DNA of 64,000 bases from an uncultured Candidatus Saccharibacteria bacterium (GTDB lineage: Bacteria; Patescibacteriota; Minisyncoccia; Phycocordibacterales; PALSA-1337), in NCBI GenBank assembly GCA_964495685.1, contig CAZBVQ010000003.1, positions 4,824 through 68,823 on the forward strand, given 5' to 3'. Below are positions 1-64,000 of the stretch, piece by piece. The stretch's first letter is position 1, and every line of letters starts with the position of its first letter. The translations under genes were made by a program, and so were the position numbers. The notes beneath the pieces were generated by a model. It ran no database searches. It had not been told where the DNA came from and saw nothing but the letters and a program-made list of their open reading frames with translations.

Positions 1-80
1 GGTGACTGTATTTATCTAGTGGATGGAGTATAATGAGGAGTGGTTATAGGAATTATAAATAAACGTTAATTTCAAATTGT

Positions 81-428
81 ATGGCAAAAACATCAGCTAT
101 CATTTTCGGCATCATCTTCGTGGTTGCTGGAATCTGGGGCCTCTTTGCTCAGCCAGCCATCGGCTTCATTGCCGCTGACACATTGAGCAGCATTATTCAC
201 ATTGTTATCGGTCTTATCCTCTTGGTGGTTGCAGGCAAGGAATCAGTCGGCACTACCCTCAAGACGGTCGGTATCATCTATGTGATCTTGGCCATCCTCG
301 GTTTCGTTGGAGCCAACTTCATCGCAGGTGACACGACGACCAATGTGTTCTATCTCATCGTTGGTGTTGTCGTTGCTGTTCTCGGCTTTGCTTCAAAGAA
401 GGGAGTCGCCGCACCGGCACAGATGTAG
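81..428 (+). CDS. small integral membrane protein (DUF4383-like; 3-4 hydrophobic helices)
   Basis: Clean 115-aa ORF with hydrophobic GxxxG-rich helices. A stem-loop terminator (aaagaccactc...gagtggtcttt) follows at ~455-482. Confidence 0.5.
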   Translation: MAKTSAIIFGIIFVVAGIWGLFAQPAIGFIAADTLSSIIHIVIGLILLVVAGKESVGTTLKTVGIIYVILAILGFVGANFIAGDTTTNVFYLIVGVVVAVLGFASKKGVAAPAQM

Positions 429-486
429 TTTTCGTGAGCGACCGCTCAACACAAAGACCACTCCAAGAGAGTGGTCTTTGTGTCAG

Positions 487-505
487 TGTGCGCCCTGAGG
501 GATTC
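487..505. repeat. 19-nt direct repeat of the tRNA-Val 3' end (tgtgcgccctgagggattc); second copy at 648-666 inside the tRNA gene; sense-oriented T-arm fragment at 584-595
   Basis: Exact 19-mer present twice, 161 bp apart. A complementary ttcgaatccctc fragment lies between the copies and could form a 9-bp hairpin with the first copy. Confidence 0.55.
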
Positions 506-649
506 TCGCCTTACAGGCGCGGTACAGGCTTCGTATCGTGCTCACTCTCGCAAGCTCGAGTTCCGCGCGATACACTCAGCCTTTTCGAATCCCTCCCGTG
601 ACGCGCGCAGGCGCGTCACTAGGACGCCCATGCTCACTTCGTTCGCATG

Positions 650-722
650 TGCGCCCTGAGGGATTCGAACCCCCGACCTTCGCTGTGTAAAAGCGCTGCT
701 CTACCAACTGAGCTAAGGGCGC
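650..722 (-). tRNA. tRNA-Val (anticodon UAC)
   Basis: Reverse complement GCGCCCTTAGCTCAGTTGGTAGAGCAGCGCTTTTACACAGCGAAGGTCGGGGGTTCGAATCCCTCAGGGCGCA folds as a cloverleaf. GG in D-loop, TTCGAAT T-loop, anticodon TAC at positions 34-36. CCA is not encoded. Confidence 0.85.
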
Positions 723-765
723 GTCGTTTCTTGTGGACTCTTAGAGATTAGCGTATATTCATGGT

Positions 766-1527
766 ATGAGCAACAAACTTCTCAACATCCCCATCTTGTA
801 CGAGGACGCTGATTGCGTTGTTGTCAACAAACCAGCTGGTCTCATGGTGCACTCGGATGGTCGCGATCCGGGGCCCTTTTTGACTGATTGGATACTCGCG
901 CACTATCCGGATGCGGTATCGGTGGGTGAGCCGGCTCGTGGTCTCGATGGTCATCCGATCGCTCGCCCGGGAATTGTTCACCGCTTGGACCGCGAAACAT
1001 CAGGCGCATTGATTGTAGCAAAGACAGCCGCTGGTCATGCGCATCTCAAACGGCAATTTCAAGATCGTACGGTCGCCAAGAAATATCTGGCATTCGTCTG
1101 GGGTGATATGCAGGAAGAGTTCGGTACCATTACTCGTTCCATTGGTCGTAGTGGTTCTGATTTCCGTAAATGGTCAGCACAACGAGGTGCGCGTGGTGAG
1201 ATGCGTGACGCCGAAACGTATTGGTCCCTCATCGGCAACGGGGAGGCGTTGACTGATACTGGCCGTGAACGATTTGCTCTGGTCGAGGTCGAGCCCAAAA
1301 CAGGGAGGACTCACCAGATTCGTGTGCACATGCTCGCCATCCATCACCCGGTCGTAGGAGATGTCCTCTATGCCCCAAAACGTCCCATGGCGCTTGGTTT
1401 CGAGCGTACCGCGCTCCATGCCCGAGCGGTGACATTTGAGACGTGTGCGGGCAAAAAGGTACATGTAGAGGCACCACTCCCTGACGACTTCCAAGCGGCT
1501 CGTACGCTTCTGGGGCTCAAAACGTAA
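766..1527 (+). CDS. RluA-family pseudouridine synthase
   Basis: Contains the HRLDRETSGALIVAKT catalytic motif (Asp in HRLD) and the N-terminal VVVNKPAGLMVH motif typical of RluA/RluD-type enzymes. 253 aa. Confidence 0.85.
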   Translation: MSNKLLNIPILYEDADCVVVNKPAGLMVHSDGRDPGPFLTDWILAHYPDAVSVGEPARGLDGHPIARPGIVHRLDRETSGALIVAKTAAGHAHLKRQFQDRTVAKKYLAFVWGDMQEEFGTITRSIGRSGSDFRKWSAQRGARGEMRDAETYWSLIGNGEALTDTGRERFALVEVEPKTGRTHQIRVHMLAIHHPVVGDVLYAPKRPMALGFERTALHARAVTFETCAGKKVHVEAPLPDDFQAARTLLGLKT

Positions 1528-1571
1528 CCTCACTTGGCAGTTTTTTATTTGTATGCTAAGCTCACGACACT

Positions 1572-2012
1572 ATGGCAACGAAGGTTATCTCACCAATCAA
1601 GCTCGATGAACGCAAGAAACTCGACATCCGTTCGGGTGATCAAGTGCGCGTCTGGCAGAAAATCGAGGAAGACAAGGGTAAATTCCGCCTCCAGGCCTTC
1701 GAAGGTCTGGTACTTGCACGCAAGCACGGCAGTGAGGCAGGTGCTACGTTCACGGTACGCAAGGTCGTCGGTGGTATCGGTGTAGAGCGTATCTTCCCGT
1801 TGTACTCTCCCATGATCGACAGTGTCGAGTTGATCCGCCGTTCCAAGGTCCGCCGCGCCAAGCTCTATTTCATTCGCGACAAAGCTACCAAGGAGATCAG
1901 GAAGCAGATGCGCCGCATCCTCTCGGTCAAAGATCCCAATCAGAATACGGATACCAAGGTTGTTTCTCAGGAAGCTGCACCAGCAGACAAACAGGAAGAG
2001 GCCAAGGCCTAA
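1572..2012 (+). CDS. rplS: 50S ribosomal protein L19
   Basis: GDQVRVW...[29 protein letters not shown] is diagnostic for bL19. A Lys-rich C-terminal extension is present. Confidence 0.9.
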
Positions 2013-2019
2013 CAAAAAA

Positions 2020-2040
2020 CCGCTCTCAAGCGGTTTTTTG
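2020..2040 (+). terminator. rho-independent terminator after rplS
   Basis: ccgctctcaagcgg hairpin followed by TTTTTTG. Confidence 0.6.
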
Positions 2041-2049
2041 TCGATTCGT

Positions 2050-2124
2050 TGGTGCTCCCACCAGGAATCGAACCTGGACTACGAACTTCGGAGGCTCGTG
2101 TTCTATCCATTAAACTATGGGAGC
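2050..2124 (-). tRNA. tRNA-Arg (anticodon CCG), CCA encoded
   Basis: Reverse complement GCTCCCATAGTTTAATGGATAGAACACGAGCCTCCGAAGTTCGTAGTCCAGGTTCGATTCCTGGTGGGAGCACCA. Anticodon loop CTCCGAA. Confidence 0.85.
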
Positions 2125-2157
2125 AATAGTACTCAGTCATGCTGCCAAATTTCGTTG

Positions 2158-2241
2158 TGCGCAGGAGAGGACTCGAACCTCCATGCCCTAACGGGCGCTA
2201 CCACCTCAAGGTAGTGCGTCTACCAATTTCGCCACCTGCGC
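2158..2241 (-). tRNA. tRNA-Leu (anticodon GAG), long variable arm
   Basis: Reverse complement GCGCAGGTGGCGAAATTGGTAGACGCACTACCTTGAGGTGGTAGCGCCCGTTAGGGCATGGAGGTTCGAGTCCTCTCCTGCGCA. 84 nt; anticodon loop TTGAGGT. Confidence 0.85.
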
Positions 2242-2289
2242 GGGTGTGCTGCACACTATAGCGGAAAGCGATACCTTTTTCAATCTGCC

Positions 2290-2883
2290 GTGATGACATA
2301 TACTTGTAGCATGCTTTATACCCGCAAAGGAGACAGTGGTACGACCAAGGCATTCAATTCCAAGCCGGGCGTGCGTATTTCCAAAAGTTCATGTCAAACC
2401 GAGGCACTTGGTGCACTCGATGAGCTCAATTCATTCATCGGTCTCGCCAAAGTGAAGCTCGCTGATCTGTCATGGGTCGTGAATGTATCGGCGGATACTA
2501 CTCAATCACTGCCAGAAGTCATCTGGTGGGTGCAGGAATGCCTATTCATCATTCAAGCCGAGACTGCTGGTGCCGACAAGCATATAGGTGAAGACAAAGT
2601 CACGCGACTTGAATTCGTCGTCGATTGGGCTGAGCGAGAAATGCCGCCTATCAAAACCTTTTTCATTTCTGGTGGCACGGAATGTGCGGCCCTCCTCGAT
2701 ATTTCCCGTACCTTGGCACGCAAAGCGGAGCGTCGGGTGATCGCTGGTATTGAGAAAGGGGAGGTGGTCGTGGGTCCGACGACCCTGGCTTTCCTCAATC
2801 GACTTTCGTCGCTCTTCTATGCGCTGGCTCGACTAAGTAACCATAAATCTGGTATAAAGGAGGTTGCGCCGACGTATCAGTAG
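2290..2883 (+). CDS. PduO-type ATP:cob(I)alamin adenosyltransferase (MMAB-like)
   Basis: N-terminal YTRKGDSGTT...SSCQTEALGALDELNSFIGLAK matches the PduO/EutT-like corrinoid adenosyltransferase signature. The true start may be the internal Met at 2311. Confidence 0.7.
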   Translation: MMTYTCSMLYTRKGDSGTTKAFNSKPGVRISKSSCQTEALGALDELNSFIGLAKVKLADLSWVVNVSADTTQSLPEVIWWVQECLFIIQAETAGADKHIGEDKVTRLEFVVDWAEREMPPIKTFFISGGTECAALLDISRTLARKAERRVIAGIEKGEVVVGPTTLAFLNRLSSLFYALARLSNHKSGIKEVAPTYQ

Positions 2884-2902
2884 TGTCGGAGCATGCATAC
2901 AT

Positions 2903-2977
2903 GGTGGCTATAGTTTAGTGGTAAAACCTCGGTTTGTGGAGCCGAAGTTGAGGGTTCGATTCCCTCTAGCCACCCCA
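2903..2977 (+). tRNA. tRNA-His (anticodon GUG) with G-1:C73 and encoded CCA
   Basis: G(-1)GTGGCTATAGTTTAGTGGTAAAACCTCGGTTTGTGGAGCCGAAGTTGAGGGTTCGATTCCCTCTAGCCACCCCA. The extra 5' G pairing with discriminator C is the bacterial tRNA-His hallmark. Confidence 0.9.
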
Positions 2978-4561
2978 AGAAAGAATTAGGTGAGCGAAAG
3001 CGGCATTTCGTGCCTCAGCTGTAAGGTATTTCTGTAGTTCCAACCGATGATATTCAGCTTCAAGCTCTGGATAGGCTTTTTCTATTGGAACAAACCAATC
3101 ATTGGCTTTAATGCTCACTATTTTGTCTTTTATTGAAAAGTTCCAACCAAGTGCTGCAAAGATTTCTCGCTTCTTCTCCAAGGTCCCAGAATTAAAGTTT
3201 TCTCGTGCATAGCAGGCAAAGTTAAATGTCTTATCAGTAAGTTCTAACCACTTCTCGGCTCGGTTCTCAGTGTTTCTGAGGTTACTCTTTAGTTTGGTGA
3301 TTTTGTCTTTCAACCCGTCACGCTCTTTTACAAAGGTCTCGTCATCAATTAATTCTCGATAACGCATTTTGGTAAGAGCATCAATCTCTTTTTGAGTTTC
3401 GGCGACTGCTTTATGTTGCGTTTCGTAGACTTTAGTTCGGTCCTCAATCTCTTTATTATTTTCTCTGTTTAAAATCTCAAGTGCCCAGTCTTTAAACTTT
3501 GGCAGGATGGTATATCGTTCAAGTTCGATATCAACCTGATCCTCAAGTTGCTTGAGGGTGACAGGGCTTCTTTGAGTACACTTCGTCCCTTTCTTGCGCC
3601 GAGTGCAATTGTAGTAAACATATTTCTCAAAGGTGTTTGTTTTCTTAACAAACTTTATTTTCTCGCTTGCGGTATACATCGAACCACATTCTTCACAGTA
3701 AATAAGGCCAGTGTAAGCAAATTCGTGGGTTTTTGCTCTAGGTTTACCATTTCGGCCCATAAGAGCCTGGACCCGATCATACTCCTCAAGGCTAATCATG
3801 GGCTTATGGTTGCCCTTATACAGCTTTCCTGACCACTCAAACATGCCGGTGTAGAAGATATTGGTGAACATCTTATAAATCACGCTGCTAGCGAGTTCAC
3901 CGCCACCACCACGCTTTGTTTTTGCTGTTCTAAAACCCCATTTATCATTCGCGATCTTTAAAATCTGTGGAGGAGTATAGTTGCCGGTAAGCATCATGTC
4001 CCACATCTTGCGGACCAAATCAAAACGATCTTTATCCTCGATAATTATGTGCTCAAGTTTGTCATTCAAATATCCGATAGGAGCTCGGGAGGGTAGCCAA
4101 CCTCGATCAGCTTTTCCAACCATTCCACGCATACTGTTTTTCTTAAGATCAATGATGAATTGATTTGCCATTCCACTCTCAACACTAAAAAGGAGAACAT
4201 TATCATCAGGCAGATACTGACGATCAATTGTTTGAATACATTTTAAAACTCCTTGCTGCAACATCCAGCTGAGAGCTCCGCTATCAACTGGGTTTCGAGA
4301 AAGTCGATTGAGTTGCCAACAAAGAATACCGTCAGCTTCACCTCGTTGAATGCGTTTGAGCATATCATCGAAGATTGGTCGGCAATAAGGCTTCTTGGCA
4401 GATTTAGCTTCTGTCAGTACCTCTTTGATAGTGATTCCTAGGCTGTTTGCAAGTTCCTTAAGTCGGTTCACCTGATCGTCGATAGACTGAACCTGCCTGT
4501 CCTCACTTTCAGAGGATTTTCTAGCGTATATGAAGAGTGTTCTTGGTGTAGTTTGGTTCAT
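2966..4561 (-). CDS. large serine recombinase (resolvase catalytic domain + recombinase domain + zinc ribbon)
   Basis: N-terminal LFIYARKSSESEDRQVQSIDDQ (catalytic Ser) and a YCEECGSMY...C zinc ribbon. 531 aa. The stop codon overlaps the 3' acceptor stem of tRNA-His. Confidence 0.9.
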   Translation of the reverse strand: MNQTTPRTLFIYARKSSESEDRQVQSIDDQVNRLKELANSLGITIKEVLTEAKSAKKPYCRPIFDDMLKRIQRGEADGILCWQLNRLSRNPVDSGALSWMLQQGVLKCIQTIDRQYLPDDNVLLFSVESGMANQFIIDLKKNSMRGMVGKADRGWLPSRAPIGYLNDKLEHIIIEDKDRFDLVRKMWDMMLTGNYTPPQILKIANDKWGFRTAKTKRGGGGELASSVIYKMFTNIFYTGMFEWSGKLYKGNHKPMISLEEYDRVQALMGRNGKPRAKTHEFAYTGLIYCEECGSMYTASEKIKFVKKTNTFEKYVYYNCTRRKKGTKCTQRSPVTLKQLEDQVDIELERYTILPKFKDWALEILNRENNKEIEDRTKVYETQHKAVAETQKEIDALTKMRYRELIDDETFVKERDGLKDKITKLKSNLRNTENRAEKWLELTDKTFNFACYARENFNSGTLEKKREIFAALGWNFSIKDKIVSIKANDWFVPIEKAYPELEAEYHRLELQKYLTAEARNAAFAHLILSWGG

Positions 4562-4567
4562 AGTAAT

Positions 4568-5548
4568 TTATCCGGCACTGCCTGCACTTATATCCTCATC
4601 CCTAATGTTATTTAAGTAAAGAGGATTTGTGGGTTCTTCCGCTTTATTCCGCTCTATTTCGTCTAACTCCGTTTTTTCACCGTTTTTTAACGGTTGGATG
4701 TTATCAGAATTGATATCATCTCCTGACCGTTTTTCCACCGCTATTTCGGACTCAATGTTATCAAAATTGATATCATGCGTTTCCCGTAATTTACCCGTAT
4801 TTACGGGATTACTCTGATCCTGCATTTCTCCCGTACTTACAGGTGCAATATTATCCCTATTTTGCCCTAATTTTCCCTTGTTGTCAGGCCTGTGCCAGGG
4901 TGGAACCCAAGTATTGCTAGAACCCTCTGGAATAGCAACTTTCTGTGGTTTTTTGTGTACACTCATCTGGTCAGCCAGGGACTTTATTTGGTCATTTAAC
5001 TCTTTAGGAGAGTTATTATTTAGGTTAGTCAGAGTATCAATTTCATCGCTTTTTACTGAATTATCATCGGGTTTGATATCATTATTTCTTGATTTTTGAT
5101 ATCTTCCTTTCCAATTTGATAGCTTAATACGCGGCGAGTTTTCATCCAAAGATTTCCAAAAGATCGAGCTTTGAAATGCATAGAGATTGGACCGGCCAAA
5201 ACCATGTTGGCCTCTTTGGACAATAATAATTCCATGATCTTCAAGAATCTGAATAGCTTTGCTTATGCTGGTTGGATTTTTCTCACCAGTAAATTTCTGC
5301 AGGCGTTTGATACTTGGAAAAGCTCCTTGAGTTTCAGTGTTGCAGTGTCTTAAGAGGACATCCAAAACAGCACCACAAAGTCTGGGGAGCTTCGCTACAT
5401 ACCAACCATCAACATACTCGTTGTCTACAAAATAACGAGTTGGTTTATCTTTTGGGCGTAGCCGATCGAAGGGAATATCACGCAAGAGGCTTGTTGCTCT
5501 CATTCTCTTGCGTTCCTTCCACGAATTGAGGTCTTGTTTCCAGTTCAT
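4568..5548 (-). CDS. hypothetical protein with N-terminal winged-helix/HTH domain and a long disordered acidic/Asn-rich tail (island cargo; replication or regulatory protein candidate)
   Basis: 326-aa ORF. The N-terminal ~120 aa (PTRYFVDNEYVDGWYVAKLPRL...ISKAIQILEDHGIIIVQR) is HTH-like; the remainder is low-complexity. Confidence 0.5.
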   Translation of the reverse strand: MNWKQDLNSWKERKRMRATSLLRDIPFDRLRPKDKPTRYFVDNEYVDGWYVAKLPRLCGAVLDVLLRHCNTETQGAFPSIKRLQKFTGEKNPTSISKAIQILEDHGIIIVQRGQHGFGRSNLYAFQSSIFWKSLDENSPRIKLSNWKGRYQKSRNNDIKPDDNSVKSDEIDTLTNLNNNSPKELNDQIKSLADQMSVHKKPQKVAIPEGSSNTWVPPWHRPDNKGKLGQNRDNIAPVSTGEMQDQSNPVNTGKLRETHDINFDNIESEIAVEKRSGDDINSDNIQPLKNGEKTELDEIERNKAEEPTNPLYLNNIRDEDISAGSAG

Positions 5549-5762
5549 CTTGGGTAATTCTTTTGATTAATAAAGGGAGCGTAGATTCTCTATGCTTCTG
5601 AATCTTTTCAAATTGCTCTTTGGTCATTGGCCGATAGATGGCAGACATAAGCCGCACAAGTTTGATACCTTGCTCGTAGGCTTGTTCAGCACTTATTTCT
5701 TTACCGAACTCACTTCGGTAGAGTGCCTGAAACTTTGCAATGTCTGCATCGGTCAGGACCAT
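5478..5762 (-). CDS. hypothetical small protein
   Basis: 94-aa ORF between island genes. No recognisable motif. Confidence 0.35.
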   Translation of the reverse strand: MVLTDADIAKFQALYRSEFGKEISAEQAYEQGIKLVRLMSAIYRPMTKEQFEKIQKHRESTLPLLIKRITQDELETRPQFVEGTQENESNKPLA

Positions 5763-5764
5763 AG

Positions 5765-6037
5765 CTATTCCGAGTAAAGTTTGTTCTTGAGAGCCTTGAT
5801 GCTGTCAAAGAACGACCGAGCTTTGACTTTCAGTTGGTCTGAAAAATATTGATTGGCATATCTATCAATTTCTGCTTCTCGTTTGAATACGAAAAGAGCC
5901 TTGCGAGGATCGTCTCGGTCCAAGCGGATAAGCTTGTAACCCAGGCACATGAGTGCCGCCGATACTCCAAGGTCATAGGTTGTGAACACATCTGGTCCGT
6001 CAGCTTCGGGCTGGGACCAACTCCGTTTTTTAATCAT
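5765..6037 (-). CDS. small hypothetical protein (DUF5659-like)
   Basis: FTTYDLGVSAALMCLGYKLIRLDRDDPRKALFVFK resembles a small conserved family common in phage/mobile contexts. Confidence 0.45.
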   Translation of the reverse strand: MIKKRSWSQPEADGPDVFTTYDLGVSAALMCLGYKLIRLDRDDPRKALFVFKREAEIDRYANQYFSDQLKVKARSFFDSIKALKNKLYSE

Positions 6038-6163
6038 GAGTAATATTGTTAGTTAGTAATTAATGCTCTAAACAAAAAAGCCAAAGCATTACGCTCTGAC
6101 TTTATTCGTCCGAAGGAGAAAGGTGGACGGAATGATTATGGGTTTAGTGTGGGTTCAATGTGA

Positions 6164-6754
6164 TCAGGTAATCAGCTTGTAGCCTAAGCCTTTAATATTC
6201 TTGATGATGTCCTTATTTTTAGCTTTCTTGGCTGGAAGGATGCCAAGTACCTCTTTAATATTTCTGATTACAAAAGTGAGGTTGCGTTTAGTAGTTTTAG
6301 AAACAGATTCTCCTAGGATGTCAGTGTAGGTAACTTGATGATTCTTTGTAGTAACGAGTTTGAGAAGAGTATAGAATTCCTGACTCTTTGGGTTAAAGAT
6401 AGCCTCGATTGTATTCAACCGGACCGCAGCAGTGACCTTATCGATCGAGAGGGTATTGCTTCCAATTTTGATTGTAATGACGTCAGTATCAGCTTTATTT
6501 TCATTTAAATAATTTGCAAAGGTACTTATCACCCAGAAACTAACGGCTTTGCCGATAATATTTAGATCACCGATGAGGCCTTCTTGTTCAAGTTTTTTCA
6601 AAATAAGAATCTGTTCTTTCACCGACAAAGTAGGCTGGTCCTTGAGCTGTAACTTCAAAATACCAGCAGGACTTATCAGAGCTCTTTCATGGATTAAAAC
6701 CTTGATGAATTGTATCTTCTGGACCGGCGTCATGGTAATAGTAATTTGATACAA
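6164..6754 (-). CDS. hypothetical protein (AT-rich island cargo)
   Basis: 196-aa ORF. Lys/Ile-rich, low GC. No motif recognised. Confidence 0.45.
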   Translation of the reverse strand: MYQITITMTPVQKIQFIKVLIHERALISPAGILKLQLKDQPTLSVKEQILILKKLEQEGLIGDLNIIGKAVSFWVISTFANYLNENKADTDVITIKIGSNTLSIDKVTAAVRLNTIEAIFNPKSQEFYTLLKLVTTKNHQVTYTDILGESVSKTTKRNLTFVIRNIKEVLGILPAKKAKNKDIIKNIKGLGYKLIT

Positions 6755-6798
6755 ATCTACAACGAATTTGGCTTTTCTCCAATAGGGTGTTTACTGGT

Positions 6799-6828
6799 TT
6801 GACAGTCTATACCCCTAGGGGGTATTAT
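6799..6828 (+). promoter_or_regulatory. sigma70-like promoter (TTGACA-N18-TATTAT) with an embedded CsoR operator ATACCCCTAGGGGGTAT (6809-6825)
   Basis: A GC-rich pseudo-palindrome of the TACCC-N-GGGTA type sits in the promoter spacer directly upstream of csoR-copA. This matches the B. subtilis-type CsoR box. Confidence 0.65.
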
Positions 6829-6830
6829 GT

Positions 6831-7103
6831 ATGTATATGAGACAAGATATTAAAACAAAAGCTATTCGCCGATTAAAAATTGTTGAGGGGCAGATTAGAG
6901 GACTTCAGAAGATGGTAGAAGACGAGAAGTATTGCATCGACATTATCACTCAGGCATCTGCTATTAAAGAGGCGCTTACTGGAATTGAGGGCCTGGTTCT
7001 TGAAAATCATCTTTCTACGCATGTTGTTCACCAAATGAAGCATGGTAGCGAAAAGAAAGCTGTCGATGAGATTCTTAAGGTTTATAAGCTAAAGCGCAAA
7101 TAA
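6831..7103 (+). CDS. csoR: CsoR/RcnR-family copper-sensing transcriptional repressor
   Basis: RLKIVEGQIRGLQKMVEDEKYCIDIITQ...HLSTHVVHQM carries the Cys-His-Cys metal-ligand pattern of the DUF156/CsoR family. Confidence 0.85.
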   Translation: MYMRQDIKTKAIRRLKIVEGQIRGLQKMVEDEKYCIDIITQASAIKEALTGIEGLVLENHLSTHVVHQMKHGSEKKAVDEILKVYKLKRK

Positions 7104-7108
7104 AAAAT

Positions 7109-9436
7109 ATGAATCATCCCACTAAAACATATAGAGTAAAAGGAATGCATTGCGCTTCTTGTGCTGGCATTATTGAGAAGACCTTCAAGAAGACTGAGGG
7201 AGTCCATTCTGCTGAAGTAAACTATGGGACCGAAAAAGCGAAGGTTGTCTTTGATGAATCAAAAACAAGTGCGCAGGAGCTTTCAAAGAAAATAGAGCCA
7301 CTTGGCTACTCCTTGGCTCTGGACCAGGAAATGTCACATGACCATGGTAGTCAATCAGCAGAAGCGATGGGTATGTCGGCAGATGAACATGCGGCACATC
7401 TGGGACTCAATCAGTCTAAGAAAGAAAAGCTCGCCGAAGTTGCTGATATGCGAACAAAATTACTTTCTGCTATTCCTCTCGCAATTTTCGCTGCACTCGT
7501 TATGGGATGGGATATTCTCGCTCAATACAAGGCGGTCCCTGAAATGAGTTATACGATCAAAGAATTTATCCACCACCTTCTTCCGATACTAGCTACATAC
7601 ATACTGTTTGTTGTCGGTAAACCATACCTCATGGGATTTTACAGATTCCTTCGATACGGCAAGGCAAACATGGATACGCTTATCGGTATTGGAACCACTG
7701 CCGCATTTTTATATAGCTTTGCTGTCACTGCTTTTGAAGAAGCTCTACGTCCATTTATAAACGTGGACTATCAATACTATGATGTCACGATTGTGGTCAT
7801 TACTTTTATAGCCCTTGGCAAATATCTTGAAGCTCGATCGAAAATAAAGACGGGTGATGCCATAGAAAAACTCCTAAATCTTCAAGCTAAAACAGCTTTG
7901 GTCATTCGTGATGGAAAGGAAGTAGAAATTTCAGTGAATGAGGTGAAGCACGGCGACCTTATTATCGTTAAGCCGGGCGCAAAGATTCCTGTAGACGGTG
8001 TTATTACTGAAGGTTCCTCATTTATCGATGAGTCCATGGTTACCGGAGAACCGATGCCTGCTCAGAAGAAAATCGGAGACAGTGTCGTATCCGGAACCAT
8101 AAACACAAGCGGTTCATTTACTTTCAAGGCCACCAAGGTTGGGTCCGAAACGCTTCTTGCTCAGATCATCAAGATGGTTGAAGATGCTCAAGGCAGCAAG
8201 GCCCCGATTCAAGCACTAGCAGATAAGATATCAGCAATCTTCGTGCCTATAGTTTTAGTAATTTCATTTCTCACTCTTGGCGCATGGCTTATCTTTGGCT
8301 CACAGTACCTAGGATTCTCCCAAGCTCTCTCATTTGGTCTGGTTTCATTTGTCGGTATTCTCGTGATCGCATGTCCCTGTGCTCTTGGTCTTGCAACACC
8401 TACGGCCATTATCGTAGGAGTCGGTAAGGGGGCTAAGGAAGGCATACTTATCAAAGATGCGGCAACTCTGGAGAAGCTCCATAAGGTAAATACTGTTGTT
8501 GTTGATAAAACAGGGACTATCACCAAAGGAAAACCAACTCTTGTTGATATACAAAATCTTTCTGATTTAAAAGATGAGGAATTGGTATCAATTCTCGCTT
8601 CACTTGAGAAAAAATCAGAACATCCAATTGCTCATGCAATTGTAAATTACGCACAAGAGAAAAACATTTCCACATCAGATATTTCAAATTTTGAGGGCAT
8701 ACAAGGCAAAGGTCTAAAGGGAGTAGTGAAAGGTACTGAATACTTTGTCGGCAACGCTAAGCTCGTTAGTGATCTTAAGGTTTCCTTTGACGCAACAAAA
8801 CTTAATGAATTTACTTCCCAAGGTAAAACACCAGTTATCCTTGCTACTAAAGAAAAGGTCCTCGGCTTTGTCATGGTGGCTGATGAAATTAAAGCAGAGT
8901 CGGTCGAGGCAGTAAAAAATCTTCATGCCCTGGGTATAAAAGTGGTTATGCTCACTGGTGATGATGAAAAGGCTGCCAAGTACATTGCCTCTCTTGTGGG
9001 AATTGATGATGTTGTCGCCCACGTTCTGCCACAGGATAAGCTCGAAAAAATAAAAGAGCTACAGTCACAAGGTCGAGTGGTTGCCATGGCAGGTGATGGC
9101 GTGAACGACGCTCCAGCGCTTGCTCAAGCGGATGTAGGTATTGCCATGGGGACTGGAACAGATGTGGCGATTGAGTCGGCTGGTATAACACTTCTCGGCG
9201 GAGATATCTCTAAGCTCGTAAAAGCTATCAAGCTCTCGAAGATCACTATGCGTGGGATTAAGCAGAATCTATTCTGGGCGTTTATCTATAACATCGTTGG
9301 TATACCGCTTGCAGCAGGAGCCCTATATCCAGTCTTCGGTTGGCTTTTAAATCCCGTCTTTGCTGGATTTGCCATGGCCATGTCTTCGGTATCGGTTGTA
9401 TCAAATTCACTTCGCATTAAAGCCAAAAAACTATAA
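7109..9436 (+). CDS. copA: Cu(I)-translocating P1B-type ATPase
   Basis: N-terminal HMA domain GMHCASCAG, CPC motif (ACPCALG), DKTGTIT phosphorylation site, GDGVNDAPAL hinge. 775 aa. Confidence 0.95.
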   Translation: MNHPTKTYRVKGMHCASCAGIIEKTFKKTEGVHSAEVNYGTEKAKVVFDESKTSAQELSKKIEPLGYSLALDQEMSHDHGSQSAEAMGMSADEHAAHLGLNQSKKEKLAEVADMRTKLLSAIPLAIFAALVMGWDILAQYKAVPEMSYTIKEFIHHLLPILATYILFVVGKPYLMGFYRFLRYGKANMDTLIGIGTTAAFLYSFAVTAFEEALRPFINVDYQYYDVTIVVITFIALGKYLEARSKIKTGDAIEKLLNLQAKTALVIRDGKEVEISVNEVKHGDLIIVKPGAKIPVDGVITEGSSFIDESMVTGEPMPAQKKIGDSVVSGTINTSGSFTFKATKVGSETLLAQIIKMVEDAQGSKAPIQALADKISAIFVPIVLVISFLTLGAWLIFGSQYLGFSQALSFGLVSFVGILVIACPCALGLATPTAIIVGVGKGAKEGILIKDAATLEKLHKVNTVVVDKTGTITKGKPTLVDIQNLSDLKDEELVSILASLEKKSEHPIAHAIVNYAQEKNISTSDISNFEGIQGKGLKGVVKGTEYFVGNAKLVSDLKVSFDATKLNEFTSQGKTPVILATKEKVLGFVMVADEIKAESVEAVKNLHALGIKVVMLTGDDEKAAKYIASLVGIDDVVAHVLPQDKLEKIKELQSQGRVVAMAGDGVNDAPALAQADVGIAMGTGTDVAIESAGITLLGGDISKLVKAIKLSKITMRGIKQNLFWAFIYNIVGIPLAAGALYPVFGWLLNPVFAGFAMAMSSVSVVSNSLRIKAKKL

Positions 9437-10053
9437 TGAAAAAACTCCTCTCATTACTAATAATCACAAGTGTCCTAGTAATAGGGGTGTTTGGTTTTAC
9501 CTCGATGAATCATGGGACCAATCACACTACCGGTTGTATTGCCTCAGCCGTAGACAATACGCCATGTCCGGAAAACATCGCAGCAATGTCGGTCCACCAT
9601 ATACAGGCATTCGTTTCATTCTTCAGCGTGATCCCGTCAATTCCGTTTATCTTTCTGCTCGCATTTCTTTTGGCAGTATTTCTCAGCATAGGATTCGTTT
9701 ATATAAAACGACAGGATTCGCTCTTAGCTAATCTTGCATTTTGGCGAATTCAGCACGATCCTGAACGTGCCCTCACTCGCCCAAGTGAAATTACTCGCTG
9801 GCTTTCTCTATTTGAAAACAGTCCTTCGATGCATAGAATTTTCATTATCAATTCTAATCTCATAAATCTATGCAAACAAAAAAGTCTAAGGAAAATAAAA
9901 AACATAAAACTATCGATCCAGAAGTGGCATTCGATCTTGTCTGCGGAATGGAGCTTGATGCAGACGGCATTAAGGCAACTGCAGACTACAAAGGTAAGAC
10001 CTATTACTTTTGTGCTATCCACTGCAAGAATCACTTTACAGCCGATCCTGTGA
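9436..10053 (+). CDS. membrane protein. The N-terminal ~110 aa are credible (signal/TM helices); the 3' half overlaps the YHS ORF in another frame and is probably a spurious extension or a frameshift.
   Basis: N-terminus MKKLLSLLIITSVLVIGVFG...IPSIPFIFLLAFLLAVFLSIGF is membrane-like. The C-terminal portion is compositionally random and overlaps 9870-10070. Confidence 0.3.
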   Translation: MKKLLSLLIITSVLVIGVFGFTSMNHGTNHTTGCIASAVDNTPCPENIAAMSVHHIQAFVSFFSVIPSIPFIFLLAFLLAVFLSIGFVYIKRQDSLLANLAFWRIQHDPERALTRPSEITRWLSLFENSPSMHRIFIINSNLINLCKQKSLRKIKNIKLSIQKWHSILSAEWSLMQTALRQLQTTKVRPITFVLSTARITLQPIL

Positions 10054-10070
10054 AGTATGCCGGAGAGTAA
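9870..10070 (+). CDS. YHS-domain (TRASH-like) metal-binding protein
   Basis: DPVCGM-like (DLVCGM)...TYYFCAIHCKNHFTADP matches the YHS motif found next to copper ATPases. Confidence 0.7.
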   Translation: MQTKKSKENKKHKTIDPEVAFDLVCGMELDADGIKATADYKGKTYYFCAIHCKNHFTADPVKYAGE

Positions 10071-10092
10071 CTTATTAATCTAACTACAAAAT

Positions 10093-10734
10093 ATGAACAA
10101 CCAAAACAACAAAATATTATATGGAATCGGCGGAATTGTTATCGGAATTCTCCTTGTCTCAGTGCTCACTCCAATGTTTCGATATGGTGGATACGGAATG
10201 ATGAACTGGAGAAGTAACTCCGTATCGGACCAGAGAGTGAGTGGAAACACTCAGGTGGCCGGTACAATCGACAAGCACTTCATCGAGCAGATGATCCCTC
10301 ACCATGATGGAGCTATCGCTATGGCAAATCTTGCACTCCAGAAAGCTAAGCGTCCGGAGATTAAAACCTTGGCTACGGCTATCATTGCAGCTCAGACAAC
10401 GGAGATTCAAAGTATGAACGGCTGGTATCAGGACTGGTTCGGAAGTACTGTTCCGAAGGTAAGTACCGGAATGATGGGTGGAGGCATGATGTCACAGAGC
10501 GGAATGCACATGGGCGGACAGGAAGATATGACTGCACTAGAAAATGCATCTGATTTTGACGAGGCATTTATCGAAGAGATGATTCCTCATCATCAGTTGG
10601 CGATCATGATGGCAAATATGCTTCAGTCAGGGACCAACCGACCTGAGATGCAGCAGCTCGCAAAGAACATCATCTCATCTCAATCAAAAGAAATTCAGCA
10701 AATGCAGGCTTGGTATACCCAGTGGTACAAATAA
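10093..10734 (+). CDS. DUF305-family protein (two repeats of the MIPHHxxAIxMA motif), copper-resistance associated
   Basis: QMIPHHDGAIAMANLAL... and EMIPHHQLAIMMANMLQ repeats, with an N-terminal TM anchor. Confidence 0.8.
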   Translation: MNNQNNKILYGIGGIVIGILLVSVLTPMFRYGGYGMMNWRSNSVSDQRVSGNTQVAGTIDKHFIEQMIPHHDGAIAMANLALQKAKRPEIKTLATAIIAAQTTEIQSMNGWYQDWFGSTVPKVSTGMMGGGMMSQSGMHMGGQEDMTALENASDFDEAFIEEMIPHHQLAIMMANMLQSGTNRPEMQQLAKNIISSQSKEIQQMQAWYTQWYK

Positions 10735-10766
10735 ACTTATTAAAAAATAATTAAACATAAAAATAT

Positions 10767-10988
10767 ATGAAACTATCAAAAGTAATGCATGTAGGAAGTG
10801 TTATCACAGGTTTTGTTGGAGTAATAGTATTTATAGGAACACTCATCGGCGGTGGCGACAATCTAGTGTTTGGAATTACAAAAATGGATGCATTAGCGTG
10901 TTCTGCGATTCTTATCCTTATCGCCACATGGCTTCAGATCGCAACCATCCATCACATGATGCTTGAGAAAAAGGGAGAGATTGTGTAA
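10767..10988 (+). CDS. small membrane protein
   Basis: 73-aa ORF with two hydrophobic helices. Confidence 0.4.
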   Translation: MKLSKVMHVGSVITGFVGVIVFIGTLIGGGDNLVFGITKMDALACSAILILIATWLQIATIHHMMLEKKGEIV

Positions 10989-11009
10989 TCAAGAGAAATA
11001 TTATCAATC

Positions 11010-12029
11010 ATGAAAACACTAACCTTCCACGTACATGGCATGCACTGCAACGCTTGTGTGCTCATGACAGAAAGCGAGCTTGGAGACTTGCCTAATATCA
11101 CTCACGTTAAATCGAGCCTTAAGAATCATTCAGTAGAAGTTACCGGAGACTTTGGAGATAAGACACAGGAACAAATTGCTGAAGAACTTACTGTTCCACT
11201 GAAGCCTCATGGCTACACAGTCTCAGTAGAAAAACAACAGCACAATGCTAAATGGGGAGACTTCAAGATTGCAGTACCTATAGCACTCGGCTTTGCGGTG
11301 CTCTTTGTGGTGCTACAGAAAATGGGAATAGTAAATCTGGTCAGTGCTGGCAATGTAACCTACGGCACAGCATTTGTGATCGGCATCATTGCGTCACTTT
11401 CAACCTGCATGGCGGTCGTCGGCGGGCTGGTCCTCTCGATGTCTGCAACGTTTGCCAAAGAAGGTGACAAGATAAAACCTCAACTCATGTTCCATGGGGG
11501 CCGTATAGCCTCATTCTTTATTCTTGGTGGAGTGATAGGTGCAATAGGATCGGCGTTTACGCTCAACACCTCGGCAACATTTATCCTGAGCCTGATTATT
11601 GGCATCGTCATGCTCATTCTCGGTATTAATCTTCTCGATACATTCCACTGGGCCAAGAAACTTCAGCCGTCCATGCCGAAGTTCATTGCCAAGCATGCGC
11701 ATGGCGTTTCTAAATTCAATCACACGCTCACTCCACTCCTTGTAGGTGTCGCAACATTCTTCTTGCCGTGCGGATTCACTCAATCAATGCAGTTATATAC
11801 ACTTAGCACAGGAAGCTTTATCACCGGAGGTCTCACCATGCTGGCTTTCGCACTGGGTACACTGCCGGTCCTTGCACTCATTAGCTTCAGCTCGTTCAGT
11901 ATTCAAAAAAGTTCAAAGGCGGGAGTCTTCTTCAAGACAGCAGGATTGATCGTCATCATGTTTGCGCTCTTCAACCTCATTAATAGCTTGGTCGTGATTG
12001 GGGTTATACCACCAGTCTTTAATTTCTAG
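11010..12029 (+). CDS. HMA-domain (GMHCNAC) protein fused to a multi-helix membrane domain (DsbD/CcdA- or TauE-like)
   Basis: N-terminal heavy-metal-associated fold with an MxCxxC-type motif, followed by 6+ TM helices. Located in the copper cassette. Confidence 0.65.
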   Translation: MKTLTFHVHGMHCNACVLMTESELGDLPNITHVKSSLKNHSVEVTGDFGDKTQEQIAEELTVPLKPHGYTVSVEKQQHNAKWGDFKIAVPIALGFAVLFVVLQKMGIVNLVSAGNVTYGTAFVIGIIASLSTCMAVVGGLVLSMSATFAKEGDKIKPQLMFHGGRIASFFILGGVIGAIGSAFTLNTSATFILSLIIGIVMLILGINLLDTFHWAKKLQPSMPKFIAKHAHGVSKFNHTLTPLLVGVATFFLPCGFTQSMQLYTLSTGSFITGGLTMLAFALGTLPVLALISFSSFSIQKSSKAGVFFKTAGLIVIMFALFNLINSLVVIGVIPPVFNF

Positions 12030-12042
12030 TATAATTCCAATT

Positions 12043-12432
12043 ATGAAAGCAACTATTATTTCAGTCATTGTGGCAGTGGTCCTCATCGGGGGAGCTTTTA
12101 TGCTTACCAGAAGTGGTGGTGATACTGCACAAGTAGCAAATGCAAACAACGTTACTGTTGTAGACGGAAAACAAATCATAGAGATAAGTGCCAAAGGCGG
12201 TTATCAGCCACGAAAGAGTATTGCTAAGGCAGGTATCCCAACTGTCATCCGGTTCAACACAAAAGGAACCTTTGATTGCTCATCATCGGTCCGCATTCCA
12301 AGTATAGGTATAAGCAAATCGCTTCCACAGACAGGATCAACAGATATTGATATTGGAACTCAGAAAGTAGCAACCCTTCAGGGAACTTGCGGAATGGGAA
12401 TGTATCCTTTTGAGGTAGAGTTTCAGAGCTAG
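12043..12432 (+). CDS. cupredoxin-like (PF13473-type) copper-binding protein, TM-anchored
   Basis: QIIEISAKGGYQP...IRFNTKGTFDCSSS...TCGMGMYPFEVEF resembles single-domain cupredoxin_1 proteins of cop operons. Start chosen at the MKATII ATG. Confidence 0.55.
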   Translation: MKATIISVIVAVVLIGGAFMLTRSGGDTAQVANANNVTVVDGKQIIEISAKGGYQPRKSIAKAGIPTVIRFNTKGTFDCSSSVRIPSIGISKSLPQTGSTDIDIGTQKVATLQGTCGMGMYPFEVEFQS

Positions 12433-12439
12433 TTTTTGA

Positions 12440-13342
12440 TTAAGAAGACTTAGGATGAAACGAGTGTAAATTCTCAATGTGCTGAGAGGGTGTGATATCT
12501 GCGGTTTGGCAAACATATGAAAGCTTCCCAAGTATCAAATGAAGATTTTCTTCTGACAGTTTTGCGTCGGTATGTTTTTGAATGCATCCCACAATTTCTT
12601 CTGAGTGGACAACATTCTCAATTGACTCTGTCTTGAATTCACATGAGTCAGTAAATACAACTATGCTTCGGAAAGCATTCTCTGGAATAGACGGCATAAG
12701 TAACTTGAGAGACATAATATGGGACCAGTTTTGTCGTATAGGATTCTGAAATTGGAATTTGTTCTTTCCGCCAGGCAATGACTGAGTCCAATTATCTTGG
12801 TCCTTGTTGCCAAATATCCATCCTTTGTAATCCTTACTCTCGATTACGAAGATACCGAACTTTGATACAACCAAGTGGTCAATCTGAGACGATCCGTTGT
12901 GGTCCGAAGGGATGGTTAGGTTATTGAAGATAAAATAGTCTTTATAGCTCAAACCCTCAGCGAGGATATGTGCAATTTCTTGTTCTCCGTCAGTGAGTCC
13001 ATCCATATAGCATTTGCAACCATGCTTCTCACTGTTCACAGCTGCAACTTGGTCCTTACTTGCACCAGCTGGGATGTATAGATTATTAGAGATCGGACTT
13101 TTAGACCGGTTTTTAATTTTCCTGATTACCCAAACAATACCGCCAAGTATCAGACCCCAGACAAGTATCTTTCCTAGTATTCCTATAAAATTGCCAGATG
13201 TGATTGATGATATGGACCCGAGAAGAATAAATGCAGCTCCGATAATAAAGATCCCTTTTAATGGTTCGAAGGGTTGGCTGTAATTCCCGTAACGTCGTCG
13301 TCGGTAATAATATGGTTTTCGATAATTGCGGTAGTAGCTCAT
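12440..13342 (-). CDS. NERD (nuclease-related domain) protein with N-terminal TM segment
   Basis: SQIDHLVVSKFGIFVIESKDYKGWIFG is the NERD core motif. An N-terminal hydrophobic helix follows a Tyr/Arg-rich tail. Confidence 0.65.
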   Translation of the reverse strand: MSYYRNYRKPYYYRRRRYGNYSQPFEPLKGIFIIGAAFILLGSISSITSGNFIGILGKILVWGLILGGIVWVIRKIKNRSKSPISNNLYIPAGASKDQVAAVNSEKHGCKCYMDGLTDGEQEIAHILAEGLSYKDYFIFNNLTIPSDHNGSSQIDHLVVSKFGIFVIESKDYKGWIFGNKDQDNWTQSLPGGKNKFQFQNPIRQNWSHIMSLKLLMPSIPENAFRSIVVFTDSCEFKTESIENVVHSEEIVGCIQKHTDAKLSEENLHLILGKLSYVCQTADITPSQHIENLHSFHPKSS

Positions 13343-13433
13343 TGATTATTCTTGTTAAGACAATTATAACCGAAATCAGACAAATAGACTTAAATCAGAA
13401 ACCTTTATATAAAAGCAAAAATATGGTAAAACA

Positions 13434-13799
13434 ATGGAAAATATCATGACTCTAATAAAACAATTAATATTACAAACAATTGAACAAAATGATGGTCATT
13501 GTGACTGGAAAATAATTAAACCGAAAGTTGGTGCATATCACTTCGCACATAAGATCTCAATTCCAACGGATAAACAGATAACACATCAAGCTTATTTACT
13601 TGAGCAGGCTGGAGCTGTAGAGCGGATTGTAGAAATGCCAGTAGGTATTTTCTACAGAATTACTCCATGGGGCCACGCACTACTTGGGCCGTTACATAAA
13701 AGGATTGGTTATTTTCTCCTCTATAAAAAGAACAACCTCTTTGCTCTTAGTGCCTTAGTTATATCAATCATCTCTTTAATTTTTTCAATACTTAAATGA
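13434..13799 (+). CDS. hypothetical protein
   Basis: 121-aa ORF divergent from the NERD gene. C-terminal hydrophobic helix. Confidence 0.4.
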   Translation: MENIMTLIKQLILQTIEQNDGHCDWKIIKPKVGAYHFAHKISIPTDKQITHQAYLLEQAGAVERIVEMPVGIFYRITPWGHALLGPLHKRIGYFLLYKKNNLFALSALVISIISLIFSILK

Positions 13800-14986
13800 G
13801 GAGAGTAATTATCATACATCGCTGGGAGGGAGGATCACATGACGACTGGCGTCCATGGCTTAAATCTGAACTTGAAAAGATTGGGTATGAAGTACTTGTA
13901 CCTGATATGCCGGATACCAATACACCGGTGATTGAAAAATGGGTTTCAAAAATAAAAGAGGTTGTTGGTGAACCAGACGGAGACACTTATTTCATAGGGC
14001 ATTCAATTGGCTGCCAAGCCATTCTTAGATATTTGCAAACTGTAGATACTCCAGTAGGCGGAGCGGTGTTTGTGGCAGGTTGGTTTAATCTCAGTAACTT
14101 GGAATCTGATGAAGTAAAAGAAATTGCTAAGCCATGGATAGAAATGCCGATGGATATTGATAAGTTAAGGACTATCCTACACCGATCTACATTACTCATT
14201 TCTGACAATGATCCTTATGGTTACTTCGAGGAAAATAAGCAGAAGTTTGGAATGTTAAAGTCCGAAATGAAAATTATCCACAATGGAGGACACCTTACGG
14301 CAGAAGATGGGTATTCTGAATTTCCGCAGATTATCTCTGAACTGAAAAGCATTGTAATAAAGCAATATTTCCAAATCACAACTGACAGAATGTTTACAGC
14401 TCTGGAATCCTTTCATCTATGGAAAAAGATGAATATGCTAATGAATGTAAATGAAGTTGGTCCAGAAGTTGCACAGAAGAATGTCGATATTTTTAGGAAG
14501 CACTGGGATTTTTTCCATCCGGTCATGGCTGGGGCTTATAAAATGTTTATTATTGATCTTTCAATCTTTTTCGATGCTGAAAAATATGAAGACACGTTTT
14601 CGCTGCATAAGCTTGTTGAGTCTATAAAGGAAAATATCAGTGAATCCGAGTATAAGGACCTGCTTCAAAAAATAAAAGATATAAAGAAAAAACATGGACC
14701 AGCAATTAACCTCCTTCTTACCTTAAGAAATAGTGATGTTGCTCATCAGAAGATGGAGAAGAAAAAGCGCCTTATCATCTATAAAGAGATTGAGGATTTA
14801 TTTATTGGTGTTCAAGAAATCCTCAATCTTTTGAGCAAATACTTTAATGGAGCCTATACCATGTGGGATCATGTAGGTAAAAATGTCGAGCATGGGACCG
14901 AGTGGGTAATGGAAAATTTGGAAAGGGGAGAAAAGGATAGATTAAAAGAGATCGAGGAAAAGTATAAAGTTGATCTGGGTGCTTAA
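13796..14986 (+). CDS. YdeN/RBBP9-family serine hydrolase (aa 1-190) fused to a ~200-aa C-terminal HEPN-like domain
   Basis: The N-terminus aligns well to B. subtilis YdeN (IIIHRWEGGSHDDWRPWL..., nucleophile in GHSIG, ...IIHNGGHL). The C-terminal extension contains R311-x5-H317 (LRNSDVAHQK) in a predicted helical context. Confidence 0.6.
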   Translation: MRRVIIIHRWEGGSHDDWRPWLKSELEKIGYEVLVPDMPDTNTPVIEKWVSKIKEVVGEPDGDTYFIGHSIGCQAILRYLQTVDTPVGGAVFVAGWFNLSNLESDEVKEIAKPWIEMPMDIDKLRTILHRSTLLISDNDPYGYFEENKQKFGMLKSEMKIIHNGGHLTAEDGYSEFPQIISELKSIVIKQYFQITTDRMFTALESFHLWKKMNMLMNVNEVGPEVAQKNVDIFRKHWDFFHPVMAGAYKMFIIDLSIFFDAEKYEDTFSLHKLVESIKENISESEYKDLLQKIKDIKKKHGPAINLLLTLRNSDVAHQKMEKKKRLIIYKEIEDLFIGVQEILNLLSKYFNGAYTMWDHVGKNVEHGTEWVMENLERGEKDRLKEIEEKYKVDLGA

Positions 14987-15105
14987 GCGAAACCAATAGA
15001 TAAGCGTTCTTTTTCGACCTTTTTTGCCCTATTTCACCCTATTTGCCCTAACGCTAGGCCAGATTAGGCCGAAAAGAGCCGAAAAGAGCCAAAATTACCC
15101 AAGAA

Positions 15106-15196
15106 CTGCTATACTTTGCATGTCAGGAATGTAGATCGTCGCATCATTCCTTTTCTCAAATATAGTTCTAACTTCCTCTACGACGGCACCCCACGC
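15106..15196 (+). repeat. ~90-bp direct repeat, copy A (contains hairpin AGGAATGtagatcgtcgcatCATTCCT)
   Basis: About 85% identical to copy B at 15802-15890. The two copies flank ORF 15236-15799. Confidence 0.7.
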
Positions 15197-15235
15197 TTAG
15201 AATAGGGCTTCATTAGGAGGCGGTGGTATTTTCTA

Positions 15236-15799
15236 TTGTGTTATAATTTCATTATGAAAAATTTTTCCACACTTATTTTCCTTTTGACTCTTATAATGTT
15301 GGGTATTTTTGGTTACTTGAAAATATTTAACGAAGCGGGAAACTCATTTAACTATTGGTACATACTAATCTTTGCGGTTGCGTATTTTGTTATTTGGGCA
15401 TGTGTACCTTTGGCTGAAGGGTTGCAAAGGAGGGGACGAATTAGAATGTTCGAAGACATTTCCCACAAATATGGTCTGAAACATGAATTCACTAAACTCC
15501 GATACCTCAATTCTTATGGCGAATTCAACAAACTCTCTGGTACATATAAAAATCATTCCGTTCTTATCAGGGATGTACATGATAAGCCGAAGGCGTGGCA
15601 TGGGGCGACAAGTCAAATACCCATAAAGGGAGTCGCGCTATCTTTTGGTCCACAGAAGACCCTGTACGCAATAGACGGTGAAGAAAAGCGTTTTCCACAG
15701 GAGCTTAATAATCTCAAACAGATATTTGATCCAAAATCAGGATATGCCAGCAAAGAACAGATAGTTACTGCACTTGAAGGATCAGCTTTTTTGTCCTAA
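15236..15799 (+). CDS. hypothetical membrane protein (2 N-terminal TM helices + cytoplasmic domain)
   Basis: 187-aa ORF, AT-rich. Flanked by the 90-bp direct repeats. Confidence 0.5.
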   Translation: MCYNFIMKNFSTLIFLLTLIMLGIFGYLKIFNEAGNSFNYWYILIFAVAYFVIWACVPLAEGLQRRGRIRMFEDISHKYGLKHEFTKLRYLNSYGEFNKLSGTYKNHSVLIRDVHDKPKAWHGATSQIPIKGVALSFGPQKTLYAIDGEEKRFPQELNNLKQIFDPKSGYASKEQIVTALEGSAFLS

Positions 15800-15801
15800 A
15801 A

Positions 15802-15890
15802 CTGCCTACTTTGCATATTAGGAATGTAAATCGTCGCGTCATTCCTTCTCTCGAAAATAGTTCTAACATCCTCTACGGCGGCACCCCACG
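15802..15890 (+). repeat. ~90-bp direct repeat, copy B
   Basis: ctgcctactttgcatattaggaatgtaaatcgtcgcgtcattccttctctcgaaaatagttctaacatcctctacggcggcaccccacg matches copy A. Confidence 0.7.
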
Positions 15891-16083
15891 TGAGAGAATT
15901 AGTTCAAAAAAATCATGGCTTGGCCCTATTTCATTGACCCTCAGAAAACAAAGATGGATCTAAAAAATTCATCCAAATTTTTCAGGTATTTTCTAGTGCC
16001 TCTTTTAGTAATAATACTGGCGACCACGGTAATAAGAATGATGACTATGTAGACGGGGTAGGGGAATCAGGTTGTCGCACCCA

Positions 16084-16112
16084 TTGACACACACCATCTT
16101 TCAGTGTATATT
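16084..16112 (+). promoter_or_regulatory. sigma70-like promoter TTGACA-N17-TATATT
   Basis: Consensus -35 and near-consensus -10 elements lie ~50 nt upstream of the TTG start at 16162, with an AAAGGAA RBS. Confidence 0.55.
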
Positions 16113-16161
16113 ATAACCTGAACAATTTCAGGAAAACTCCACAAAACAAAGGAACCTTCCA

Positions 16162-16788
16162 TTGAAAACAACTGTTAGTACTCTGACCCCATTCAACTTC
16201 GGACTCGTCATTGCTGGCCTCATCATCATGATGGTCGGCTTGCACCGCATCAGTCCGTTCAAGCTCGACAAAGCATTCTGGATCCAGAATGGTCCGCTCG
16301 TGGTCATCTTGGCCATTGCGTTCTATTTCTTCCGGCTCGCCAACATGGCCAATGGTTTTACCAACTGGGCTGGTGCAGCAGTGGGACTTTCGTCTCGATT
16401 TGTGCCGCTCATGGTCCTCCTCATCTTGGTGATGAGCATCGGCTCGATTGTCATGAAGGTGTATGACAAGCAAGTCGAACGGCTTCTCATCGAAAGCCCG
16501 ACGGCCGTACCACTGGTTGGCACCTTCATCATGCCCACACCGAGTGCGGGTGCACCCATTGTCGAAAGATTGTGGGGCAACAAGGAATTGAGGCCGATGT
16601 TTCTCTACTTCCTCCAAGCAGCATCGTTGGCGAGCATCCCGCTCTTCATGATGCGGCGGATGGGGATTCACAGTAGTGAAATCACGTCGAAAATGTACAT
16701 CACCGGTTTCATTATGGCCGTGGTGACATTCCCGCTTCGTGTCCCACTCTGTCGACTGACGGAGTTTATCTACAACAAGTTCCTTTAG
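16162..16788 (+). CDS. polytopic membrane protein (TTG start)
   Basis: 208-aa ORF with 5-6 hydrophobic helices. Preferred over the antisense His-rich ORF 16111-16671. Confidence 0.55.
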   Translation: MKTTVSTLTPFNFGLVIAGLIIMMVGLHRISPFKLDKAFWIQNGPLVVILAIAFYFFRLANMANGFTNWAGAAVGLSSRFVPLMVLLILVMSIGSIVMKVYDKQVERLLIESPTAVPLVGTFIMPTPSAGAPIVERLWGNKELRPMFLYFLQAASLASIPLFMMRRMGIHSSEITSKMYITGFIMAVVTFPLRVPLCRLTEFIYNKFL

Positions 16789-16836
16789 TGTCCTCGTTGG
16801 ACTCAGGCCCGTGCGCTCACCAGTGCGCGGGTTTTT

Positions 16837-17421
16837 TTATTTCTTGAATACGTCACAGGCTTCTTGGTATACATGAGCGAGTCGTGTAGTGATAGGGCAA
16901 TCAAGCAGTGTGCGTACCGTCTGGAGCACCTCCCCATAGAACCACATCTTCTTGTCCATCGATGCGCTAAATGATCCCGAGAACGCGTCTCCATGTAATC
17001 GTTTGAGCTGAATCAGCGATTGAAGGTTGTGAATACTATCAGCTGCGCAAACAATAAGCGCCTTCCGAGGCGCCTTCCGAAGTTTGTCGAGATATCCTCG
17101 TTTGCGCCATTCCCAATTTTGCTTGAGTTGTTCGAGACTGTCAGTAGCCGTTTTGTTCTCGGTGAGAGAGACGACAATCTCCGTAATACGTTCACCGAAA
17201 TCTTTTCGCATTATTTCTTCGGGGTATCCGTCAGCGTCCTCGATAACATCGTGGAGCAATGCCGCACAGAATGTCTCCTCGTCGGGCTCGTGCTGTGCAG
17301 TGATAAGTGCTACAGAGTAGGGGTGGACAATATACGGTAGGTCGAGCCCTATCCGCTGATGAGATGCGTGGCACCGTGCGGCCACGTCGATCGCGCGTTG
17401 TGTCTGTTGTGTGAAAATCAT
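16837..17421 (-). CDS. HD-domain (p)ppGpp hydrolase-like protein (RelA/SpoT-type HD, small alarmone hydrolase)
   Basis: YIVHPYSVALITAQHEPDEETFCAALLHDVIEDA matches the SpoT/Mesh1 HD motif. Start placed at the MIFTQQ Met (17421), not at the longer antisense-overlapping ORF start. Confidence 0.7.
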   Translation of the reverse strand: MIFTQQTQRAIDVAARCHASHQRIGLDLPYIVHPYSVALITAQHEPDEETFCAALLHDVIEDADGYPEEIMRKDFGERITEIVVSLTENKTATDSLEQLKQNWEWRKRGYLDKLRKAPRKALIVCAADSIHNLQSLIQLKRLHGDAFSGSFSASMDKKMWFYGEVLQTVRTLLDCPITTRLAHVYQEACDVFKK

Positions 17422-17500
17422 AGAAGAAAAAGTATATCGCATCTCAGAGGGATCGTCTTGTGTGGATAATGTAATACACCACAAAGACGTATACTTAGGT

Positions 17501-18082
17501 ATGTATATGACAAAAACTTCATCGGCTCGAATTCGTCGACGTGCGCGATATGATCTCGTCAAAGACATCGTCTTCATACTTATTGGCGCTGCAATTGCCT
17601 TCATGCTCGCGCGTACAGGAGGGCTCGACATTATTATCTCGTGGTTCGATAATTCAGCAGTGGCGAGCTTCGTAGCGGGCATTTTCTTCACTTCAGCATT
17701 TACTATCGCACCTTCGGCCGTGGCATTGAGTCATATCATCGGACACGCATCGCCTCATACGGTAGCGCTCTGGGGAGGCCTAGGCGCGCTCTGTGGCGAT
17801 CTGGCACTCTTCTTTTTTATCAAGGACCGCTTCGCCGAGGATCTGCGCACGTCATTACGCCCCTCTCTAGTCAAACATGTACTTTCTTCGTTCCATTTGG
17901 GATTCATGAAATGGCTCTCACCATTCTTGGGGGCACTCATTATTGCCTCACCATTACCTGATGAGCTCGGTCTCACACTCATGGGTCTTTCGCGCGTTCG
18001 TCTGGCCATACTTATACCTGTCTCATATGTCATGAATGCAGTCGGTATCTACGCACTTGTCTGGTTTGCCAATACCATGTAG
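17501..18082 (+). CDS. membrane protein (4-5 TM helices)
   Basis: Hydrophobic ORF. Start trimmed to the MYMTKTSS Met. Confidence 0.5.
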   Translation: MYMTKTSSARIRRRARYDLVKDIVFILIGAAIAFMLARTGGLDIIISWFDNSAVASFVAGIFFTSAFTIAPSAVALSHIIGHASPHTVALWGGLGALCGDLALFFFIKDRFAEDLRTSLRPSLVKHVLSSFHLGFMKWLSPFLGALIIASPLPDELGLTLMGLSRVRLAILIPVSYVMNAVGIYALVWFANTM

Positions 18083-18091
18083 AACTAGTAC

Positions 18092-18541
18092 ATGAAAATT
18101 ATTATTGTCCCCGTCGGTAAGGAGCGTGATTTCTCGGCCAATGACTTGGTCGGTGAGTATTCGTTGCGTATCGGTCACTATATGCCCATCGAATGGAAAT
18201 ACATTCCTGCCTCTACCAGTGCCGAAGAGGCCGCCAAGATACACAAGCTTATCGATGAATATGGCTCAGGGACACAGGTGATGATGCTCGACGAGAAGGG
18301 TAAAGAGTATTCATCTGTCGAGTTTGCGGGCTTCATGCAGAAGCGTCTCAATGAAGGTGTACGTACGCTCATCATCTTGATTGGCGGAGCGTACGGTTTC
18401 GATCAGTCTGTCCGTGAGCGTGCTACGTCGATGCTGGCTCTCTCACGTCTGACCTTCCCGCATCAGCTGGTCCGTCTCATTCTTGCTGAGCAGCTCTATC
18501 GCGTCTGTACCATCATCAAAGGGGAGAAGTATCATCATTAA
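18092..18541 (+). CDS. rlmH: 23S rRNA (pseudouridine1915-N3)-methyltransferase RlmH (SPOUT)
   Basis: C-terminal LSRLTFPHQLVRLILAEQLYRVCTIIKGEKYHH is the RlmH signature. Confidence 0.85.
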   Translation: MKIIIVPVGKERDFSANDLVGEYSLRIGHYMPIEWKYIPASTSAEEAAKIHKLIDEYGSGTQVMMLDEKGKEYSSVEFAGFMQKRLNEGVRTLIILIGGAYGFDQSVRERATSMLALSRLTFPHQLVRLILAEQLYRVCTIIKGEKYHH

Positions 18542-18554
18542 ATCAAAGGTTAAC

Positions 18555-19589
18555 ATGTCAGACTACGACTACGTATTACCACCAGAATTGGTAGCTCACG
18601 AACCAGTCACTCCACGTGATTCGTCGCGTCTGCTGGTCTACAGTACTGCGACGAATGAAGTATTTATCGACACCTTCAATCATCTGGCCCGATACATTCC
18701 TGCTGATTCGCTCATGGTGCTCAACGATACGCGAGTTGTCCCTGCACGACTCGAATGTACCAAAATGACGGGTGGCACGGTGCGGATCCTGTTTCTATTC
18801 AATGAATGGGATCGAAAGGTTCCGATCCGTGGCTTACCTGATCGAGGTATCAAGATCGGTGACACACTCTATGTCCGACAACGACCGATCGTGCGTGCTA
18901 TAGCACAACATAATGAAGAGTTCACATTTGAATTGATCGTTTCTCCGTCAGAATTTGAGGGGCTCTGTCATGATCGGGGGACGACGCCGTTGCCGCCCTA
19001 TATTCATTCGACATTGTCTGAAGCGGAGTCACGTATCCGGTATCAGACAGTATTTGCTGACAAGCCTGCTTCAGTCGCTGCGCCGACGGCCTCGCTCCAT
19101 TTCACCGAGAATGTATTCCGTTCCTTGGCTGAGAAGGGGATCGATCGTACTTACCTAACACTCCATGTTGGTCGCGGCACCTTCGCGCCAGTATCTCTGA
19201 ATGCGTTGGCGAGCGGCCGACTCCATACAGAGCCCATATCTATTTCTGCAGAATCAGCAAAGAAAATATCTTCTGCACAGAAGAGTGGACGAACTATAGT
19301 CGCTGTAGGTACGACGGCGATGCGTTCACTCGAGTCGGCGCAGGAATACGTCACGCAAGGGAAGGGCTATGATGGCGACACGTCTCTATTTATCAAACCA
19401 CCCTATACATTCAAGGTGGCCAATGCACTCATCACTAATTTCCATATTTCGAATACCTCATTACTCATGTTGGTCGATGCATTCTTGCAATCGAAGGGGG
19501 CCAAACGTAGCTGGCGTGATATATATGATATTGCTATCAAAGAAAAGTTCAGATTTTACTCATTCGGTGATGCGATGTTACTTATCTGA
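18555..19589 (+). CDS. queA: S-adenosylmethionine:tRNA ribosyltransferase-isomerase
   Basis: YDYVLPPELVAHEPVTPRDSSRLLV N-terminus and overall length are typical of QueA. Confidence 0.9.
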   Translation: MSDYDYVLPPELVAHEPVTPRDSSRLLVYSTATNEVFIDTFNHLARYIPADSLMVLNDTRVVPARLECTKMTGGTVRILFLFNEWDRKVPIRGLPDRGIKIGDTLYVRQRPIVRAIAQHNEEFTFELIVSPSEFEGLCHDRGTTPLPPYIHSTLSEAESRIRYQTVFADKPASVAAPTASLHFTENVFRSLAEKGIDRTYLTLHVGRGTFAPVSLNALASGRLHTEPISISAESAKKISSAQKSGRTIVAVGTTAMRSLESAQEYVTQGKGYDGDTSLFIKPPYTFKVANALITNFHISNTSLLMLVDAFLQSKGAKRSWRDIYDIAIKEKFRFYSFGDAMLLI

Positions 19590-19697
19590 GGCGCACCGAA
19601 GCATGTGTCGCACTCAGGCGGAAAGGTTGATTCGTGGTATGCCGATATGAGTAGTCGATCGGTTTCCACCTGAGTGCGGCACATGCTTCGGTGCGCC
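19590..19697. repeat. 108-bp hairpin element: 32-bp inverted repeats (2 mismatches) around a 44-nt loop
   Basis: ggcgcaccgaagcatgtgtcgcactcaggcgg ... ccacctgagtgcggcacatgcttcggtgcgcc. Lies immediately after the queA stop. Confidence 0.7.
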
Positions 19698-19727
19698 GTA
19701 TTGGTCAACGATGTAAAATATGCAATA

Positions 19728-20396
19728 ATGACTGCCATGAATACAAAACGCATTATTTTCTGGCTTATTTTCCTCGTGATACTCGGTCTCATCGTTTGGG
19801 GGCTCTCTGTGGCCATGAACAGGCAGCAGGGCGGCGTTCCCAAGCTCGGTTCTCCATCTCCCGTGACTGTTGACGATCATGTTCGTGGTCCTGCTGATGC
19901 ACCTGTCACCATTATTGAATATAGCGATTTCCAGTGTCCGGCATGTGCCGCTTATAATCCGTTGGTCGAGAAGCTGATCAGCGAATCGACATCGACCGTT
20001 CGCTTCGTCTACCGTCATTTCCCACTCTATCCATTGCCTCACAAGAATGCGGTAGTTGCTGCTCAAGCCGCCGAAGCTGCTGGTATGCAGGGTAAATTCT
20101 GGGACATGGGCCGACTCCTCTTCGTCAATCAGCTCGCTTGGGAAGCTTCAGACAAGCCCGAATCTATATTCGAAGAATACGCACAGCGTATTGGCCTCGA
20201 TATTGCATTGTACAAGAAAGACTTTGCTGCTGATGCTACCAAAGCTCGTGTGCAGCGTGATCGTGATGAAGGAGATACACTCGGTATCAATGCCACCCCG
20301 ACATTCTTCGTGAACGGTAAGGCGATCGTTAATCCAAATGGCTATGAAGCATTTAAAGCACTTGTGGACGCAGCCGCTCGCGGCGGTGCCCAATAA
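19728..20396 (+). CDS. DsbA-family thiol:disulfide oxidoreductase (CPAC active site), TM-anchored
   Basis: IIEYSDFQCPACAAYNPLVEKL thioredoxin-fold motif. Confidence 0.8.
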   Translation: MTAMNTKRIIFWLIFLVILGLIVWGLSVAMNRQQGGVPKLGSPSPVTVDDHVRGPADAPVTIIEYSDFQCPACAAYNPLVEKLISESTSTVRFVYRHFPLYPLPHKNAVVAAQAAEAAGMQGKFWDMGRLLFVNQLAWEASDKPESIFEEYAQRIGLDIALYKKDFAADATKARVQRDRDEGDTLGINATPTFFVNGKAIVNPNGYEAFKALVDAAARGGAQ

Positions 20397-20823
20397 ACTC
20401 GTCATATTCCTACTCATCGTCGCACTTCTTGGGTTTGCCGATGCGACGTATCTGACCATCGAGCACTATCAGGGTGTGATTCCTCCGTGCACCACCAATG
20501 GCTGTGATACGGTCCTGACGAGTACGTATTCGACCGCTGCAGGAATACCCGTTTCGCTACTGGGTGCTCTGTATTACCTCCTTGTTTTGGTGGGTGTGTT
20601 CGCCTATCTCGAATCCAAGAATACCAAGATACTCAAATGGGCACTCCTGTTTACCATCTTCGGTTTGTTGGGCTCACTGTGGTTCTTGTATGTCCAAGCA
20701 TTCATTCTCAATGCATACTGCCAGTACTGTCTTGGATCAGCGGCAACATCGATTGTTTTGTTTATTACAGCAGCTGTTACGTTGAAGAAGTATCAGGTCG
20801 GTGAATCGGGCACGCAGTTGTAA
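20338..20823 (+). CDS. vitamin K epoxide reductase (VKOR) family membrane protein, partner of DsbA
   Basis: PPCTTNGCDTVLTSTYS...GIPVSLLGALYY and the CQYC motif. Overlaps the 3' end of the DsbA gene by ~60 nt. Confidence 0.75.
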   Translation: MAMKHLKHLWTQPLAAVPNKLVIFLLIVALLGFADATYLTIEHYQGVIPPCTTNGCDTVLTSTYSTAAGIPVSLLGALYYLLVLVGVFAYLESKNTKILKWALLFTIFGLLGSLWFLYVQAFILNAYCQYCLGSAATSIVLFITAAVTLKKYQVGESGTQL

Positions 20824-20882
20824 TGTGTCATTCCTTCTTCGCGGGGATGACAAAGACCCTGATTACAGGGTAGACTTCTTCT

Positions 20883-21833
20883 ATGAGCAAAATTTCCAAC
20901 ATTCTCATCGCCGAACCGTCATCGGATTATGTACTCCTCGACTCTGGCGACGGCGAGAAGTTGGAACGATTCGGGCGTGTCGTACTATCTCGTCCTGACC
21001 CTCAAGCACTGTGGGCCAAGAAATTATCGGCCGCCGAATGGAAAAAGGCAGACGGACATTTCTCTCGTGAAGAAAGTGGTGGCAAATGGTCGCTCAAGTC
21101 ACACGTGCTCGCCAAGTGGCAGATATCATTCGGGGGATTGTCGTTCTGGATCAAGCCGACGGCATTCAAGCACACAGGGTTGTTTCCAGAGCAGGTGGTG
21201 AATTGGGAGTGGATGGAGAAGCAAATCAAAAATCAATTCCGTCCCCAAGCTGATGTCCCACGGAGCGGGTTACCGGAGGGACTGCAGCTCCCGCGGAGTG
21301 GGATTTCAGTTGGGGACGGAATTGAAGTTCTAAATTTGTTTGGGTATACGGGGGGTGCTACGTTGGCGTGTGCCAAGGCGGGAGCGAAAGTGGTGCATAT
21401 CGATAGTTCCAAGGCGGCGGTCAACTGGGCACGCGAGAATGCCGAGGCATCCGGATTGGCTGATGCGCCCATCCGCTGGATCATCGATGACGCTCGTGTA
21501 TTCGTCGAGCGTGAGATCAAGAGGGGTAGGAAATATCACGGTATCATCATGGATCCGCCGGCATTCGGCCACGGTCCGACCAGCGAACTCTGGAGAATCG
21601 AAGAACATTTCTTGAAATTGGTGGAGGATTGCAAGAAGTTGCTTGCAGACAAGCCGATCTTCTTCTTGATCAACGGATATTCTGCAGGATATTCAGCGGT
21701 CGCCTATGAAAATATGATGAGTGACCTGGTCTCGAAGTATGGAGGCGAGATTGAGATAGGGGAACTTACGATTGAAGAAGAAAAGGTGGGAAGATTACTC
21801 CCGGCAGGCATCTTCGCGAGGTGGTCGGCCTAA
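20883..21833 (+). CDS. class I SAM-dependent RNA methyltransferase (RlmI/YccW-like)
   Basis: LNLFGYTGGATLACAKAGAKVVHIDSSKAAV...GIIMDPPAFG matches the RlmI-type SAM-binding and DPPxF motifs. Confidence 0.6.
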   Translation: MSKISNILIAEPSSDYVLLDSGDGEKLERFGRVVLSRPDPQALWAKKLSAAEWKKADGHFSREESGGKWSLKSHVLAKWQISFGGLSFWIKPTAFKHTGLFPEQVVNWEWMEKQIKNQFRPQADVPRSGLPEGLQLPRSGISVGDGIEVLNLFGYTGGATLACAKAGAKVVHIDSSKAAVNWARENAEASGLADAPIRWIIDDARVFVEREIKRGRKYHGIIMDPPAFGHGPTSELWRIEEHFLKLVEDCKKLLADKPIFFLINGYSAGYSAVAYENMMSDLVSKYGGEIEIGELTIEEEKVGRLLPAGIFARWSA

Positions 21834-21852
21834 TTCTAGGCCCGGCCTAGAA
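21834..21852. promoter_or_regulatory. 19-bp palindrome TTCTAGGCC-C-GGCCTAGAA (copy 1 of 3)
   Basis: Follows the MTase stop directly and lies 20 nt upstream of the leaderless folD start. The same motif occurs at 34820-34836 and 48315-48333. Confidence 0.6.
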
Positions 21853-21871
21853 CCTATGCTATATTCTCCCT

Positions 21872-22705
21872 ATGTCAGCTACTATTCTCTCTGGTCGTAT
21901 TGCCCGTGAAGCCCGTACGGCGACTCTGGTCGAACGGGTCAAGAAACTTGGGTACGCTCCCAAGCTCGCCATCATTCAAGTCGGTGATCGGCCTGATTCG
22001 ACGGCCTATATCAATGCCAAGAAATCATTCGCGGCAAAAATCGGTGTCGATATTATCCACAGACATGAGGCTGAACAGGTGACGCAAACGGCACTTATTT
22101 CGATCGTCCAAGAATGTAACAAGGACGCGTCAATCCAAGGGATCATCATGCAACTCCCATTACCGAGCCACATCGACACCGTTTCTATCATCGAAGCGAT
22201 CGATCCACACAAAGATGTAGACGGACTGACCACGACCAACTATCAGAAAATGATTCTCCATGAATCGGGGGCTATCATTCCTGCCACGGCGCGTGGCGTG
22301 TTCGAATTGTTCAGATATTACTCGATCAATGTGTCAGGTAAGAATGTGGTGGTCGTCGGACGTTCACGTCTGGTCGGTACACCAATCGCTGTATTGGCCA
22401 AACAGGCAGGTGCCCAGGTGGTCATCTGTCATAGCAAAACACCAGACATTGCAGCTGAGACCAAGAAAGCAGACATAGTCATAGTTGCTGCAGGCAAACC
22501 CAAACTGATCGGTGCTGACCATATTAAACAGGGTGCCATCGTGATCGATATTGGTATAACCAAAATGCCTGACGGTACTATCCAGGGAGACGTCGATCAT
22601 GCGACGGTCGACACCAAGGCCTCGCTCATCACTCCAACCATAGGCGGTGTCGGTCCCATGACCGTTCTTGGCCTTTTCGAGAATGTGCTCGACGCATGTA
22701 AGTAA
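21872..22705 (+). CDS. folD: bifunctional 5,10-methylene-THF dehydrogenase/cyclohydrolase
   Basis: ILSGRIAREA...AIIQVGDRPDSTAYINAKKS and overall architecture. Confidence 0.9.
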   Translation: MSATILSGRIAREARTATLVERVKKLGYAPKLAIIQVGDRPDSTAYINAKKSFAAKIGVDIIHRHEAEQVTQTALISIVQECNKDASIQGIIMQLPLPSHIDTVSIIEAIDPHKDVDGLTTTNYQKMILHESGAIIPATARGVFELFRYYSINVSGKNVVVVGRSRLVGTPIAVLAKQAGAQVVICHSKTPDIAAETKKADIVIVAAGKPKLIGADHIKQGAIVIDIGITKMPDGTIQGDVDHATVDTKASLITPTIGGVGPMTVLGLFENVLDACK

Positions 22706-22782
22706 TCGACTTCTCTTGCGTCTACTACAGGAAAGACGATATGATTCCTGTATAGTTTTTATTAGTAAATAAATTACATTAC

Positions 22783-23574
22783 ATGAATATTCCTGCAAAA
22801 TTGTGGTCAACAATCATTGGGGCGGTCGGTGTGCTCACCATCCTGCTCGCGGTGTTGGCCATCAAAGGTATCCGTGAGATTGGGTATGTCGGCAAGGACA
22901 ATCCTGTTTATAATAGTATTTCAGTCAACGGCAAAGGGGAGGCTATCACCATTCCTGACGTAGCTACTTTCTCATTCACGGTGAATGAGACAGCAAAGAC
23001 GGTGGTCGATGCTCAGACCAAGGCTACCGACAAGACGAATGCTGCCCTCAAGGCGGTTAAGGATGCCGGTATTGCCGAGAAAGATATCAAGACGACAGCA
23101 TACTCGATCAATCCCCATTACGATTACACCAATGGTGAGTGTAATAGCTATCGATGCGCACCCGGCAAATCGACATTGACTGGATATGATGTCAGTCAGT
23201 CTGTCGAGGTGAAGATTCGTGATTTGACCAAGGCCGGAAGTATTTTCACAAGTATTGGCAGTATTGATGTGCAGAACGTGAATGGCCTTTCATTCTCGAT
23301 CGATGACATTGAGAAAGTCAAAGCCGAAGCTCGAGCAAAAGCTATTGCCGACGCACAGACCAAGGCCCAGGAACTTGCAAAACAGCTTGGCGTTCGTCTG
23401 GTGAAGATTACCAGCTTCTATGATTCAAGTGATCAACCAGTATTCTATGGTCGAGGCGAAGGTATGGGCGGTGATGCTGTGTCTATCAAGACCATGGCTG
23501 CGGTTGCGCCTAATATTCCGACAGGGGAGCAGAAGGTTACGAGTAATGTAACTATTAGTTACGAGATCAAGTAA
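22783..23574 (+). CDS. SIMPL/DUF541 periplasmic protein (TM-anchored)
   Basis: SINPHYDYTNG...GYDVSQSVEVKIRDLTKAGSIF matches the 26-kDa periplasmic immunogenic protein family. Confidence 0.75.
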   Translation: MNIPAKLWSTIIGAVGVLTILLAVLAIKGIREIGYVGKDNPVYNSISVNGKGEAITIPDVATFSFTVNETAKTVVDAQTKATDKTNAALKAVKDAGIAEKDIKTTAYSINPHYDYTNGECNSYRCAPGKSTLTGYDVSQSVEVKIRDLTKAGSIFTSIGSIDVQNVNGLSFSIDDIEKVKAEARAKAIADAQTKAQELAKQLGVRLVKITSFYDSSDQPVFYGRGEGMGGDAVSIKTMAAVAPNIPTGEQKVTSNVTISYEIK

Positions 23575-23593
23575 CTATTCTCATGTTAGAACC

Positions 23594-23626
23594 AAAAACC
23601 GTACGCTCAGGGCGTACGGTTTTTGG
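23594..23626 (+). terminator. rho-independent terminator
   Basis: aaaaaccgtacgctcagggcgtacggttttt. Confidence 0.65.
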
Positions 23627-23712
23627 ACCAGTTGACTTCATTCGACCAATCCTGTATTATATTGTCTATCACTACCCCCGCAGGGGTTTTTTAATAGAAG
23701 AAGTATACCCAT

Positions 23713-23889
23713 ATGAAACTCTCTGAATACGTCAAAGATACACGTGCTGAAATGGCCCACGTCAATTGGCCGAGCCGTCAACAGACCGTGCGATTCACCG
23801 TTCTGGTGATCATTGTCTCTGTCATTGTGGCCGCACTCCTTGGTCTCTCGGATTTCGTATTCTCCAAGTTGCTCACACTTCTTTTCTAG
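23713..23889 (+). CDS. secE: preprotein translocase subunit SecE (58 aa; absent from the ORF track because <60 aa)
   Basis: MKLSEYVKDTRAEMAHVNWPSRQQTVRFTVLVIIVSVIVAALLGLSDFVFSKLLTLLF. Single TM helix. Sits immediately upstream of nusG-rplK. Confidence 0.75.
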   Translation: MKLSEYVKDTRAEMAHVNWPSRQQTVRFTVLVIIVSVIVAALLGLSDFVFSKLLTLLF

Positions 23890-23911
23890 TTTCTAATCTT
23901 CACTTACAACC

Positions 23912-24457
23912 ATGTCCAAACAACTCAACACAGGTGAGCGCAATTGGTACGCGATCCATACCTATGCAGGGTATGAGAATGCTGTTGCCCGCAATCTCAA
24001 GCAACGTATCGAATCTCTCGGCATGGAGGACAAGATTTTTGCCGTAATTGTGCCTACTGAAAAGAAGATTAAGGTCAAAGGTGGCAAGCGTGTAGAAGAG
24101 GAAGAGAAGATTTATCCAGGATACGTGCTTGTCGACATGATCGTGACTGACGATTCGTGGTACGTCGTACGCAACACGCCACGTGTGACTGGTTTCGTCG
24201 GTGCGGGTGTCTCTCCAGTGCCTCTTGAGCAGAAAGAGGTAGATTCGTTGTTCGCACGTATGAATCAGGGCAACACCCAGCACTCGATCGACCTCTCGAC
24301 AGGGGATCTTATCAAGGTCGCCGATGGTCCATTCAAGGACTTTGAAGGCAAAGTATCTGAGGTCGACACTGAACGTGGCAAAGTCAAGGTGCTGGTATCG
24401 ATGTTCGGTCGTGAGACACCAGTCGAGCTCGATTTCTTGCAAGTAAAGAAGGTTTAA
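23912..24457 (+). CDS. nusG: transcription antitermination factor NusG
   Basis: WYAIHTYAGYENAV...PGYVLVDM...KOW region GDLIKVADGPFKDFEGKV. Confidence 0.9.
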   Translation: MSKQLNTGERNWYAIHTYAGYENAVARNLKQRIESLGMEDKIFAVIVPTEKKIKVKGGKRVEEEEKIYPGYVLVDMIVTDDSWYVVRNTPRVTGFVGAGVSPVPLEQKEVDSLFARMNQGNTQHSIDLSTGDLIKVADGPFKDFEGKVSEVDTERGKVKVLVSMFGRETPVELDFLQVKKV

Positions 24458-24477
24458 TGTAGTATCCAATAACCACT

Positions 24478-24900
24478 ATGGCAAAAAAGATTGTAAAAAA
24501 GGTAAAGGTCATCGCTCCGGCAGGTAAGGCAACTCCTGCTCCACCACTTGGTCCGACCCTCGGTCAGGCCGGTGTTAACATTGGTGATTTCACCAAGAAA
24601 TTCAATGATGCCACCAAGGGCATGATGGGCGACATGATCCCGGTTCTTATTACGGTATACGAGGATCGCACCTATGATTTCAAGCTCAAGACTCCTCCAG
24701 CTTCAAGTCTCATCTTGAAAGCTATCGGCAAAGAGAAGGGTTCGGGCAAGCCGAATACCAGCAAGGTAGGCACAATTACCAAGGCACAGATCAGGGCAAT
24801 CGCTGAGAAGAAAATGCCGGATCTCAATGCAAATGATGTCGATGCTGCAGCCAAGATTATTGCGGGTACGGCGAGACAGATGGGTGTCGATGTGAAATAA
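24478..24900 (+). CDS. rplK: 50S ribosomal protein L11
   Basis: [34 protein letters not shown] is diagnostic. Confidence 0.95.
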
Positions 24901-24914
24901 CATACACTACAGAA

Positions 24915-24941
24915 CAAAAAATGGGCTTCGGCCCATTTTTT
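24915..24941 (+). terminator. rho-independent terminator after rplK (no rplA follows)
   Basis: aaaaaatgggcttcggcccatttttt. Confidence 0.7.
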
Positions 24942-24992
24942 GTTGAGAGGGGTTGATTTTCGGTGGGGAAGTGGTAGGGTGTTGGGTGAATT

Positions 24993-25367
24993 ATGAACCT
25001 ATATGTCATTGAATGGTCGACCGAGCGACGACCAGAAATCAAACGCTTGTGTCGTCTGTTGGGTAAGATTCCGGGCCTGAATCTTGTCGCCACAAAAGAA
25101 AAAGCTGAAGTGGCCCTTGTGGTTCTCGATGAAAGTGGTACTGGTGGGGTGTTCGATGCCCTAGATCACTTCCGAGAAAATCGTCCCGTATGGTGTCTCT
25201 GTCCGCACCAGGCTGAATTGAACAGCAACCTCGCTGCCCGGCTCCACAAACAGGAATCGAATCACGCTAGCCCACTTCTGGCTGTCCTCAGATTTGAATT
25301 TATTCCGGAAGCGGCAAAAATCGTCAAAGGACTTGTTGTTCTGAATCGGAGGCTAGGGTCTGTATAG
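24993..25367 (+). CDS. hypothetical protein
   Basis: 124-aa ORF. No motif recognised. Confidence 0.4.
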   Translation: MNLYVIEWSTERRPEIKRLCRLLGKIPGLNLVATKEKAEVALVVLDESGTGGVFDALDHFRENRPVWCLCPHQAELNSNLAARLHKQESNHASPLLAVLRFEFIPEAAKIVKGLVVLNRRLGSV

Positions 25368-25431
25368 CTGCTGTCCAGTTTCAGGATCAATTTCACGCCA
25401 AGGCGACCCCTTGGCTTTTTTGTACTCGAAT

Positions 25432-25947
25432 TTACTGCGTAGCTGGTGTGCCACTGTGGTCGACTTTGTATTCCAGAAGAAGTGTCCCTGTCTCTGATTG
25501 CGCGGTACTTACGAGAGTGAGTTTGTGGGTTAGGTCTTCAGTGAATAGTGATATACCTTTGCCAAACACGAGAGGCTCAATGGTTAGGAACAGTCGGTCG
25601 ACGACATTGGCCTTCATGAACATGGTGTAAATTTTGGAGCCGCCGCAGATGGCGACTTCTTTGAAACCGCGACTTTCAAGTTCAGCCAGTAAATCGACAG
25701 GAGATTTTTGCGTTGTCTCAGCACCTTCGAATTTCTTGTCACGGGTATAGACGATGTTGATGCGTTCCTTGAGTGGGCGGGGGAGTGTGGCGTACGTGGT
25801 CGAACCCATAACAACTACACCAGCACGCTTGGTCAGCTCCACGAAACGTTTCTTGTCCTCTTTGCTGGTCCAGAAAGCCGAATGTTTCTCATCGCGTGCG
25901 ATGAATCCATCGGCGGTAACGGCGGCTATGATGTATGCGCGAATCAT
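25432..25947 (-). CDS. dihydrofolate reductase-family protein (RibD C-terminal/DHFR-like)
   Basis: MIRAYIIAAVTADGFIARDEKHSAFWTSKEDKKRFVELTKRAGVVVMGSTTY pattern. Last gene of the thyA-dcd operon. Confidence 0.6.
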   Translation of the reverse strand: MIRAYIIAAVTADGFIARDEKHSAFWTSKEDKKRFVELTKRAGVVVMGSTTYATLPRPLKERINIVYTRDKKFEGAETTQKSPVDLLAELESRGFKEVAICGGSKIYTMFMKANVVDRLFLTIEPLVFGKGISLFTEDLTHKLTLVSTAQSETGTLLLEYKVDHSGTPATQ

Positions 25948-25953
25948 GGATTA

Positions 25954-26586
25954 CTACTGTACTTTGAACTGTTCCTTGAGTGTCTTGATATCACCCTTGG
26001 CGAGCAGATCTACTTCTTCTTTCTTCTCCATCTGCACTCCCTCGATAATATCTTTTTGGTGATACTTACTCGGGCGCGGCGTGACCGGATGTTTGAGCTC
26101 TTCGAATGCGACTTGGCAGAGACGTTCTCCAGGATAGAGACGGATGGCTTGTGAGCGGGTATTGTTGCGGATAGGGAGAATAAGCTGACCTTCATAGCCT
26201 GCATCGATCACGCCAGTGAGGTCGAGCGATAAGCCCTTGCGGTTGGTAGATGAGCGAGGGTAGAGGACTGCCATAAGGTCGGTAGGCATTTTGATGGCCT
26301 CGAGAGTGGAAACAAGGATGTATTCTTGCGGCAGGAGCTCGAAATATTGGCCCTGCTCGAGTTCGACAACCTCGAAATATTCATGGTTGCGCTTGTCGAA
26401 GTGGGTAATATCGAGTGACTCACGACCCTTGGCAGTCATGTGCCACATCTTGGGGATCATGAACGTGAAGCCGAGACGTAGATCAACGGAGTGTTCTTGG
26501 AGCTGGAATTTGTCGAGGTTTGGCTTGAAGCTGAGTGAGCCTGAAGTGACGCGTTCGAGGATATCAATTTTAGTTATTATAGACAT
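25954..26586 (-). CDS. dcd: dCTP deaminase family (Dcd; possibly bifunctional dCTP deaminase/dUTPase)
   Basis: Motifs DLRLG, YPRSSTNRKGL, IDAGYEGQLIL, CQVAF. Confidence 0.85.
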   Translation of the reverse strand: MSIITKIDILERVTSGSLSFKPNLDKFQLQEHSVDLRLGFTFMIPKMWHMTAKGRESLDITHFDKRNHEYFEVVELEQGQYFELLPQEYILVSTLEAIKMPTDLMAVLYPRSSTNRKGLSLDLTGVIDAGYEGQLILPIRNNTRSQAIRLYPGERLCQVAFEELKHPVTPRPSKYHQKDIIEGVQMEKKEEVDLLAKGDIKTLKEQFKVQ

Positions 26587-26626
26587 GAGGGTAAATCAAA
26601 ACGTAAAAATCAAAATTCAAAAATAA

Positions 26627-27463
26627 TCACAACGCAATCTTGAGGCCAGTGATGGCATCCATGGGATTATACTGCTTCGTGAGGTTTTCTACCACTTGGT
26701 CAGCAAACTCTTTGTCCATCTTTTCGGCTTTCTCGAATGCATTATCAGGGAGCTCGAGTCGGACTGGTGCATGTTCATGCTCACGACGCATGATTTCTTC
26801 GGCGCCAGCATAGTGGTTGCTATAAATGTGGGCATTTGAAATAGAGTGAGAGTAAATACCTGGTCTGACTCCCAATTTTTGGGCAAGGATACATTGGAGG
26901 AGCGCAAATCCGGCGACATCAGCAGGGGTGCCGAGTATGACGTCGTTTGAGCGAACAATATTGTGTAGATGGAGACGTCCCCCGATGATGTTGACCGTGA
27001 ATGTGTAGGGACACGGCACGTTCTTCTTTTTTGCTAGGGACAAGCCATCTTGGGCAGGATCCCATGTCACGATGACGCCCTGTCGTGAGCTCGGTTCTTT
27101 CTGGAGAAGGTCGATGAGTAGGGCGATTTGATCACGACCAAAATGCTTGCGCCAGCGATATCCGTAGGCGACTGTCACTACGTCGTTGGGGTTGGTGAAA
27201 AGATCCCAGATCTTGGTGTAATCGCGCAAAAAAATCTCAGGCTTGCGTGCACCAGAGAGAAACCAGACTTGCTCTGCGACGAACATCTTGATGGGAATTT
27301 TGCGGAGTGTGAGGATAGGGAAGCCGTCCTTCTCAATGTCGGTGGTGAAATGCATACCAGGAATGGCCTTTGTGTCATAGCCAGTGCGCTCACTGAACTC
27401 ATGAATGCCGGTGGTCATAATATCACTCACCATCTTTTTGTATATCTCGTCAAACGTTGTCAT
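26627..27463 (-). CDS. thymidylate synthase (ThyA) family enzyme with Asp at the Asn177-equivalent substrate-specificity position (predicted pyrimidine-C5 (hydroxy)methylase acting on dCMP)
   Basis: VWFLSG, catalytic Cys in VPCPYTF (aligns to PCH), RSNDVILGTPADVAGFALL (aligns to RSCDVFLGLPFNIASYALL), HIYSNH. Asp182 codon at 26918-26920. Confidence 0.8.
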   Translation of the reverse strand: MTTFDEIYKKMVSDIMTTGIHEFSERTGYDTKAIPGMHFTTDIEKDGFPILTLRKIPIKMFVAEQVWFLSGARKPEIFLRDYTKIWDLFTNPNDVVTVAYGYRWRKHFGRDQIALLIDLLQKEPSSRQGVIVTWDPAQDGLSLAKKKNVPCPYTFTVNIIGGRLHLHNIVRSNDVILGTPADVAGFALLQCILAQKLGVRPGIYSHSISNAHIYSNHYAGAEEIMRREHEHAPVRLELPDNAFEKAEKMDKEFADQVVENLTKQYNPMDAITGLKIAL

Positions 27464-27532
27464 TGCCTGTTAATTATATATAATCAAGCTACGAATGAAC
27501 ATGTTGCCGATTGTGCGATTTCGTATCCAAAT

Positions 27533-28048
27533 ATGAAAATTGATTATCCATACCTTCCTGAAGGGAGAACCATCAAACATGTTCCTGTCACCAACGTTTT
27601 TATGGCTGAGGCTAAGCGAGTGAGGGCTGAACTTTCAACAGAGAAAAATTATCCGACTGGTGCAGTCATTGTGAAGGATTCCAAGATACTCGGTCGAGCA
27701 GGCAATCAGGCGGCACTCAAAAATAAAACCCTCCAAGAATTCCATCGTACAAAGTTGTGTCTGCGTAAAGTGTTCAAGATACCTTCGGGTCAAAAATATT
27801 GGGTCTGCCCAGGTTGTGCGAAATATCAACACCATGCTGAGTGGGGAGCGGTCCGAGATGCTATCAAGCGGATAGGAAATATTGCTGGTGCAGACTTGTA
27901 CCTATATGGCCACTGGTGGTGCTGCAAACCGTGCTGGAGGAGCATGATCGATGCGGGTGTTCGAGATGTGTATCTTGTCGAAGGAGCTTTCGAATTATTC
28001 GAAAAGCGATCGCATGTAGTAGCTGAGGCGACCAAGAACAATACATAA
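27533..28048 (+). CDS. dCMP/CMP deaminase (zinc-dependent, ComEB-like)
   Basis: HAE...PCxxC motifs (HAEWGAV; CCKPCWRSM). Start trimmed to the MKIDYPY Met; the longer ORF start is antisense to thyA. Confidence 0.75.
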   Translation: MKIDYPYLPEGRTIKHVPVTNVFMAEAKRVRAELSTEKNYPTGAVIVKDSKILGRAGNQAALKNKTLQEFHRTKLCLRKVFKIPSGQKYWVCPGCAKYQHHAEWGAVRDAIKRIGNIAGADLYLYGHWWCCKPCWRSMIDAGVRDVYLVEGAFELFEKRSHVVAEATKNNT

Positions 28049-28049
28049 T

Positions 28050-28469
28050 ATGAAACTTCTCATCAAAAAACTCAAGCCCGATGCCAAGTTGCCCTCATAC
28101 GCTCATCCAGGTGATGTTGGTTTGGATCTCTATTCACTAGAGGACAAACTGCTCAATCCTGGTGAGCGTCATATTTTTTTCGTGGGATTTGCCCTGGAAT
28201 TTCCGACCGGCTATGCTGCTATTGTGAAGGACAAAGGCGGTACTTCGAAGAATGGTTTGCATACAGCCGGTGGGGTGTACGATGCGGGGTATCGTGGTGA
28301 ATATAACGTCAATCTGGTGAATCTGAGTGACAAACCATATCAAGTCCATACAGGTGATAAGATCGCCCAGCTCGTTATTTTCCCAGTCGCTATTGCTGAG
28401 CTCGAAGAAGTGTCGGCTTTGAATGATTCATCGCGTGGAGAGGGACGATTCGGTAGTACGGGACGATAA
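28050..28469 (+). CDS. dut: dUTP pyrophosphatase
   Basis: Motifs GDVGLDL, GVYDAGYRGE, DKIAQLVI, RGEGRFGSTG. Confidence 0.85.
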   Translation: MKLLIKKLKPDAKLPSYAHPGDVGLDLYSLEDKLLNPGERHIFFVGFALEFPTGYAAIVKDKGGTSKNGLHTAGGVYDAGYRGEYNVNLVNLSDKPYQVHTGDKIAQLVIFPVAIAELEEVSALNDSSRGEGRFGSTGR

Positions 28470-28478
28470 TATATCATC

Positions 28479-29132
28479 ATGCTTTCACCATTCCTGCTGA
28501 CAAAAAGTAAACCGCCGTTCATCGTCATTGAAGGCGGTGAGGGCTCGGGTAAATCATCGGTCTTGATGGCGCTCAAAGAAGAGCTGGGTGATCGTATTTT
28601 CACCACCCGCGAGCCGGGTGGTTCGCCCTATGCCGAAGTTATCCGCGATGTGACTTTGAAAAATCCACTGGCCAAAGGGACTCCTGCCGAAACAACCCTC
28701 TGCCTCATGTTCGCATCACGTTTCGATAATACGAGCCGTTCTATAGTTCCTGCACTGAAGGCTGGTACGCCTGTCATCGCTGATCGTTTCGATGCTTCTT
28801 CATTTGCGTACAATGTAGGTGCCCAATCTCGCGGCGCCCTCGAAGGGTTGTTCTGGAAACTTCGTGAACGTCTCGAAGTCAAACCGGACCTCTATATTTT
28901 CTTTGATGTTGATCCCCGTGAAGGTCTCCGCCGCGCTCAGTCGCGCAACCAATCATTGTTGCAGGGCAAACAATATGACCATTTCGATGATCGAGAGGTC
29001 GAGTTCCACGAAAAAGTCAGAGAAGGATACATGAAATTTTTCCAGAAAGTGCCGCACATGATCATTGATGCCAATCAGCCGCTCGATGAGGTCAAAAAGG
29101 CGTTCCGAGAGGAGATTCTTGCTAGAATTTAG
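28479..29132 (+). CDS. tmk: thymidylate kinase
   Basis: P-loop IVIEGGEGSGKSS, then TREPGG...DRF. Confidence 0.9.
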   Translation: MLSPFLLTKSKPPFIVIEGGEGSGKSSVLMALKEELGDRIFTTREPGGSPYAEVIRDVTLKNPLAKGTPAETTLCLMFASRFDNTSRSIVPALKAGTPVIADRFDASSFAYNVGAQSRGALEGLFWKLRERLEVKPDLYIFFDVDPREGLRRAQSRNQSLLQGKQYDHFDDREVEFHEKVREGYMKFFQKVPHMIIDANQPLDEVKKAFREEILARI

Positions 29133-29239
29133 TGGGGATATCTGAGGTGTTGACAAGGTTGTGGGGGAGGAGTAAGGTAGTGCGTAGGTTGCTCTACAGG
29201 CTATTACGTGGAGTGATAAAACGGCCTCACAAGCCACAT

Positions 29240-29455
29240 GTGGACTCTAATGTTCACAAAAAATGGGCGTGTGAGAGGGTTTGAATTCAAGGCCACAAAA
29301 AAACTTTCGCGGCTGAGAAGTACACAATTCTCTCCACCCCAGTTCTTTCCACCGCGCTCCGTCGCAGTGGTCGTTCCGAGGGTCTTTGCCGAGAGGCATA
29401 CCCCGTTTATGGTGGGGTCCGTCGTTGCCCAGGTGGGTGGCGACGGACTTTTTTG
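29240..29455 (+). promoter_or_regulatory. structured non-coding leader or small RNA ending in a strong intrinsic terminator (gtccgtcg-N16-cgacggac-TTTTTT at 29417-29455), upstream of glyA
   Basis: tmk ends at 29132, so the terminator 320 nt downstream is not its own. An upstream tccgtcgc copy (29344) can compete for the terminator's 3' arm. The ORFs here are not protein-like. Confidence 0.3.
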
Positions 29456-29613
29456 TTGCCCAGATTTTCTTTCGTGCTAGAATGCGAATACGACTAACTA
29501 ACATGCTTACCACAACCTACAAATCAACGTGGTCTTCATTTGCATAATTACGGTGAATTACCTGCGGTGTGATTCGGTTCGTGGTTCATTATTCACCATT
29601 CACTATTCATTCT

Positions 29614-30810
29614 ATGAAAGACACACAGATCAAAAAACTCATCGATGCTGAGAAGAAGCGTCAAAAGAGCGTCATCAATCTTATCGCCTCAGAGAACGTT
29701 GTTTCATCAGATGTACTCGAAGCGCTCGGTTCGGAATTGACCAACAAGTACGCAGAAGGGTATCCGCGTGCACGTTATTATGGCGGCAACCAAGTCGTCG
29801 ACAAGATCGAAGAGCTTTGCAAAGAGCGCGCACTCACATTATTCGGCCTTTCGGCAGATGAATGGCATGTCAATGTCCAGCCTCTGTCAGGGTCACCAGC
29901 CAATCTGGCTGTATATGTCGCTCTAGTCCCTCAAGGTGGCAAGATTATGGGTATGTCACTCGATCATGGTGGTCATCTCACTCACGGTCACAAAGTTTCG
30001 GCTACGGGCAAATTCTGGACCCAGGTACCGTATGGTCTCGACAAAGATACTGAGCTCATCAATTACGGGGCACTCAAGGAGCTCGCTCTTCGAGAGAGGC
30101 CAGCCATCATCGTCGGTGGCTACACGGCGTATACGCGTGTCGTTGATTTCAAGAAATTGCGCGAAATAGCTGACGCATGCGGAGCGTTGCTCATGATCGA
30201 CATGTCTCATTTCGCTGGTCTCGTCGCAGGCAAGGCTTATCCATCACCATTCGCGTACGCTGATGTGGTCACCACAACTGTACACAAGACACTCCGTGGT
30301 CCTCGTAGCGCACTTATTTTTTCCAAGAAAGATACGCGTGATCTTCCCAAGAAAATAGACAAAGCAGTTTTCCCGGGATTGCAGGGAGGCCCACACCTCA
30401 ATCAGATTGCCGCTGTCGCTGTGGCGCTCAAAGAAGCTGCCGCTCCCGCATTCAAGAAATATGCAGTGCAGGTCAAGAAGAACGCTGCAGTACTTGCCCA
30501 AGAATTGAGCAACAAAGGATGGAAAATTATTTCCGGAGGCACAGACTCACATCTGGTGCTTGTCGATACTTGGATGGGGGGCCAGAAAAATGCCAAGGGT
30601 GCCGGGGCCATTCCTGGCAAGATCGCTAGTGATGCACTTGAGAAGGCCGGCATCATTGTAAACAAGAACGCTATTCCTTTTGATGCTCGTCCGCCGGCAG
30701 ATCCTTCCGGTATCCGTCTCGGTTCAGCCGCAGAGACGACGAGGGGTAAAAAAGAAAAAGATTTCAAGAAAATCGCTGAGAAGATAGATGCGGTGCTCAA
30801 AAGGCTGTGA
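29614..30810 (+). CDS. glyA: serine hydroxymethyltransferase
   Basis: KRQKSVINLIASENVVSSDVLEALGSELTNKYAEGYP and PLP-Lys region. Start at the MKDTQIK Met. Confidence 0.9.
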   Translation: MKDTQIKKLIDAEKKRQKSVINLIASENVVSSDVLEALGSELTNKYAEGYPRARYYGGNQVVDKIEELCKERALTLFGLSADEWHVNVQPLSGSPANLAVYVALVPQGGKIMGMSLDHGGHLTHGHKVSATGKFWTQVPYGLDKDTELINYGALKELALRERPAIIVGGYTAYTRVVDFKKLREIADACGALLMIDMSHFAGLVAGKAYPSPFAYADVVTTTVHKTLRGPRSALIFSKKDTRDLPKKIDKAVFPGLQGGPHLNQIAAVAVALKEAAAPAFKKYAVQVKKNAAVLAQELSNKGWKIISGGTDSHLVLVDTWMGGQKNAKGAGAIPGKIASDALEKAGIIVNKNAIPFDARPPADPSGIRLGSAAETTRGKKEKDFKKIAEKIDAVLKRL

Positions 30811-30850
30811 TTGCGGTATACTTCCCACAGGGAAAGAGAAAGGCAATCTT

Positions 30851-31069
30851 ATGAAGAAATCTGTTCGTAGAGCGCGGTGGTCACCTTACACATCTCGTAA
30901 GCAACAACGTCGTGAGAAAGTTCAATTGTTGAATGAAAGTATTGAAACCTCGGGTTGTTTCGTTGGTCATGATCAGAATCGAGTTTCAGATGATCTTGCG
31001 CACGAGGCAGTCGGGCCACATGACTCTCTGGCTGTACCCAGTCATCTTGCTCATCAGATAGTTCGTTAG
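30851..31069 (+). CDS. possible small basic protein (72 aa); weak
   Basis: ORF with AG-rich RBS (gggaaagagaaagg). The antisense ORF 30849-31091 is an equally poor alternative. Confidence 0.2.
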   Translation: MKKSVRRARWSPYTSRKQQRREKVQLLNESIETSGCFVGHDQNRVSDDLAHEAVGPHDSLAVPSHLAHQIVR

Positions 31070-31564
31070 CGTGCTTTCCGGCCAGATCCAAGGAGGTTCC
31101 GTGTGAGCCTCTTTTTGTATAAAAAAGAAAAAAGGCGCAACCACGGGTTGCGCCTTGAAAGTGAACGGAACCTCCTCCGTAGAGTACTACGGTACGTTAA
31201 ATTTAGGGAGGCGAGAATAATGTGCAAGATGGTTTTGTGTAAGCCTTCGTCGGCGGCGTGCTGTTGAAGTGTCTCGATCCTTGTGGTGACAAGGATACAC
31301 ATATGACCATCGGTCCCTAGACTATGAGACACAGGTCTCGGGGTGGGAATGACGTCCTTCTCGAGCGGGCCCGACGTCCTCATTACCGTTCTATTTCCAC
31401 ACTGCATCTGAAAAGAATCATAATCTATTGTTGGGCGTTTGTCAAATCGTGTGTACCTAAAACAGTAACCAAGCCCATCCTTATAATATACCTATTCATT
31501 GGATGTAATGTGGATACAAAAAGCGCCACCGTTTTACCGGTGACGCGTGTTTCAGGGTATCTGG

Positions 31565-32410
31565 TCAGTCGTTTGACCCTTGACCGCCGGTGTCTTCGAC
31601 CGATCCGATCATGTAATCAATTGCCCATGTGATGTATAGTCCTGCTGGACAAAGAGGGGTGACATCAACTTCTCCAGACGATTCAGGACCAACGTCAATG
31701 TCAATGTAAGCCCCGCTATTCGCATCGTGCTGAACGGTCTGTCCGTGGACGTCAATTTCTTCGGGTGATAGCTCACGGTCAAATACGAGAGGGAGCATGG
31801 TTCCTTCCGTCGCCTTCCACGCCTGGGCAGTTATGAAGATCCGATAATGGTACAACAGTGACGAGTCAGGGTTTACGTATCGAAACGCCGTCCAGGCATT
31901 ATCACTCAGAGTGAAGGTGTTCGAGTAGTCATTATTCGGATCATTCGTGGACGTCGTCAACGTTCCACGAGCCGCAACTTCACTGACGTTGAGTCCTGTA
32001 ATGGTATTTGTGCCCATGTTGACCCAAGCAGAGCCGTGCGATCTGGAAGACTCCGTGGCATAACCACCGGCTGGTTGTTGATTCGTCCACACAGACGTCC
32101 TGACTGTCTCGCTGGCATATACAGGTCCTGATGTGTCGGTCTCCACCAACGTCTTCGTCACAGGATCCAGGCCACCCAAAGTCCATCCACGAGTGAACGA
32201 ACTGACCTGTTTGAGGCTTCGAGGATGACTGGACTGTGGCCCCCCACAATTTCCTGTGAGACATGTTTCCTTGATCGGTTGCCACGTACGAGTGGATTGT
32301 TTGAGGACAACCGAGGTTGTCGGTAGGATCACTTCTGCCGCCCACGTGGCTTGTGTAATGGTTAGAAAAGTGGCCGTCATAATCATGACGTGCCTGATCA
32401 GTGTTTTCAT
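31565..32410 (-). CDS. secreted hypothetical protein (signal peptide MKTLIRHVMIMTATFLTITQATWA)
   Basis: Ser/Thr/Asn-rich 281-aa ORF. No catalytic motif recognised. Confidence 0.5.
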   Translation of the reverse strand: MKTLIRHVMIMTATFLTITQATWAAEVILPTTSVVLKQSTRTWQPIKETCLTGNCGGPQSSHPRSLKQVSSFTRGWTLGGLDPVTKTLVETDTSGPVYASETVRTSVWTNQQPAGGYATESSRSHGSAWVNMGTNTITGLNVSEVAARGTLTTSTNDPNNDYSNTFTLSDNAWTAFRYVNPDSSLLYHYRIFITAQAWKATEGTMLPLVFDRELSPEEIDVHGQTVQHDANSGAYIDIDVGPESSGEVDVTPLCPAGLYITWAIDYMIGSVEDTGGQGSND

Positions 32411-32562
32411 TGTGCGATTGTGTTTCCGTTGCTGTTTCCCCATACCCTATTTCCCATACTCACACGAGCACGAGTGGTCTGGATTCGAAATTGACCATAA
32501 CACGATTATCACATAAAAGCAAGCCCTTCGTGCTTATCCTGCCTTTCTGCTACAATCTAACC

Positions 32563-34242
32563 ATGAAACAACAGATTCAGGTGGTATTCGAAAAAGCCTT
32601 GCAAAACCTCGATATTGCAGGGTCTTCTTTCCGTCTGGAATACCCAGAGAACCCTGAGCATGGCGATTTCTCATGTAATGTAGCCATGGTCAATGCCAAG
32701 AAACTTGGCATGGCTCCCAAAGTTCTTGCCGAGAAAGTGGTCGCCGAGATCGGCAAAGGGAATTCTGATTTTATTGCATCAGCTACTGTGGCTGGCCCTG
32801 GATTCATCAACATTACGATCAAGAGCACTGTGTTCACAGAGAATATTATTTCAGTCGCGCAAGGTGATGGGGAATATGGATGGAACAAGAACGATGCGGA
32901 CAAGAAAGTCATGGTTGAATATACTGACCCCAATCCATTCAAAGTGCTTCATATCGGTCACCTGATGTCCAACGCCATTGGTGAATCTATTTCTCGTCTC
33001 GTCCAATCTGCGGGTGCGGAGGTCAAGCGTGCCAACTGGCAAGGCGATGTCGGTCCGCATGTCGCAAAAGCTATTTGGGGAGCTCTTCATCTCAATGTTC
33101 CTGACAAACATGGCGCCGAATTCTGGGGCAAGGCCTACACACATGGTGCGCTGGCGTACGAAGATGATGCCGCTGCCAAGAAAGAGGTCGATGAGATCAA
33201 TAAGAAAGTCTATTCACGCACCGATGATCAGATCAACAAGCTCTATGATCAAGGTAGGAAAGAGAGTTTGGAGGCATTCGAAGTCATGTACGCCAAGCTC
33301 GGCACGAAATTCGACAATTACTTCTTCGAAGGTACTGAGGGCAGGAATGGTGAGCCGATTGTCCGCGAATATCTGAAGAAAGGTGTATTCCAGGAAAGTG
33401 AAGGAGCGATTGTATTCAAAGGTGAAGATCATGGGTTGCACACGCGTGTCTTCATGACCTCGCAGGGACTCCCGACATATGAGACCAAGGAGCTTGGTTT
33501 GAATGCTGAGAAATTCAAGCTCTATCCCGATCTGGCAGAATCGATCATCATTACCGCCAATGAACAAAGTGATTATTTCCGTGTGCTCCTGAAGGTCATG
33601 GAGCTGGTCATGCCGAATGTGGCTGCCAAGACCAAACATATGAGTCATGGCATGATGCGTTTTGCTTCGGGCAAAATGTCATCTCGCAAAGGTAATGTTA
33701 TTAGTGCCGAGGCGCTCATCGATGATATTCGTTCGTTGGTCACGGAGAAGATCGCCGACCGTGAATTTTCCGCTACACAGAAGGATGAAATCGCTGACGC
33801 GGTAGCCATTGGCGCTATCAAGTATACGATTTTGCGCCAGGCGGTCGGTAGCGATGTTATCTTCGATTCAGCCTCCTCTATCTCATTCGAAGGTGACTCG
33901 GGACCATATCTGCAGTATGCAGCAGTGAGGGCGGGTTCGATCTTGGAGAAAGGAAAGAAGGAGGGCAAAATCGTCGCTCCAGAAGAGGTGACTATGCTCG
34001 AAAGACTTATTTCAAGATTCCCGGATATCGTCGAGCGAGCACGAGCAGAATATGCGCCGCAACATATCGCAAGTTATCTCATGGCGCTCGCAGGTGAGTT
34101 CAATGCGTATTATGCCAATCATCAGATCGTCGACGACGCTGATCCGCTCTCACCATATCGTGTGGCGCTGACCAAGGCATTCAGGACGGTCATGATCAAT
34201 GGATTGTGGATTCTCGGTATCAAAGTTCCGGAGAGGATGTAG
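32563..34242 (+). CDS. argS: arginyl-tRNA synthetase
   Basis: HIGH motif (LHIGHLMSNAIGE), the N-terminal add-1 domain, and the characteristic C-terminal Met. Confidence 0.9.
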   Translation: MKQQIQVVFEKALQNLDIAGSSFRLEYPENPEHGDFSCNVAMVNAKKLGMAPKVLAEKVVAEIGKGNSDFIASATVAGPGFINITIKSTVFTENIISVAQGDGEYGWNKNDADKKVMVEYTDPNPFKVLHIGHLMSNAIGESISRLVQSAGAEVKRANWQGDVGPHVAKAIWGALHLNVPDKHGAEFWGKAYTHGALAYEDDAAAKKEVDEINKKVYSRTDDQINKLYDQGRKESLEAFEVMYAKLGTKFDNYFFEGTEGRNGEPIVREYLKKGVFQESEGAIVFKGEDHGLHTRVFMTSQGLPTYETKELGLNAEKFKLYPDLAESIIITANEQSDYFRVLLKVMELVMPNVAAKTKHMSHGMMRFASGKMSSRKGNVISAEALIDDIRSLVTEKIADREFSATQKDEIADAVAIGAIKYTILRQAVGSDVIFDSASSISFEGDSGPYLQYAAVRAGSILEKGKKEGKIVAPEEVTMLERLISRFPDIVERARAEYAPQHIASYLMALAGEFNAYYANHQIVDDADPLSPYRVALTKAFRTVMINGLWILGIKVPERM

Positions 34243-34313
34243 TGCACAAGTCGGGGTTGCATTTGGGTGGGGTGGTGGTAGATTGGTGATAACTGTTCAA
34301 TGAAAGGTGAATT

Positions 34314-34715
34314 ATGAAGCCAAATGTTCAGGTTCTGCGACAGGCTTATTGTTTTTTTACAGACACACGGTACGATCCCTCACTACGACTTGGGGCTGAA
34401 ATCCCTCCGAAGGGATACAATTTCTCCATACTCAATCATGACGGTTTGCGTGTTGAACTCGTGATTGGAGTTCCCGAGTGGGGGAAATGTATCCACTCGG
34501 CGCAATTGCGAGTTTTCCAACCAGGTGAAGGGCCAGGTTCTTGGCCCGGTAAAATTCTGGCAGTGTGTGATGCGGTCGACGATCCAGATCGGGACGTGTT
34601 GGCGGATGTGTTTTATGCAGGAAGCAACGACCCTGACCGCGCACTTCTATGTCAACGGCTCCGTGAGGATATTGGTGCCGCAGTGGCCAGGGCCCGGTCA
34701 CTTCTTGTTGTTTGA
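34314..34715 (+). CDS. hypothetical protein; weak
   Basis: 133-aa ORF. The overlapping minus-strand ORF 34432-35436 is antisense to ileS and rejected. Confidence 0.3.
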   Translation: MKPNVQVLRQAYCFFTDTRYDPSLRLGAEIPPKGYNFSILNHDGLRVELVIGVPEWGKCIHSAQLRVFQPGEGPGSWPGKILAVCDAVDDPDRDVLADVFYAGSNDPDRALLCQRLREDIGAAVARARSLLVV

Positions 34716-34819
34716 TGGGTAGCCTAGATACCTTGCACGGCCGACCGGAAATCTCCGTTCGGCCTCTTTTTATTCTCAAAACGCAAAAAAGTGCTAGAAT
34801 GGCTCTACTGTACTGCGCA

Positions 34820-34836
34820 TCTAGGCCGGGCCTAGA
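34820..34836. promoter_or_regulatory. palindrome TCTAGGCC-G-GGCCTAGA (copy 2 of 3) in the ileS 5' region
   Basis: Lies 6 nt upstream of the ileS ATG and downstream of a TGcTAGAAT -10 element at 34792-34800. Confidence 0.6.
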
Positions 34837-34842
34837 AATCAC

Positions 34843-37800
34843 ATGACTGACCCTATCAACCCAGAACAAAAAGCTATCACCAAATCTCCTCATGCTGAGC
34901 GCGAGGAGCGTATTCTTGCCCGCTGGAAAGAGAAGGGCATTTTCGAGCAGACACTCAAGCAGACTGAGGGCAAGAAAGAATTTATTTTCTATGAAGGTCC
35001 GCCAACTGCCAATGGTCGTCCTGGTATTCATCATCTCGAAGCACGCGCTTTCAAGGACGCGATTCCGCGTTACAAAACCATGCAAGGATTCCACGTGCGT
35101 CGCAAAGGAGGATGGGATACACATGGTCTGCCAGTCGAAATCCAAGTTGAGAAGGAGTTGGGCCTCAAGTCCAAGAAGGAAGTCGAGTCTTACGGCATCG
35201 AGCGTTTCAATGAGAAGTGCAAAGAAAGTGTCTGGAAATATGTCCATGAATGGGAAGGCTTCACTGAGCGCATGGGGTATTGGGTTGATCTCAAAGATCC
35301 GTACATTACCTACAAGTCTTCGTACATCGAGTCTTTGTGGAATATCATGAAGACAGTCGACAAGAAGGGATTGCTCTACAAGGATTACAAAGTCGTACCC
35401 TGGTGTCCGCGCTGTGGCACTGGTCTTTCGTCGCATGAATTGGCGCAGGGCTATCAGGACGTTAAGGATTTGGCGGTGACGGTGAAGTTCAAGGTCACAA
35501 ACGGAAAAGAAAAACTGGGCTCCACAGATGATATATATTTGCTTGCATGGACAACTACACCATGGACCTTACCAGGGAACGTTGGGTTAGCTGTTGGAAA
35601 AAAACAAAAAGGAATTACTTACAAACTGGTCTTTCTTGAACCGGACATTGCCAAAGTTGTTATCGGCAAAGGACAATCTGGTCAGTATGAATCCCCAAAC
35701 GGTTTTTTTGCAGAAGAAGTTGAAAAATTTAATAAAGAACATAAAGGAAAAGCATATCTCGTAACATCCCAATATAACTTTTCTGAAAAATTAAAGCCCC
35801 CATTTCCTATTAAAGAAAATCTTCTCCTAACAGATCTTACCGAGAATCAACTAATCGGCCTCACCTACGAACCCCTCTATTCGTTTTTGAAAGACAACAT
35901 TTCTGGTGCCGAAAAAGAAAAACTTTCCAATGCATACAAAGTATATGCGGCTGATTTTGTCACGACGACCGATGGTACTGGGATAGTTCACACTGCGGTT
36001 ATGTATGGTCAGGAGGATTTTGAGTTGGGAACACAGGTTGGTTTGCCGAAATATCACCTCGTCAATGATGATGGAACCTTCAAGAAAGAGGCCGGATTCC
36101 TTGCAGGCAGATTCGTGAAAGATGAAGCCGTCGCTATCGACATCATCAAAGATCTCGCCAGTCGCCCAACAGGCAGCTTGTTGTTCCACAAAGAGAAGCA
36201 CGAGCACAGCTACCCATTCTGTTGGCGTTGCAAGACTCCACTCATCTATTTTGCCCGCGATTCGTGGTATATCCGCATGTCTTCATTGCGTGACAACCTA
36301 GTCAAAGAGAATGAGAGCATCAACTGGGTGCCCGCCCATATCAAAGAAGGTCGTTTTGGTGAATGGCTCCGCGAAGTCAAAGATTGGGCCATTTCCCGCG
36401 AGCGTTACTGGGGAACACCACTTCCTGTCTGGGTTTGTGATGGGTGTCATGAGCGCAAAGTAGTTGGTTCTGTCGCCGAAATTGCACAGAAGTCGAAAAA
36501 CATGTATTTCGGTATTCGACACGGCGAAGCTGAGCAGAATGTACATAATATTCTGAACGGTGACCCAAGTAAGCACTATCATTTGACTGAGAAGGGCAAG
36601 AAAGAGGTTACGGATTCCGTTAAGTCATTCAAACAGAAGATTGATGTTATTTACGCCTCGCCATTGCTTCGTACCAAGGAGACTGCCGAAATTGCGGCAG
36701 GTATTTTGGGCGTGCCGGCATCTTCCATTTTCTATGATGAACGTTTGCGTGAAATGGGCATGGGCGAGCTCGAAGGGAAGAATGTGAGCGAGCTTAACGG
36801 ATTGGTTGATGTTCCAGAAAAACTCTTCACTACCTCGGTCAGAGGTGTTGAGACACGACTGGAGATCAAGAGACGCGTTGGCACATTCATCGAAGAGATT
36901 GAACAGAAGCATGTTGGTAAGACTATTTTGGTTGTCAGTCATGATAGTCCATTGTGGATGCTCGAGAGTGCTGCCACAGGCCTCGATACCACCCAGGCTC
37001 TTGCACTCAAAGCAGGTAAGTCATTTTTCATGGATAATGCCGAAGTTAGAAAAATTGATTACTCGATAGTTCCACACAACGCTGACTTCGAACTTGATCT
37101 GCATCGCCCATACATTGATACAGTGAAGATTCCGTGCGCATGTGGCGGGACAATGACACGTGTCAAAGAAGTTATGGATGTGTGGTTTGATTCTGGCGCT
37201 ATGCCTTTTGCGCAGGATCATTATCCGTTCGAACACAAAGAACTAGTAGATAGTGGTTTGTTCAAGAAAGCTCACGGCTATCCCGCTGATTTTATTTCTG
37301 AGGCCATCGATCAGACACGTGGCTGGTTCTATACATTGCACGCTATTGGTGTGTTGATGGGCAAGGGCAAGGCATTCAAGAACGTTATCTGTCTCGGTCA
37401 CATTCTCGATGGAGAGGGCAAGAAAATGTCGAAATCTCTCGGCAATATCGTCGACCCATGGAGCATGATGGACAAATACGGCGCTGACGCACTGCGTTTC
37501 TGGATGTACTCTGTCAATCAGCCGGGGGATTCGAAAAACTTTGATGAGAAGACAGTCGATGAAATGGTCAAAAAAGTATTCAATTTAGCGGCAAATGTGT
37601 TGTCGTTCTATCAGATGTATGCGGAGAAGTCGGCAGTTGCAAGTAACACGTTGCAAGTCACATCGCGTAACATTTTGGATCGATGGATTATTTCGAGACT
37701 TGATCAGGTGATCGAGACAGTCACCAAAGGCTTGGACTCATATGTATTTCTTGAGCCGACGCGTTCGGTACGTGATTTTATTGCAGACCTCTCACAATGG

Positions 37801-38493
37801 TATTTACGCCGCTCGCGTGACCGATTCAAGTCAGAAGATGTCCAAGACAAACAAGCTGCACTAGCGACGACCCGCTACATTCTAGTAACACTCGCCAAAG
37901 TTATGGCGCCGTTCACACCATTTTTTGCAGATTATCTGTACCAGGAAGCAGGTGGAGATCTCGAGAGTGTTCATTTGGAGAAGTGGCCGGTCGCAGGGAA
38001 GATCGATACGCAGCTCATCACAGATATGGCACACGTCCGCACCGCATGCTCCAAAGGTTTGGAGGCTCGTACACGTGCCAAGATCAACGTACGTCAGCCG
38101 CTGGCAAAGTTGTATATAAAGACCGGTATTGCCGACAAACTCTCACCCGAACTTCTCGGTCTGATCGAAGATGAAGTTAATGTCAAGGGAGTCGCTATCA
38201 GCGTGTCTATTGATTCCGAGGTGCAGCTCGATACCGTCATCACTCCCGCTCTCAAAGAAGAGGGCATGGTCCGTGAATTGATGCGCCTTATTCAGGATCT
38301 CCGCAAAGCCAAGGGTCTCAGTGTGGGTGATCGGGCAGTCTTGAATGTGGAGACAGATGGCGCGGGCAGGAAAGTTATCGACACCAATGCTACACAAATC
38401 AAAACCGCCTGCGGTATTTCTGAAATCCGCTACGGCACTGTTGCTGGTGACACGACCATGATCGCAGAGATGCCGTTCAAGCTTGGCTTGTAA
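34843..38493 (+). CDS. ileS: isoleucyl-tRNA synthetase (type 2) with an inserted histidine-phosphatase (PGAM-like) domain (~aa 545-745)
   Basis: PPTANGRPGIHH (HIGH), KMSKSLGN and DWAISRERYWGTPLPVWVCDGC; then the insert FGIRHGEAEQN...ILVVSHDSPLWM; then HRPYIDTVKIPCACGGTMTRVKEVMDVWFDSGAMPF. Confidence 0.95.
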   Translation: MTDPINPEQKAITKSPHAEREERILARWKEKGIFEQTLKQTEGKKEFIFYEGPPTANGRPGIHHLEARAFKDAIPRYKTMQGFHVRRKGGWDTHGLPVEIQVEKELGLKSKKEVESYGIERFNEKCKESVWKYVHEWEGFTERMGYWVDLKDPYITYKSSYIESLWNIMKTVDKKGLLYKDYKVVPWCPRCGTGLSSHELAQGYQDVKDLAVTVKFKVTNGKEKLGSTDDIYLLAWTTTPWTLPGNVGLAVGKKQKGITYKLVFLEPDIAKVVIGKGQSGQYESPNGFFAEEVEKFNKEHKGKAYLVTSQYNFSEKLKPPFPIKENLLLTDLTENQLIGLTYEPLYSFLKDNISGAEKEKLSNAYKVYAADFVTTTDGTGIVHTAVMYGQEDFELGTQVGLPKYHLVNDDGTFKKEAGFLAGRFVKDEAVAIDIIKDLASRPTGSLLFHKEKHEHSYPFCWRCKTPLIYFARDSWYIRMSSLRDNLVKENESINWVPAHIKEGRFGEWLREVKDWAISRERYWGTPLPVWVCDGCHERKVVGSVAEIAQKSKNMYFGIRHGEAEQNVHNILNGDPSKHYHLTEKGKKEVTDSVKSFKQKIDVIYASPLLRTKETAEIAAGILGVPASSIFYDERLREMGMGELEGKNVSELNGLVDVPEKLFTTSVRGVETRLEIKRRVGTFIEEIEQKHVGKTILVVSHDSPLWMLESAATGLDTTQALALKAGKSFFMDNAEVRKIDYSIVPHNADFELDLHRPYIDTVKIPCACGGTMTRVKEVMDVWFDSGAMPFAQDHYPFEHKELVDSGLFKKAHGYPADFISEAIDQTRGWFYTLHAIGVLMGKGKAFKNVICLGHILDGEGKKMSKSLGNIVDPWSMMDKYGADALRFWMYSVNQPGDSKNFDEKTVDEMVKKVFNLAANVLSFYQMYAEKSAVASNTLQVTSRNILDRWIISRLDQVIETVTKGLDSYVFLEPTRSVRDFIADLSQWYLRRSRDRFKSEDVQDKQAALATTRYILVTLAKVMAPFTPFFADYLYQEAGGDLESVHLEKWPVAGKIDTQLITDMAHVRTACSKGLEARTRAKINVRQPLAKLYIKTGIADKLSPELLGLIEDEVNVKGVAISVSIDSEVQLDTVITPALKEEGMVRELMRLIQDLRKAKGLSVGDRAVLNVETDGAGRKVIDTNATQIKTACGISEIRYGTVAGDTTMIAEMPFKLGL

Positions 38494-38494
38494 C

Positions 38495-39115
38495 ATGTAC
38501 GCTATCCATACAACTCCTGGATTTGTCATCGAGTCCCGGCCATCTGGTGAGGCGGGGAGAGTACTTTCTATATTCACTCGCGACATGGGACTGGTCCGCG
38601 CGGTGGCACAGGGGATACGGCTCGAAAAATCGAAGCTCCGTTACCATGTGCAGGAGTATTCATTTGGGGAGTTTTCGTTCGTGAGGGGGAAGGAGTATTG
38701 GAGACTTACAAGTGCGAATGGCATTGATGTAGCCAGATCCGATGCGAATACACGAAGTATGCGAATGACGCGAATAGAATCACAAAACACAGGCCAAGAA
38801 CTTATTGGTCGCATTGCACTGCTTCTTCGTCGACTTCTCCACGGTGAAGAGGCGTATTCAGAATTATTTGCTCATATTCAAGCAGCTTCTGAACTACTGG
38901 CTTCTTCGGGTTTGAATACTGAAGAACTCCAAACACTGGAATCACTTATTGTTTTTCGTATCGTGCGGGCTCTGGGCTACGTCGGTACAGACAAAGATAT
39001 TGATGACCAGATTGTGGATGGTCCCATATCAATCGAATTGGTGCGTACGAGTGCGGGGAAGAGGGTACTCCTCAATAAACATATTAATAAAGCACTCAGG
39101 GAAAGTCAGTTGTAA
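38495..39115 (+). CDS. recO: DNA repair protein RecO
   Basis: N-terminal OB-fold pattern GFVIESRPSGEAGRVLSIFTRDMGLVRAVAQGIR...L.P and C-terminal LESLIVFRIVRALGY. The ATG lies 1 nt after the ileS stop. Confidence 0.65.
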   Translation: MYAIHTTPGFVIESRPSGEAGRVLSIFTRDMGLVRAVAQGIRLEKSKLRYHVQEYSFGEFSFVRGKEYWRLTSANGIDVARSDANTRSMRMTRIESQNTGQELIGRIALLLRRLLHGEEAYSELFAHIQAASELLASSGLNTEELQTLESLIVFRIVRALGYVGTDKDIDDQIVDGPISIELVRTSAGKRVLLNKHINKALRESQL

Positions 39116-39136
39116 GCTTGTGGTATAATAATTCGC

Positions 39137-41074
39137 GTGCCCCCAGCTGATGAGCAAAATCGCATCGAAGAGCTCAAGAAGTCCCTCTATTCGCGGACGG
39201 CTCCTGATGTGCGCACGCGCCGCAAACTCCGATTCTCGCCGACAGAGACGCCCGTTCGTACCAATTGGGGAGATCATCCAGAAGGTATCGAGTCTGTCAC
39301 TCTCAACAAACAATACGAAGATCATTCCATGTCTTTCTTCACCAAATTTCTGATTGCTTCATTTGTATTTTGCGTCATCGCTGTAGGAATCGGTGCGTAT
39401 CTCTTTTTCAATGGATCCAACCTTATTTCGGCAAATAATATCGCTATAGATATTACTGGCCCTGTCTCTATTCCTGGCGGTGCCCCTGTCTCGTTCGACA
39501 TTCAAGTCACCAACAAGAACAACGTCGATCTCCAGTCTGCTGACTTAGCTATTGATTTCCCAGCAGGCGCGACCAATCCCAAGGATCCTACTCAAGAGCT
39601 CAAGACATACCGTGAATTGCTCGGTGATATTCCTGCGGGTGGTTCGGTCCACAAGACGGTGAGCGCGATCATTTTCGGTGAAGAGAATCTCCAGAAACAA
39701 ATCGGTGCCAACGTCACCTACAAGGTCAAAGGATCTACGACACTCTTCACCAAGAAGACGTCATATGAAGTACTCATCAATTCATCCCCGATAGTGCTCA
39801 ATGTCACGTCATTCCAAGAGATTACTTCAGGTCAAGAATTCGACATGAAAGTGTCGCTCAAATCAAATTCGACAGATATCCTCAAGAATGTCTTACTCAA
39901 AGGAAGCTATCCGTTCGGGTTTACCTTCATATCGTCGAGCATCAAGCCGCTCTCTGATAGTGCCACGTGGAAGATTGGTGATATACCACCTGGCGGGGAG
40001 CGCACGATCACCATTCACGGCAAGATACAAGGTGAAGATAGTGAGACACGCGTATTCCGCTTCGCTGCAGGTGCTCAGAGCTTGAATGACCCCAAAGTTA
40101 TTGGCACACAGTATATGACTGTCGATAAGGCCATGACCATCCAGAAGCCATTCATATCACTAGCGATCGCAATCGATAACAATTCGTCACCCAATGATTT
40201 CATCGGCCAATTCGACCAGAATGAGCGCGTCACTATCAACTGGTTCAACAATCTAACCACCTCAGTGTCCAATGTGAGCATTGTCGCCAAATTGAGTGGC
40301 TCTGCGTACGACAAGACTGCCGTGCAGCCTGATCAGGGATATTTCGATTCTGCCAACAACCAAATCATCTGGAACCAGAAGACGACGCCGGAGCTGGCAT
40401 CGGTCGCAGCAGGGCAGAGCGGTACTATTTCATTCGGCCTCATACCCAAAGACAAGAGCACGCCGACCAATCCGATAGTCAATCCGATAGTGGTGGTGAC
40501 GGCGGGAGTGTCTGCTGATCGCCAGAGTGGCTCGAATGTGTCGGGTGAATTGGCGGCCGCTGCTTCACGTACGACGCGCGTGTCATCCAATATTTCTCTG
40601 ACTGGTCGTATCGTCCGTACCACAGGACCTTTCGTAAATACGGGAGTGGTGCCACCCAAAGTCGAACAGTCTACTACCTATACCGTAGTGTGGACCATAG
40701 ACAATACATCAAGTGCTGTCGGCAATGCTCGTGTCACGGCCACGTTGCCCGCGTATGTGAAGTGGCAGAAGGCGGTGAGTCCGTCGAGTGAGAATGTCAC
40801 CTATGATGAGAATAGCGGGACGGTGACCTGGGAGATCGGCACAGTCGCCGCCTACACGTCGAGCGCGACTCGTCGTCGAGAGGTCAATTTCCAAATAGCA
40901 TTTACACCGAGTATTAATCAGACCGATCAATCTCCGACCCTAGTCAATCAATCGATACTTTCTGCAACTGATAATTTCACGGGGGCACAGCTCCAGAGCA
41001 CTCAGGAATATCTCACGACTCGCTTTAGTACCGATCCGGCCTATAGAGAAGGGCAGGCGACAGTGGTCAAGTAG
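39137..41074 (+). CDS. large TM-anchored surface protein (GTG start, leaderless after TATAAT at 39125-39130)
   Basis: 645-aa ORF. TM helix MSFFTKFLIASFVFCVIAVGIGAYLFF, then a beta-rich Thr/Ser/Asn-rich ectodomain. Confidence 0.6.
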   Translation: MPPADEQNRIEELKKSLYSRTAPDVRTRRKLRFSPTETPVRTNWGDHPEGIESVTLNKQYEDHSMSFFTKFLIASFVFCVIAVGIGAYLFFNGSNLISANNIAIDITGPVSIPGGAPVSFDIQVTNKNNVDLQSADLAIDFPAGATNPKDPTQELKTYRELLGDIPAGGSVHKTVSAIIFGEENLQKQIGANVTYKVKGSTTLFTKKTSYEVLINSSPIVLNVTSFQEITSGQEFDMKVSLKSNSTDILKNVLLKGSYPFGFTFISSSIKPLSDSATWKIGDIPPGGERTITIHGKIQGEDSETRVFRFAAGAQSLNDPKVIGTQYMTVDKAMTIQKPFISLAIAIDNNSSPNDFIGQFDQNERVTINWFNNLTTSVSNVSIVAKLSGSAYDKTAVQPDQGYFDSANNQIIWNQKTTPELASVAAGQSGTISFGLIPKDKSTPTNPIVNPIVVVTAGVSADRQSGSNVSGELAAAASRTTRVSSNISLTGRIVRTTGPFVNTGVVPPKVEQSTTYTVVWTIDNTSSAVGNARVTATLPAYVKWQKAVSPSSENVTYDENSGTVTWEIGTVAAYTSSATRRREVNFQIAFTPSINQTDQSPTLVNQSILSATDNFTGAQLQSTQEYLTTRFSTDPAYREGQATVVK

Positions 41075-41080
41075 TGCTGT

Positions 41081-41531
41081 TGACTTTTGTGTTCGAGGGT
41101 GTTACATTGTTCACGAACTTGAAATGAGTCATACGGAGATTTCGTGTCGGCTGGGTAGTTCGTACGGCCGCACGTGTGCGCGCATACGCGCACTGTTCAC
41201 GAGGCGCGGTTCACGCGACCAGAGTCGCGTACCCGACGGCGCTCACTGGCTTGGTGTTGGCGCCCTTCGGCTCGCCTCGTTCACGCCGGCTCGCCCCTTC
41301 GGTTTACCGATTCCGGGGGGCGAGTCCGGCCATGGCTCATATTTATTGACACTTTTGACTCGTGGTCAGCCGCCGACGCGCGTTTGGTCATCTGCTCCAG
41401 CGCGCCATCGACCAGAGTCACTTGGCACCCTCATGCCTCCCGCAACCTTTCCTCCGTTGCGACCGGGTGTGATGGGTGCCAAGATCGTTCTTTTGAACTG
41501 CTGCGGAGATGCCCTTCGCGGCATTTTTATT
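41081..41531 (+). ncRNA. candidate structured RNA: GC-rich (~60%) ~415-nt unit with its own promoter (TTGACT-N17-TACATT at 41081-41109) and terminator (~41505-41531)
   Basis: Multiple cUUCGg tetraloop hairpins, the palindrome GTGCGCGcataCGCGCAC, three GTTCACG repeats, and a 10-bp stem cttggcaccc/gggtgccaag. The only ORFs are Arg/Pro-rich nonsense. glyS has its own TGgTATACAAT -10 immediately downstream. Confidence 0.3.
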
Positions 41532-41559
41532 TTCCATACTTTTGGTATACAATGCCCCT

Positions 41560-42894
41560 ATGTCAAAAAAAGCCCCAGAATCAGTGTCCGACAAGGTCAT
41601 GGAAAACCTCATTGCTCTGTGCAAGCGTAGAGGCTTCATATTCCAGGGATCTGAGATATATGGAGGCCTGGCCGGTACCTGGGACTACGCTCCTCTCGGC
41701 CTGATGCTCAAGAACAACATCCGCAAGCTCTGGTGGAAGCGTTTCGTCGATGATCGTGATGATATGTACGGTGTCGATGCGGCCCTGCTCATGAATCAGC
41801 GCACTTGGGAGGCGAGTGGTCACGTCAGCGGCTTCGCTGATCCGATGGTGGAGTGTGCCAAGTGTAAACATCGTTTTCGTGTCGACCAGCTCGCTGATTC
41901 CAAGAAATGTCCCGACTGTGGCGGCAAGCTCGGAGAAGCGCAGCAGTTCAACATGATGTTCAAGACGCACGTCGGTGCCAACCAAGACTCAGCATCTATT
42001 TCATATTTGCGTCCCGAGACAGCACAAGGCATGTTCGTCAATTTCAAAAATATCCTCGACACCTTCCATCCCAAGCTACCGTTCGGTATGGCTCAGATAG
42101 GTAAGGCCTTCAGGAATGAGATTGCACCACGCGACTTCCTCTTCCGTGCTCGCGAGTTTGAGCAGATGGAGATTGAGTATTTCGTTAATCCGAAGGATTG
42201 GGAGAAGACATTCGAGCACTTCCACAAGGAAATGCACGCATTCATTGCTGATGTCGGTCTGACTGCTTCTAAAGTAAGTGACTATGAAGTGCCTGATGGT
42301 GATCGTGCTCATTATTCGAAGAGGACGATCGACGTCGAGTTCGAATATCCTTTCGGTAAGAAAGAGCTGTATGGTCTGGCATATCGTACAGATTTTGACC
42401 TCAAGCAACACTCAGAATTCAGTAAGGTTGATCTGTCATATTTCGATGAAGAAACAAAAGAACGCTTCGTCCCACATTGTATCGAGCCATCATTTGGTCT
42501 TGATCGCACGGTCCTTGCGGTACTGACAGATGCGTATAGGGAAGACGATCTCGGTGGTGAAAAGCGCACCTATCTTAAACTTGCTCCGTCAGTTGCGCCA
42601 GTGAAGATTGCCGTATTTCCATTGCTAAAAAATAAACCACAACTGGTTGCCAAGGCGCACGAATTGTTCAAGGTGCTCAAGAAAGAATTTGGTGCAGTAG
42701 TGTTTGATGATAATGGCAATATTGGTAAGCGTTATCGTCGTCAGGATGAGATTGGTACTCCGTTCTGTGTGACTGTTGATTTCGATACGATCGAGAAAGG
42801 TGCGGGGGTGACCATTCGTGATCGAGATACTGGTGAGCAAGAAAGGGTTGCGGAAGGGGAGTTGGCTGCATTCCTGCACAAGAAAATAGGTTAA
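41560..42894 (+). CDS. glyS: glycyl-tRNA synthetase (dimeric class II, GlyQS/eukaryote-archaeal type)
   Basis: GFIFQGSEIYGGLAGTWDYAPLG, zinc knuckle CAKCKHRF...CPDCGG, class II motifs. Leaderless start 7 nt after TACAAT. Confidence 0.9.
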   Translation: MSKKAPESVSDKVMENLIALCKRRGFIFQGSEIYGGLAGTWDYAPLGLMLKNNIRKLWWKRFVDDRDDMYGVDAALLMNQRTWEASGHVSGFADPMVECAKCKHRFRVDQLADSKKCPDCGGKLGEAQQFNMMFKTHVGANQDSASISYLRPETAQGMFVNFKNILDTFHPKLPFGMAQIGKAFRNEIAPRDFLFRAREFEQMEIEYFVNPKDWEKTFEHFHKEMHAFIADVGLTASKVSDYEVPDGDRAHYSKRTIDVEFEYPFGKKELYGLAYRTDFDLKQHSEFSKVDLSYFDEETKERFVPHCIEPSFGLDRTVLAVLTDAYREDDLGGEKRTYLKLAPSVAPVKIAVFPLLKNKPQLVAKAHELFKVLKKEFGAVVFDDNGNIGKRYRRQDEIGTPFCVTVDFDTIEKGAGVTIRDRDTGEQERVAEGELAAFLHKKIG

Positions 42895-42908
42895 TCTTTT
42901 ACGTCTAC

Positions 42909-44177
42909 ATGAACTTCACCAAAACAGTCCTCGACAATGGTCTGCGTATCATCACTATACCCATGACTGACAATCCGTCAGTGACGGTACTTGTCATGGT
43001 CGAGACTGGCTCAAAATATGAGACCAAAGAAATCAATGGTATCTCTCATTTCCTCGAGCACATGATGTTCAAGGGTACACCACGCCGCCCCAATGCCACC
43101 GATATCTCTCGAGAACTCGATGGTCTCGGTGCTCACTACAACGCATTTACCTCACAGGAATATACTGGCTACTACGCCAAGGTGAGTTCTGATCGTTTCG
43201 ATCAGGCACTCGATATCATCTCTGATCTCTACGTCAATCCGGTGTTCAAGACTGAAGATATGGACAAGGAGAAGGGTGTTATCGTCGAAGAAATCCGTAT
43301 GTACCAAGACATGCCTCATCAGGATGTTCAGGATGTGTTCGCCGCACTCCTCCATGGTGACCAGCCGGCAGGGTGGAGTGTGCTGGGTACTGAGGACCAC
43401 GTTCGCTCATATACACGCGATCAGCTCCAGTCGTATCGCACTGCGCACTATGTAGCTGGTGCCACAACAGTCATTGTTGCTGGCTCATTCGATCAGACTA
43501 CTGTGCTCGATAAGATTGGTACTGCATTCAAGGGTATTGCGACTTCTGGCAAGAAAGATAAGGTGGCCATTAGTGAATCCCAGTTTGCGCCGGCCATCAA
43601 GATCAAATACAAAGAGACTGATCAGACGCATCTGGTCATTGGCTTCCGCACATTTCCTATACTCGATCCGCGCAATGCGACTATGACAGTACTCTCGACC
43701 ATCCTTGGTGGCGGTATGAGTTCGCGCCTCTTCGCTCGTATGCGTGATCAGCTCGGTATGTGTTATTACGTACGCTCATCGCACAATCCCAACACCGATC
43801 ATGGGGACCTGACGGTCTCTGCGGGTGTTGATTCGAGTCGTGTCCATGAAGCAGTCCGTGAAATTCTCGCCCAATTCAAGCGACTGATCGATGAGCCGGT
43901 ATCTGACGCTGAGCTCAAGAAGGCCAAGGACTATTTGAGGGGTACGACCTTGCTCGGACTCGAGACTTCAGAGGCTCGTGCCGAATATGCCGGATATCAA
44001 GAAATGCTCAAGAAGAAAGTCGAAGAACCAAATGATGTTATTGCTCGCATACACAAAGTCACAGCAGCAGATATTCAAGCTCTAGCGAAAACCTTTTTCG
44101 TTAATGAGGGATTGAATATGGCTATTGTAGGGAAGTACAAGGACGCCGAACCATTTCAGGAATATTTCCATATATAG
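42909..44177 (+). CDS. M16-family zinc metallopeptidase (insulinase-like)
   Basis: HFLEHMMFKGT (HxxEH inverted zincin motif). Confidence 0.85.
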   Translation: MNFTKTVLDNGLRIITIPMTDNPSVTVLVMVETGSKYETKEINGISHFLEHMMFKGTPRRPNATDISRELDGLGAHYNAFTSQEYTGYYAKVSSDRFDQALDIISDLYVNPVFKTEDMDKEKGVIVEEIRMYQDMPHQDVQDVFAALLHGDQPAGWSVLGTEDHVRSYTRDQLQSYRTAHYVAGATTVIVAGSFDQTTVLDKIGTAFKGIATSGKKDKVAISESQFAPAIKIKYKETDQTHLVIGFRTFPILDPRNATMTVLSTILGGGMSSRLFARMRDQLGMCYYVRSSHNPNTDHGDLTVSAGVDSSRVHEAVREILAQFKRLIDEPVSDAELKKAKDYLRGTTLLGLETSEARAEYAGYQEMLKKKVEEPNDVIARIHKVTAADIQALAKTFFVNEGLNMAIVGKYKDAEPFQEYFHI

Positions 44178-44342
44178 GAGCCCTACAGAGCACTGTGCCG
44201 CGTGGATTCTGCGGAACTCGCCGCACGAACTTGTAAGGTCTTTTGGCATACGGGGCAATAATCTGACCATGCCAAAAGCCCTAACAAGTTCGGCGACTCA
44301 GACAGTCCTCGAATCCACGCGGCACAGTGCTCTGTAGGGCTC
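44178..44342. repeat. 165-bp hairpin/MITE-like element: perfect 32-bp terminal inverted repeats (gagccctacagagcactgtgccgcgtggattc) with nested inner imperfect inverted repeats
   Basis: Begins 1 nt after the peptidase stop and ends 1 nt before the next ORF. The inner cttttggcat/atgccaaaag and cgaacttgt/acaagttcg pairs extend the hairpin. Confidence 0.75.
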
Positions 44343-44366
44343 TTGGTATGTGCTACAATAATTCGC

Positions 44367-45461
44367 ATGGAATCGTCAGCACACAATAGCCGTCTCAGCA
44401 TTAGTACAGGCACCATAGTACGTTTTTTTGTCGTCCTTATTCTTATTGCGGCGCTCTACTACATGTCGGATGTCGTTCTGGTAATTCTGGCTGCGGTGGT
44501 CATAGCATCATCTATCGAGCCCGTCGTACGTCGTATGAGAGTATGGTTTCATCTGCACCGCGTGGTCAGTGTGATCATCATCTACCTTGTTCTTGCCGCT
44601 ATAATTGCCGGATTCGTCGTCTTCCTGCTGCCACTCATTCTCAGTGATGCGGTCAATTTCCTTTCTGCCATTCCCAAGACTATATCGCTCGAGACACTCT
44701 GGAGCCCAATTCAGAGCATTGGTTCAGCCGCTGATGGATCGTCACTGGCGGCCCACACGGTCTCCGTATCCGATTTGATCAGAGGTCTACAAGATTTTCT
44801 TGTTGGATCGAGTTCGGGTATTGTCCAGACGGTGAGCACATTGTTCGGTGGTGCACTGGGTTTGATACTTATTCTGGTACTGTCGTTTTATCTGGCCGCC
44901 CAGGAGGATGGTGTCGATGATTTCTTGCGTATTGTTACACCAGTTAGACACTATGATTACATTATTGATCTCTGGAAACGTTCTCGCCGCAAGATCGGCC
45001 TCTGGCTTCAGGGTCAGGTACTGCTCGGTATTATTGTCGGTCTCCTTGTGTACCTTGTCCTCACGGTCGTCGGCATCCCCCACGCACTTCTCTTGGCTAT
45101 ATTTGCTGGAGTACTAGAAATCATCCCCGTTTTCGGTCCGATTGTATCTGCTGTTCCTGCTATCATCCTAGCTTTTGCGGATCAGGGGGCAGGTATCGGA
45201 TTCTTGGTTGTAGGCCTCTATCTCATCATTCACCAGTTCGAAAATCACCTCTTCTATCCCTTGGTGGTCAAGAAGATCGTCGGTATTTCACCGATCGTGG
45301 TCATCGTCGCCCTTGTCATTGGTGCCAAGTTGGCCGGTATTCTCGGGGCACTCATTGCCGTTCCGATCTCTGCGGCGTTCATGGAATACGTGCACGACAT
45401 CGAAAAGTACAAGAAGCTCGAGCGTGCCGAGAGGGCAGTAGAGAAGGGCGGTGCGCTGTAG
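44367..45461 (+). CDS. AI-2E family transporter (PerM/UPF0118)
   Basis: 8-TM ORF with the conserved central LGIIVGLLVY...IPVFGPIVSAVPAI region. Leaderless ATG 7 nt after TGtGCTACAAT. Confidence 0.75.
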   Translation: MESSAHNSRLSISTGTIVRFFVVLILIAALYYMSDVVLVILAAVVIASSIEPVVRRMRVWFHLHRVVSVIIIYLVLAAIIAGFVVFLLPLILSDAVNFLSAIPKTISLETLWSPIQSIGSAADGSSLAAHTVSVSDLIRGLQDFLVGSSSGIVQTVSTLFGGALGLILILVLSFYLAAQEDGVDDFLRIVTPVRHYDYIIDLWKRSRRKIGLWLQGQVLLGIIVGLLVYLVLTVVGIPHALLLAIFAGVLEIIPVFGPIVSAVPAIILAFADQGAGIGFLVVGLYLIIHQFENHLFYPLVVKKIVGISPIVVIVALVIGAKLAGILGALIAVPISAAFMEYVHDIEKYKKLERAERAVEKGGAL

Positions 45462-45506
45462 TAACTCCTCTTTCCCGAAGCCCCAATTCACGCTAGACTA
45501 AGCTTC

Positions 45507-46949
45507 ATGAGTAAAACGCCTTTCTACATCACTACGACACTCCCGTACGTCAATTCTGATCCTCATATCGGCTTTGCCATGGAGATTATTCGTGCAGACG
45601 TCATAGCTCGAGCCAAGAAGCTTGAAGGTTTCGACGTATTTTTCAATACGGGCACTGACGAACATGGCGTGAAGATATATCAGAAGGCACTTAGTGGGCA
45701 AGAAGATACTCAAGCATTCGTCGATCGCTACGCGGCCAAGTTCAAGGAGTTACAGAATATTCTCGGACTTTCTCCTGATATACATTTCATACGCACAACT
45801 GATGACAAGCACGTCGCTGCGGCACAAGAATTTTGGCGTATCTGTGACAAGAATGGCTTCATTTACAAGAAAGTATACAAGACCAAGTATTGCTCTGGTT
45901 GCGAATTGGAAAAGACTGACACTGAGCTCAATGATGACGGGCGTTGCTTCATTCACCCAACCATCGACCTCATGCTCATTGATGAAGAGAATTATTTCTT
46001 CAAATTCAGCGCCTTTCAGCAGAAGCTTCTCGATCTGTACGCTTCAAATCCGAAATTGATCGTTCCCGATTTTCGTTTCAATGAGATCAAGGCCTTCGTC
46101 GAACGTGGACTCGAAGATTTCAGCATTTCACGTCTTGCCACCAAGATGCCTTGGGGCGTGCCAGTGCCTGGTGACAAGGATCATGTCATGTATGTCTGGT
46201 TCGATGCCTTGGTGAGCTATATTTCTACTCTCGGTTGGCCTGAAGATACCAAAAATTTCGAAAAATTCTGGCAGAATGGGACGCCGGTGCAATATTGTGG
46301 CAAGGACAATCTTCGTCAGCAATCAGCAATGTGGCAGGCCATGCTCATGTCGGTCGGTTTACCGCCGACTCACACTATTGTGATTGATGGTTTCGTGACA
46401 GGTGAGGGAGGGGTCAAGATGTCCAAGTCGTTGGGCAACACTATCGATCCGCTCGATATCGTCAAGGAATATGGTGTCGATGCTCTGCGCTATTATGTCT
46501 GCCGTGAACTCAGTCCTTTTGAAGATAGCCCATTTACTATGGATAAGTTCAAAGAGGCTTACAATGCTCATCTGGCAAATGGGGTCGGCAATTTGACGAG
46601 TCGTGTCATGAAAATGGCGACTACCAATCTTGCGAGTGCTCCGGAGATCCCTTCGAAGAGTGTTCCCGCAGCATTCACTGATGCTTTGGCAGGTTTCAAC
46701 ATTCAAGCTGCAGCTCATGTCGTTTGGGAGCATATTTCAGCTGCTGACCGCATCATTCAAGAAAAAGAGCCTTTCAAACTAGTAAAGACTGACAAAGAGG
46801 CCGCCATCGAGATCATCAAGGATTTGTGTGTACGACTCTACACTATTGGAGACATGCTCGAACCGATTATGCCACAGACGTCTGAATTGCTCAAAAAACT
46901 GGTGAAGGAACACAAGATGCCAGAGCAACCTCTCTTCATGAGGAAATAG
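45507..46949 (+). CDS. metG: methionyl-tRNA synthetase (short form)
   Basis: TTTLPYVNSDPHIGF (HIGH region), zinc knuckle CSGCELE...C, KMSKSLGN. Confidence 0.9.
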   Translation: MSKTPFYITTTLPYVNSDPHIGFAMEIIRADVIARAKKLEGFDVFFNTGTDEHGVKIYQKALSGQEDTQAFVDRYAAKFKELQNILGLSPDIHFIRTTDDKHVAAAQEFWRICDKNGFIYKKVYKTKYCSGCELEKTDTELNDDGRCFIHPTIDLMLIDEENYFFKFSAFQQKLLDLYASNPKLIVPDFRFNEIKAFVERGLEDFSISRLATKMPWGVPVPGDKDHVMYVWFDALVSYISTLGWPEDTKNFEKFWQNGTPVQYCGKDNLRQQSAMWQAMLMSVGLPPTHTIVIDGFVTGEGGVKMSKSLGNTIDPLDIVKEYGVDALRYYVCRELSPFEDSPFTMDKFKEAYNAHLANGVGNLTSRVMKMATTNLASAPEIPSKSVPAAFTDALAGFNIQAAAHVVWEHISAADRIIQEKEPFKLVKTDKEAAIEIIKDLCVRLYTIGDMLEPIMPQTSELLKKLVKEHKMPEQPLFMRK

Positions 46950-46950
46950 T

Positions 46951-47505
46951 ATGAAGGTATTACTGATTGATAATGGGACGAAATTATTGACACAGTTGCA
47001 AGACTTGCTTGGTCATCATGAAATTACAAGGCGATGGGAAGATTCGTCAGCATATATCACAGAAGGATATGGACTCATTGTTTTGTCTGGTAGTAGTGAG
47101 CGATCAGTTGTCCATAACCAAGGAGTCTTTTCCAAGGAGATAGATCTGATCAAGACGTCAGAGGTTCCGATTATCGGGATATGTTTCGGATGCGAACTCA
47201 TCGTGAGCGCTTGTGGTGGTGAGCTTGCTCAGATGGATCACCGTATACAGGGCACACAGACTATCCGTATGGTAGACAAACAACTACCATTTTCGGAAAT
47301 CCAGGTCTATGAGAGTCATCGGTGGGTGATCAAAAGATTATCGAAGGAATTTGAAGTATTAGCTGAGTCTGATCAGGGGCCTGAGGTTATTCGTCATGTA
47401 ACACGTCCCATATACGGCTTACAGTTTCATCCTGAGAAATGCGTGGATGAATTACAAGGAGACGATTTGTTTAGGAGTATAATCGCTAAGTTACATCTTG
47501 CATGA
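46951..47505 (+). CDS. class-I glutamine amidotransferase domain protein (stand-alone GATase1)
   Basis: Catalytic Cys in IGICFGCELI and His in the QFHPE motif. Confidence 0.65.
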   Translation: MKVLLIDNGTKLLTQLQDLLGHHEITRRWEDSSAYITEGYGLIVLSGSSERSVVHNQGVFSKEIDLIKTSEVPIIGICFGCELIVSACGGELAQMDHRIQGTQTIRMVDKQLPFSEIQVYESHRWVIKRLSKEFEVLAESDQGPEVIRHVTRPIYGLQFHPEKCVDELQGDDLFRSIIAKLHLA

Positions 47506-48320
47506 ACTATATAGACATCCACGGCCACATCAATTTCGACGATTATTCGGCTGATCGCGAAGAGGTTATCAAGCGTGCCCAAGAAGGGGGAGTCGGCATT
47601 ATTTCTGTGGGTACAGGTCTAGAATCATCACGGGCTGCTATCAAGTTGGCTGAAATTCATGAGAACATGTGGGCCGTTGTCGGTATTCATCCCACTGATA
47701 CAGCGAGTGATGTTGCGCATGATGAGTTTGAGGCCATCAAAAAACTTGCAACTCACCAGAAAGTGGTCGCTATCGGCGAGTGTGGTCTTGATTATTTCCA
47801 TTCGAAACCAGATGATATTCCCAAACAAAAAGATTTATTTGAAAAACATATCATGCTGGCCAATGAAGTACATAAACCTCTCATGCTCCATGTTAGAAAT
47901 GCCAAGCCAAACTCGCAAGGTGGGTCAGTCGCCATCGATCCATCAGAGCATAATGCATATCAGGAGGTAATCTCGATGCTCAAAAAAACGGCGCGCGTAC
48001 GTAGTAACTTTCACTTCTTCGCTGGCACGATACAAGATGCACAGGATATCGTGGCGATGGGAAATACCATTTCATTTACCGGTGTCCTGACCTTTGCACG
48101 CAACTACGATGGGATAGTAAAGTCTGTTCCGGTAACTTCGATAATGTCAGAGACCGACTGTCCGTATGTTGCACCCATACCTTTTCGGGGAAAACGCTGT
48201 GAGCCTGTCCATGTTATCGAAACGGTAAAGAAGATTGCCGAAATTAGGGGTGAGTCTCTGGATGCGGTCGAGAAGCAGTTGTTGGAGAATGCGCGAGCTC
48301 TTTTTGACCTGAATTTCTAG
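47502..48320 (+). CDS. tatD: TatD-family metal-dependent hydrolase/DNase
   Basis: YIDIHGHINFDDY...GIHPTD...GECGLDY motifs. Confidence 0.85.
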   Translation: MNYIDIHGHINFDDYSADREEVIKRAQEGGVGIISVGTGLESSRAAIKLAEIHENMWAVVGIHPTDTASDVAHDEFEAIKKLATHQKVVAIGECGLDYFHSKPDDIPKQKDLFEKHIMLANEVHKPLMLHVRNAKPNSQGGSVAIDPSEHNAYQEVISMLKKTARVRSNFHFFAGTIQDAQDIVAMGNTISFTGVLTFARNYDGIVKSVPVTSIMSETDCPYVAPIPFRGKRCEPVHVIETVKKIAEIRGESLDAVEKQLLENARALFDLNF

Positions 48321-48333
48321 GCCCGGCCTAGAA
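48315..48333. promoter_or_regulatory. palindrome TTCTAGGCC-C-GGCCTAGAA (copy 3 of 3) overlapping the tatD stop codon
   Basis: Identical to the copy at 21834-21852. Confidence 0.6.
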
Positions 48334-48352
48334 TATTCCGCCACTAAGACAT

Positions 48353-48393
48353 ATCTTCAGCGAATCTTCAGCAGTTCTTCATTATTTCTTCAT
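48353..48393 (+). repeat. 41-bp repeat atcttcagcgaatNttca...ttcttcattatttcttcat (copy 1; copy 2 at 61674-61714)
   Basis: 36/41 identical between two intergenic regions. Both lie upstream of + strand genes (rpsF; the beta-helix/lipase gene). Confidence 0.6.
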
Positions 48394-48568
48394 TGTTACT
48401 TGATACGATGATAGCGCCCTCGGGCACCATGTCCTTCGGGGCACTTCTTGCATGAGGCGTCGATGTGTGGTAATCTGCGCTCATTACAACTAACGCAGTA
48501 TGTCCTTTCTGTCGAAAGGTCCCAGAGTCAGCTATAGGCAAACGATGGGTCACAGACTGCACAATCAC

Positions 48569-49072
48569 ATGACTACAACTACTCACGACGAACAGTCGGT
48601 GTACGAGGTCGGATATCTTATCGTGTCATCGATTCCGGAGGAGAAAGTTCCGGAAGAAGGTGAGGCGGTGAAGAAAATTATCACAGACGCGGGCGCTTCG
48701 GTTATTGCCGAAGAGGCACCGCATCGCGAGCATCTTGCCTATACAATTAGCAAGAAGACCGTTTCTGGTGGCTACGATCGTTATGACGTTGCCCACTTCG
48801 GATGGGTCAAGTTCGAGCTTGGATCGGACAAGGTCGAGGCCGTCAAGAAGGCCATCGAGCTCCGTCCATCAGTGCTCCGCACATTACTCATCAGTACCGT
48901 TCGTGACACTACCTATCTTGGTAAGCGCGCTCCAGCATTCACGCCTATGGCGACCACCGTTAGTGCCCCAGCTACGATCTCGGGTGCTCTCGCAGATGAG
49001 AAAAAAGACGTCGCTCCAGCGACGGTCGAGGAGATGGACAAGAGCATCGACAACATGGTGAAAGAGGTATAA
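48569..49072 (+). CDS. rpsF: 30S ribosomal protein S6 with C-terminal extension
   Basis: YEVGYLIVSSIPEEK... S6 fold region. Upstream promoter TTGCAT-N17-TAATCT at ~48448-48477. Confidence 0.85.
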   Translation: MTTTTHDEQSVYEVGYLIVSSIPEEKVPEEGEAVKKIITDAGASVIAEEAPHREHLAYTISKKTVSGGYDRYDVAHFGWVKFELGSDKVEAVKKAIELRPSVLRTLLISTVRDTTYLGKRAPAFTPMATTVSAPATISGALADEKKDVAPATVEEMDKSIDNMVKEV

Positions 49073-49136
49073 TTATCAAACACCGCGTTCCGGCGTATAG
49101 ATTACAAGGAATACGGCGTAATCTCTCACAACCAGT

Positions 49137-49586
49137 ATGTATCTCAACAAAGCGTTCGTTATAGGGAATCTAACTCGTGATCCAGAGCTCAAAGCTCTGC
49201 CATCGGGTACCAAGGTATGTAGCTTCGCAGTCGCGACCAATCGTTCGTTCAAAGACAAAGAGGGCAATCGTCAAGATGCCAGTGAATTCCACAACATCGT
49301 AGCATTTGCCCGATTGGCTGAGCTGGTCGCTCAGTATATGAAGAAGGGTTCACAGGTATATGTCGAAGGTCGTCTCCAGACACGTTCCTGGGAAGACAAG
49401 AATGGTGGTGGTATGAAATATCGCACCGAAATTGTCGCTGAGGCCATCCAGTTCGGTAATCGTCCGACTGGCGCCGGAGCCCCAGCTTCGACAGGCAAGA
49501 AGGGTGCCGCAGCAACGCCAGATGTTCCATCAGACAAGATTGATTATCCGACCGAAGAGATCAACCCGGAGGATATACCGTTCTAA
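49137..49586 (+). CDS. ssb: single-stranded DNA-binding protein
   Basis: OB-fold [57 protein letters not shown] and C-terminal DIPF tail. Confidence 0.9.
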
Positions 49587-49678
49587 GAATCAAACTATTA
49601 AACCATTTAACAATTTCACAATTCAACAGCGGACAATCTTTGAATAGTTCTTTTGTCGAATTGTCGAATCTTATTATC

Positions 49679-49882
49679 ATGAAGAAACAGTGTTATTTCT
49701 CCCAGCATAATATCCAGTATATCGATTACAAGGATACCGAGATCTTGAAGAAGTTCCTCAATCCGCATGGACGCATCCTCTCGAGGAAGCGCACCGGTAT
49801 TGCTGCCAAGTACCAGCGTCAGTTGGCTACTGCAGTCAAGCGTGCGAGGTTCATGGGCTTGTTGCCGTACGTGGCGAGCTAA
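49679..49882 (+). CDS. rpsR: 30S ribosomal protein S18
   Basis: [61 protein letters not shown]. Confidence 0.9.
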
Positions 49883-49894
49883 TCGGGCAAGCAT

Positions 49895-50045
49895 CAAAAC
49901 CGATTCAGTATTCTGTTCCAGAGACACGGAATTTGTGTGTATACAAATTCCTCTGTCCTCGATGATTTTGTGCTCAAAATCATCTGCGGGGGTCTCTTAC
50001 ACAGAACACTGAATCGGTTTTTGGTATAGCTAAATTATCGCTGCA
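49895..50045. repeat. nested inverted repeats between convergent rpsR and efp (likely a bidirectional terminator region)
   Basis: aaaaccgattcagtattctgt/acagaacactgaatcggttttt outer pair. Inner pairs ggaatttgt-gtgtatac-acaaattcc and gatgattttgtgctcaaaatcatc. Confidence 0.5.
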
Positions 50046-50059
50046 CGTACAGGATAAGC

Positions 50060-50632
50060 CTATTTGCCTACACGCTCACGATATTCACCAGTCTCGGTGT
50101 TGACTCTGATGATATCTCCTTCGTTGACGAAGAGGGGAGCGTTGATGGTCGCACCAGTCTCGAGAGTGACAACCTTGTTGCCACCGGTGGCGGTATCACC
50201 CTTTATGCCTGGAGGAGCTTCAGTTACTCTGAGGTCGACGGTGATCGGCATCTTGAAGCCCATAGGCTGTTCATCGAACAAGAATTGCTCAACGACGGTG
50301 TTAGGTTTGAGGAACTTGGCCTGAGGGCCAGCTTGATCCTCAGTGATCTTGAAGCGCTTGGAAGGGTCTTCAGCTTCACAGAACCACCATTCACCGCGGT
50401 TGGCGTAGAGGAATTTGACTTCACGACTATCGATCTCTGCCTCCTCGATCTTCTCAGACTGGTGGAATGAGTACTCGGTAACCTTGCCCGTCATGAGGTT
50501 CTTGAGCTTGGTAGCATTGACCGGCTTGCGCTGCTGTTTGCGGAAGACGTGAGATGAGAGCACTTCGTAAGGAGCGCCGTCGAGGACAATATATTTCTTT
50601 TCGGTTACTTCGTTATATTCGAGGAGGGACAT
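50060..50632 (-). CDS. efp: elongation factor P
   Basis: N-terminal KOW-like region (VFRKQQRKPVNATKLKNLMTG) and three-domain length (190 aa). Confidence 0.85.
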   Translation of the reverse strand: MSLLEYNEVTEKKYIVLDGAPYEVLSSHVFRKQQRKPVNATKLKNLMTGKVTEYSFHQSEKIEEAEIDSREVKFLYANRGEWWFCEAEDPSKRFKITEDQAGPQAKFLKPNTVVEQFLFDEQPMGFKMPITVDLRVTEAPPGIKGDTATGGNKVVTLETGATINAPLFVNEGDIIRVNTETGEYRERVGK

Positions 50633-50736
50633 GGGGATTTGTGTTTAGTTGATAGCTCGGGTAGTCTAGCTGGTTTTGTGGGAAAAGGCAAAAAAGCCGC
50701 GGACACAGGTGGTCCGCGGCTCGAAAAGTGTAATGC

Positions 50737-51126
50737 CTATGAGCGTATTCTTTGTTGGGAGAACTCTTTCCCTGCGATGGGAAATAGCATGTGAGCGATG
50801 GTGGATGTCTCAAAAAATTCACGGGTATTCATCATCATACAGACACCTTTTTTGCTCCGTGCGTTGTAGGTTCCAATGAAATAGTAACGTTCGTCCATTT
50901 TTGTGCTCAGTGTCCCTATCCGATATGCCACAAAGGAAAACTCTTCACCTGCATAATGGCTATAGGAGGGATCGCCACCAATATGAGTTATGAACAAGAC
51001 GTGCCCCTCACGACTTTCTCCTGCGAATGTGAATTTGGTGGCTAGTTCTTCTTGTGTTAGGACTCCACTCTTGAACAAAAGGTTCTTGAATCCTGGCCCA
51101 TCGATTATCTTTAACATGGTCGGCAT
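50737..51126 (-). CDS. hypothetical protein
   Basis: 129-aa ORF. No motif. Confidence 0.4.
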   Translation of the reverse strand: MPTMLKIIDGPGFKNLLFKSGVLTQEELATKFTFAGESREGHVLFITHIGGDPSYSHYAGEEFSFVAYRIGTLSTKMDERYYFIGTYNARSKKGVCMMMNTREFFETSTIAHMLFPIAGKEFSQQRIRS

Positions 51127-51324
51127 AGAATGCCCTTTCTTTGTCGGGAACTCACATGTAATTCAGTGTACATGCTGACACTCTTATTGGGCATATTCCA
51201 GATATCCCAATGACTGGATCATAAGATCACAGAATGACCAATGACATTTTACATTGTTTTTTGTTTTTGTCAAAAACACCCTTTCCTATTGGGAAGGGGT
51301 GTTTTCGTCTAACCACCAAATTTT

Positions 51325-52449
51325 TTACTGCCCACCCAGCTTGGCACGTATCTCTTTGAGCACATCATTCTTGACCTTCACATTTTCTTTCAAGAACTGT
51401 CTCGTCGCATCATAGCCGCGACCGAGTTTCACGTCACCGAATGAGTAGGAAGATCCTGACTTGGAGAGAATTTCATACTTTTCACCGAGGGCGATGATTT
51501 CTCCTTCTTGGGAAATACCTTCGTTGTACATGAGATCGAACTCTGTTTGCTTGAACGGGGCAGCAACTTTATTCTTGACCACCTTCACGCGTACACGGCC
51601 TCCCATGATTTCTTCACCCTTCTTGATTTGAGCGATGCGGCGGATGTCGAGACGGACTGAGGCGTAGAACTTCAAGGCTTTGCCACCTGGAGTCGTTTCG
51701 GGATTGCCAAACATGACACCGATCTGCATACGGATCTGGTTGATGAAGATGACCACGGTCTTGGACTTGGCGGTTATGGCTGTCATTTTGCGGAGAGCTT
51801 GAGACATGAGTCTTGCTTGTGCGCCGACGTGGTGTGCGCCCATGTCACCCTCGATTTCTGCTCGGGGGGTGAGTGCCGCTACTGAGTCAATAACAATAAC
51901 GTCCATTTTATTGGTACGGACGAGGCTGTCGACTATCTCCAGCGCTTGCTCACCAGTGTCTGGCTGGGAAATAAGGAGGTCCGTCAACTTCACACCGAGC
52001 TTGCCGGCATATTCTGGGTCCATGGCGTGCTCTGCGTCGATGTATGCGCAGACGCCGCCGAGCTTTTGTGCTTCGGCGACAACGTGGAGGGCGAGGGTTG
52101 TTTTGCCGGATGATTCGGGGCCGAATATTTCGATAATACGACCGCGGGGCATACCGCCGATACCGAGTGCCCAGTCGAGACCGAGTGAGCCAGTCGGAAT
52201 GGCATTAACGTTGACCTTCGGCTTGTCGCCGAGCTTCATGATGCTATCTTCACCGAATTTGGTGCGGATGGCGTCGAGTGCGTCAGCGATACCGGCGGCA
52301 GATTTCTTGAGGGGAGCTTTTGTTTCGGATGATTCTTCTTGTAATTCGTTCTCGGTAGAAGGGGATACAGTTTCCTGCTTCTTGACCTTCTTGTCTTTGA
52401 TTGTAGGCATATCGTTATGATTAGCTGATAAATTGTGGTCATGCGACAA
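51325..52449 (-). CDS. recA: recombinase RecA (TTG start in track; alternative ATG at 52410)
   Basis: Walker [14 protein letters not shown]2 loop region, [17 protein letters not shown]. Confidence 0.95.
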
Positions 52450-52522
52450 CGGCTCCGTTCGTATGACTAACAGGTTGCAGTCATGTGGCTACGGCTCCGT
52501 TCGTTTGACTCACGGGTTGCAG
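52446..52522. repeat. two tandem ~34-bp direct repeats in the recA 5' leader (each with core AACGGAGCCGT(T))
   Basis: acaacggctccgttcgtatgactaacaggttgcag / ctacggctccgttcgtttgactcacgggttgcag. They lie downstream of a TGaTACAAT -10 (minus strand, 52533-52541). Confidence 0.6.
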
Positions 52523-52599
52523 GCGTAGGGGTATTGTATCACTAAAAGAAGGCAACAAAAAAGTCACTCAAGCTTGCCGAGCGAATTGTTTCGTGATAG

Positions 52600-52962
52600 C
52601 TATTTCCTCCACACTCTCACCGTTTCTTCTACTGTCCTACCGAATTGATCCTTCGCCTCAAGTCTGAGTATGTTGGTGCCAGGGAATATGACGATGGTCT
52701 CGTTGAAATTGCCACTCTCATCGATGGTGACGGCGCGGCCATTCAAGGTGATGATATTGGCACGTTCTACACGACCGATGATGTGAGTGGTCGTGGCATC
52801 GATAGATGCGAAATCTGTCGGATCACTGAGGATGATGTGAGGGCCGCGGGCATAGGCGAGGGAACGCCATATTGCATAGGCGACGATGAGGGCGACGATG
52901 ACGATGGCGCCAGCGATTCGGGTCAGTCGCAGGAATGAGGTACGAGTGAGGGGCATAGACAC
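52600..52962 (-). CDS. TM-anchored hypothetical protein
   Basis: 120-aa ORF with an N-terminal hydrophobic helix. Confidence 0.45.
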   Translation of the reverse strand: MSMPLTRTSFLRLTRIAGAIVIVALIVAYAIWRSLAYARGPHIILSDPTDFASIDATTTHIIGRVERANIITLNGRAVTIDESGNFNETIVIFPGTNILRLEAKDQFGRTVEETVRVWRK

Positions 52963-52992
52963 TACAGAGGATAGCAGAAAAACCTCAAAGGT

Positions 52993-55329
52993 TTAAGCTA
53001 CGCTCTCGTCTGTGGTTCCTGTGGTCGTGTCTGACATCCCAGCAGCTTCGGTCTCTGATGCTGAACTTGAACCAAATACTTCACGAGCTTTGGAGCCATT
53101 TGCAGGACCTATGACACCTTTGCCTTCAAGGAGATCCATGAGTTTGGCAGCACGGGAATAACCAACACCAAGCTTGCGCTGGAGATATGAGGTAGACGCT
53201 TTGCCACTCGAAATGACTTCTTCACGAGCTGCCTCATAAAGATCATCTTCTTCCTCGAGTGAATCGTTATCTAGCCCCATAGCATCGAATGCGGCACCGG
53301 ATCCAGCTTCGGTGGGGGCGAGGTTGATCTCACTCATGATCTCGTCCTTGTACTGATCGATGATGAACTTGACCACTTTCTTGACCTCAGCTTCCGAAAT
53401 ATATGCCGACTGCAGACGTACCGGCTTTGCCATTTCTGCACCGAGGTAGAGCATGTCACCTGCACCGAGGAGTTTCTCAGCACCTTGTTGGTCGAGGATG
53501 GTACGTGAATCGATCTGTGACGCCACTTGGAGGGCGATACGTGTCGGCACGTTGGCCTTGATGAGACCGGTGATGACGTTGACCGATGGGCGTTGCGTAG
53601 AGATGATCAAGTGAATACCGACGGCACGACTCATTTGCGCCAAGCGGACAATTGCGGATTCCAATTCTCGGGGATATGTCTGCATAATATCCGCCAACTC
53701 ATCGATGATAATGGCGATATAAGGCATAGTCTCGGGCAATTTCGGCGCATTTTCATCGGTCGGAGACGGCTGGCCAGCAGCTTTCCACTGAGCTACGGCC
53801 GGTGCCAACACATTCTTGTGATATGAATCGATATCACGAGTACCACACTTCTCGAGCACATCATAACGGCGACTCATCTCCTTACCAGCCCACTTGAGAG
53901 CTAGAATTGCTTTCTTGGGATCAGTGATGACCGGTGTGAGTAGGTGAGGGATCTTGTTGTACATGGTGAGCTCGACGCGCTTGGGGTCGATCATGATGAA
54001 CTTGAGATTCTCCGGTGAATTGCGGTAGAGGAGGGATGTGATCACGGCATGAATCGTCACTGACTTACCAGAACCAGTCGCACCAGCAACTAGGGCATGG
54101 GGCGCTTTGGCGAGATTGGCGAAATGTGATTTGCCGGCAATATCCTTGCCCAATGACATAATGAGAGGCTTCTCGGATTCCTGGAAATCGGGTGAGGCAA
54201 GAAGAGTTCCGAGGCCGACGGTGGTCTTGGCGGTGTGGGGTACTTCGATACCTACGAGGGATTTGCCCGGAATGGGTGCCTCGATACGGATAGGGTGTGC
54301 GGCCAGGGCGAGAGCCAGGTCATTGTTCAAAGCGACGATGCGTGAGAGCTTCACACCTTCGGCGGGCTTGAGTGCATATCGAGTGACTGATGGTCCGATG
54401 GATATCTCGTCCATCTCGACAGTAATATTGAAATTTTGGAGGGTGCGCTTGATGATGTTGGCATTGGCCTTGATATCACCAGTTTCTGGTTTACCTTTGT
54501 CTTTTTCGAGCAGATTGAGCGGGGGAGGGGTGAAATCTTTGAGATAGGCGACGGGAGCAGCGGCCGCAGCAAAAGGCATATCGTCATCAGAAATATCTGC
54601 TGGTTTGGTGATGCGGGGACCACGGGCGCTCTCTTCTTGACGCTTCTTCTGTTCGGCTGCTGCACGCTCGATAGCTTCACGTTCAAGATTACTCATCGGA
54701 CCCTCATGATCAAGTGAGGCCAGGGCAGCATCCACACGCTTCTCCTCATCCTTGCCCATTTTTCCAGATTTCTTGAGTGCGAGTACACCCTGAGCATCTT
54801 CATCGGCGAGTTCGTCTGTGCGTCTCCAGAACATGAGTTGTTCCCAGGTGATGTGGAGGTTGAAGGTCATGATGACTGAGACCACGAATATAGCAGCAAG
54901 AATGATAGTGGCTGCCCATACATCGAGGATACTGACGAAACCAGCAGCGATCCAACGGCCGATGACACCACCTGCTTCAGCATATGCTCGGTGAATAAGA
55001 CCCAGTCCTGAGATGAAAAATAGGGCAACACCCACAATCTTGGTTGTCTCTAGTCGACGTTCTGCGCCTTGCAGGAATGATACGCCGAGCATAGCTAGGG
55101 CAATCGGGATCAAATAATATCCGATGCCGAACCAGCTCATGAGGAATTCGTATATATAGTTACCGAAGCCGGCCTTACCGAACGCTGCCAGGAGAGAGAG
55201 GATCATGAGCAGGAAACAAAGGAGAGCCCAAATAGTGCGCACGGTTTCATCCTTCATGCTACTCAGGAATGGAGTCTTTTTTCCGAGATCTTGTTTTTTC
55301 TTTGCCATGACCATAATCATACCATTCAA
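52993..55329 (-). CDS. ftsK: DNA translocase FtsK/SpoIIIE (TTG start)
   Basis: N-terminal TM helices, linker, motor domain with Walker A GATGSGKS, C-terminal gamma winged-helix. Confidence 0.9.
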   Translation of the reverse strand: MNGMIMVMAKKKQDLGKKTPFLSSMKDETVRTIWALLCFLLMILSLLAAFGKAGFGNYIYEFLMSWFGIGYYLIPIALAMLGVSFLQGAERRLETTKIVGVALFFISGLGLIHRAYAEAGGVIGRWIAAGFVSILDVWAATIILAAIFVVSVIMTFNLHITWEQLMFWRRTDELADEDAQGVLALKKSGKMGKDEEKRVDAALASLDHEGPMSNLEREAIERAAAEQKKRQEESARGPRITKPADISDDDMPFAAAAAPVAYLKDFTPPPLNLLEKDKGKPETGDIKANANIIKRTLQNFNITVEMDEISIGPSVTRYALKPAEGVKLSRIVALNNDLALALAAHPIRIEAPIPGKSLVGIEVPHTAKTTVGLGTLLASPDFQESEKPLIMSLGKDIAGKSHFANLAKAPHALVAGATGSGKSVTIHAVITSLLYRNSPENLKFIMIDPKRVELTMYNKIPHLLTPVITDPKKAILALKWAGKEMSRRYDVLEKCGTRDIDSYHKNVLAPAVAQWKAAGQPSPTDENAPKLPETMPYIAIIIDELADIMQTYPRELESAIVRLAQMSRAVGIHLIISTQRPSVNVITGLIKANVPTRIALQVASQIDSRTILDQQGAEKLLGAGDMLYLGAEMAKPVRLQSAYISEAEVKKVVKFIIDQYKDEIMSEINLAPTEAGSGAAFDAMGLDNDSLEEEDDLYEAAREEVISSGKASTSYLQRKLGVGYSRAAKLMDLLEGKGVIGPANGSKAREVFGSSSASETEAAGMSDTTTGTTDESVA

Positions 55330-55411
55330 TTAACATCGTCGCACTTTCTTGGCGGATTATTTTCTGTTTTTTATATCGCCATAACTCGATCCATTCTGTC
55401 TCTATTCTGTG

Positions 55412-55510
55412 TCATCCTTGCACAACATAATTCCTTCCTTCCAAGCATCAAAGCGCTTCGCTGGCTACATTTTCGGCTTGTCAGGAAGGAATTATGTCGT
55501 GCAAGGATGA
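55412..55510. repeat. 99-bp hairpin element: 27-bp inverted repeats (1 mismatch) tcatccttgcacaacataattccttcc / ggaaggaattatgtcgtgcaaggatga
   Basis: Lies in the divergent intergenic region between ftsK and the regulator gene. Confidence 0.7.
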
Positions 55511-55646
55511 TATGTTCCAAGCTATACACACCCCACTTGCGCACAGAACGTTTTGGACTATAATGGACACATCAAAGACATAGACGGGACAACGATTTTT
55601 GGTAAAAGACACTAGATTTTTATAAAGGACAGAATAAGACAAAAAT

Positions 55647-56438
55647 ATGGATAAAAAGGACAGAGAAAATCAGTCACATCAGAACGACGCTTTTAAGTGG
55701 AAAAACTTAGGTTTTTTCTCTGCTGAAGAATATCTTCTGTATATTTTCAAAAAGACAGAAAAAATAACTGCAGGAATTTATCTGGTCTCAGGTCTCCTAA
55801 AAGACGACGAACCAATGAAGTGGGAATTGCGTGATCATGGTATGGAGTTGATGTCATCGTCCTTTATGGCGTCGAGCAATGTTCCTGGAGACAAAAGTGC
55901 TGTCATTCAATCGCTATTCACCTCCGCACTGGAAACAATTTCATTGTTGAATGTTGCCCGTATTTCCAACCTGATTACCGAAATGAATCATGCACTACTC
56001 GTTCGTGAAATCGATAACGTGGTAGGTATGCTCCGCGATCGTCTGGCTGAAAATGCCGAAAATGCAGGATATGTTCTTTCGGAAAATTTCTTTAAGACAC
56101 CAGAATTGTATTCGACAGGATTTCGCCCAGAAAATAATTCTCACACTGCGAGTCAGTTTGATGCTCATAAGGGACATCTCAATGTGTCGAAGTCACAAGG
56201 CTCAAATATCACAAATGTTCCACAAGGACAGCCGACGGTTCAGATGAAGAAGAATAAGCGACAAGAAGCCATATTGAATGTCCTTAAGAATCAGTCCAAT
56301 CTGACTATAAAAGACTTCTCGAGAGTCATAAAAGACTGCAGTGAGAAAACAATTCAGCGTGAATTGATAGAACTCGTAGATCGTGGCATGGTGAGGAAAG
56401 AAGGGGAGAGAAGATGGAGCCGATATTCATTGAAATAG
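55647..56438 (+). CDS. putative transcriptional regulator with C-terminal winged-helix HTH
   Basis: C-terminal LTIKDFSRVIKDCSEKTIQRELIELVDRGMVRKEGERRWSRYSL is DeoR/MarR-like. The N-terminal domain is unknown. Confidence 0.5.
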   Translation: MDKKDRENQSHQNDAFKWKNLGFFSAEEYLLYIFKKTEKITAGIYLVSGLLKDDEPMKWELRDHGMELMSSSFMASSNVPGDKSAVIQSLFTSALETISLLNVARISNLITEMNHALLVREIDNVVGMLRDRLAENAENAGYVLSENFFKTPELYSTGFRPENNSHTASQFDAHKGHLNVSKSQGSNITNVPQGQPTVQMKKNKRQEAILNVLKNQSNLTIKDFSRVIKDCSEKTIQRELIELVDRGMVRKEGERRWSRYSLK

Positions 56439-57024
56439 AGCTTGGATTTGTGTCAAAAAGTCCTTTTTGGGGATCGGTTGTATACTCTATATAGATATGT
56501 CATTTTACCTTGACTTTCCTAGGTATTTTGGCTACTATAGCTCTATTGACCAATAAACCTCGATTCAAGGCCATATTTCTGTAAGAATTAGGGCCTTTCA
56601 TCGTTGCAGTATATGGTCATGTAATATCTAGTTCCAAAGTGAGGTTTTGGGTTGTCCACATAGGATTTGCGAGTGAGGTAGACAGTACGCTATAATGCAA
56701 TGTAACGAGTGTGTAAAGTCTAACTTTATGCATTCGTTCCCAATGCGTTTCAGCACTGGGTCCCGAACTTTGACAACATAACAATAGTCAAATGTTCAAC
56801 CGATCATGCGGTTGGCGTATCTATCTTTTTTATTGAGCAATCAATAATTACAGATCGTGTGTCATCCCGTTTGATCTTTGCTTTGCCACAAAATATAGCG
56901 TCTGCGTGTCGATAGCGTGGGCGGTATATGTGGAAATGTATTATCAAGTTAGTTTACAAAATCGCATTAATCCTCTTCGTCTTATTAGTAATAAAAGAGG
57001 AGTGCGTTAAATTAGAAAATAGAC

Positions 57025-58854
57025 ATGAAAAAGATTCTTATTGCTTCAGGCGTAGCCGTTGTGGCTTTCGCTTCGATTGCAGCAGCTCAGACTTTCTCAA
57101 CCAACCTCACGGTCGGTTCGACTGGTTCTGATGTTGTTGCTCTCCAGACATGGCTCGTTGCTAATGGCTTCGATATTCCGGCTATCAGTGCTGGTACAGC
57201 CAAGGGTTACTTTGGTTCACAGACTCAGGCCGCCGTCAAGAAGTACCAGACCTCAAAGGGTCTTCCTTCTACCGGTTTCGTAGGTCCTCTTACTCGCGGT
57301 GCATTGAATGGTACAGCTTCAGTTGCCTCGGCTCCGGCTTCAGCCGTCTGTCCGGCAGGGTTTACATGCGTACCAGTCGCTGGTGCCCCAGTTACCACTG
57401 CAACTCCTGGTTCTATCACAACCACAGGTGTCGCTGGCACACTCGCTGTCTCCCTCCAGGGTTCACCGTCAGGTGCTTCTCTCGACAAGGGTGAGACAGA
57501 AGATGTTGTCCGCTATAAGCTCCAGGCCGCTGCTTCAGACGAGCAGGTCACGAGTGTGTCTCTTGACTTCGATACTCGCCTCTGGCTCATGGCTGGCTCA
57601 GTCACCATCAAGGATGACTCAGGTGCTGTTGTAGCTCAGAAGACTGGCCTTTCAGCAAGTGATTTCACTGAACTCACCGTTGGAACAAGCTATCGCTTGT
57701 ACGTTCCAGTCAACTACGTTATTCCTCGCGCACAGAGCCGCTACTTTACTGTTAGTGTAACTATGCTCCCGATCTCAGATCGCAGCGCAGCTACAGTAAC
57801 TATCAGTCAGTTCCAGGTTCGTGCTGTTGATGGTACGGGAGTGTCAGACACACAGACTTGTAATTCAAGCTCTTGTGGTTCAACCCGCACCTTCAGCTAC
57901 ACTGGTAGCAACACTGGCTCAATCATCTCGACCTTGAATGCAAATTCACCTCTCAAGAGATTGGTTCAGATCTCGAACTCAACCAAGACCGAAGGTGTCG
58001 TCCTTGCCAAGTACGATCTTAAGTCACAGAACAGAGACGCAACTCTCCGTACCCTCAAGGTCTACGTCAAGACCGATGGTACGAGCGTCAACACTCTCTT
58101 CAGTCGCTTCCAGATCCAGGCAGGAAGTCAGACTTATACTGCTAGCGAGACCAATGTCAGCTCACCGAACACCACAGCTTCTTCAACAGTCACCTTCACT
58201 GACCTCATGATCCCGTTGCAGAAGGATGTGTATACAACGGTTACTGTTCTTGCTGATGTCGCACAGCCGTCTTCAAACGGTGCCCTTGATGGTAAGATGG
58301 CCTCAACTACGATTGTTGCAAATACTGGCAACGTCGCAGCTGAAGATTCAACCTTCAACACAGTCACTGTGAACTCAGTTAGTTTGACTGGTAGCGATGC
58401 AATCTTCTCAGCTAGCGGTGCTATCTTGAGCAACATGACAACCACTCTTGGCTCACCAGTCTTGAGTAACAACGTCACTGTTTCGCAGCCGGTATCCTTC
58501 ACATATACCTTGCAAGCAGGTGACAACACCTTGTACGTTGCCGCTGCCCCGACCACTGCTCTCTCAACGACCAGTACTGGTTATGGTTCAGCCGCAAACG
58601 CTTCAAGTACGCTCACTTCGGTCACTGCGACCCCGAGCGAAGTTTCAGGTGATGCTAGTACCTACTTCGTCGTCCCAGCAGGAGGTTCTCGTACCTTCCG
58701 ATGGAGTGGTCAGGTTCTTAACGATGCTCCTCGCGGAGTTGTCTTGAGAACTTTCTACGTCACAGCTGTCAAGTATGACACTGACACCACCAACCTGAAC
58801 GACAACTCGATCAACTATAACCTCGGCGCCCTCAAGGCTGAGCCAGTTATCTAG
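57025..58854 (+). CDS. secreted surface protein: signal peptide + PG_binding_1 domain + Thr/Ser-rich beta-sandwich repeats (paralog A)
   Basis: GSTGSDVVALQTWLVANGFDIPAISAGTAKGYFGSQTQAAVKKYQTSKGLPSTG is the peptidoglycan-binding domain. Shares a near-identical 614-bp block with 59603-61444. Confidence 0.8.
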   Translation: MKKILIASGVAVVAFASIAAAQTFSTNLTVGSTGSDVVALQTWLVANGFDIPAISAGTAKGYFGSQTQAAVKKYQTSKGLPSTGFVGPLTRGALNGTASVASAPASAVCPAGFTCVPVAGAPVTTATPGSITTTGVAGTLAVSLQGSPSGASLDKGETEDVVRYKLQAAASDEQVTSVSLDFDTRLWLMAGSVTIKDDSGAVVAQKTGLSASDFTELTVGTSYRLYVPVNYVIPRAQSRYFTVSVTMLPISDRSAATVTISQFQVRAVDGTGVSDTQTCNSSSCGSTRTFSYTGSNTGSIISTLNANSPLKRLVQISNSTKTEGVVLAKYDLKSQNRDATLRTLKVYVKTDGTSVNTLFSRFQIQAGSQTYTASETNVSSPNTTASSTVTFTDLMIPLQKDVYTTVTVLADVAQPSSNGALDGKMASTTIVANTGNVAAEDSTFNTVTVNSVSLTGSDAIFSASGAILSNMTTTLGSPVLSNNVTVSQPVSFTYTLQAGDNTLYVAAAPTTALSTTSTGYGSAANASSTLTSVTATPSEVSGDASTYFVVPAGGSRTFRWSGQVLNDAPRGVVLRTFYVTAVKYDTDTTNLNDNSINYNLGALKAEPVI

Positions 58855-58903
58855 TCCATCGTACGAGTAGGTTGCAAGGATTTCGGGAGAAATTTCCGTA
58901 ATC

Positions 58904-58927
58904 TGAACACACAAAAACCGCCTTCGG
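58904..58927 (+). terminator. rho-independent terminator
   Basis: aaaaaccgccttcgggcggttttt. Confidence 0.7.
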
Positions 58928-58972
58928 GCGGTTTTTGTGTTGTCTGACAATTTCGTGATATGATATCTCATC

Positions 58973-59500
58973 ATGAAAAATATTCACCTTTCTGTGTCTA
59001 AAATAATAGCCCTTGTATTTGTTATTGTGTGCATTGTGCTTATTGGGTGGGGAATACGATCTCATAGTAGTCGTAGTATAGTCACTTATATTGATCCCGG
59101 CGCTGGCATCTCGATTAGCCATCCATACTATCTGAAGCTAACTCCTGTCCCTACTGAAGAAAAGGCAATGCTATTCTATTTGGATGCACCAGGTAGTCAT
59201 GCTGCATTTGTCGGATTTATGAAAGACCATGACTATGTGGAACGTGACCGTCGTTTCTATGACGGAGTCTTATTCAAAGAACCCAATCAGACTGTTAATT
59301 CAAGGGTATCTTTTGGAGATTATACGGGCTATAAGGCTGTCGTGGATGTGAATGTGTACCGTTATACACTGTATAGAAATATCAATGCGTCCTCATCTCT
59401 CATTATCCGTTCAGAAATATCAGCATCATCGAGTCCTCAGATGGCCACTCTCGAAAAAGAGTTTATGTCGATGGTATCCAGTATTGGTGTGGACAAATAA
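58973..59500 (+). CDS. TM-anchored hypothetical protein
   Basis: 175-aa ORF between the two paralogs. Confidence 0.5.
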   Translation: MKNIHLSVSKIIALVFVIVCIVLIGWGIRSHSSRSIVTYIDPGAGISISHPYYLKLTPVPTEEKAMLFYLDAPGSHAAFVGFMKDHDYVERDRRFYDGVLFKEPNQTVNSRVSFGDYTGYKAVVDVNVYRYTLYRNINASSSLIIRSEISASSSPQMATLEKEFMSMVSSIGVDK

Positions 59501-59602
59501 TCATCGGGCTTCCATCCGGATCGTGATATACTCTATATAGGTGTGGGCATCGTTTTTATCGAGCTACTTTTTTATCGGAATCGTAATTAATTATATAGAA
59601 TT

Positions 59603-61444
59603 ATGTCACGAATATTTACTAAAATGACCATTAGTTTGGTCGCTGTATGCGCCTTGGCATCGATAGCTTCGGCCCAAAGCTTCACGATCGATCTTGGAGT
59701 TGGTGCAACTGGCACAGAAGTCGTCGCACTTCAGACGGCACTCATTGCTCAAGGATATGACATTCCCGCCATATCTTCTGGCGTGGTATCCAAAGGCACC
59801 TTCGGTAGTCAGACGAGAAATGCCGTCAAGAAGTACCAGACCTCAAAGGGTCTTCCTTCTACCGGTTTCGTAGGTCCTCTTACTCGCGGTGCATTGAATG
59901 GTACAGCTTCAGTTGCCTCGGCTCCGGCTTCAGCCGTCTGTCCGGCAGGGTTTACATGCGTACCAGTCGCTGGTGCCCCAGTTACCACTGCAACTCCTGG
60001 TTCTATCACAACCACAGGTGTCGCTGGCACACTCGCTGTCTCCCTCCAGGGTTCACCGTCAGGTGCTTCTCTCGACAAGGGTGAGACAGAAGATGTTGTC
60101 CGCTATAAGCTCCAGGCCGCTGCTTCAGACGAGCAGGTCACGAGTGTGTCTCTTGACTTCGATACTCGCCTCTGGCTCATGGCTGGCTCAGTCACCATCA
60201 AGGATGACTCAGGTGCTGTTGTAGCTCAGAAGACTGGCCTTTCAGCAAGTGATTTCACTGAACTCACCGTTGGAACAAGCTATCGCTTGTACGTTCCAGT
60301 CAACTACGTTATTCCTCGCGCACAGAGCCGCTACTTTACTGTTAGTGTAACTATGCTCCCGATCTCAGATCGCAGCGCAGCTACAGTAACTATCAGTCAG
60401 TTCCAGGTACGTGCTGTTGATGGTACGGGAGTGTCCAGTACGCAGACGGAGACCGCAGACCGCACGTTTAGTTACACAGGAGGCAACTCGAGTCAGATCG
60501 TGATTACTTTGAACGATCAAGCTCCACCTAATATGTTGGTGCCCATTTCTGGTTCGAGCGATACGGAGAATGTCGTCCTCGGCGTGGCCAATATACGATC
60601 CCAGAATAAGGATGGCGTGATGCGTAAAGTATCGATGTATGTATCGACGAACGGTCTTGCACCCTCTTCAATATTCAATGATATCAAGATCGTGTCAGGA
60701 AACTTGGCCTATTCAGCCGATTCGATTGCCAATGGTAATGCGTATGAATTGACAGTCTTCAGTAACATGGCAATTCCTTTGCCCAAGGATACAAATGTTC
60801 CGGTAGCGATCGTCGCTCGAGTCAAGCCCAATACCAATAACGCTATTAATGGCGCTGCTGCATCCACGACCATAGTTGCATCGGGTACTGCTGGTGGTAC
60901 GAGTAATAATCCAGTTGTCGAGGATGCGTCTGCCAATACGATTGACATTAATGATGCGAACATTGCTACAAGTGACATAACGTTCTCCGAAAGTGATGCC
61001 AACCTGTTCAAAGTCGCTCCTCGAGTCACTTTGGGTGCTCCTATTATCAATAGTAATACTACCGTAGCTCAGCCGGTTACTTTCGAATATACGTTGACTG
61101 CGGGTGCTAATACTCTGTACGTAAGTGCGGTTCCAGCAAGTGCTCTCGCCACTACGAGTACTGGATATGGCTCAGCCGCTAACGCTTCGAGCACGATTAC
61201 ATCAGTAACCGCGACCCCGAGTGATATGTCGGGAGATAGCTCGGGTTCCTACTTCGTTATCCCTGCTGGTGGATCTCGTTCATTTAAATGGACTGGTGTG
61301 ATGAGGTATGACCCGCCACGAGGATCTGTTTTGAGAACGCTCAAGATCACTGGTATCAGATACGGCACTTCGAGTAGTAATTTAACCGCCGAGACAGTAG
61401 TCTATTATGATTATGATTCGCTCAAAGCGGAGACGGTGTTGTAG
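59603..61444 (+). CDS. secreted surface protein with PG_binding_1 domain (paralog B)
   Basis: Same architecture as 57025-58854. The N-terminal 70 aa and C-terminal ~340 aa are diverged; the middle ~205 aa are identical. Confidence 0.8.
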   Translation: MSRIFTKMTISLVAVCALASIASAQSFTIDLGVGATGTEVVALQTALIAQGYDIPAISSGVVSKGTFGSQTRNAVKKYQTSKGLPSTGFVGPLTRGALNGTASVASAPASAVCPAGFTCVPVAGAPVTTATPGSITTTGVAGTLAVSLQGSPSGASLDKGETEDVVRYKLQAAASDEQVTSVSLDFDTRLWLMAGSVTIKDDSGAVVAQKTGLSASDFTELTVGTSYRLYVPVNYVIPRAQSRYFTVSVTMLPISDRSAATVTISQFQVRAVDGTGVSSTQTETADRTFSYTGGNSSQIVITLNDQAPPNMLVPISGSSDTENVVLGVANIRSQNKDGVMRKVSMYVSTNGLAPSSIFNDIKIVSGNLAYSADSIANGNAYELTVFSNMAIPLPKDTNVPVAIVARVKPNTNNAINGAAASTTIVASGTAGGTSNNPVVEDASANTIDINDANIATSDITFSESDANLFKVAPRVTLGAPIINSNTTVAQPVTFEYTLTAGANTLYVSAVPASALATTSTGYGSAANASSTITSVTATPSDMSGDSSGSYFVIPAGGSRSFKWTGVMRYDPPRGSVLRTLKITGIRYGTSSSNLTAETVVYYDYDSLKAETVL

Positions 61445-61459
61445 GTAAGAATTGAGTAC

Positions 61460-61487
61460 AAAAACCACCCCTCTCGGGGTGGTTTTT
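61460..61487 (+). terminator. rho-independent terminator
   Basis: aaaaaccacccctctcggggtggttttt. Confidence 0.7.
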
Positions 61488-61673
61488 GGTATGTGCGTAT
61501 AGTGCGCTATACTATGTGTGCATGATCAATCCATTCGACCGAAGTTTCTTCAAGTTCCTCATCGGATTCATGGTGATCCTCCTCCTTAGTTTCGGGGTCC
61601 TCTTCCTCGTAGGTCGCTACGGCTCATTCCTGTAATAGGTGGGGTGTCTGACTATACCAGACCACACGAAACA

Positions 61674-61714
61674 ATCTTCAGCGAATGTTCATCGATTCTT
61701 CATTATTTCTTCAT
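61674..61714 (+). repeat. 41-bp repeat copy 2 (see 48353-48393)
   Basis: atcttcagcgaatgttcatcgattcttcattatttcttcat. Confidence 0.6.
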
Positions 61715-61769
61715 CCTTCCTTGCTACGATCTGTGCATTATTGGGTTCGTAACCTCATACATGCACATG

Positions 61770-64000
61770 AAAGATTTCATTCATATACTTATGGCTGGTA
61801 TTACCACCGGCATGATCGCGTTCCTCGGATTCTTGCCGAGTGTACACGCGGAGACGATTATCAATGACGGGTTCCTGCAGGGAGATACGGTGTGGGATGT
61901 TGCTCATAGCCCCTACGTCTTGAATGATGTGGTGACTGTTCCCGCGGGCATTACGCTCACCATCGAGCCTGGTGTCCGAGTCGTGGCTGACCCAGCGTCG
62001 CCCTACGATCCTTACCTGTATGTGAATGGTACGCTTGATGTGGCTGGATCACCGAGTGCCCACGTCAGTATCGGCTCCTTGTTCGGTATCACGGTCGATC
62101 ATGGATATGCCACGCTGTCATACACTGATACCTCGATGAAAGGCACGCTATCATTCATCGGTGCCACGGGCTCTATCGCATCATCGACGATAGATCATGA
62201 TGCTGCGGATACCTCTGATGGCGTATACATTCAAGACAGTTCAGTCCGTATATCTGGCAGTCGCATCGCTCATCACGTGAACGGGGTGGTTGTTCAGGGT
62301 GGCGGAGGAGTATTCCAGGCCATCGGACAGACTCATCTCGCATGGAATAATGACGGCGGTGATGCCGATATAGTGAGTGGACTTATTGCACAGACTCCAG
62401 TCGTATCTATGTCAGTGCAGATTACTGATTCATCGTTGGTCGACAACGTACACACAGCTATTACCAATTATTCCTCGGCTACGGTCGATGCGGACCACAA
62501 TTGGTGGGGGAGTCAGTCGGGACCAAGTGATGCAGAGGCGGCGGCTTCTAATGGCGTTAAAGGATACATATCGTATACACCATGGCTTGATCATGATCCG
62601 ACGGTGCCACAGGTGGCGTCATTGTGTTGTTCGAGCATCTTATTCATTCCTGGACTCGAGGCCAGTCGACTCTATAGGTCCGAGGTCGGTATGTTCGGCA
62701 TAGGGAGTACCACCAATAGACTTTGGGAGCCCAATCGTAATGATGATGTTCGTAAACTCTTCCTCAATACCAATGGTTCGAGTACAGACGCGTCTATTTA
62801 CGTGGGTGGTCCGATCGGTCGTGCGCTCGGGGTCGTCAGTATTTACGGCTCGTTTATGGATATGCTTGATACATTAGTCACCCAAGGGACCATGAATGAG
62901 TGGCGACCGTTCGGTTACGATTGGCGTGCCGCGATCGGCGATGTGGTGACTGGACCGACGAGGCGGGCTACGACGACCGAGCAGCTCATAGACACGGTTA
63001 TCTCCATGGCCGATCATTCCAAGACAGGCAAAGTCACCATTGTGGCCCACAGCAATGGTGGTCTGGTCGCCAAATACCTCGTGAAGACACTTGTCGACAT
63101 GGGTAAGGTAGACATAATCGATTCGGTCATATCGGTGGCAGTGCCGTACCTGGGTACGCCGCAGGCAATTCTAGGGCTTCTTCATGGAGACAATCAGTCT
63201 ATCTTGGGAGGTCTTATTTTGAAACAGAGTGTCGCCAAAGAATGGGGGGTCAACATGCCCAGTGCGTATTCGCTACTGCCATCAGCTACGTATTTCGCAC
63301 GCGCGCTCGGGCCTACGATTGCGTACGCGAGTACCACGGGTGGTGAGGGTATCGATACATCGACAGAGCAGAATTCGTTCATATCTTCTCGCGCCAATGG
63401 TTGGCTCATGACGACGGCCGAAGCGCTCCATGCGATTCTTGACCCATTCGTATGGCCTTCGACTATTGTACGGTGGGCTATTGTCGGGTGGGGGAACCGT
63501 ACGGCCAAAGGGATCGTATATTCTGCCGACGGATACCGTGCTACGACGACTCCGATGGGTGATAGTACTGTGGTCGTGCCGAGTGCTGTGTATGATGCAG
63601 GCACAGTTGCGGCTATCAATTTGCCACAAGAATCAGTGACTGAAGGGAGGGTATATGATCATGCCAATATCCTCGAGTCATCCGCCACGCAATCTGCCAT
63701 TCGAGATATGGTGACAGGCGCTGATACTGACCAGTCGGTACGTACGTTGAGTATTACGGATAAATTGCGACAGATACCCAATCTGACCATTGGCGAACCT
63801 GATTATGAACATGAGAAGACATTCTTGGTGGTGAGCACGCATTCACCCGTCGAACTCCATCTTAGTGACATGAATGGCCGTCACACTGGATTCGCACCTA
63901 TTCCTGCAAGTACCGACGAGGAACTTGAGGATGGATTGTGGAAATATGCTGAGCACGATATTCCTGGAAGTAGTTTCGAGACACACGGCGATGAAGAACA
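61770..64000 (+). CDS. secreted protein, 3'-truncated by the window end: signal peptide + right-handed beta-helix-like region + alpha/beta-hydrolase lipase/esterase domain
   Basis: An open frame runs from the ATG at 61770 to the window end, over 740 aa, and is not in the ORF track because it lacks a stop. MKDFIHILMAGITTGMIAFLGFLPSVHA signal peptide. GxSxG nucleophile motif in TIVAHSNGGLVAKYL. Confidence 0.7.

Follow-up and report, generated by a model that had tools for sequence, protein, structure and literature searches.

In the 64-kb stretch of DNA analysed here (the window), the 485-nt gap at 41075-41559, between two + strand genes that encode a 645-aa DUF11-type protein and glycyl-tRNA synthetase (glyS), holds a GC-rich element. 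We read it, at a probability of about one half, as an independently transcribed, lineage-restricted structured RNA, probably trans-acting or protein-binding. Transcription would begin near 41115, from a promoter right behind the stop codon of the 645-aa gene, and would end at an intrinsic terminator ahead of the separate leaderless promoter of glyS (Table 1). The product, an RNA of about 415 nt, would be non-coding and highly structured. Comparison with relatives shows that it has a conserved core of hairpin H3b, a pyrimidine-rich linker and hairpin H4 with a bulged U, surrounded by variable GC-rich hairpins that were gained, lost and remodelled by lineage. We propose this H3b-linker-H4 core as the recognition site; a shorter isoform, ending after H4 at a U-rich tract, is possible. 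The gene would have arisen in one small clade of Patescibacteria (Paceibacteria-like) by insertion into a tight, widely conserved junction, and it would function as an RNA, most probably a trans-acting regulatory or protein-binding one, and not as a leader of glyS.

Table 1. Predicted parts of the element and its two flanking genes, in window coordinates
Feature	Position	Strand	Description
645-aa protein gene	39137-41074 (stop codon 41072-41074)	+	N-terminal membrane segment and DUF11 repeat
Sigma-70-type promoter	41080-41108	+	-35 TTGACT 41080-41085, 17-nt spacer, -10 TACATT 41103-41108; promoter scan
5' variable part	41115-41237	+	Several hairpins of high GC, among them the palindrome 41176-41193 and GCGAC-CAGA-GUCGC; MFE fold
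Core hairpin H3b	41238-41264	+	6-bp outer stem GGCGCU/GGCGCC, loop with conserved UGGKUU; local folds of four homologues
Pyrimidine-rich linker between core hairpins	41265-41284	+	..CCUCGUUCAC; CCCCUCGU conserved in L090 and L176
Core hairpin H4	41285-41330	+	GCCGG-CUCGCCCC ... GGGGCGAG-U-CCGGC; 13 conserved bp, bulged U on the 3' side
Hairpin D2	41357-41419	+	GACUCGUGGUC ... GACCAGAGUC; MFE fold
Hairpin D3	41421-41483	+	Base CUUGGCACCC/GGGUGCCAAG, apical loop CUUUCCUCC
Intrinsic terminator	41499-41533	+	10-bp GC-rich stem UGCUGCGGAG/CUUCGCGGCA, then UUUUUAUUUU; terminator scan
glyS -10 region and ATG	41543-41562	+	TGGTATACAAT, ATG 41560; outside the RNA, marks its 3' limit
glyS	real start ATG 41560	+	Dimeric-type glycyl-tRNA synthetase

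The genes around the gap follow the order IleRS, RecO, 645-aa protein, gap, GlyRS, M16 peptidase, AI-2E-family transporter and MetRS-like class I synthetase. The relatives of the GlyRS protein belong to Patescibacteria (CPR), as Paceibacteria/Parcubacteria-type MAGs, and the best species representative has a 78% identical GlyRS. The element departs from its surroundings in composition, as the initial annotation had stated: the GC content of 0.65 at 41143-41442 is the maximum among all 300-nt segments of the 64 kb (mean 0.473, sd 0.052), and the gap ranks first in GC among the 18 intergenic regions of at least 120 nt in the window. Its sequence is 100% identical across three independent public assemblies, which excludes an assembly artefact. 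Assemblies with this genome derive from SRR6747782, DRR783857 and SRR12487013, and close relatives are present in JGI 3300045331-3300045377 and the Hainich groundwater sets. Other long GC-rich hairpins or inverted repeats are present in intergenic regions of the 64 kb, so part of the hairpin content of the element could be a general property of spacers here.

The promoter scan recovered the near-consensus site TTGACT-N17-TACATT that had been reported previously, one base to the left of its reported position, and the RNA start is predicted at about 41115-41116. TTGACT hexamers with the same 17-nt spacing lie directly 3' of the upstream stop codon in two relatives (L084, TTGACT/TATCTT; L176, TTGACT/TAGATT), and there the 17-nt spacer sequences are unrelated to that of the window. 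Promoter-like sites occupy the equivalent position in L090, L298, L174 and L092 as well, while L089, the sole short spacer long enough for scoring, has none. Scores reach at least 9.5 in five of the seven long spacers, against a background probability of 0.012 per 75 nt scanned. At the other end, the terminator hairpin proposed earlier was found again: the 10-bp stem spans 41499-41523, TTTTTATTTT comes directly after it, and the terminator stands 36 nt ahead of the glyS ATG. A hairpin with a U-run closes the element in L090, L084, L177, L176 and L298 too, just 5' of the glyS promoter. Thus a promoter and an intrinsic terminator of its own, both predicted and both kept in homologues, give the element the generic outline of an sRNA gene.

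The start of glyS itself bears on where this transcript stops. A box GGTATA(G/C)AAT stands 6-7 nt 5' of the glyS ATG in relatives, in short and long spacers alike. The box of the window matches this pattern, so that a separate leaderless promoter can be assigned to glyS, in line with the initial annotation; relatives retain the box whether or not they have the element. A -10-like box at such a distance precedes 15 of 68 window genes and a Shine-Dalgarno-like motif only 2 of 68. Hence the genome appears hardly to use Shine-Dalgarno sequences, with many starts leaderless, and the conserved box supports a glyS mRNA that is leaderless or nearly so and made from its own promoter.

Could the gap encode a protein? 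Two ORFs of 168 aa and 176 aa lie in it, and the GC content is flat over codon positions (0.60-0.65) in all frames. A Pfam search with every ORF in the gap gave no match; the 168-aa ORF, which gene callers do call, matched itself alone among 5.8 billion proteins, and tblastx among the homologous spacers gave nothing protein-like. At the predicted RNA start there is no ATG or GTG, though the genome otherwise uses leaderless starts. A protein-coding gene was therefore rejected, for want of codon periodicity, Pfam match, protein homologue or tblastx signal. The earlier view that only nonsense ORFs are present agrees with the flat codon-position GC and with the lack of Pfam matches and homologues, and the confident coding call with homologues that it had named as the alternative did not emerge from the Pfam or protein searches.

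Known RNA families gave an equally negative picture. Rfam 15 at gathering score found four tRNAs in the whole window, all of them elsewhere; at E<=10 on 40900-41700 it returned only three meaningless matches and no known family, and on six related loci nothing. ARAGORN reported the same number of tRNAs in the window, all elsewhere, and no tmRNA or tRNA in the gap. The Rfam scan that the initial annotation had suggested thus matched no family, and these negatives together bear out its reading by eye that no RNase P, tmRNA, SRP, 6S or T-box consensus is present. Our literature search turned up no report of an RNA of this kind from Patescibacteria. We regard the element as a credible orphan ncRNA candidate absent from Rfam.

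The predicted fold is far more stable than expected from dinucleotide shuffles. The + strand has an MFE of -201.6 kcal/mol (z -6.9) and the - strand a z of -4.3; with the terminator removed the values are -6.8 and -5.7, respectively. Promoter, U-run and G-U pairs all point to the + strand. The 5' variable part is alignable with L090 from about 41165 on, and the closing helix of this domain has no clear conservation. Here the palindrome GTGCGCG-CATA-CGCGCAC, already noticed in the initial annotation, was located at 41176-41193. The GTTCACG repeats listed there are also real, and they number four within 177 nt of the + strand (41109, 41195, 41209 and 41279), not three; both strands of the 64 kb hold 12 copies. 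The fourth (41279-41285) lies mostly in the linker, and its final base is the first base of H4. CGACCAGAGTC is present twice in the element.

Among the hairpins, H4 can be written out as GCCGG-CUCGCC..GGCGAG-U-CCGGC (fold z -4.3), with a U-rich tract on its 3' side. The 10-bp long-range stem reported earlier was recovered as the base of D3, where 41421-41430 pairs with 41474-41483 and closes a 63-nt hairpin; the 69-nt stretch around it (41418-41486) has a fold z of -7.2. The three cUUCGg tetraloop hairpins did not survive: the folds place UUCG within a stem or a larger loop, and the first candidate hairpin does not fold better than shuffles (z -0.9). A sigma-54-like reading of TTGGCACC-N-TGC in D3 was dropped by eye because its spacing is wrong in the window. 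The long near-perfect helices of H4 and D3 are plausible substrates for RNase III.

It is useful to trace the junction across relatives, whose long-spacer loci were collected via GlyRS homologues (Table 2). Among the matches listed in a metagenome scan with GlyRS, identity was 80% or less. Across this part of Patescibacteria the 645-aa gene is widely followed by glyS, with a spacer that normally measures 0-80 nt. Such short spacers hold at most a terminator hairpin and a -10 box (TAGAAT or TACAAT) 6-7 nt 5' of the glyS ATG. Since most relatives have a spacer of this size, the element would be an addition limited to a small clade of Patescibacteria. In the NJ tree of GlyRS the window groups with L084/L177 as well as L090; next comes a sister clade in which most spacers are short, and L176 and L298 follow. 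In the more distant L010 and L011 a small membrane-protein gene fills the equivalent slot. Long spacers are confined to the close clade of the window, and recognisable homologues occupy the equivalent slot of three or four other lineages (L090, L176, L084/L177).

Table 2. GlyRS identity and length of the spacer 5' of glyS in the window and its relatives
Locus	GlyRS identity	Spacer
Window		485 nt
L084	92%	461 nt
L090	89%	494 nt
L176	86%	~290 nt
L298	83%	~385 nt
L174	86%	419 nt
L092	80%	~260 nt
L089	90%	141 nt
L175	84%	74 nt
L173	84%	~50 nt

Beyond this clade the searches were empty. Neither blastn nor nhmmer detected the region in the 80 GTDB-representative glyS loci, and distant blastn searches of phage and plasmid collections were negative. 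Scans of viral contigs with the H4 pattern and the D3-base pattern gave only matches at chance level, in phage DNA that is unrelated and either high in GC or rich in palindromes.

How much of the element has been preserved along these lineages? In glyS and the 645-aa gene, four-fold degenerate sites retain only 35-46% identity between the window and its relatives and are near saturation. The long spacers are almost unalignable at first sight, and in a MAFFT E-INS-i alignment of five of them H4 and the terminator alone are reliable. Similarity was scored by local alignment after both promoters had been removed. Between the window and L090 the alignment extends over about 320 nt with 61% identity (z 9.2; blastn E 9e-12); z is 6.1 for the window against L176 and 6.6 for L084 against L176. 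The values for L298 (3.0) and L174 (2.5) against the window are borderline, and L092 shows nothing. Stability persists in part: the fold z of the homologue bodies is -4.7 in L090, -4.3 in L176, -4.7 in L298 and -3.6 in L174, and no better than shuffles in L084 (-0.5) and L092 (-0.6). A simulated neutral substitution of 39% of the window body wipes out the excess stability (z about +0.85). The GC content of the body is 0.53-0.61 in six of the seven long spacers (L092, 0.48), against 0.41-0.53 for the compared loci. Because the flanking synonymous sites are near saturation while the element is still alignable and stable, these comparisons indicate purifying selection on it and not decay.

Structural evidence comes from few sequences (four or five divergent homologues), and the E-values of the covariance models are rough. 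The model of H4 (R1) found this hairpin only in the window, L176 and L090 (E ~1e-16); a weak match in L084 is its terminator hairpin. In these three sequences, the only ones available for the comparison, all 13 pairs are formed, four have changed on both sides and none is broken, and 7 of 500 column shuffles do as well as the real covariation. One pair is G-U in L090, so that pairing there is possible only on the + strand. The H3b stem differs in the window, L090, L176 and L084 and yet pairs in each, with the register aligned by hand. A second covariance model (R2), for which the sequence and structure of the window core were the only input, picks up L176 at 33 bits (E 5e-5) and L090 at 30 bits (E 2e-4), and both hairpins align in register. 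The search for further copies covered the 64 kb of this genome and about 950 kb of related loci: R1 found no other H4 copy in either, and the two-hairpin R2 found no second copy in the window.

Outside the core the picture is looser, and much of the element has been remodelled between lineages. D2 and D3 stand at matching alignment positions in the window and L090. The columns of D2 hold a hairpin of largely different sequence in L090, and D3 has an identical base and a diverged interior. Overall, hairpins of these two genomes match in position outside the core, with 18 of 60 pairs broken in the MAFFT alignment, and L176 passes almost directly from the core to the terminator. Structural conservation thus seems to cover a core of about 100 nt (41238-41335), not the whole 415 nt.

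The same remodelling is what one would expect if the region were a hairpin-rich 3' tail, or terminator-insulator, of the 645-aa gene that shields the leaderless glyS promoter and has no separate RNA function, its GC-rich palindromes having accumulated because they halt transcription and guard the 3' end of the mRNA. The short-spacer relatives L089, L175 and L006 carry just a terminator hairpin and the glyS promoter here, the 3' 120 nt of L174 are homologous to the terminator region of L089, and the best H4-like match in L084 is a terminator hairpin; the GC-rich inverted repeats elsewhere between genes of the window fit as well. However, a tail needs no promoter, and each of the seven long spacers has a promoter-like site immediately behind the stop codon. 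Conservation of the core exceeds the neutral level, the core is no dispersed repeat, and one 10-bp terminator would be enough, leaving an extra 380 nt of structure to be accounted for. We hold this explanation to be unlikely, though deserving of weight.

A cis-acting leader or attenuator of glyS, with read-through upon sensing of tRNA, glycine or GlyRS in the manner of a T-box or of thrS autoregulation, is suggested by position: the element lies on the same strand directly 5' of a synthetase gene, and its terminator precedes the ATG closely. glyQS is a classic T-box target in Firmicutes and thus a precedent, and the H3b loop has a UGGN motif. Against this, RF00230 (T-box) matches neither the window at gathering score nor, at E<=10, the interval 40900-41700. 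The T-box core GGGTGGNACCNCG (..GGGUGGNACCNCG), at up to two mismatches, has ten matches in the window, which equals the chance total, and none in 41075-41559. No riboswitch family in Rfam, the glycine riboswitch included, matches at E<=10, and no antiterminator alternative is evident by eye. Relatives that lack the element, as most do, still have the glyS -10 box 6 nt ahead of the ATG, and a read-through transcript would bury the start codon in a genome of leaderless starts and scarce Shine-Dalgarno motifs. The RNA is no more complementary to the 5' end of glyS than shuffled sequences are. The separate glyS promoter, the many relatives without the unit, the lack of T-box or riboswitch signature and the lack of special complementarity to glyS together argue that the element is not a leader, a role that we consider quite improbable. 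The initial annotation had left the choice between a novel ncRNA and an unusually long leader; the first part has gained comparative support along with the absence of any Rfam match, and the second is disfavoured.

To a similar degree we doubt that the region is foreign or mobile DNA in decay, or what is left of a pseudogene, lying without function at a permissive junction and owing its GC content to its origin. The GC content of 0.60-0.65 against 0.47 for the genome would agree with this, as would the independent gain of a small membrane-protein gene at this junction in L010 and L011 and the absence of the element from the sister lineages L089, L175 and L173. But nothing in the phage or plasmid records resembles it, and none of its reading frames showed similarity to a protein. 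We noticed no terminal repeats, direct or inverted, at its flanks, and the element occurs only once in the DNA searched. Moreover, GC content, promoter, core hairpins and stability persist despite saturated synonymous sites, where neutral decay would erase them.

A highly divergent housekeeping RNA (RNase P RNA, 6S, SRP RNA or tmRNA) missed by the Rfam models is hardly credible: size, GC-richness and the promoter and terminator fit, and GAGUCCGG in H4 looks by eye superficially like RNase P CR-I, but no family matches at E<=10, ARAGORN finds no tmRNA, the CR-I motif GAGGAAAGUCCGGGC is absent from the region at up to three mismatches, GAGUCCGG pairs locally inside H4 and not in a long-range P4-type helix, the element is missing at this position in most relatives including sister lineages, it diverges far faster than a universal RNA, and its fold is multi-branched and not the 6S rod.

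For the preferred reading, an independently transcribed structured RNA, no target, partner protein or seed stands out, and the best antisense match in the window is 13 contiguous nt in folD (21920-21932), at chance level. A bolder version would make the element a new class of structured RNA of about 230-420 nt, belonging to a Paceibacteria-type CPR lineage, with a two-hairpin core and a functional tie to glyS. We think this very improbable. If such a tie existed, the RNA might sense the status of tRNA-Gly or GlyRS, in trans or in cis, in an organism with leaderless mRNAs and no Shine-Dalgarno-based control, and it would amount to T-box-independent regulation of an aminoacyl-tRNA synthetase.

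Patescibacteria (CPR) have tiny genomes and are mostly uncultured, and to our knowledge almost nothing is known of RNA-based regulation in them. A confirmed RNA would therefore rank among the few ncRNA candidates for the CPR radiation, and its defined promoter, core motif and terminator make it a concrete testable case. The narrow distribution limits the immediate impact of the candidate.

Comparison with known systems helps to place it. Like the T-box leader of glyQS (RF00230), the element is structured, ends in a terminator and directly precedes a same-strand gene for glycyl-tRNA synthetase. In contrast, it lacks a T-box sequence and any recognisable Stem I or specifier, matches nothing in Rfam, is about twice as long, and is followed by a separate glyS promoter between terminator and ATG. 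T-box leaders are continuous with the coding sequence they regulate, whereas here a conserved -10 box intervenes before the glyS ATG. With 6S RNA it shares a sigma-70 promoter, a structured GC-rich RNA, the gene architecture of an abundant-type sRNA and weak conservation of primary sequence. However, 6S RNA is a single rod of about 180-200 nt with a central bubble; the element has 415 nt, the predicted folds of both the window element and its shortest homologue (L176) are multi-branched, and it neither matches 6S in Rfam nor is universal among relatives at the locus. RNase P RNA (RF00010/RF00011) is universal and slow-evolving, while the element is missing at the locus in most relatives and its spacer similarity is only patchy between genomes whose GlyRS proteins are 85-92% identical. 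Clusters of extragenic palindromes (REP/BIME, MITE-like) resemble it as runs of GC-rich intergenic hairpins whose content varies between relatives; here the run stands between convergently insulated transcription units. Yet REPs are dispersed and multi-copy, and the element is single-copy in the DNA searched (blastn of the region against the 64 kb gave only chance-level matches of up to 19 nt) and has a conserved promoter.

The closest likeness is to the orphan structured sRNA candidates that the GC-IGR approach has drawn from long GC-rich intergenic regions (Stav et al. 2019, PMC6429828; Brewer et al. 2021, PMC8632094; Narunsky et al. 2024, PMC11109978). The element shares with these candidates a long intergenic region that is an outlier in GC, a non-coding and structured content, a promoter and a terminator, and few representatives. 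It is not among the GC-IGR motifs, as far as Rfam 15 includes those, and it differs from the candidates in its source, an uncultured member of Patescibacteria, and in that only about 100 of its 415 nt are demonstrably conserved. Since it behaves like the GC-IGR orphan sRNAs and falls outside the Rfam families tested, the element is probably best described as a lineage-restricted sRNA gene and not as a new kind of system.

The surface-protein gene/glyS junction, which in the window holds the candidate structured RNA element, was compared with the same junction in related loci retrieved through GlyRS homologues. In two more distant relatives (L010, 2500-2970, and L011, 2490-2970) the junction carries a different insert, probably a gene for a small hydrophobic (membrane) protein with its own terminator. 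Since these loci hold another insert there, small accessory units seem to have settled at this junction repeatedly. Three further relatives (L174, L298 and L092) have a promoter, a spacer and a terminator in this slot (see table), and their spacers show nil or only borderline sequence similarity to the element of the window. These spacers could be homologues diverged past recognition, or they could have been acquired independently. Matches to the basal-stem pattern of hairpin D3 of the element were also detected in two large (~220 kb) viral contigs, L302 (12107-12186) and L303 (3229-3297). Both sites are arrays of repeated TTGGCAC-N-GTGCCAA palindromes, and we rejected them as chance matches inside such arrays, unrelated to the element.

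The element contains two copies of CGACCAGAGUC, at 41216 and 41409, and this motif is complementary to the folD mRNA at codons 15-21, over 13 contiguous nucleotides, or 17/18 if a one-base bulge is allowed; about one match of this kind per 64 kb is expected by chance.

How is translation initiated in this CPR genome? All gene starts of the window were taken into the count, for example 21872, 34843, 39137, 41560 and 45507. A Shine-Dalgarno-like motif was found at only 2 of the 68 starts, which are approximate. At 15 of these 68 approximate starts a -10-like box (TAnnnT) ends 5-8 nt 5′ of the start codon, and these nearby boxes suggest that leaderless mRNAs are widespread in the genome. The -10-like box of glyS is kept in relatives.

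Coordinates of the genes, slot units, inverted repeats and long intergenic stretches
Feature	Location	Strand	Details
folD	21872-22705	+	CGACCAGAGUC-complementary site at 21915-21933
Isoleucyl-tRNA synthetase gene	34843-38493	+	1216-aa product
Slot unit	L174 2720-3138		promoter, strongly structured spacer, terminator
Slot unit	L298 3096-3480		promoter, strongly structured spacer, terminator
Slot unit	L092 1055-1336		promoter, spacer, terminator; body folds no better than shuffles
Inverted repeat	19590-19697		35-nt arms
Inverted repeat	44226-44292		24-nt arms
Inverted repeat	55412-55510		35-nt arms
Long intergenic stretch	56439-57024		586 nt
Long intergenic stretch	61445-62376		932 nt
Long intergenic stretch	62704-63193		490 nt

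A second GC-rich (0.58) intergenic stretch with strong folding (z about -7 on both strands) lies at 425-650 and adjoins tRNA-Val (649-722, minus strand). It includes a perfect hairpin with 15-nt arms (449-483) and, at 584-595, a 12-nt copy complementary to 658-669, part of the tRNA-Val T-arm region; the Rfam search of the window gave no match for this stretch. The three inverted repeats, whose arms are 91-94% complementary and at least two of which lie in short spacers between called genes, may be terminator hairpins of unusual length. The three long intergenic stretches have neither a long ORF nor an Rfam match, and the AT-rich first one includes one 150-nt segment with a very negative fold z, based on 12 shuffles only.

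In the isoleucyl-tRNA synthetase, a histidine-phosphatase domain (His_Phos_1, PF00300) is inserted in the catalytic domain at residues 558-740. The enzymes of the relatives are annotated with the same inserted His_Phos_1 architecture.

Follow-up and report, generated by a model that had tools for sequence, protein, structure and literature searches.

Evidence for recurrent gene conversion between ancient tandem paralogues encoding PG-binding Ig-like proteins in uncultured Paceibacteria

Introduction

The duplicate genes tufA and tufB of Salmonella and E. coli are kept near-identical at synonymous sites by RecA-dependent, non-reciprocal exchange, while the orthologues diverge between species. 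In the pilE/pilS and opa systems of Neisseria and in vlsE of Borrelia, silent donors supply variable segments that are copied into the expressed locus, which generates diversity. The concerted evolution of tufA/tufB was reportedly treated by Abdulkarim and Hughes in 1996 and gene conversion in bacteria by Santoyo and Romero in 2005. Diversifying gene conversion has been reviewed (PMC3924843). In the H. pylori pairs babA/babB and homA/homB, segment 3 evolves in concert (PMC2795765, citing Pride & Blaser 2002 and Santoyo & Romero 2005), and the homogenised OMP segment is thought to be structurally constrained (PMC2795765). For M. tuberculosis, gene conversion at PE/PPE and other antigen loci is reported from complete long-read isolate genomes (PMC13061034).

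Here we describe two tandem genes, A and B, of an uncultured Paceibacteria (CPR) bacterium, found in a 64-kb stretch of DNA that is referred to as a whole as the window. Like tufA and tufB, they combine near-identity at synonymous sites within the genome with divergence between species. However, the tuf genes have the same function and are homogenised over their full length, whereas in A and B homogenisation is confined to one of three or four modules, with deep divergence elsewhere, so that the genes are mosaics. The likeness to babA/babB and homA/homB lies in the presence of two surface-protein paralogues in one genome, of which one segment clusters by strain via intragenomic conversion while another stays divergent and type-specific. 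In contrast, the H. pylori genes are dispersed loci for outer-membrane beta-barrels of a cultivated pathogen and their conversion was shown experimentally, while A and B are tandem genes for wall-bound Ig-like proteins in which conversion is deduced from assemblies alone; the homogenised part lies within the N-terminal half (aa 70-274) instead of at the 3' end. With pilE/pilS, opa and vlsE the pair would share the non-reciprocal nature of homologous recombination among surface-protein paralogues, but here it is a conserved segment that is copied from one complete gene to another, which makes them more alike. PE/PPE genes are reportedly similar in undergoing interlocus conversion among cell-envelope paralogues that is hard to follow with short reads; they differ in protein family, in organism and in being studied in long-read isolate genomes instead of short-read assemblies.

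Sequences compared

The pair in the window is called W. It was compared with four other tandem loci, L002 (GCA_023269245.1), L003 (GCA_040384045.1), L004 (GCA_964416985.1) and L086 (JGI metagenome); suffixes denote the A- and B-type copies. Related pairs come from Paceibacteria/'Taylorbacteria' MAGs and from metagenome contigs. All compared sequences are short-read metagenome assemblies, including the window according to its scaffold record name. The ENA contig L001 stems from the same assembly as the window, is 100% identical to it (offset +47024) and is not an independent sample.

Results and discussion

The preliminary description reported a 614-bp block with one differing base in two genes of shared architecture that diverge elsewhere, and each of these observations was reproduced exactly (Table 1). 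The block copies agree at 613 of 614 positions (blastn 99.837%), lie in frame and on the same strand in both genes and run from the final third of the PG-binding domain through the Cys linker and across Ig-like domain 1, with domain limits taken from the model. The longest exact run between A and B is 587 nt, whereas no run exceeded 49 when the aligned match/mismatch string was permuted 2000 times (P ~1e-86). Only two synonymous differences occur in ~165 synonymous sites of the block, one of them in a boundary codon (dS 0.01). Outside the block, identity is 50-64% at the nucleotide level: 55% nt and 61% aa over the first 69 codons, 50% nt and 40% aa over codons 290-490, and 64% nt and 61% aa over codons 491-609. 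Synonymous sites in these flanks have pS values of 0.72-0.87, and their dS either reaches saturation or amounts to 2.5 or more. Because the identity includes synonymous sites and its edges are abrupt, it is not due to selection at the protein level. A third copy of the block was not found by blastn within the window.

A weaker similarity island in domain 3 is unconverted in W; in L002, A and B share identical sequence over part of the corresponding region.

Table 1 Features of the A/B locus in the window and conversion tracts in related genomes
Feature	Position	Strand	Remarks
recA	51325..52410	-	Pfam RecA_N/RecA_C on L001 4301-5386
HTH protein, C-terminal winged-helix/DeoR-like, 263 aa	55647..56438	+	HTH_DeoR Pfam match weak, below cut-off
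Gene A, 609 aa	57025..58854	+	ORF; PF01471 E 2e-15; probable block donor
Block copy 1	57232..57845	+	gene A codons 70-274; 614 bp, 1 mismatch to 59822-60435
Lone block difference	57819 (T) / 60409 (A)	+	GTT/GTA, both Val; synonymous, third position
Second, weaker similarity island	58557..58692 vs 61141-61279	+	77% nt; last domain (domain 3)
Hairpin after gene A	58902..58947	+	inverted repeat I2; AAAAACCGCC TTCG GGCGGTTTTTG
Small ORF, 175 aa	58973..59500	+	between A and B; N-terminal hydrophobic segment
Gene B, 613 aa	59603..61444	+	ORF; PF01471 E 1e-13; probable block acceptor
Block copy 2	59822..60435	+	gene B codons 74-278; probable converted tract; within-genome dS 0.01 vs saturated flanks
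Tiny conserved ORF, 37 aa (MINPFDRSFF...)	61522..61635	+	downstream of B; one hydrophobic helix
LCAT-like (alpha/beta-hydrolase) secreted protein, 5' part of 928 aa	61767..64000	+	PF02450 in L001; runs off window
W tract	A-type gene nt 208-821		614 bp, 1 mismatch
L002 tract	A-type gene nt 190-869		680 bp, 3 mismatches
L003 tract	A-type gene nt 381-840		460 bp, 1 mismatch
L008/L011 tract (one MAG, separate contigs)	A-type gene nt 427-797		371 bp, 96.2%, 14 mismatches

A near-identical direct repeat in a surface-protein gene could also be the template/variable repeat pair of a diversity-generating retroelement or of other templated mutagenesis. However, the single T/A difference is synonymous, and a cluster of adenine-specific substitutions is lacking. 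The repeat extends over 614 bp and three structural modules instead of ~100-150 bp at a C-terminal lectin fold, and each copy lies within the coding sequence of a full-length gene. We assign this explanation a negligible probability.

Both genes are full plus-strand ORFs with a PG_binding_1 (PF01471) match, at aa 33-94 of A (56.9 bits) and aa 36-98 of B (51.6 bits), compared with a gathering cut-off of 23. In A, a Sec signal peptide (aa 1-22) is followed by PG_binding_1 (aa 28-95), a disordered linker (aa 96-130) and three Ig-like beta-sandwich domains (~aa 131-282, 285-475 and 476-609); the Cys linker motif is CPAGFTC. Gene B has the same architecture with its own signal peptide, and its domains 2-3 are type-specific. 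All matches of the family profile were to PG-binding modules, namely those of wall hydrolases and L,D-transpeptidase-family proteins with solved structures, and no catalytic domain was detected in the A/B proteins. The AlphaFold2 model of A (mean pLDDT 88.2) gave generic tandem Ig-like matches in Foldseek, with TM-scores to pilins of 0.11-0.22. A sortase-anchored Gram-positive pilin or adhesin was rejected, as a C-terminal LPXTG with hydrophobic tail is absent: the only LPSTG string lies at ~aa 80 within the PG-binding domain, and the C-termini read ...LKAEPVI and ...LKAETVL. We propose from the model that these Paceibacteria-specific proteins are secreted and held on the wall by the N-terminal PG_binding_1 domain, and that the three Ig-like domains may project outward.

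The locus order ftsK - HTH - A - B - LCAT-like - rplJ/rplL recurs in all four other tandem loci. In a neighbour-joining tree of Ig2 (aa 290-470), the five A proteins split from the five B proteins with 100% bootstrap support. In domain 2, A-type orthologues are 65-83% identical to gene A, and the B-type orthologues P0018, P0035, P0037, P0031 and P0025 are 59-77% identical to B and ~40% to A. The duplication is ancient. In contrast, the neighbour-joining tree of the block core (aa 143-266) joins W_A with W_B, L002_A with L002_B and L003_A with L003_B at 100% each and L086_A with L086_B at 97%. The two segments are thus discordant, the block core clustering by genome and Ig2 by A/B type.

Recent tracts of distinct extent were found in W, L002 and L003, and a more diverged one in the L008/L011 pair, which is valid only if the binning is correct. 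L002 has in addition a 57-bp tract, identical in A and B, over the start codon. Tract ends differ among genomes; on the right the tracts stop at aa 274-290, where the model places the Ig1/Ig2 junction. Within genomes, block dS is 0-0.01 and amino acid identity of the block 100% in W, 100% in L002 and 94-100% in L003; between genomes, dS is 0.85-0.9 for W vs L002 and at least 1.8 for W vs L003 or L004, with 84% amino acid identity of W and L002. The events were recurrent and independent of each other. The comparison with four other tandem pairs thus supports the earlier claim of recent gene conversion between the paralogues and raises it to a demonstrated case of concerted evolution. We consider it very likely that A and B are tandem paralogues of ancient origin with a recent 614-bp interlocus gene conversion, probably from A to B, of a kind that recurred across lineages.

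The same comparison bears on a reading without any recombination, in which extreme purifying selection acts on the block in both paralogues. Ig1 and the PG-binding domain, to which the exchanged module belongs, are indeed more strongly conserved in the family than any other part (column conservation 0.68-0.77 vs 0.46-0.54 in the distal domains). Yet synonymous sites are identical as well, the block differs from that of the closest relative by the above dS and by 16% of the protein, and the L004 and L086 pairs, which lack a recent tract, are only 58-68% identical at the nucleotide level over the block and 63-72% in the Ig1 core. Since these two pairs lack a recent tract, A/B block identity is not obligate in the family. 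Purifying selection alone is refuted by the synonymous-site data, and we regard this reading as extremely improbable. Strong selection on the nucleotides themselves, for instance for an embedded RNA element, is disfavoured by how far the block has diverged between genomes.

The preliminary description had also warned of an assembly hazard, which is reasonable: contig L085 from another metagenome, with 2.2x coverage, carries an A-5'/block/B-3' hybrid gene directly after the HTH gene. Such a hybrid is the product expected either of an assembler that skips the loop or of a real unequal crossover. It shows that these loci can be mis-resolved, and the window is itself a short-read metagenome scaffold whose only A/B mismatch in the block is 27 nt away from the right tract edge, close enough to unique sequence for k-mers to span the distance. 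The pair could be a single gene, a tandem join of two strain alleles, or two moderately similar segments that the assembler collapsed to a consensus. However, the A-B tandem with its unique flanks recurs in four other assemblies from different projects, and three genomes each have their own block sequence and different tract ends. A two-copy direct repeat has only one Eulerian path (X-R-Y-R-Z), from which we infer that it could not give rise to a false second gene whose 3' sequence is unique over 1.2 kb. Bubble-popping would not have left the 14 mismatches of the L008/L011 pair and could add a few percent at most, which cannot turn the 50-65% identity of the flanks into identity. We therefore judge an artefact to be quite improbable, although bubble-popping may mean that the true identity of the copies is somewhat below 99.8%. 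In W, L002 and L003 all retained mismatches lie within 30 nt of a tract edge, which fits either patchy heteroduplex repair or k-mers that failed to phase internal variants.

Within the gene conversion reading, the transfer most likely ran from A to B, as judged from modest identity differences and one indel character. The block is closer to L004_A than to L004_B in W (71 vs 65% nt), L002 (70 vs 64%) and L003 (77 vs 66%), and in the block-core tree the L003 pair clusters with L004_A (72% bootstrap). A CxxxxxC linker is present in W_B and L002_B and absent from the five closest B-type proteins of other contigs; in one of these five, P0037, the conversion tract starts after the linker. The block would thus have carried the Cys linker of the A type into B.

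The neighbourhood is conserved as well. In all syntenic loci the gene directly upstream of A encodes the HTH protein, a possible regulator. The hairpin after gene A resembles an intrinsic terminator, so A and B may be transcribed as separate units; a consensus terminator scan did not list it. The small ORF between A and B, without a Pfam or NCBIfam match, is conserved but varies in position: it lies between A and B in W and L002, and its homologue follows B in L003, L004 and L091. The 37-aa ORF also occurs in L002, L003, L004 and L086, and the LCAT-like gene is a conserved downstream neighbour. The recA gene, 5 kb upstream of gene A, shows that the strand-exchange protein needed for gene conversion is encoded in the genome.

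The suggestion that the block serves a variation mechanism for an exposed protein was not borne out, and the link to an epibiotic lifestyle raised with it would be speculative. Programmed or selected variation, in which recombination at the block reshuffles or toggles the distal domains by hybrids, copy number or phase-like switching, would expect an unequal-crossover product such as the L085 hybrid. It could also draw on a related lineage in which the alleles of two sister samples, L088 and L092, agree at 97% as far as ~gene nt 1385 and differ in their Ig3 domain beyond it, so that distal domains are exchanged between strains. But the hybrid, at its low coverage, may be an assembler shortcut, and the change of Ig3 has the appearance of ordinary allelic recombination that is not driven by paralogues. 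W, L002 and L003 exchange the conserved wall-proximal module and the result is homogenisation, while the C-terminal two thirds are strictly A- or B-type across the five genomes. Moreover, the 64-kb window holds just two full-length, expressed-looking genes, both of which have a start codon and a signal peptide of their own, and no silent cassettes. We consider such a system unlikely. Cassette-type antigenic variation of the pilE/pilS or vlsE kind was rejected, as exactly two copies, both full-length, occur in the window and the exchanged part is the most conserved beta-sandwich together with part of the wall-binding domain.

Conclusion

As an example of concerted evolution by gene conversion, the A/B pair is clear-cut yet unremarkable. 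We propose that a 614-bp tract was copied non-reciprocally, most probably from A to B, by RecA-type homologous recombination. Tract limits would be set where similarity between A and B suffices for strand exchange, and tracts may stop at the Ig1/Ig2 junction because the sequences are type-specific there and contain indels. In related lineages the proximal module was overwritten independently, leading to concerted evolution within each genome, while Ig domains 2-3 diverge further as two distinct types. Every conversion would renew the identity and thereby ease the next one, and the spread of tracts may be checked by selection against losing the type-specific distal domains.

Results

Genes A and B are complete open reading frames (table), and each encodes a protein with a Sec-type signal peptide, followed by a PG_binding_1 domain that passes the Pfam cut-off. 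They share a block of 614 bp with a single difference, T at 57819 versus A at 60409, a synonymous substitution at the third codon position (GTT and GTA, valine in both). In A (aa 70-274) as in B (aa 74-278) the block lies in frame, and its initial 300 nt were 100% identical in a repeat search of the window. The longest exact run between A and B is 587 nt, compared with a maximum of 49 in 2000 permutations of the match/mismatch string. Outside the block only 50-64% of nucleotides and 40-61% of amino acids are identical. The preliminary description of the block is correct to the base, and its diverged flanks were confirmed. A blastn self-comparison of the 64-kb window gave no third copy of the block.

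Features of the A/B locus, of the encoded proteins and of related loci (positions in the window unless stated otherwise)
Feature	Position	Strand	Details
Gene A	57025-58854	+	complete ORF, 609 aa
Gene B	59603-61444	+	complete ORF, 613 aa
Block, copies in A / B	57232-57845 / 59822-60435
A versus B	codons 1-69		nt identity 55%, aa identity 61%
A versus B	codons 290-490		nt identity 50%, aa identity 40%
A versus B	codons 491-609		nt identity 64%, aa identity 61%
77% island, A / B	58557-58692 / 61141-61279		inside the codons 491-609 segment
PG-binding domain, model of A	aa 28-95		helical
Linker, model of A	aa 96-130		low confidence, carries CPAGFTC
Ig1-Ig3, model of A	~aa 131-282, 285-475, 476-609		beta-sandwich domains
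Tract, window pair (W)	A-type gene nt 208-821		614 bp, 1 mismatch
Tract, L002	A-type gene nt 190-869		680 bp, 3 mismatches
Tract, L003	A-type gene nt 381-840		460 bp, 1 mismatch
Tract, L008/L011	A-type gene nt 427-797		371 bp, 96.2% identical
Start-codon patch, L002	3126-3182 versus 5721-5777 of L002		57 bp, 100% identical
Small ORF	58973-59500; L002 5210-5602; L003 4367-4897; L004 9806-10342; L091 2196-2738
Tiny conserved ORF	61522-61635		37 aa, MINPFDRSFFKFLIGF..., one hydrophobic helix
LCAT-like gene	61767-64000		runs off the window end
Motif ATACTCTATATAG, copy 1	56482-56494		44 nt after HTH gene, 543 nt upstream of A
Motif ATACTCTATATAG, copy 2	59528-59540		75 nt upstream of B
Non-coding gap	56439-57024		586 bp, HTH gene to A
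Direct repeat	15104-15195 / 15800-15890		92 bp (88%), either side of ORF 15236-15799
Palindromic stretch	44178-44342		165 bp (80%), between two ORFs
Intergenic similarity	48342-48409 / 61665-61730		68 bp (84%), upstream of rpsF and of LCAT-like gene
Hybrid gene locus, L085	1-2967 of L085
Alleles, L088 / L092	4440-6269 of L088 / 651-2492 of L092

An AlphaFold2 model of A was calculated with 117 family members as input (mean pLDDT 88.2). Projected onto its domains, the block comprises the final third of the PG-binding domain, then the linker and a stretch that matches Ig1, the first of the Ig-like domains, almost exactly. Beyond the PG-binding domain, the beta-sandwich part had no match in Pfam, NCBIfam or a profile search of PDB sequences. 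Foldseek against the PDB retrieved only generic tandem Ig-like proteins with low TM-scores (integrin legs, a mastigoneme protein, Gram-positive pilins and Fabs), so no specific function could be assigned. A C-terminal sortase signal is absent from A and B, and the LPSTG string at ~aa 80 belongs to the PG-binding domain. The combination of signal peptide, wall-binding module and Ig-like stalk leads us to infer that the products are secreted and held non-covalently at the wall with their Ig-like domains outward. The family comprises more than 400 hits of ~600 aa each, with PF01471 as the sole Pfam domain in all of them. Where named, their sources are Patescibacteria, Paceibacterota or 'Candidatus Taylorbacteria', and the family is probably a major surface protein of Paceibacteria. 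Column conservation among the 117 members is 0.77 in the PG-binding domain, 0.68 in Ig1, 0.54 in Ig2 and 0.46 in Ig3.

The gene order ftsK - HTH protein - A - B - LCAT-like protein - rplJ/rplL is shared with four other tandem loci: L002 (GCA_023269245.1), L003 (GCA_040384045.1), L004 (GCA_964416985.1) and L086 (a JGI metagenome), the last with two additional genes between A and B. A further contig, L001 (ENA scaffold WANG18-1, SAMN08389277), matches the window at 100% identity over 17 kb; it is therefore the same assembly and provides no independent evidence. A scan of genome contigs yielded 80 loci, most of which hold a single family member; tandem A/B pairs were confined to the closest relatives, and three genomes had copies on separate contigs. 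When metagenome contigs were scanned with protein B for further tandem pairs, only L090, a distant single-gene contig, was found. The contig L091, which encodes the B-type protein P0031, begins 350 nt upstream of B and carries the B copy only. A membrane-anchored small ORF has homologues in every relative (E 1e-9 to 1e-22); it separates A from B in the window and in L002 and follows B in L003, L004 and L091, which indicates that the locus has been rearranged.

Downstream of B a tiny conserved ORF precedes the LCAT-like gene. The gene calls of L003, L004 and L086 include homologues of it, 49-55 aa long, and in L002 its sequence can be detected. The LCAT-like gene encodes a secreted alpha/beta-hydrolase (928 aa, AHSNGG motif). 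Its place as the downstream neighbour of the A/B pair is conserved at every syntenic locus, and it may belong to the same envelope-related gene cluster.

Identity in Ig2 is 65-83% among A-type orthologues and 59-75% among B-type orthologues (59-77% if the hybrid protein P0015 is counted), versus ~40% between A and B in every genome; A and B are therefore old. Neighbour-joining bootstrap trees were built from codon alignments of five A and five B sequences. The Ig2 tree splits the five A from the five B with 100% bootstrap, whereas the tree of the block core (aa 143-266) joins A and B of the same genome in the window, L002 and L003 (each 100%) and in L086 (97%). Near-identical tracts were also found in relatives, including L008 and L011, two contigs of the same MAG (JBBQVG); neither L004 nor L086 contains a recent conversion tract. 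Within genomes, block dS (Nei-Gojobori) is 0.01, 0 and 0 for W, L002 and L003, while between genomes it is 0.85-0.9 for W versus L002 and at least 1.8 for W versus L003 or L004. Together with the differing tract ends, this indicates that the identity arose after the lineages had split, separately in each of them. Purifying selection alone is refuted as an explanation, since synonymous sites, too, are identical within a genome and the block has diverged between genomes. Judged from these sequence comparisons, the block identity is concerted evolution by recurrent interlocus gene conversion.

L002 has further identical A/B patches over the start codon and in Ig3. The former, set in diverged surroundings, consists of 4 nt upstream of the ATG and the first 53 nt, which encode the signal peptide, and looks like a micro-conversion tract.

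It is highly improbable that the block was produced by the assembly. Independent assemblies show the same tandem arrangement, the block sequence and its ends differ from genome to genome, and the L008/L011 pair retains 14 mismatches; moreover, a two-copy direct repeat should leave a single path through the assembly graph. A caveat comes from the retained mismatches in W, L002 and L003, all of which lie at most 30 nt from a tract edge. Bubble-popping may therefore have erased a few internal differences, and the 99.837% block identity determined by blastn (99.8%) may be a slight overestimate.

For the blocks of W, L002 and L003, nt identity to the unconverted A gene of L004 is 71, 70 and 77%, compared with 65, 64 and 66% to its B gene, and in the tree the L003 pair joins L004_A (72% bootstrap). 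Among B-type proteins encoded on other contigs, the five closest (P0025, P0031, P0035, P0037 and P0039) are without the CxxxxxC linker, and in P0037 the conversion tract starts past the linker. In W_B and L002_B the tracts cover the linker, and both proteins carry CxxxxxC. With moderate confidence, we infer from these patterns that the block was copied from A into B. On the right, the tracts stop at aa 274-290, where the model places the Ig1/Ig2 junction; past it, A and B types differ by indels with ~50% nt identity. In the unconverted L004, Ig1 is the longest stretch of raised A/B similarity (65-80% nt per 20-codon window), and a shorter island in Ig3 reaches 85%.

On L085 (ENA ERZ25038328 NODE_10717), a single hybrid gene encoding P0015 directly follows the HTH gene; it is A-type in its upstream region, N-terminus and block, and B-type in Ig2-Ig3. 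It could be a real unequal crossover at the block or the result of the assembler skipping a loop, the latter being possible due to the coverage of 2.2x. L088 and L092, from sister JGI samples (3300045312, 3300045315), carry same-locus alleles of a related lineage. Identity between them is 97% as far as about gene nt 1385; they then carry different Ig3 domains (40-64% aa identity), and the DNA downstream is 88% identical, which shows strain-level recombinational mosaicism of distal domains.

Rfam and tRNA scans had no match in or near the A/B locus, and consensus promoter and terminator counts were not above those of shuffles. The 13-nt motif ATACTCTATATAG has just two exact copies in the window (0 expected). 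It was absent from the relatives' loci and was for this reason left out of the explanation below; it may represent a promoter or operator element or a chance match. The gap between the HTH gene and A is unusually long for non-coding DNA, and no Rfam family was detected in it. The self-comparison of the window also revealed the repeats starting at 15104, 44178 and 48342.

Discussion

The presence of recA 5 kb upstream of gene A means that the required recombination machinery exists. In the simplest mechanism, strand exchange would start and extend only where A and B are sufficiently similar, and each conversion would reset the identity and thereby favour the next one. Conversions erasing the type-specific distal domains would be unable to extend or would be selected against. 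Identity of the proximal module might itself bring an advantage, for instance as a common interface for assembly or wall contact.

The preliminary description had proposed gene conversion and, built on it, a possible variation mechanism for an exposed surface protein. The first part is borne out by the segment-discordant trees and the independent tracts in relatives. The second is not supported for the pair in the window, because the exchanged part is the conserved module and the outcome is homogenisation. A weaker form of the variation reading can draw on the hybrid gene of L085 and the Ig3 mosaicism between L088 and L092. A DGR and cassette-type antigenic variation were rejected, as the only difference between the block copies is synonymous and both copies in the 64-kb window lie in full-length genes.

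A more far-reaching, rather unlikely explanation is that the proximal module (PG-binding end, Cys linker and Ig1) stays identical as the part by which A and B co-assemble into a mixed wall-anchored array with two alternative distal "tips", conversion co-evolving the interface, and unequal crossover at the block generating hybrid single-gene (L085) and expanded states in the population. If this were true, recombination would offer CPR cells a simple way of switching their main surface protein.

Recurrent gene conversion, our preferred reading, has known counterparts. The genes tufA and tufB undergo concerted evolution; the mechanism is common to both systems, but the mosaic outcome is found in A/B only. 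The closest analogue is provided by babA/babB and homA/homB of H. pylori, in which one segment clusters by strain via intragenomic conversion while another stays divergent (PMC2795765). Our literature searches, full text included, returned no relevant paper on gene conversion in CPR/Patescibacteria.

Patescibacteria (CPR) have very small genomes with few paralogues, and the A/B pair documents concerted evolution driven by homologous recombination in this group. Whole-length phylogenies and orthology calls for the family will mislead, and short-read MAGs may collapse, break or hybridise at the locus.

In conclusion, a known process is well documented here for organisms of an unusual group and for a family of uncharacterised proteins. 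The pair is an example of textbook quality, unsurprising to a specialist in bacterial genome evolution, and offers a handle on a surface protein. It defines a widespread, uncharacterised family of Paceibacteria surface proteins, built of PG_binding_1 and three Ig-like domains, in a conserved locus near ftsK/recA and rplJL. The logic of the family is a conserved, homogenised wall-proximal module combined with diverging distal modules, which points to the parts that probably face the environment or a host.
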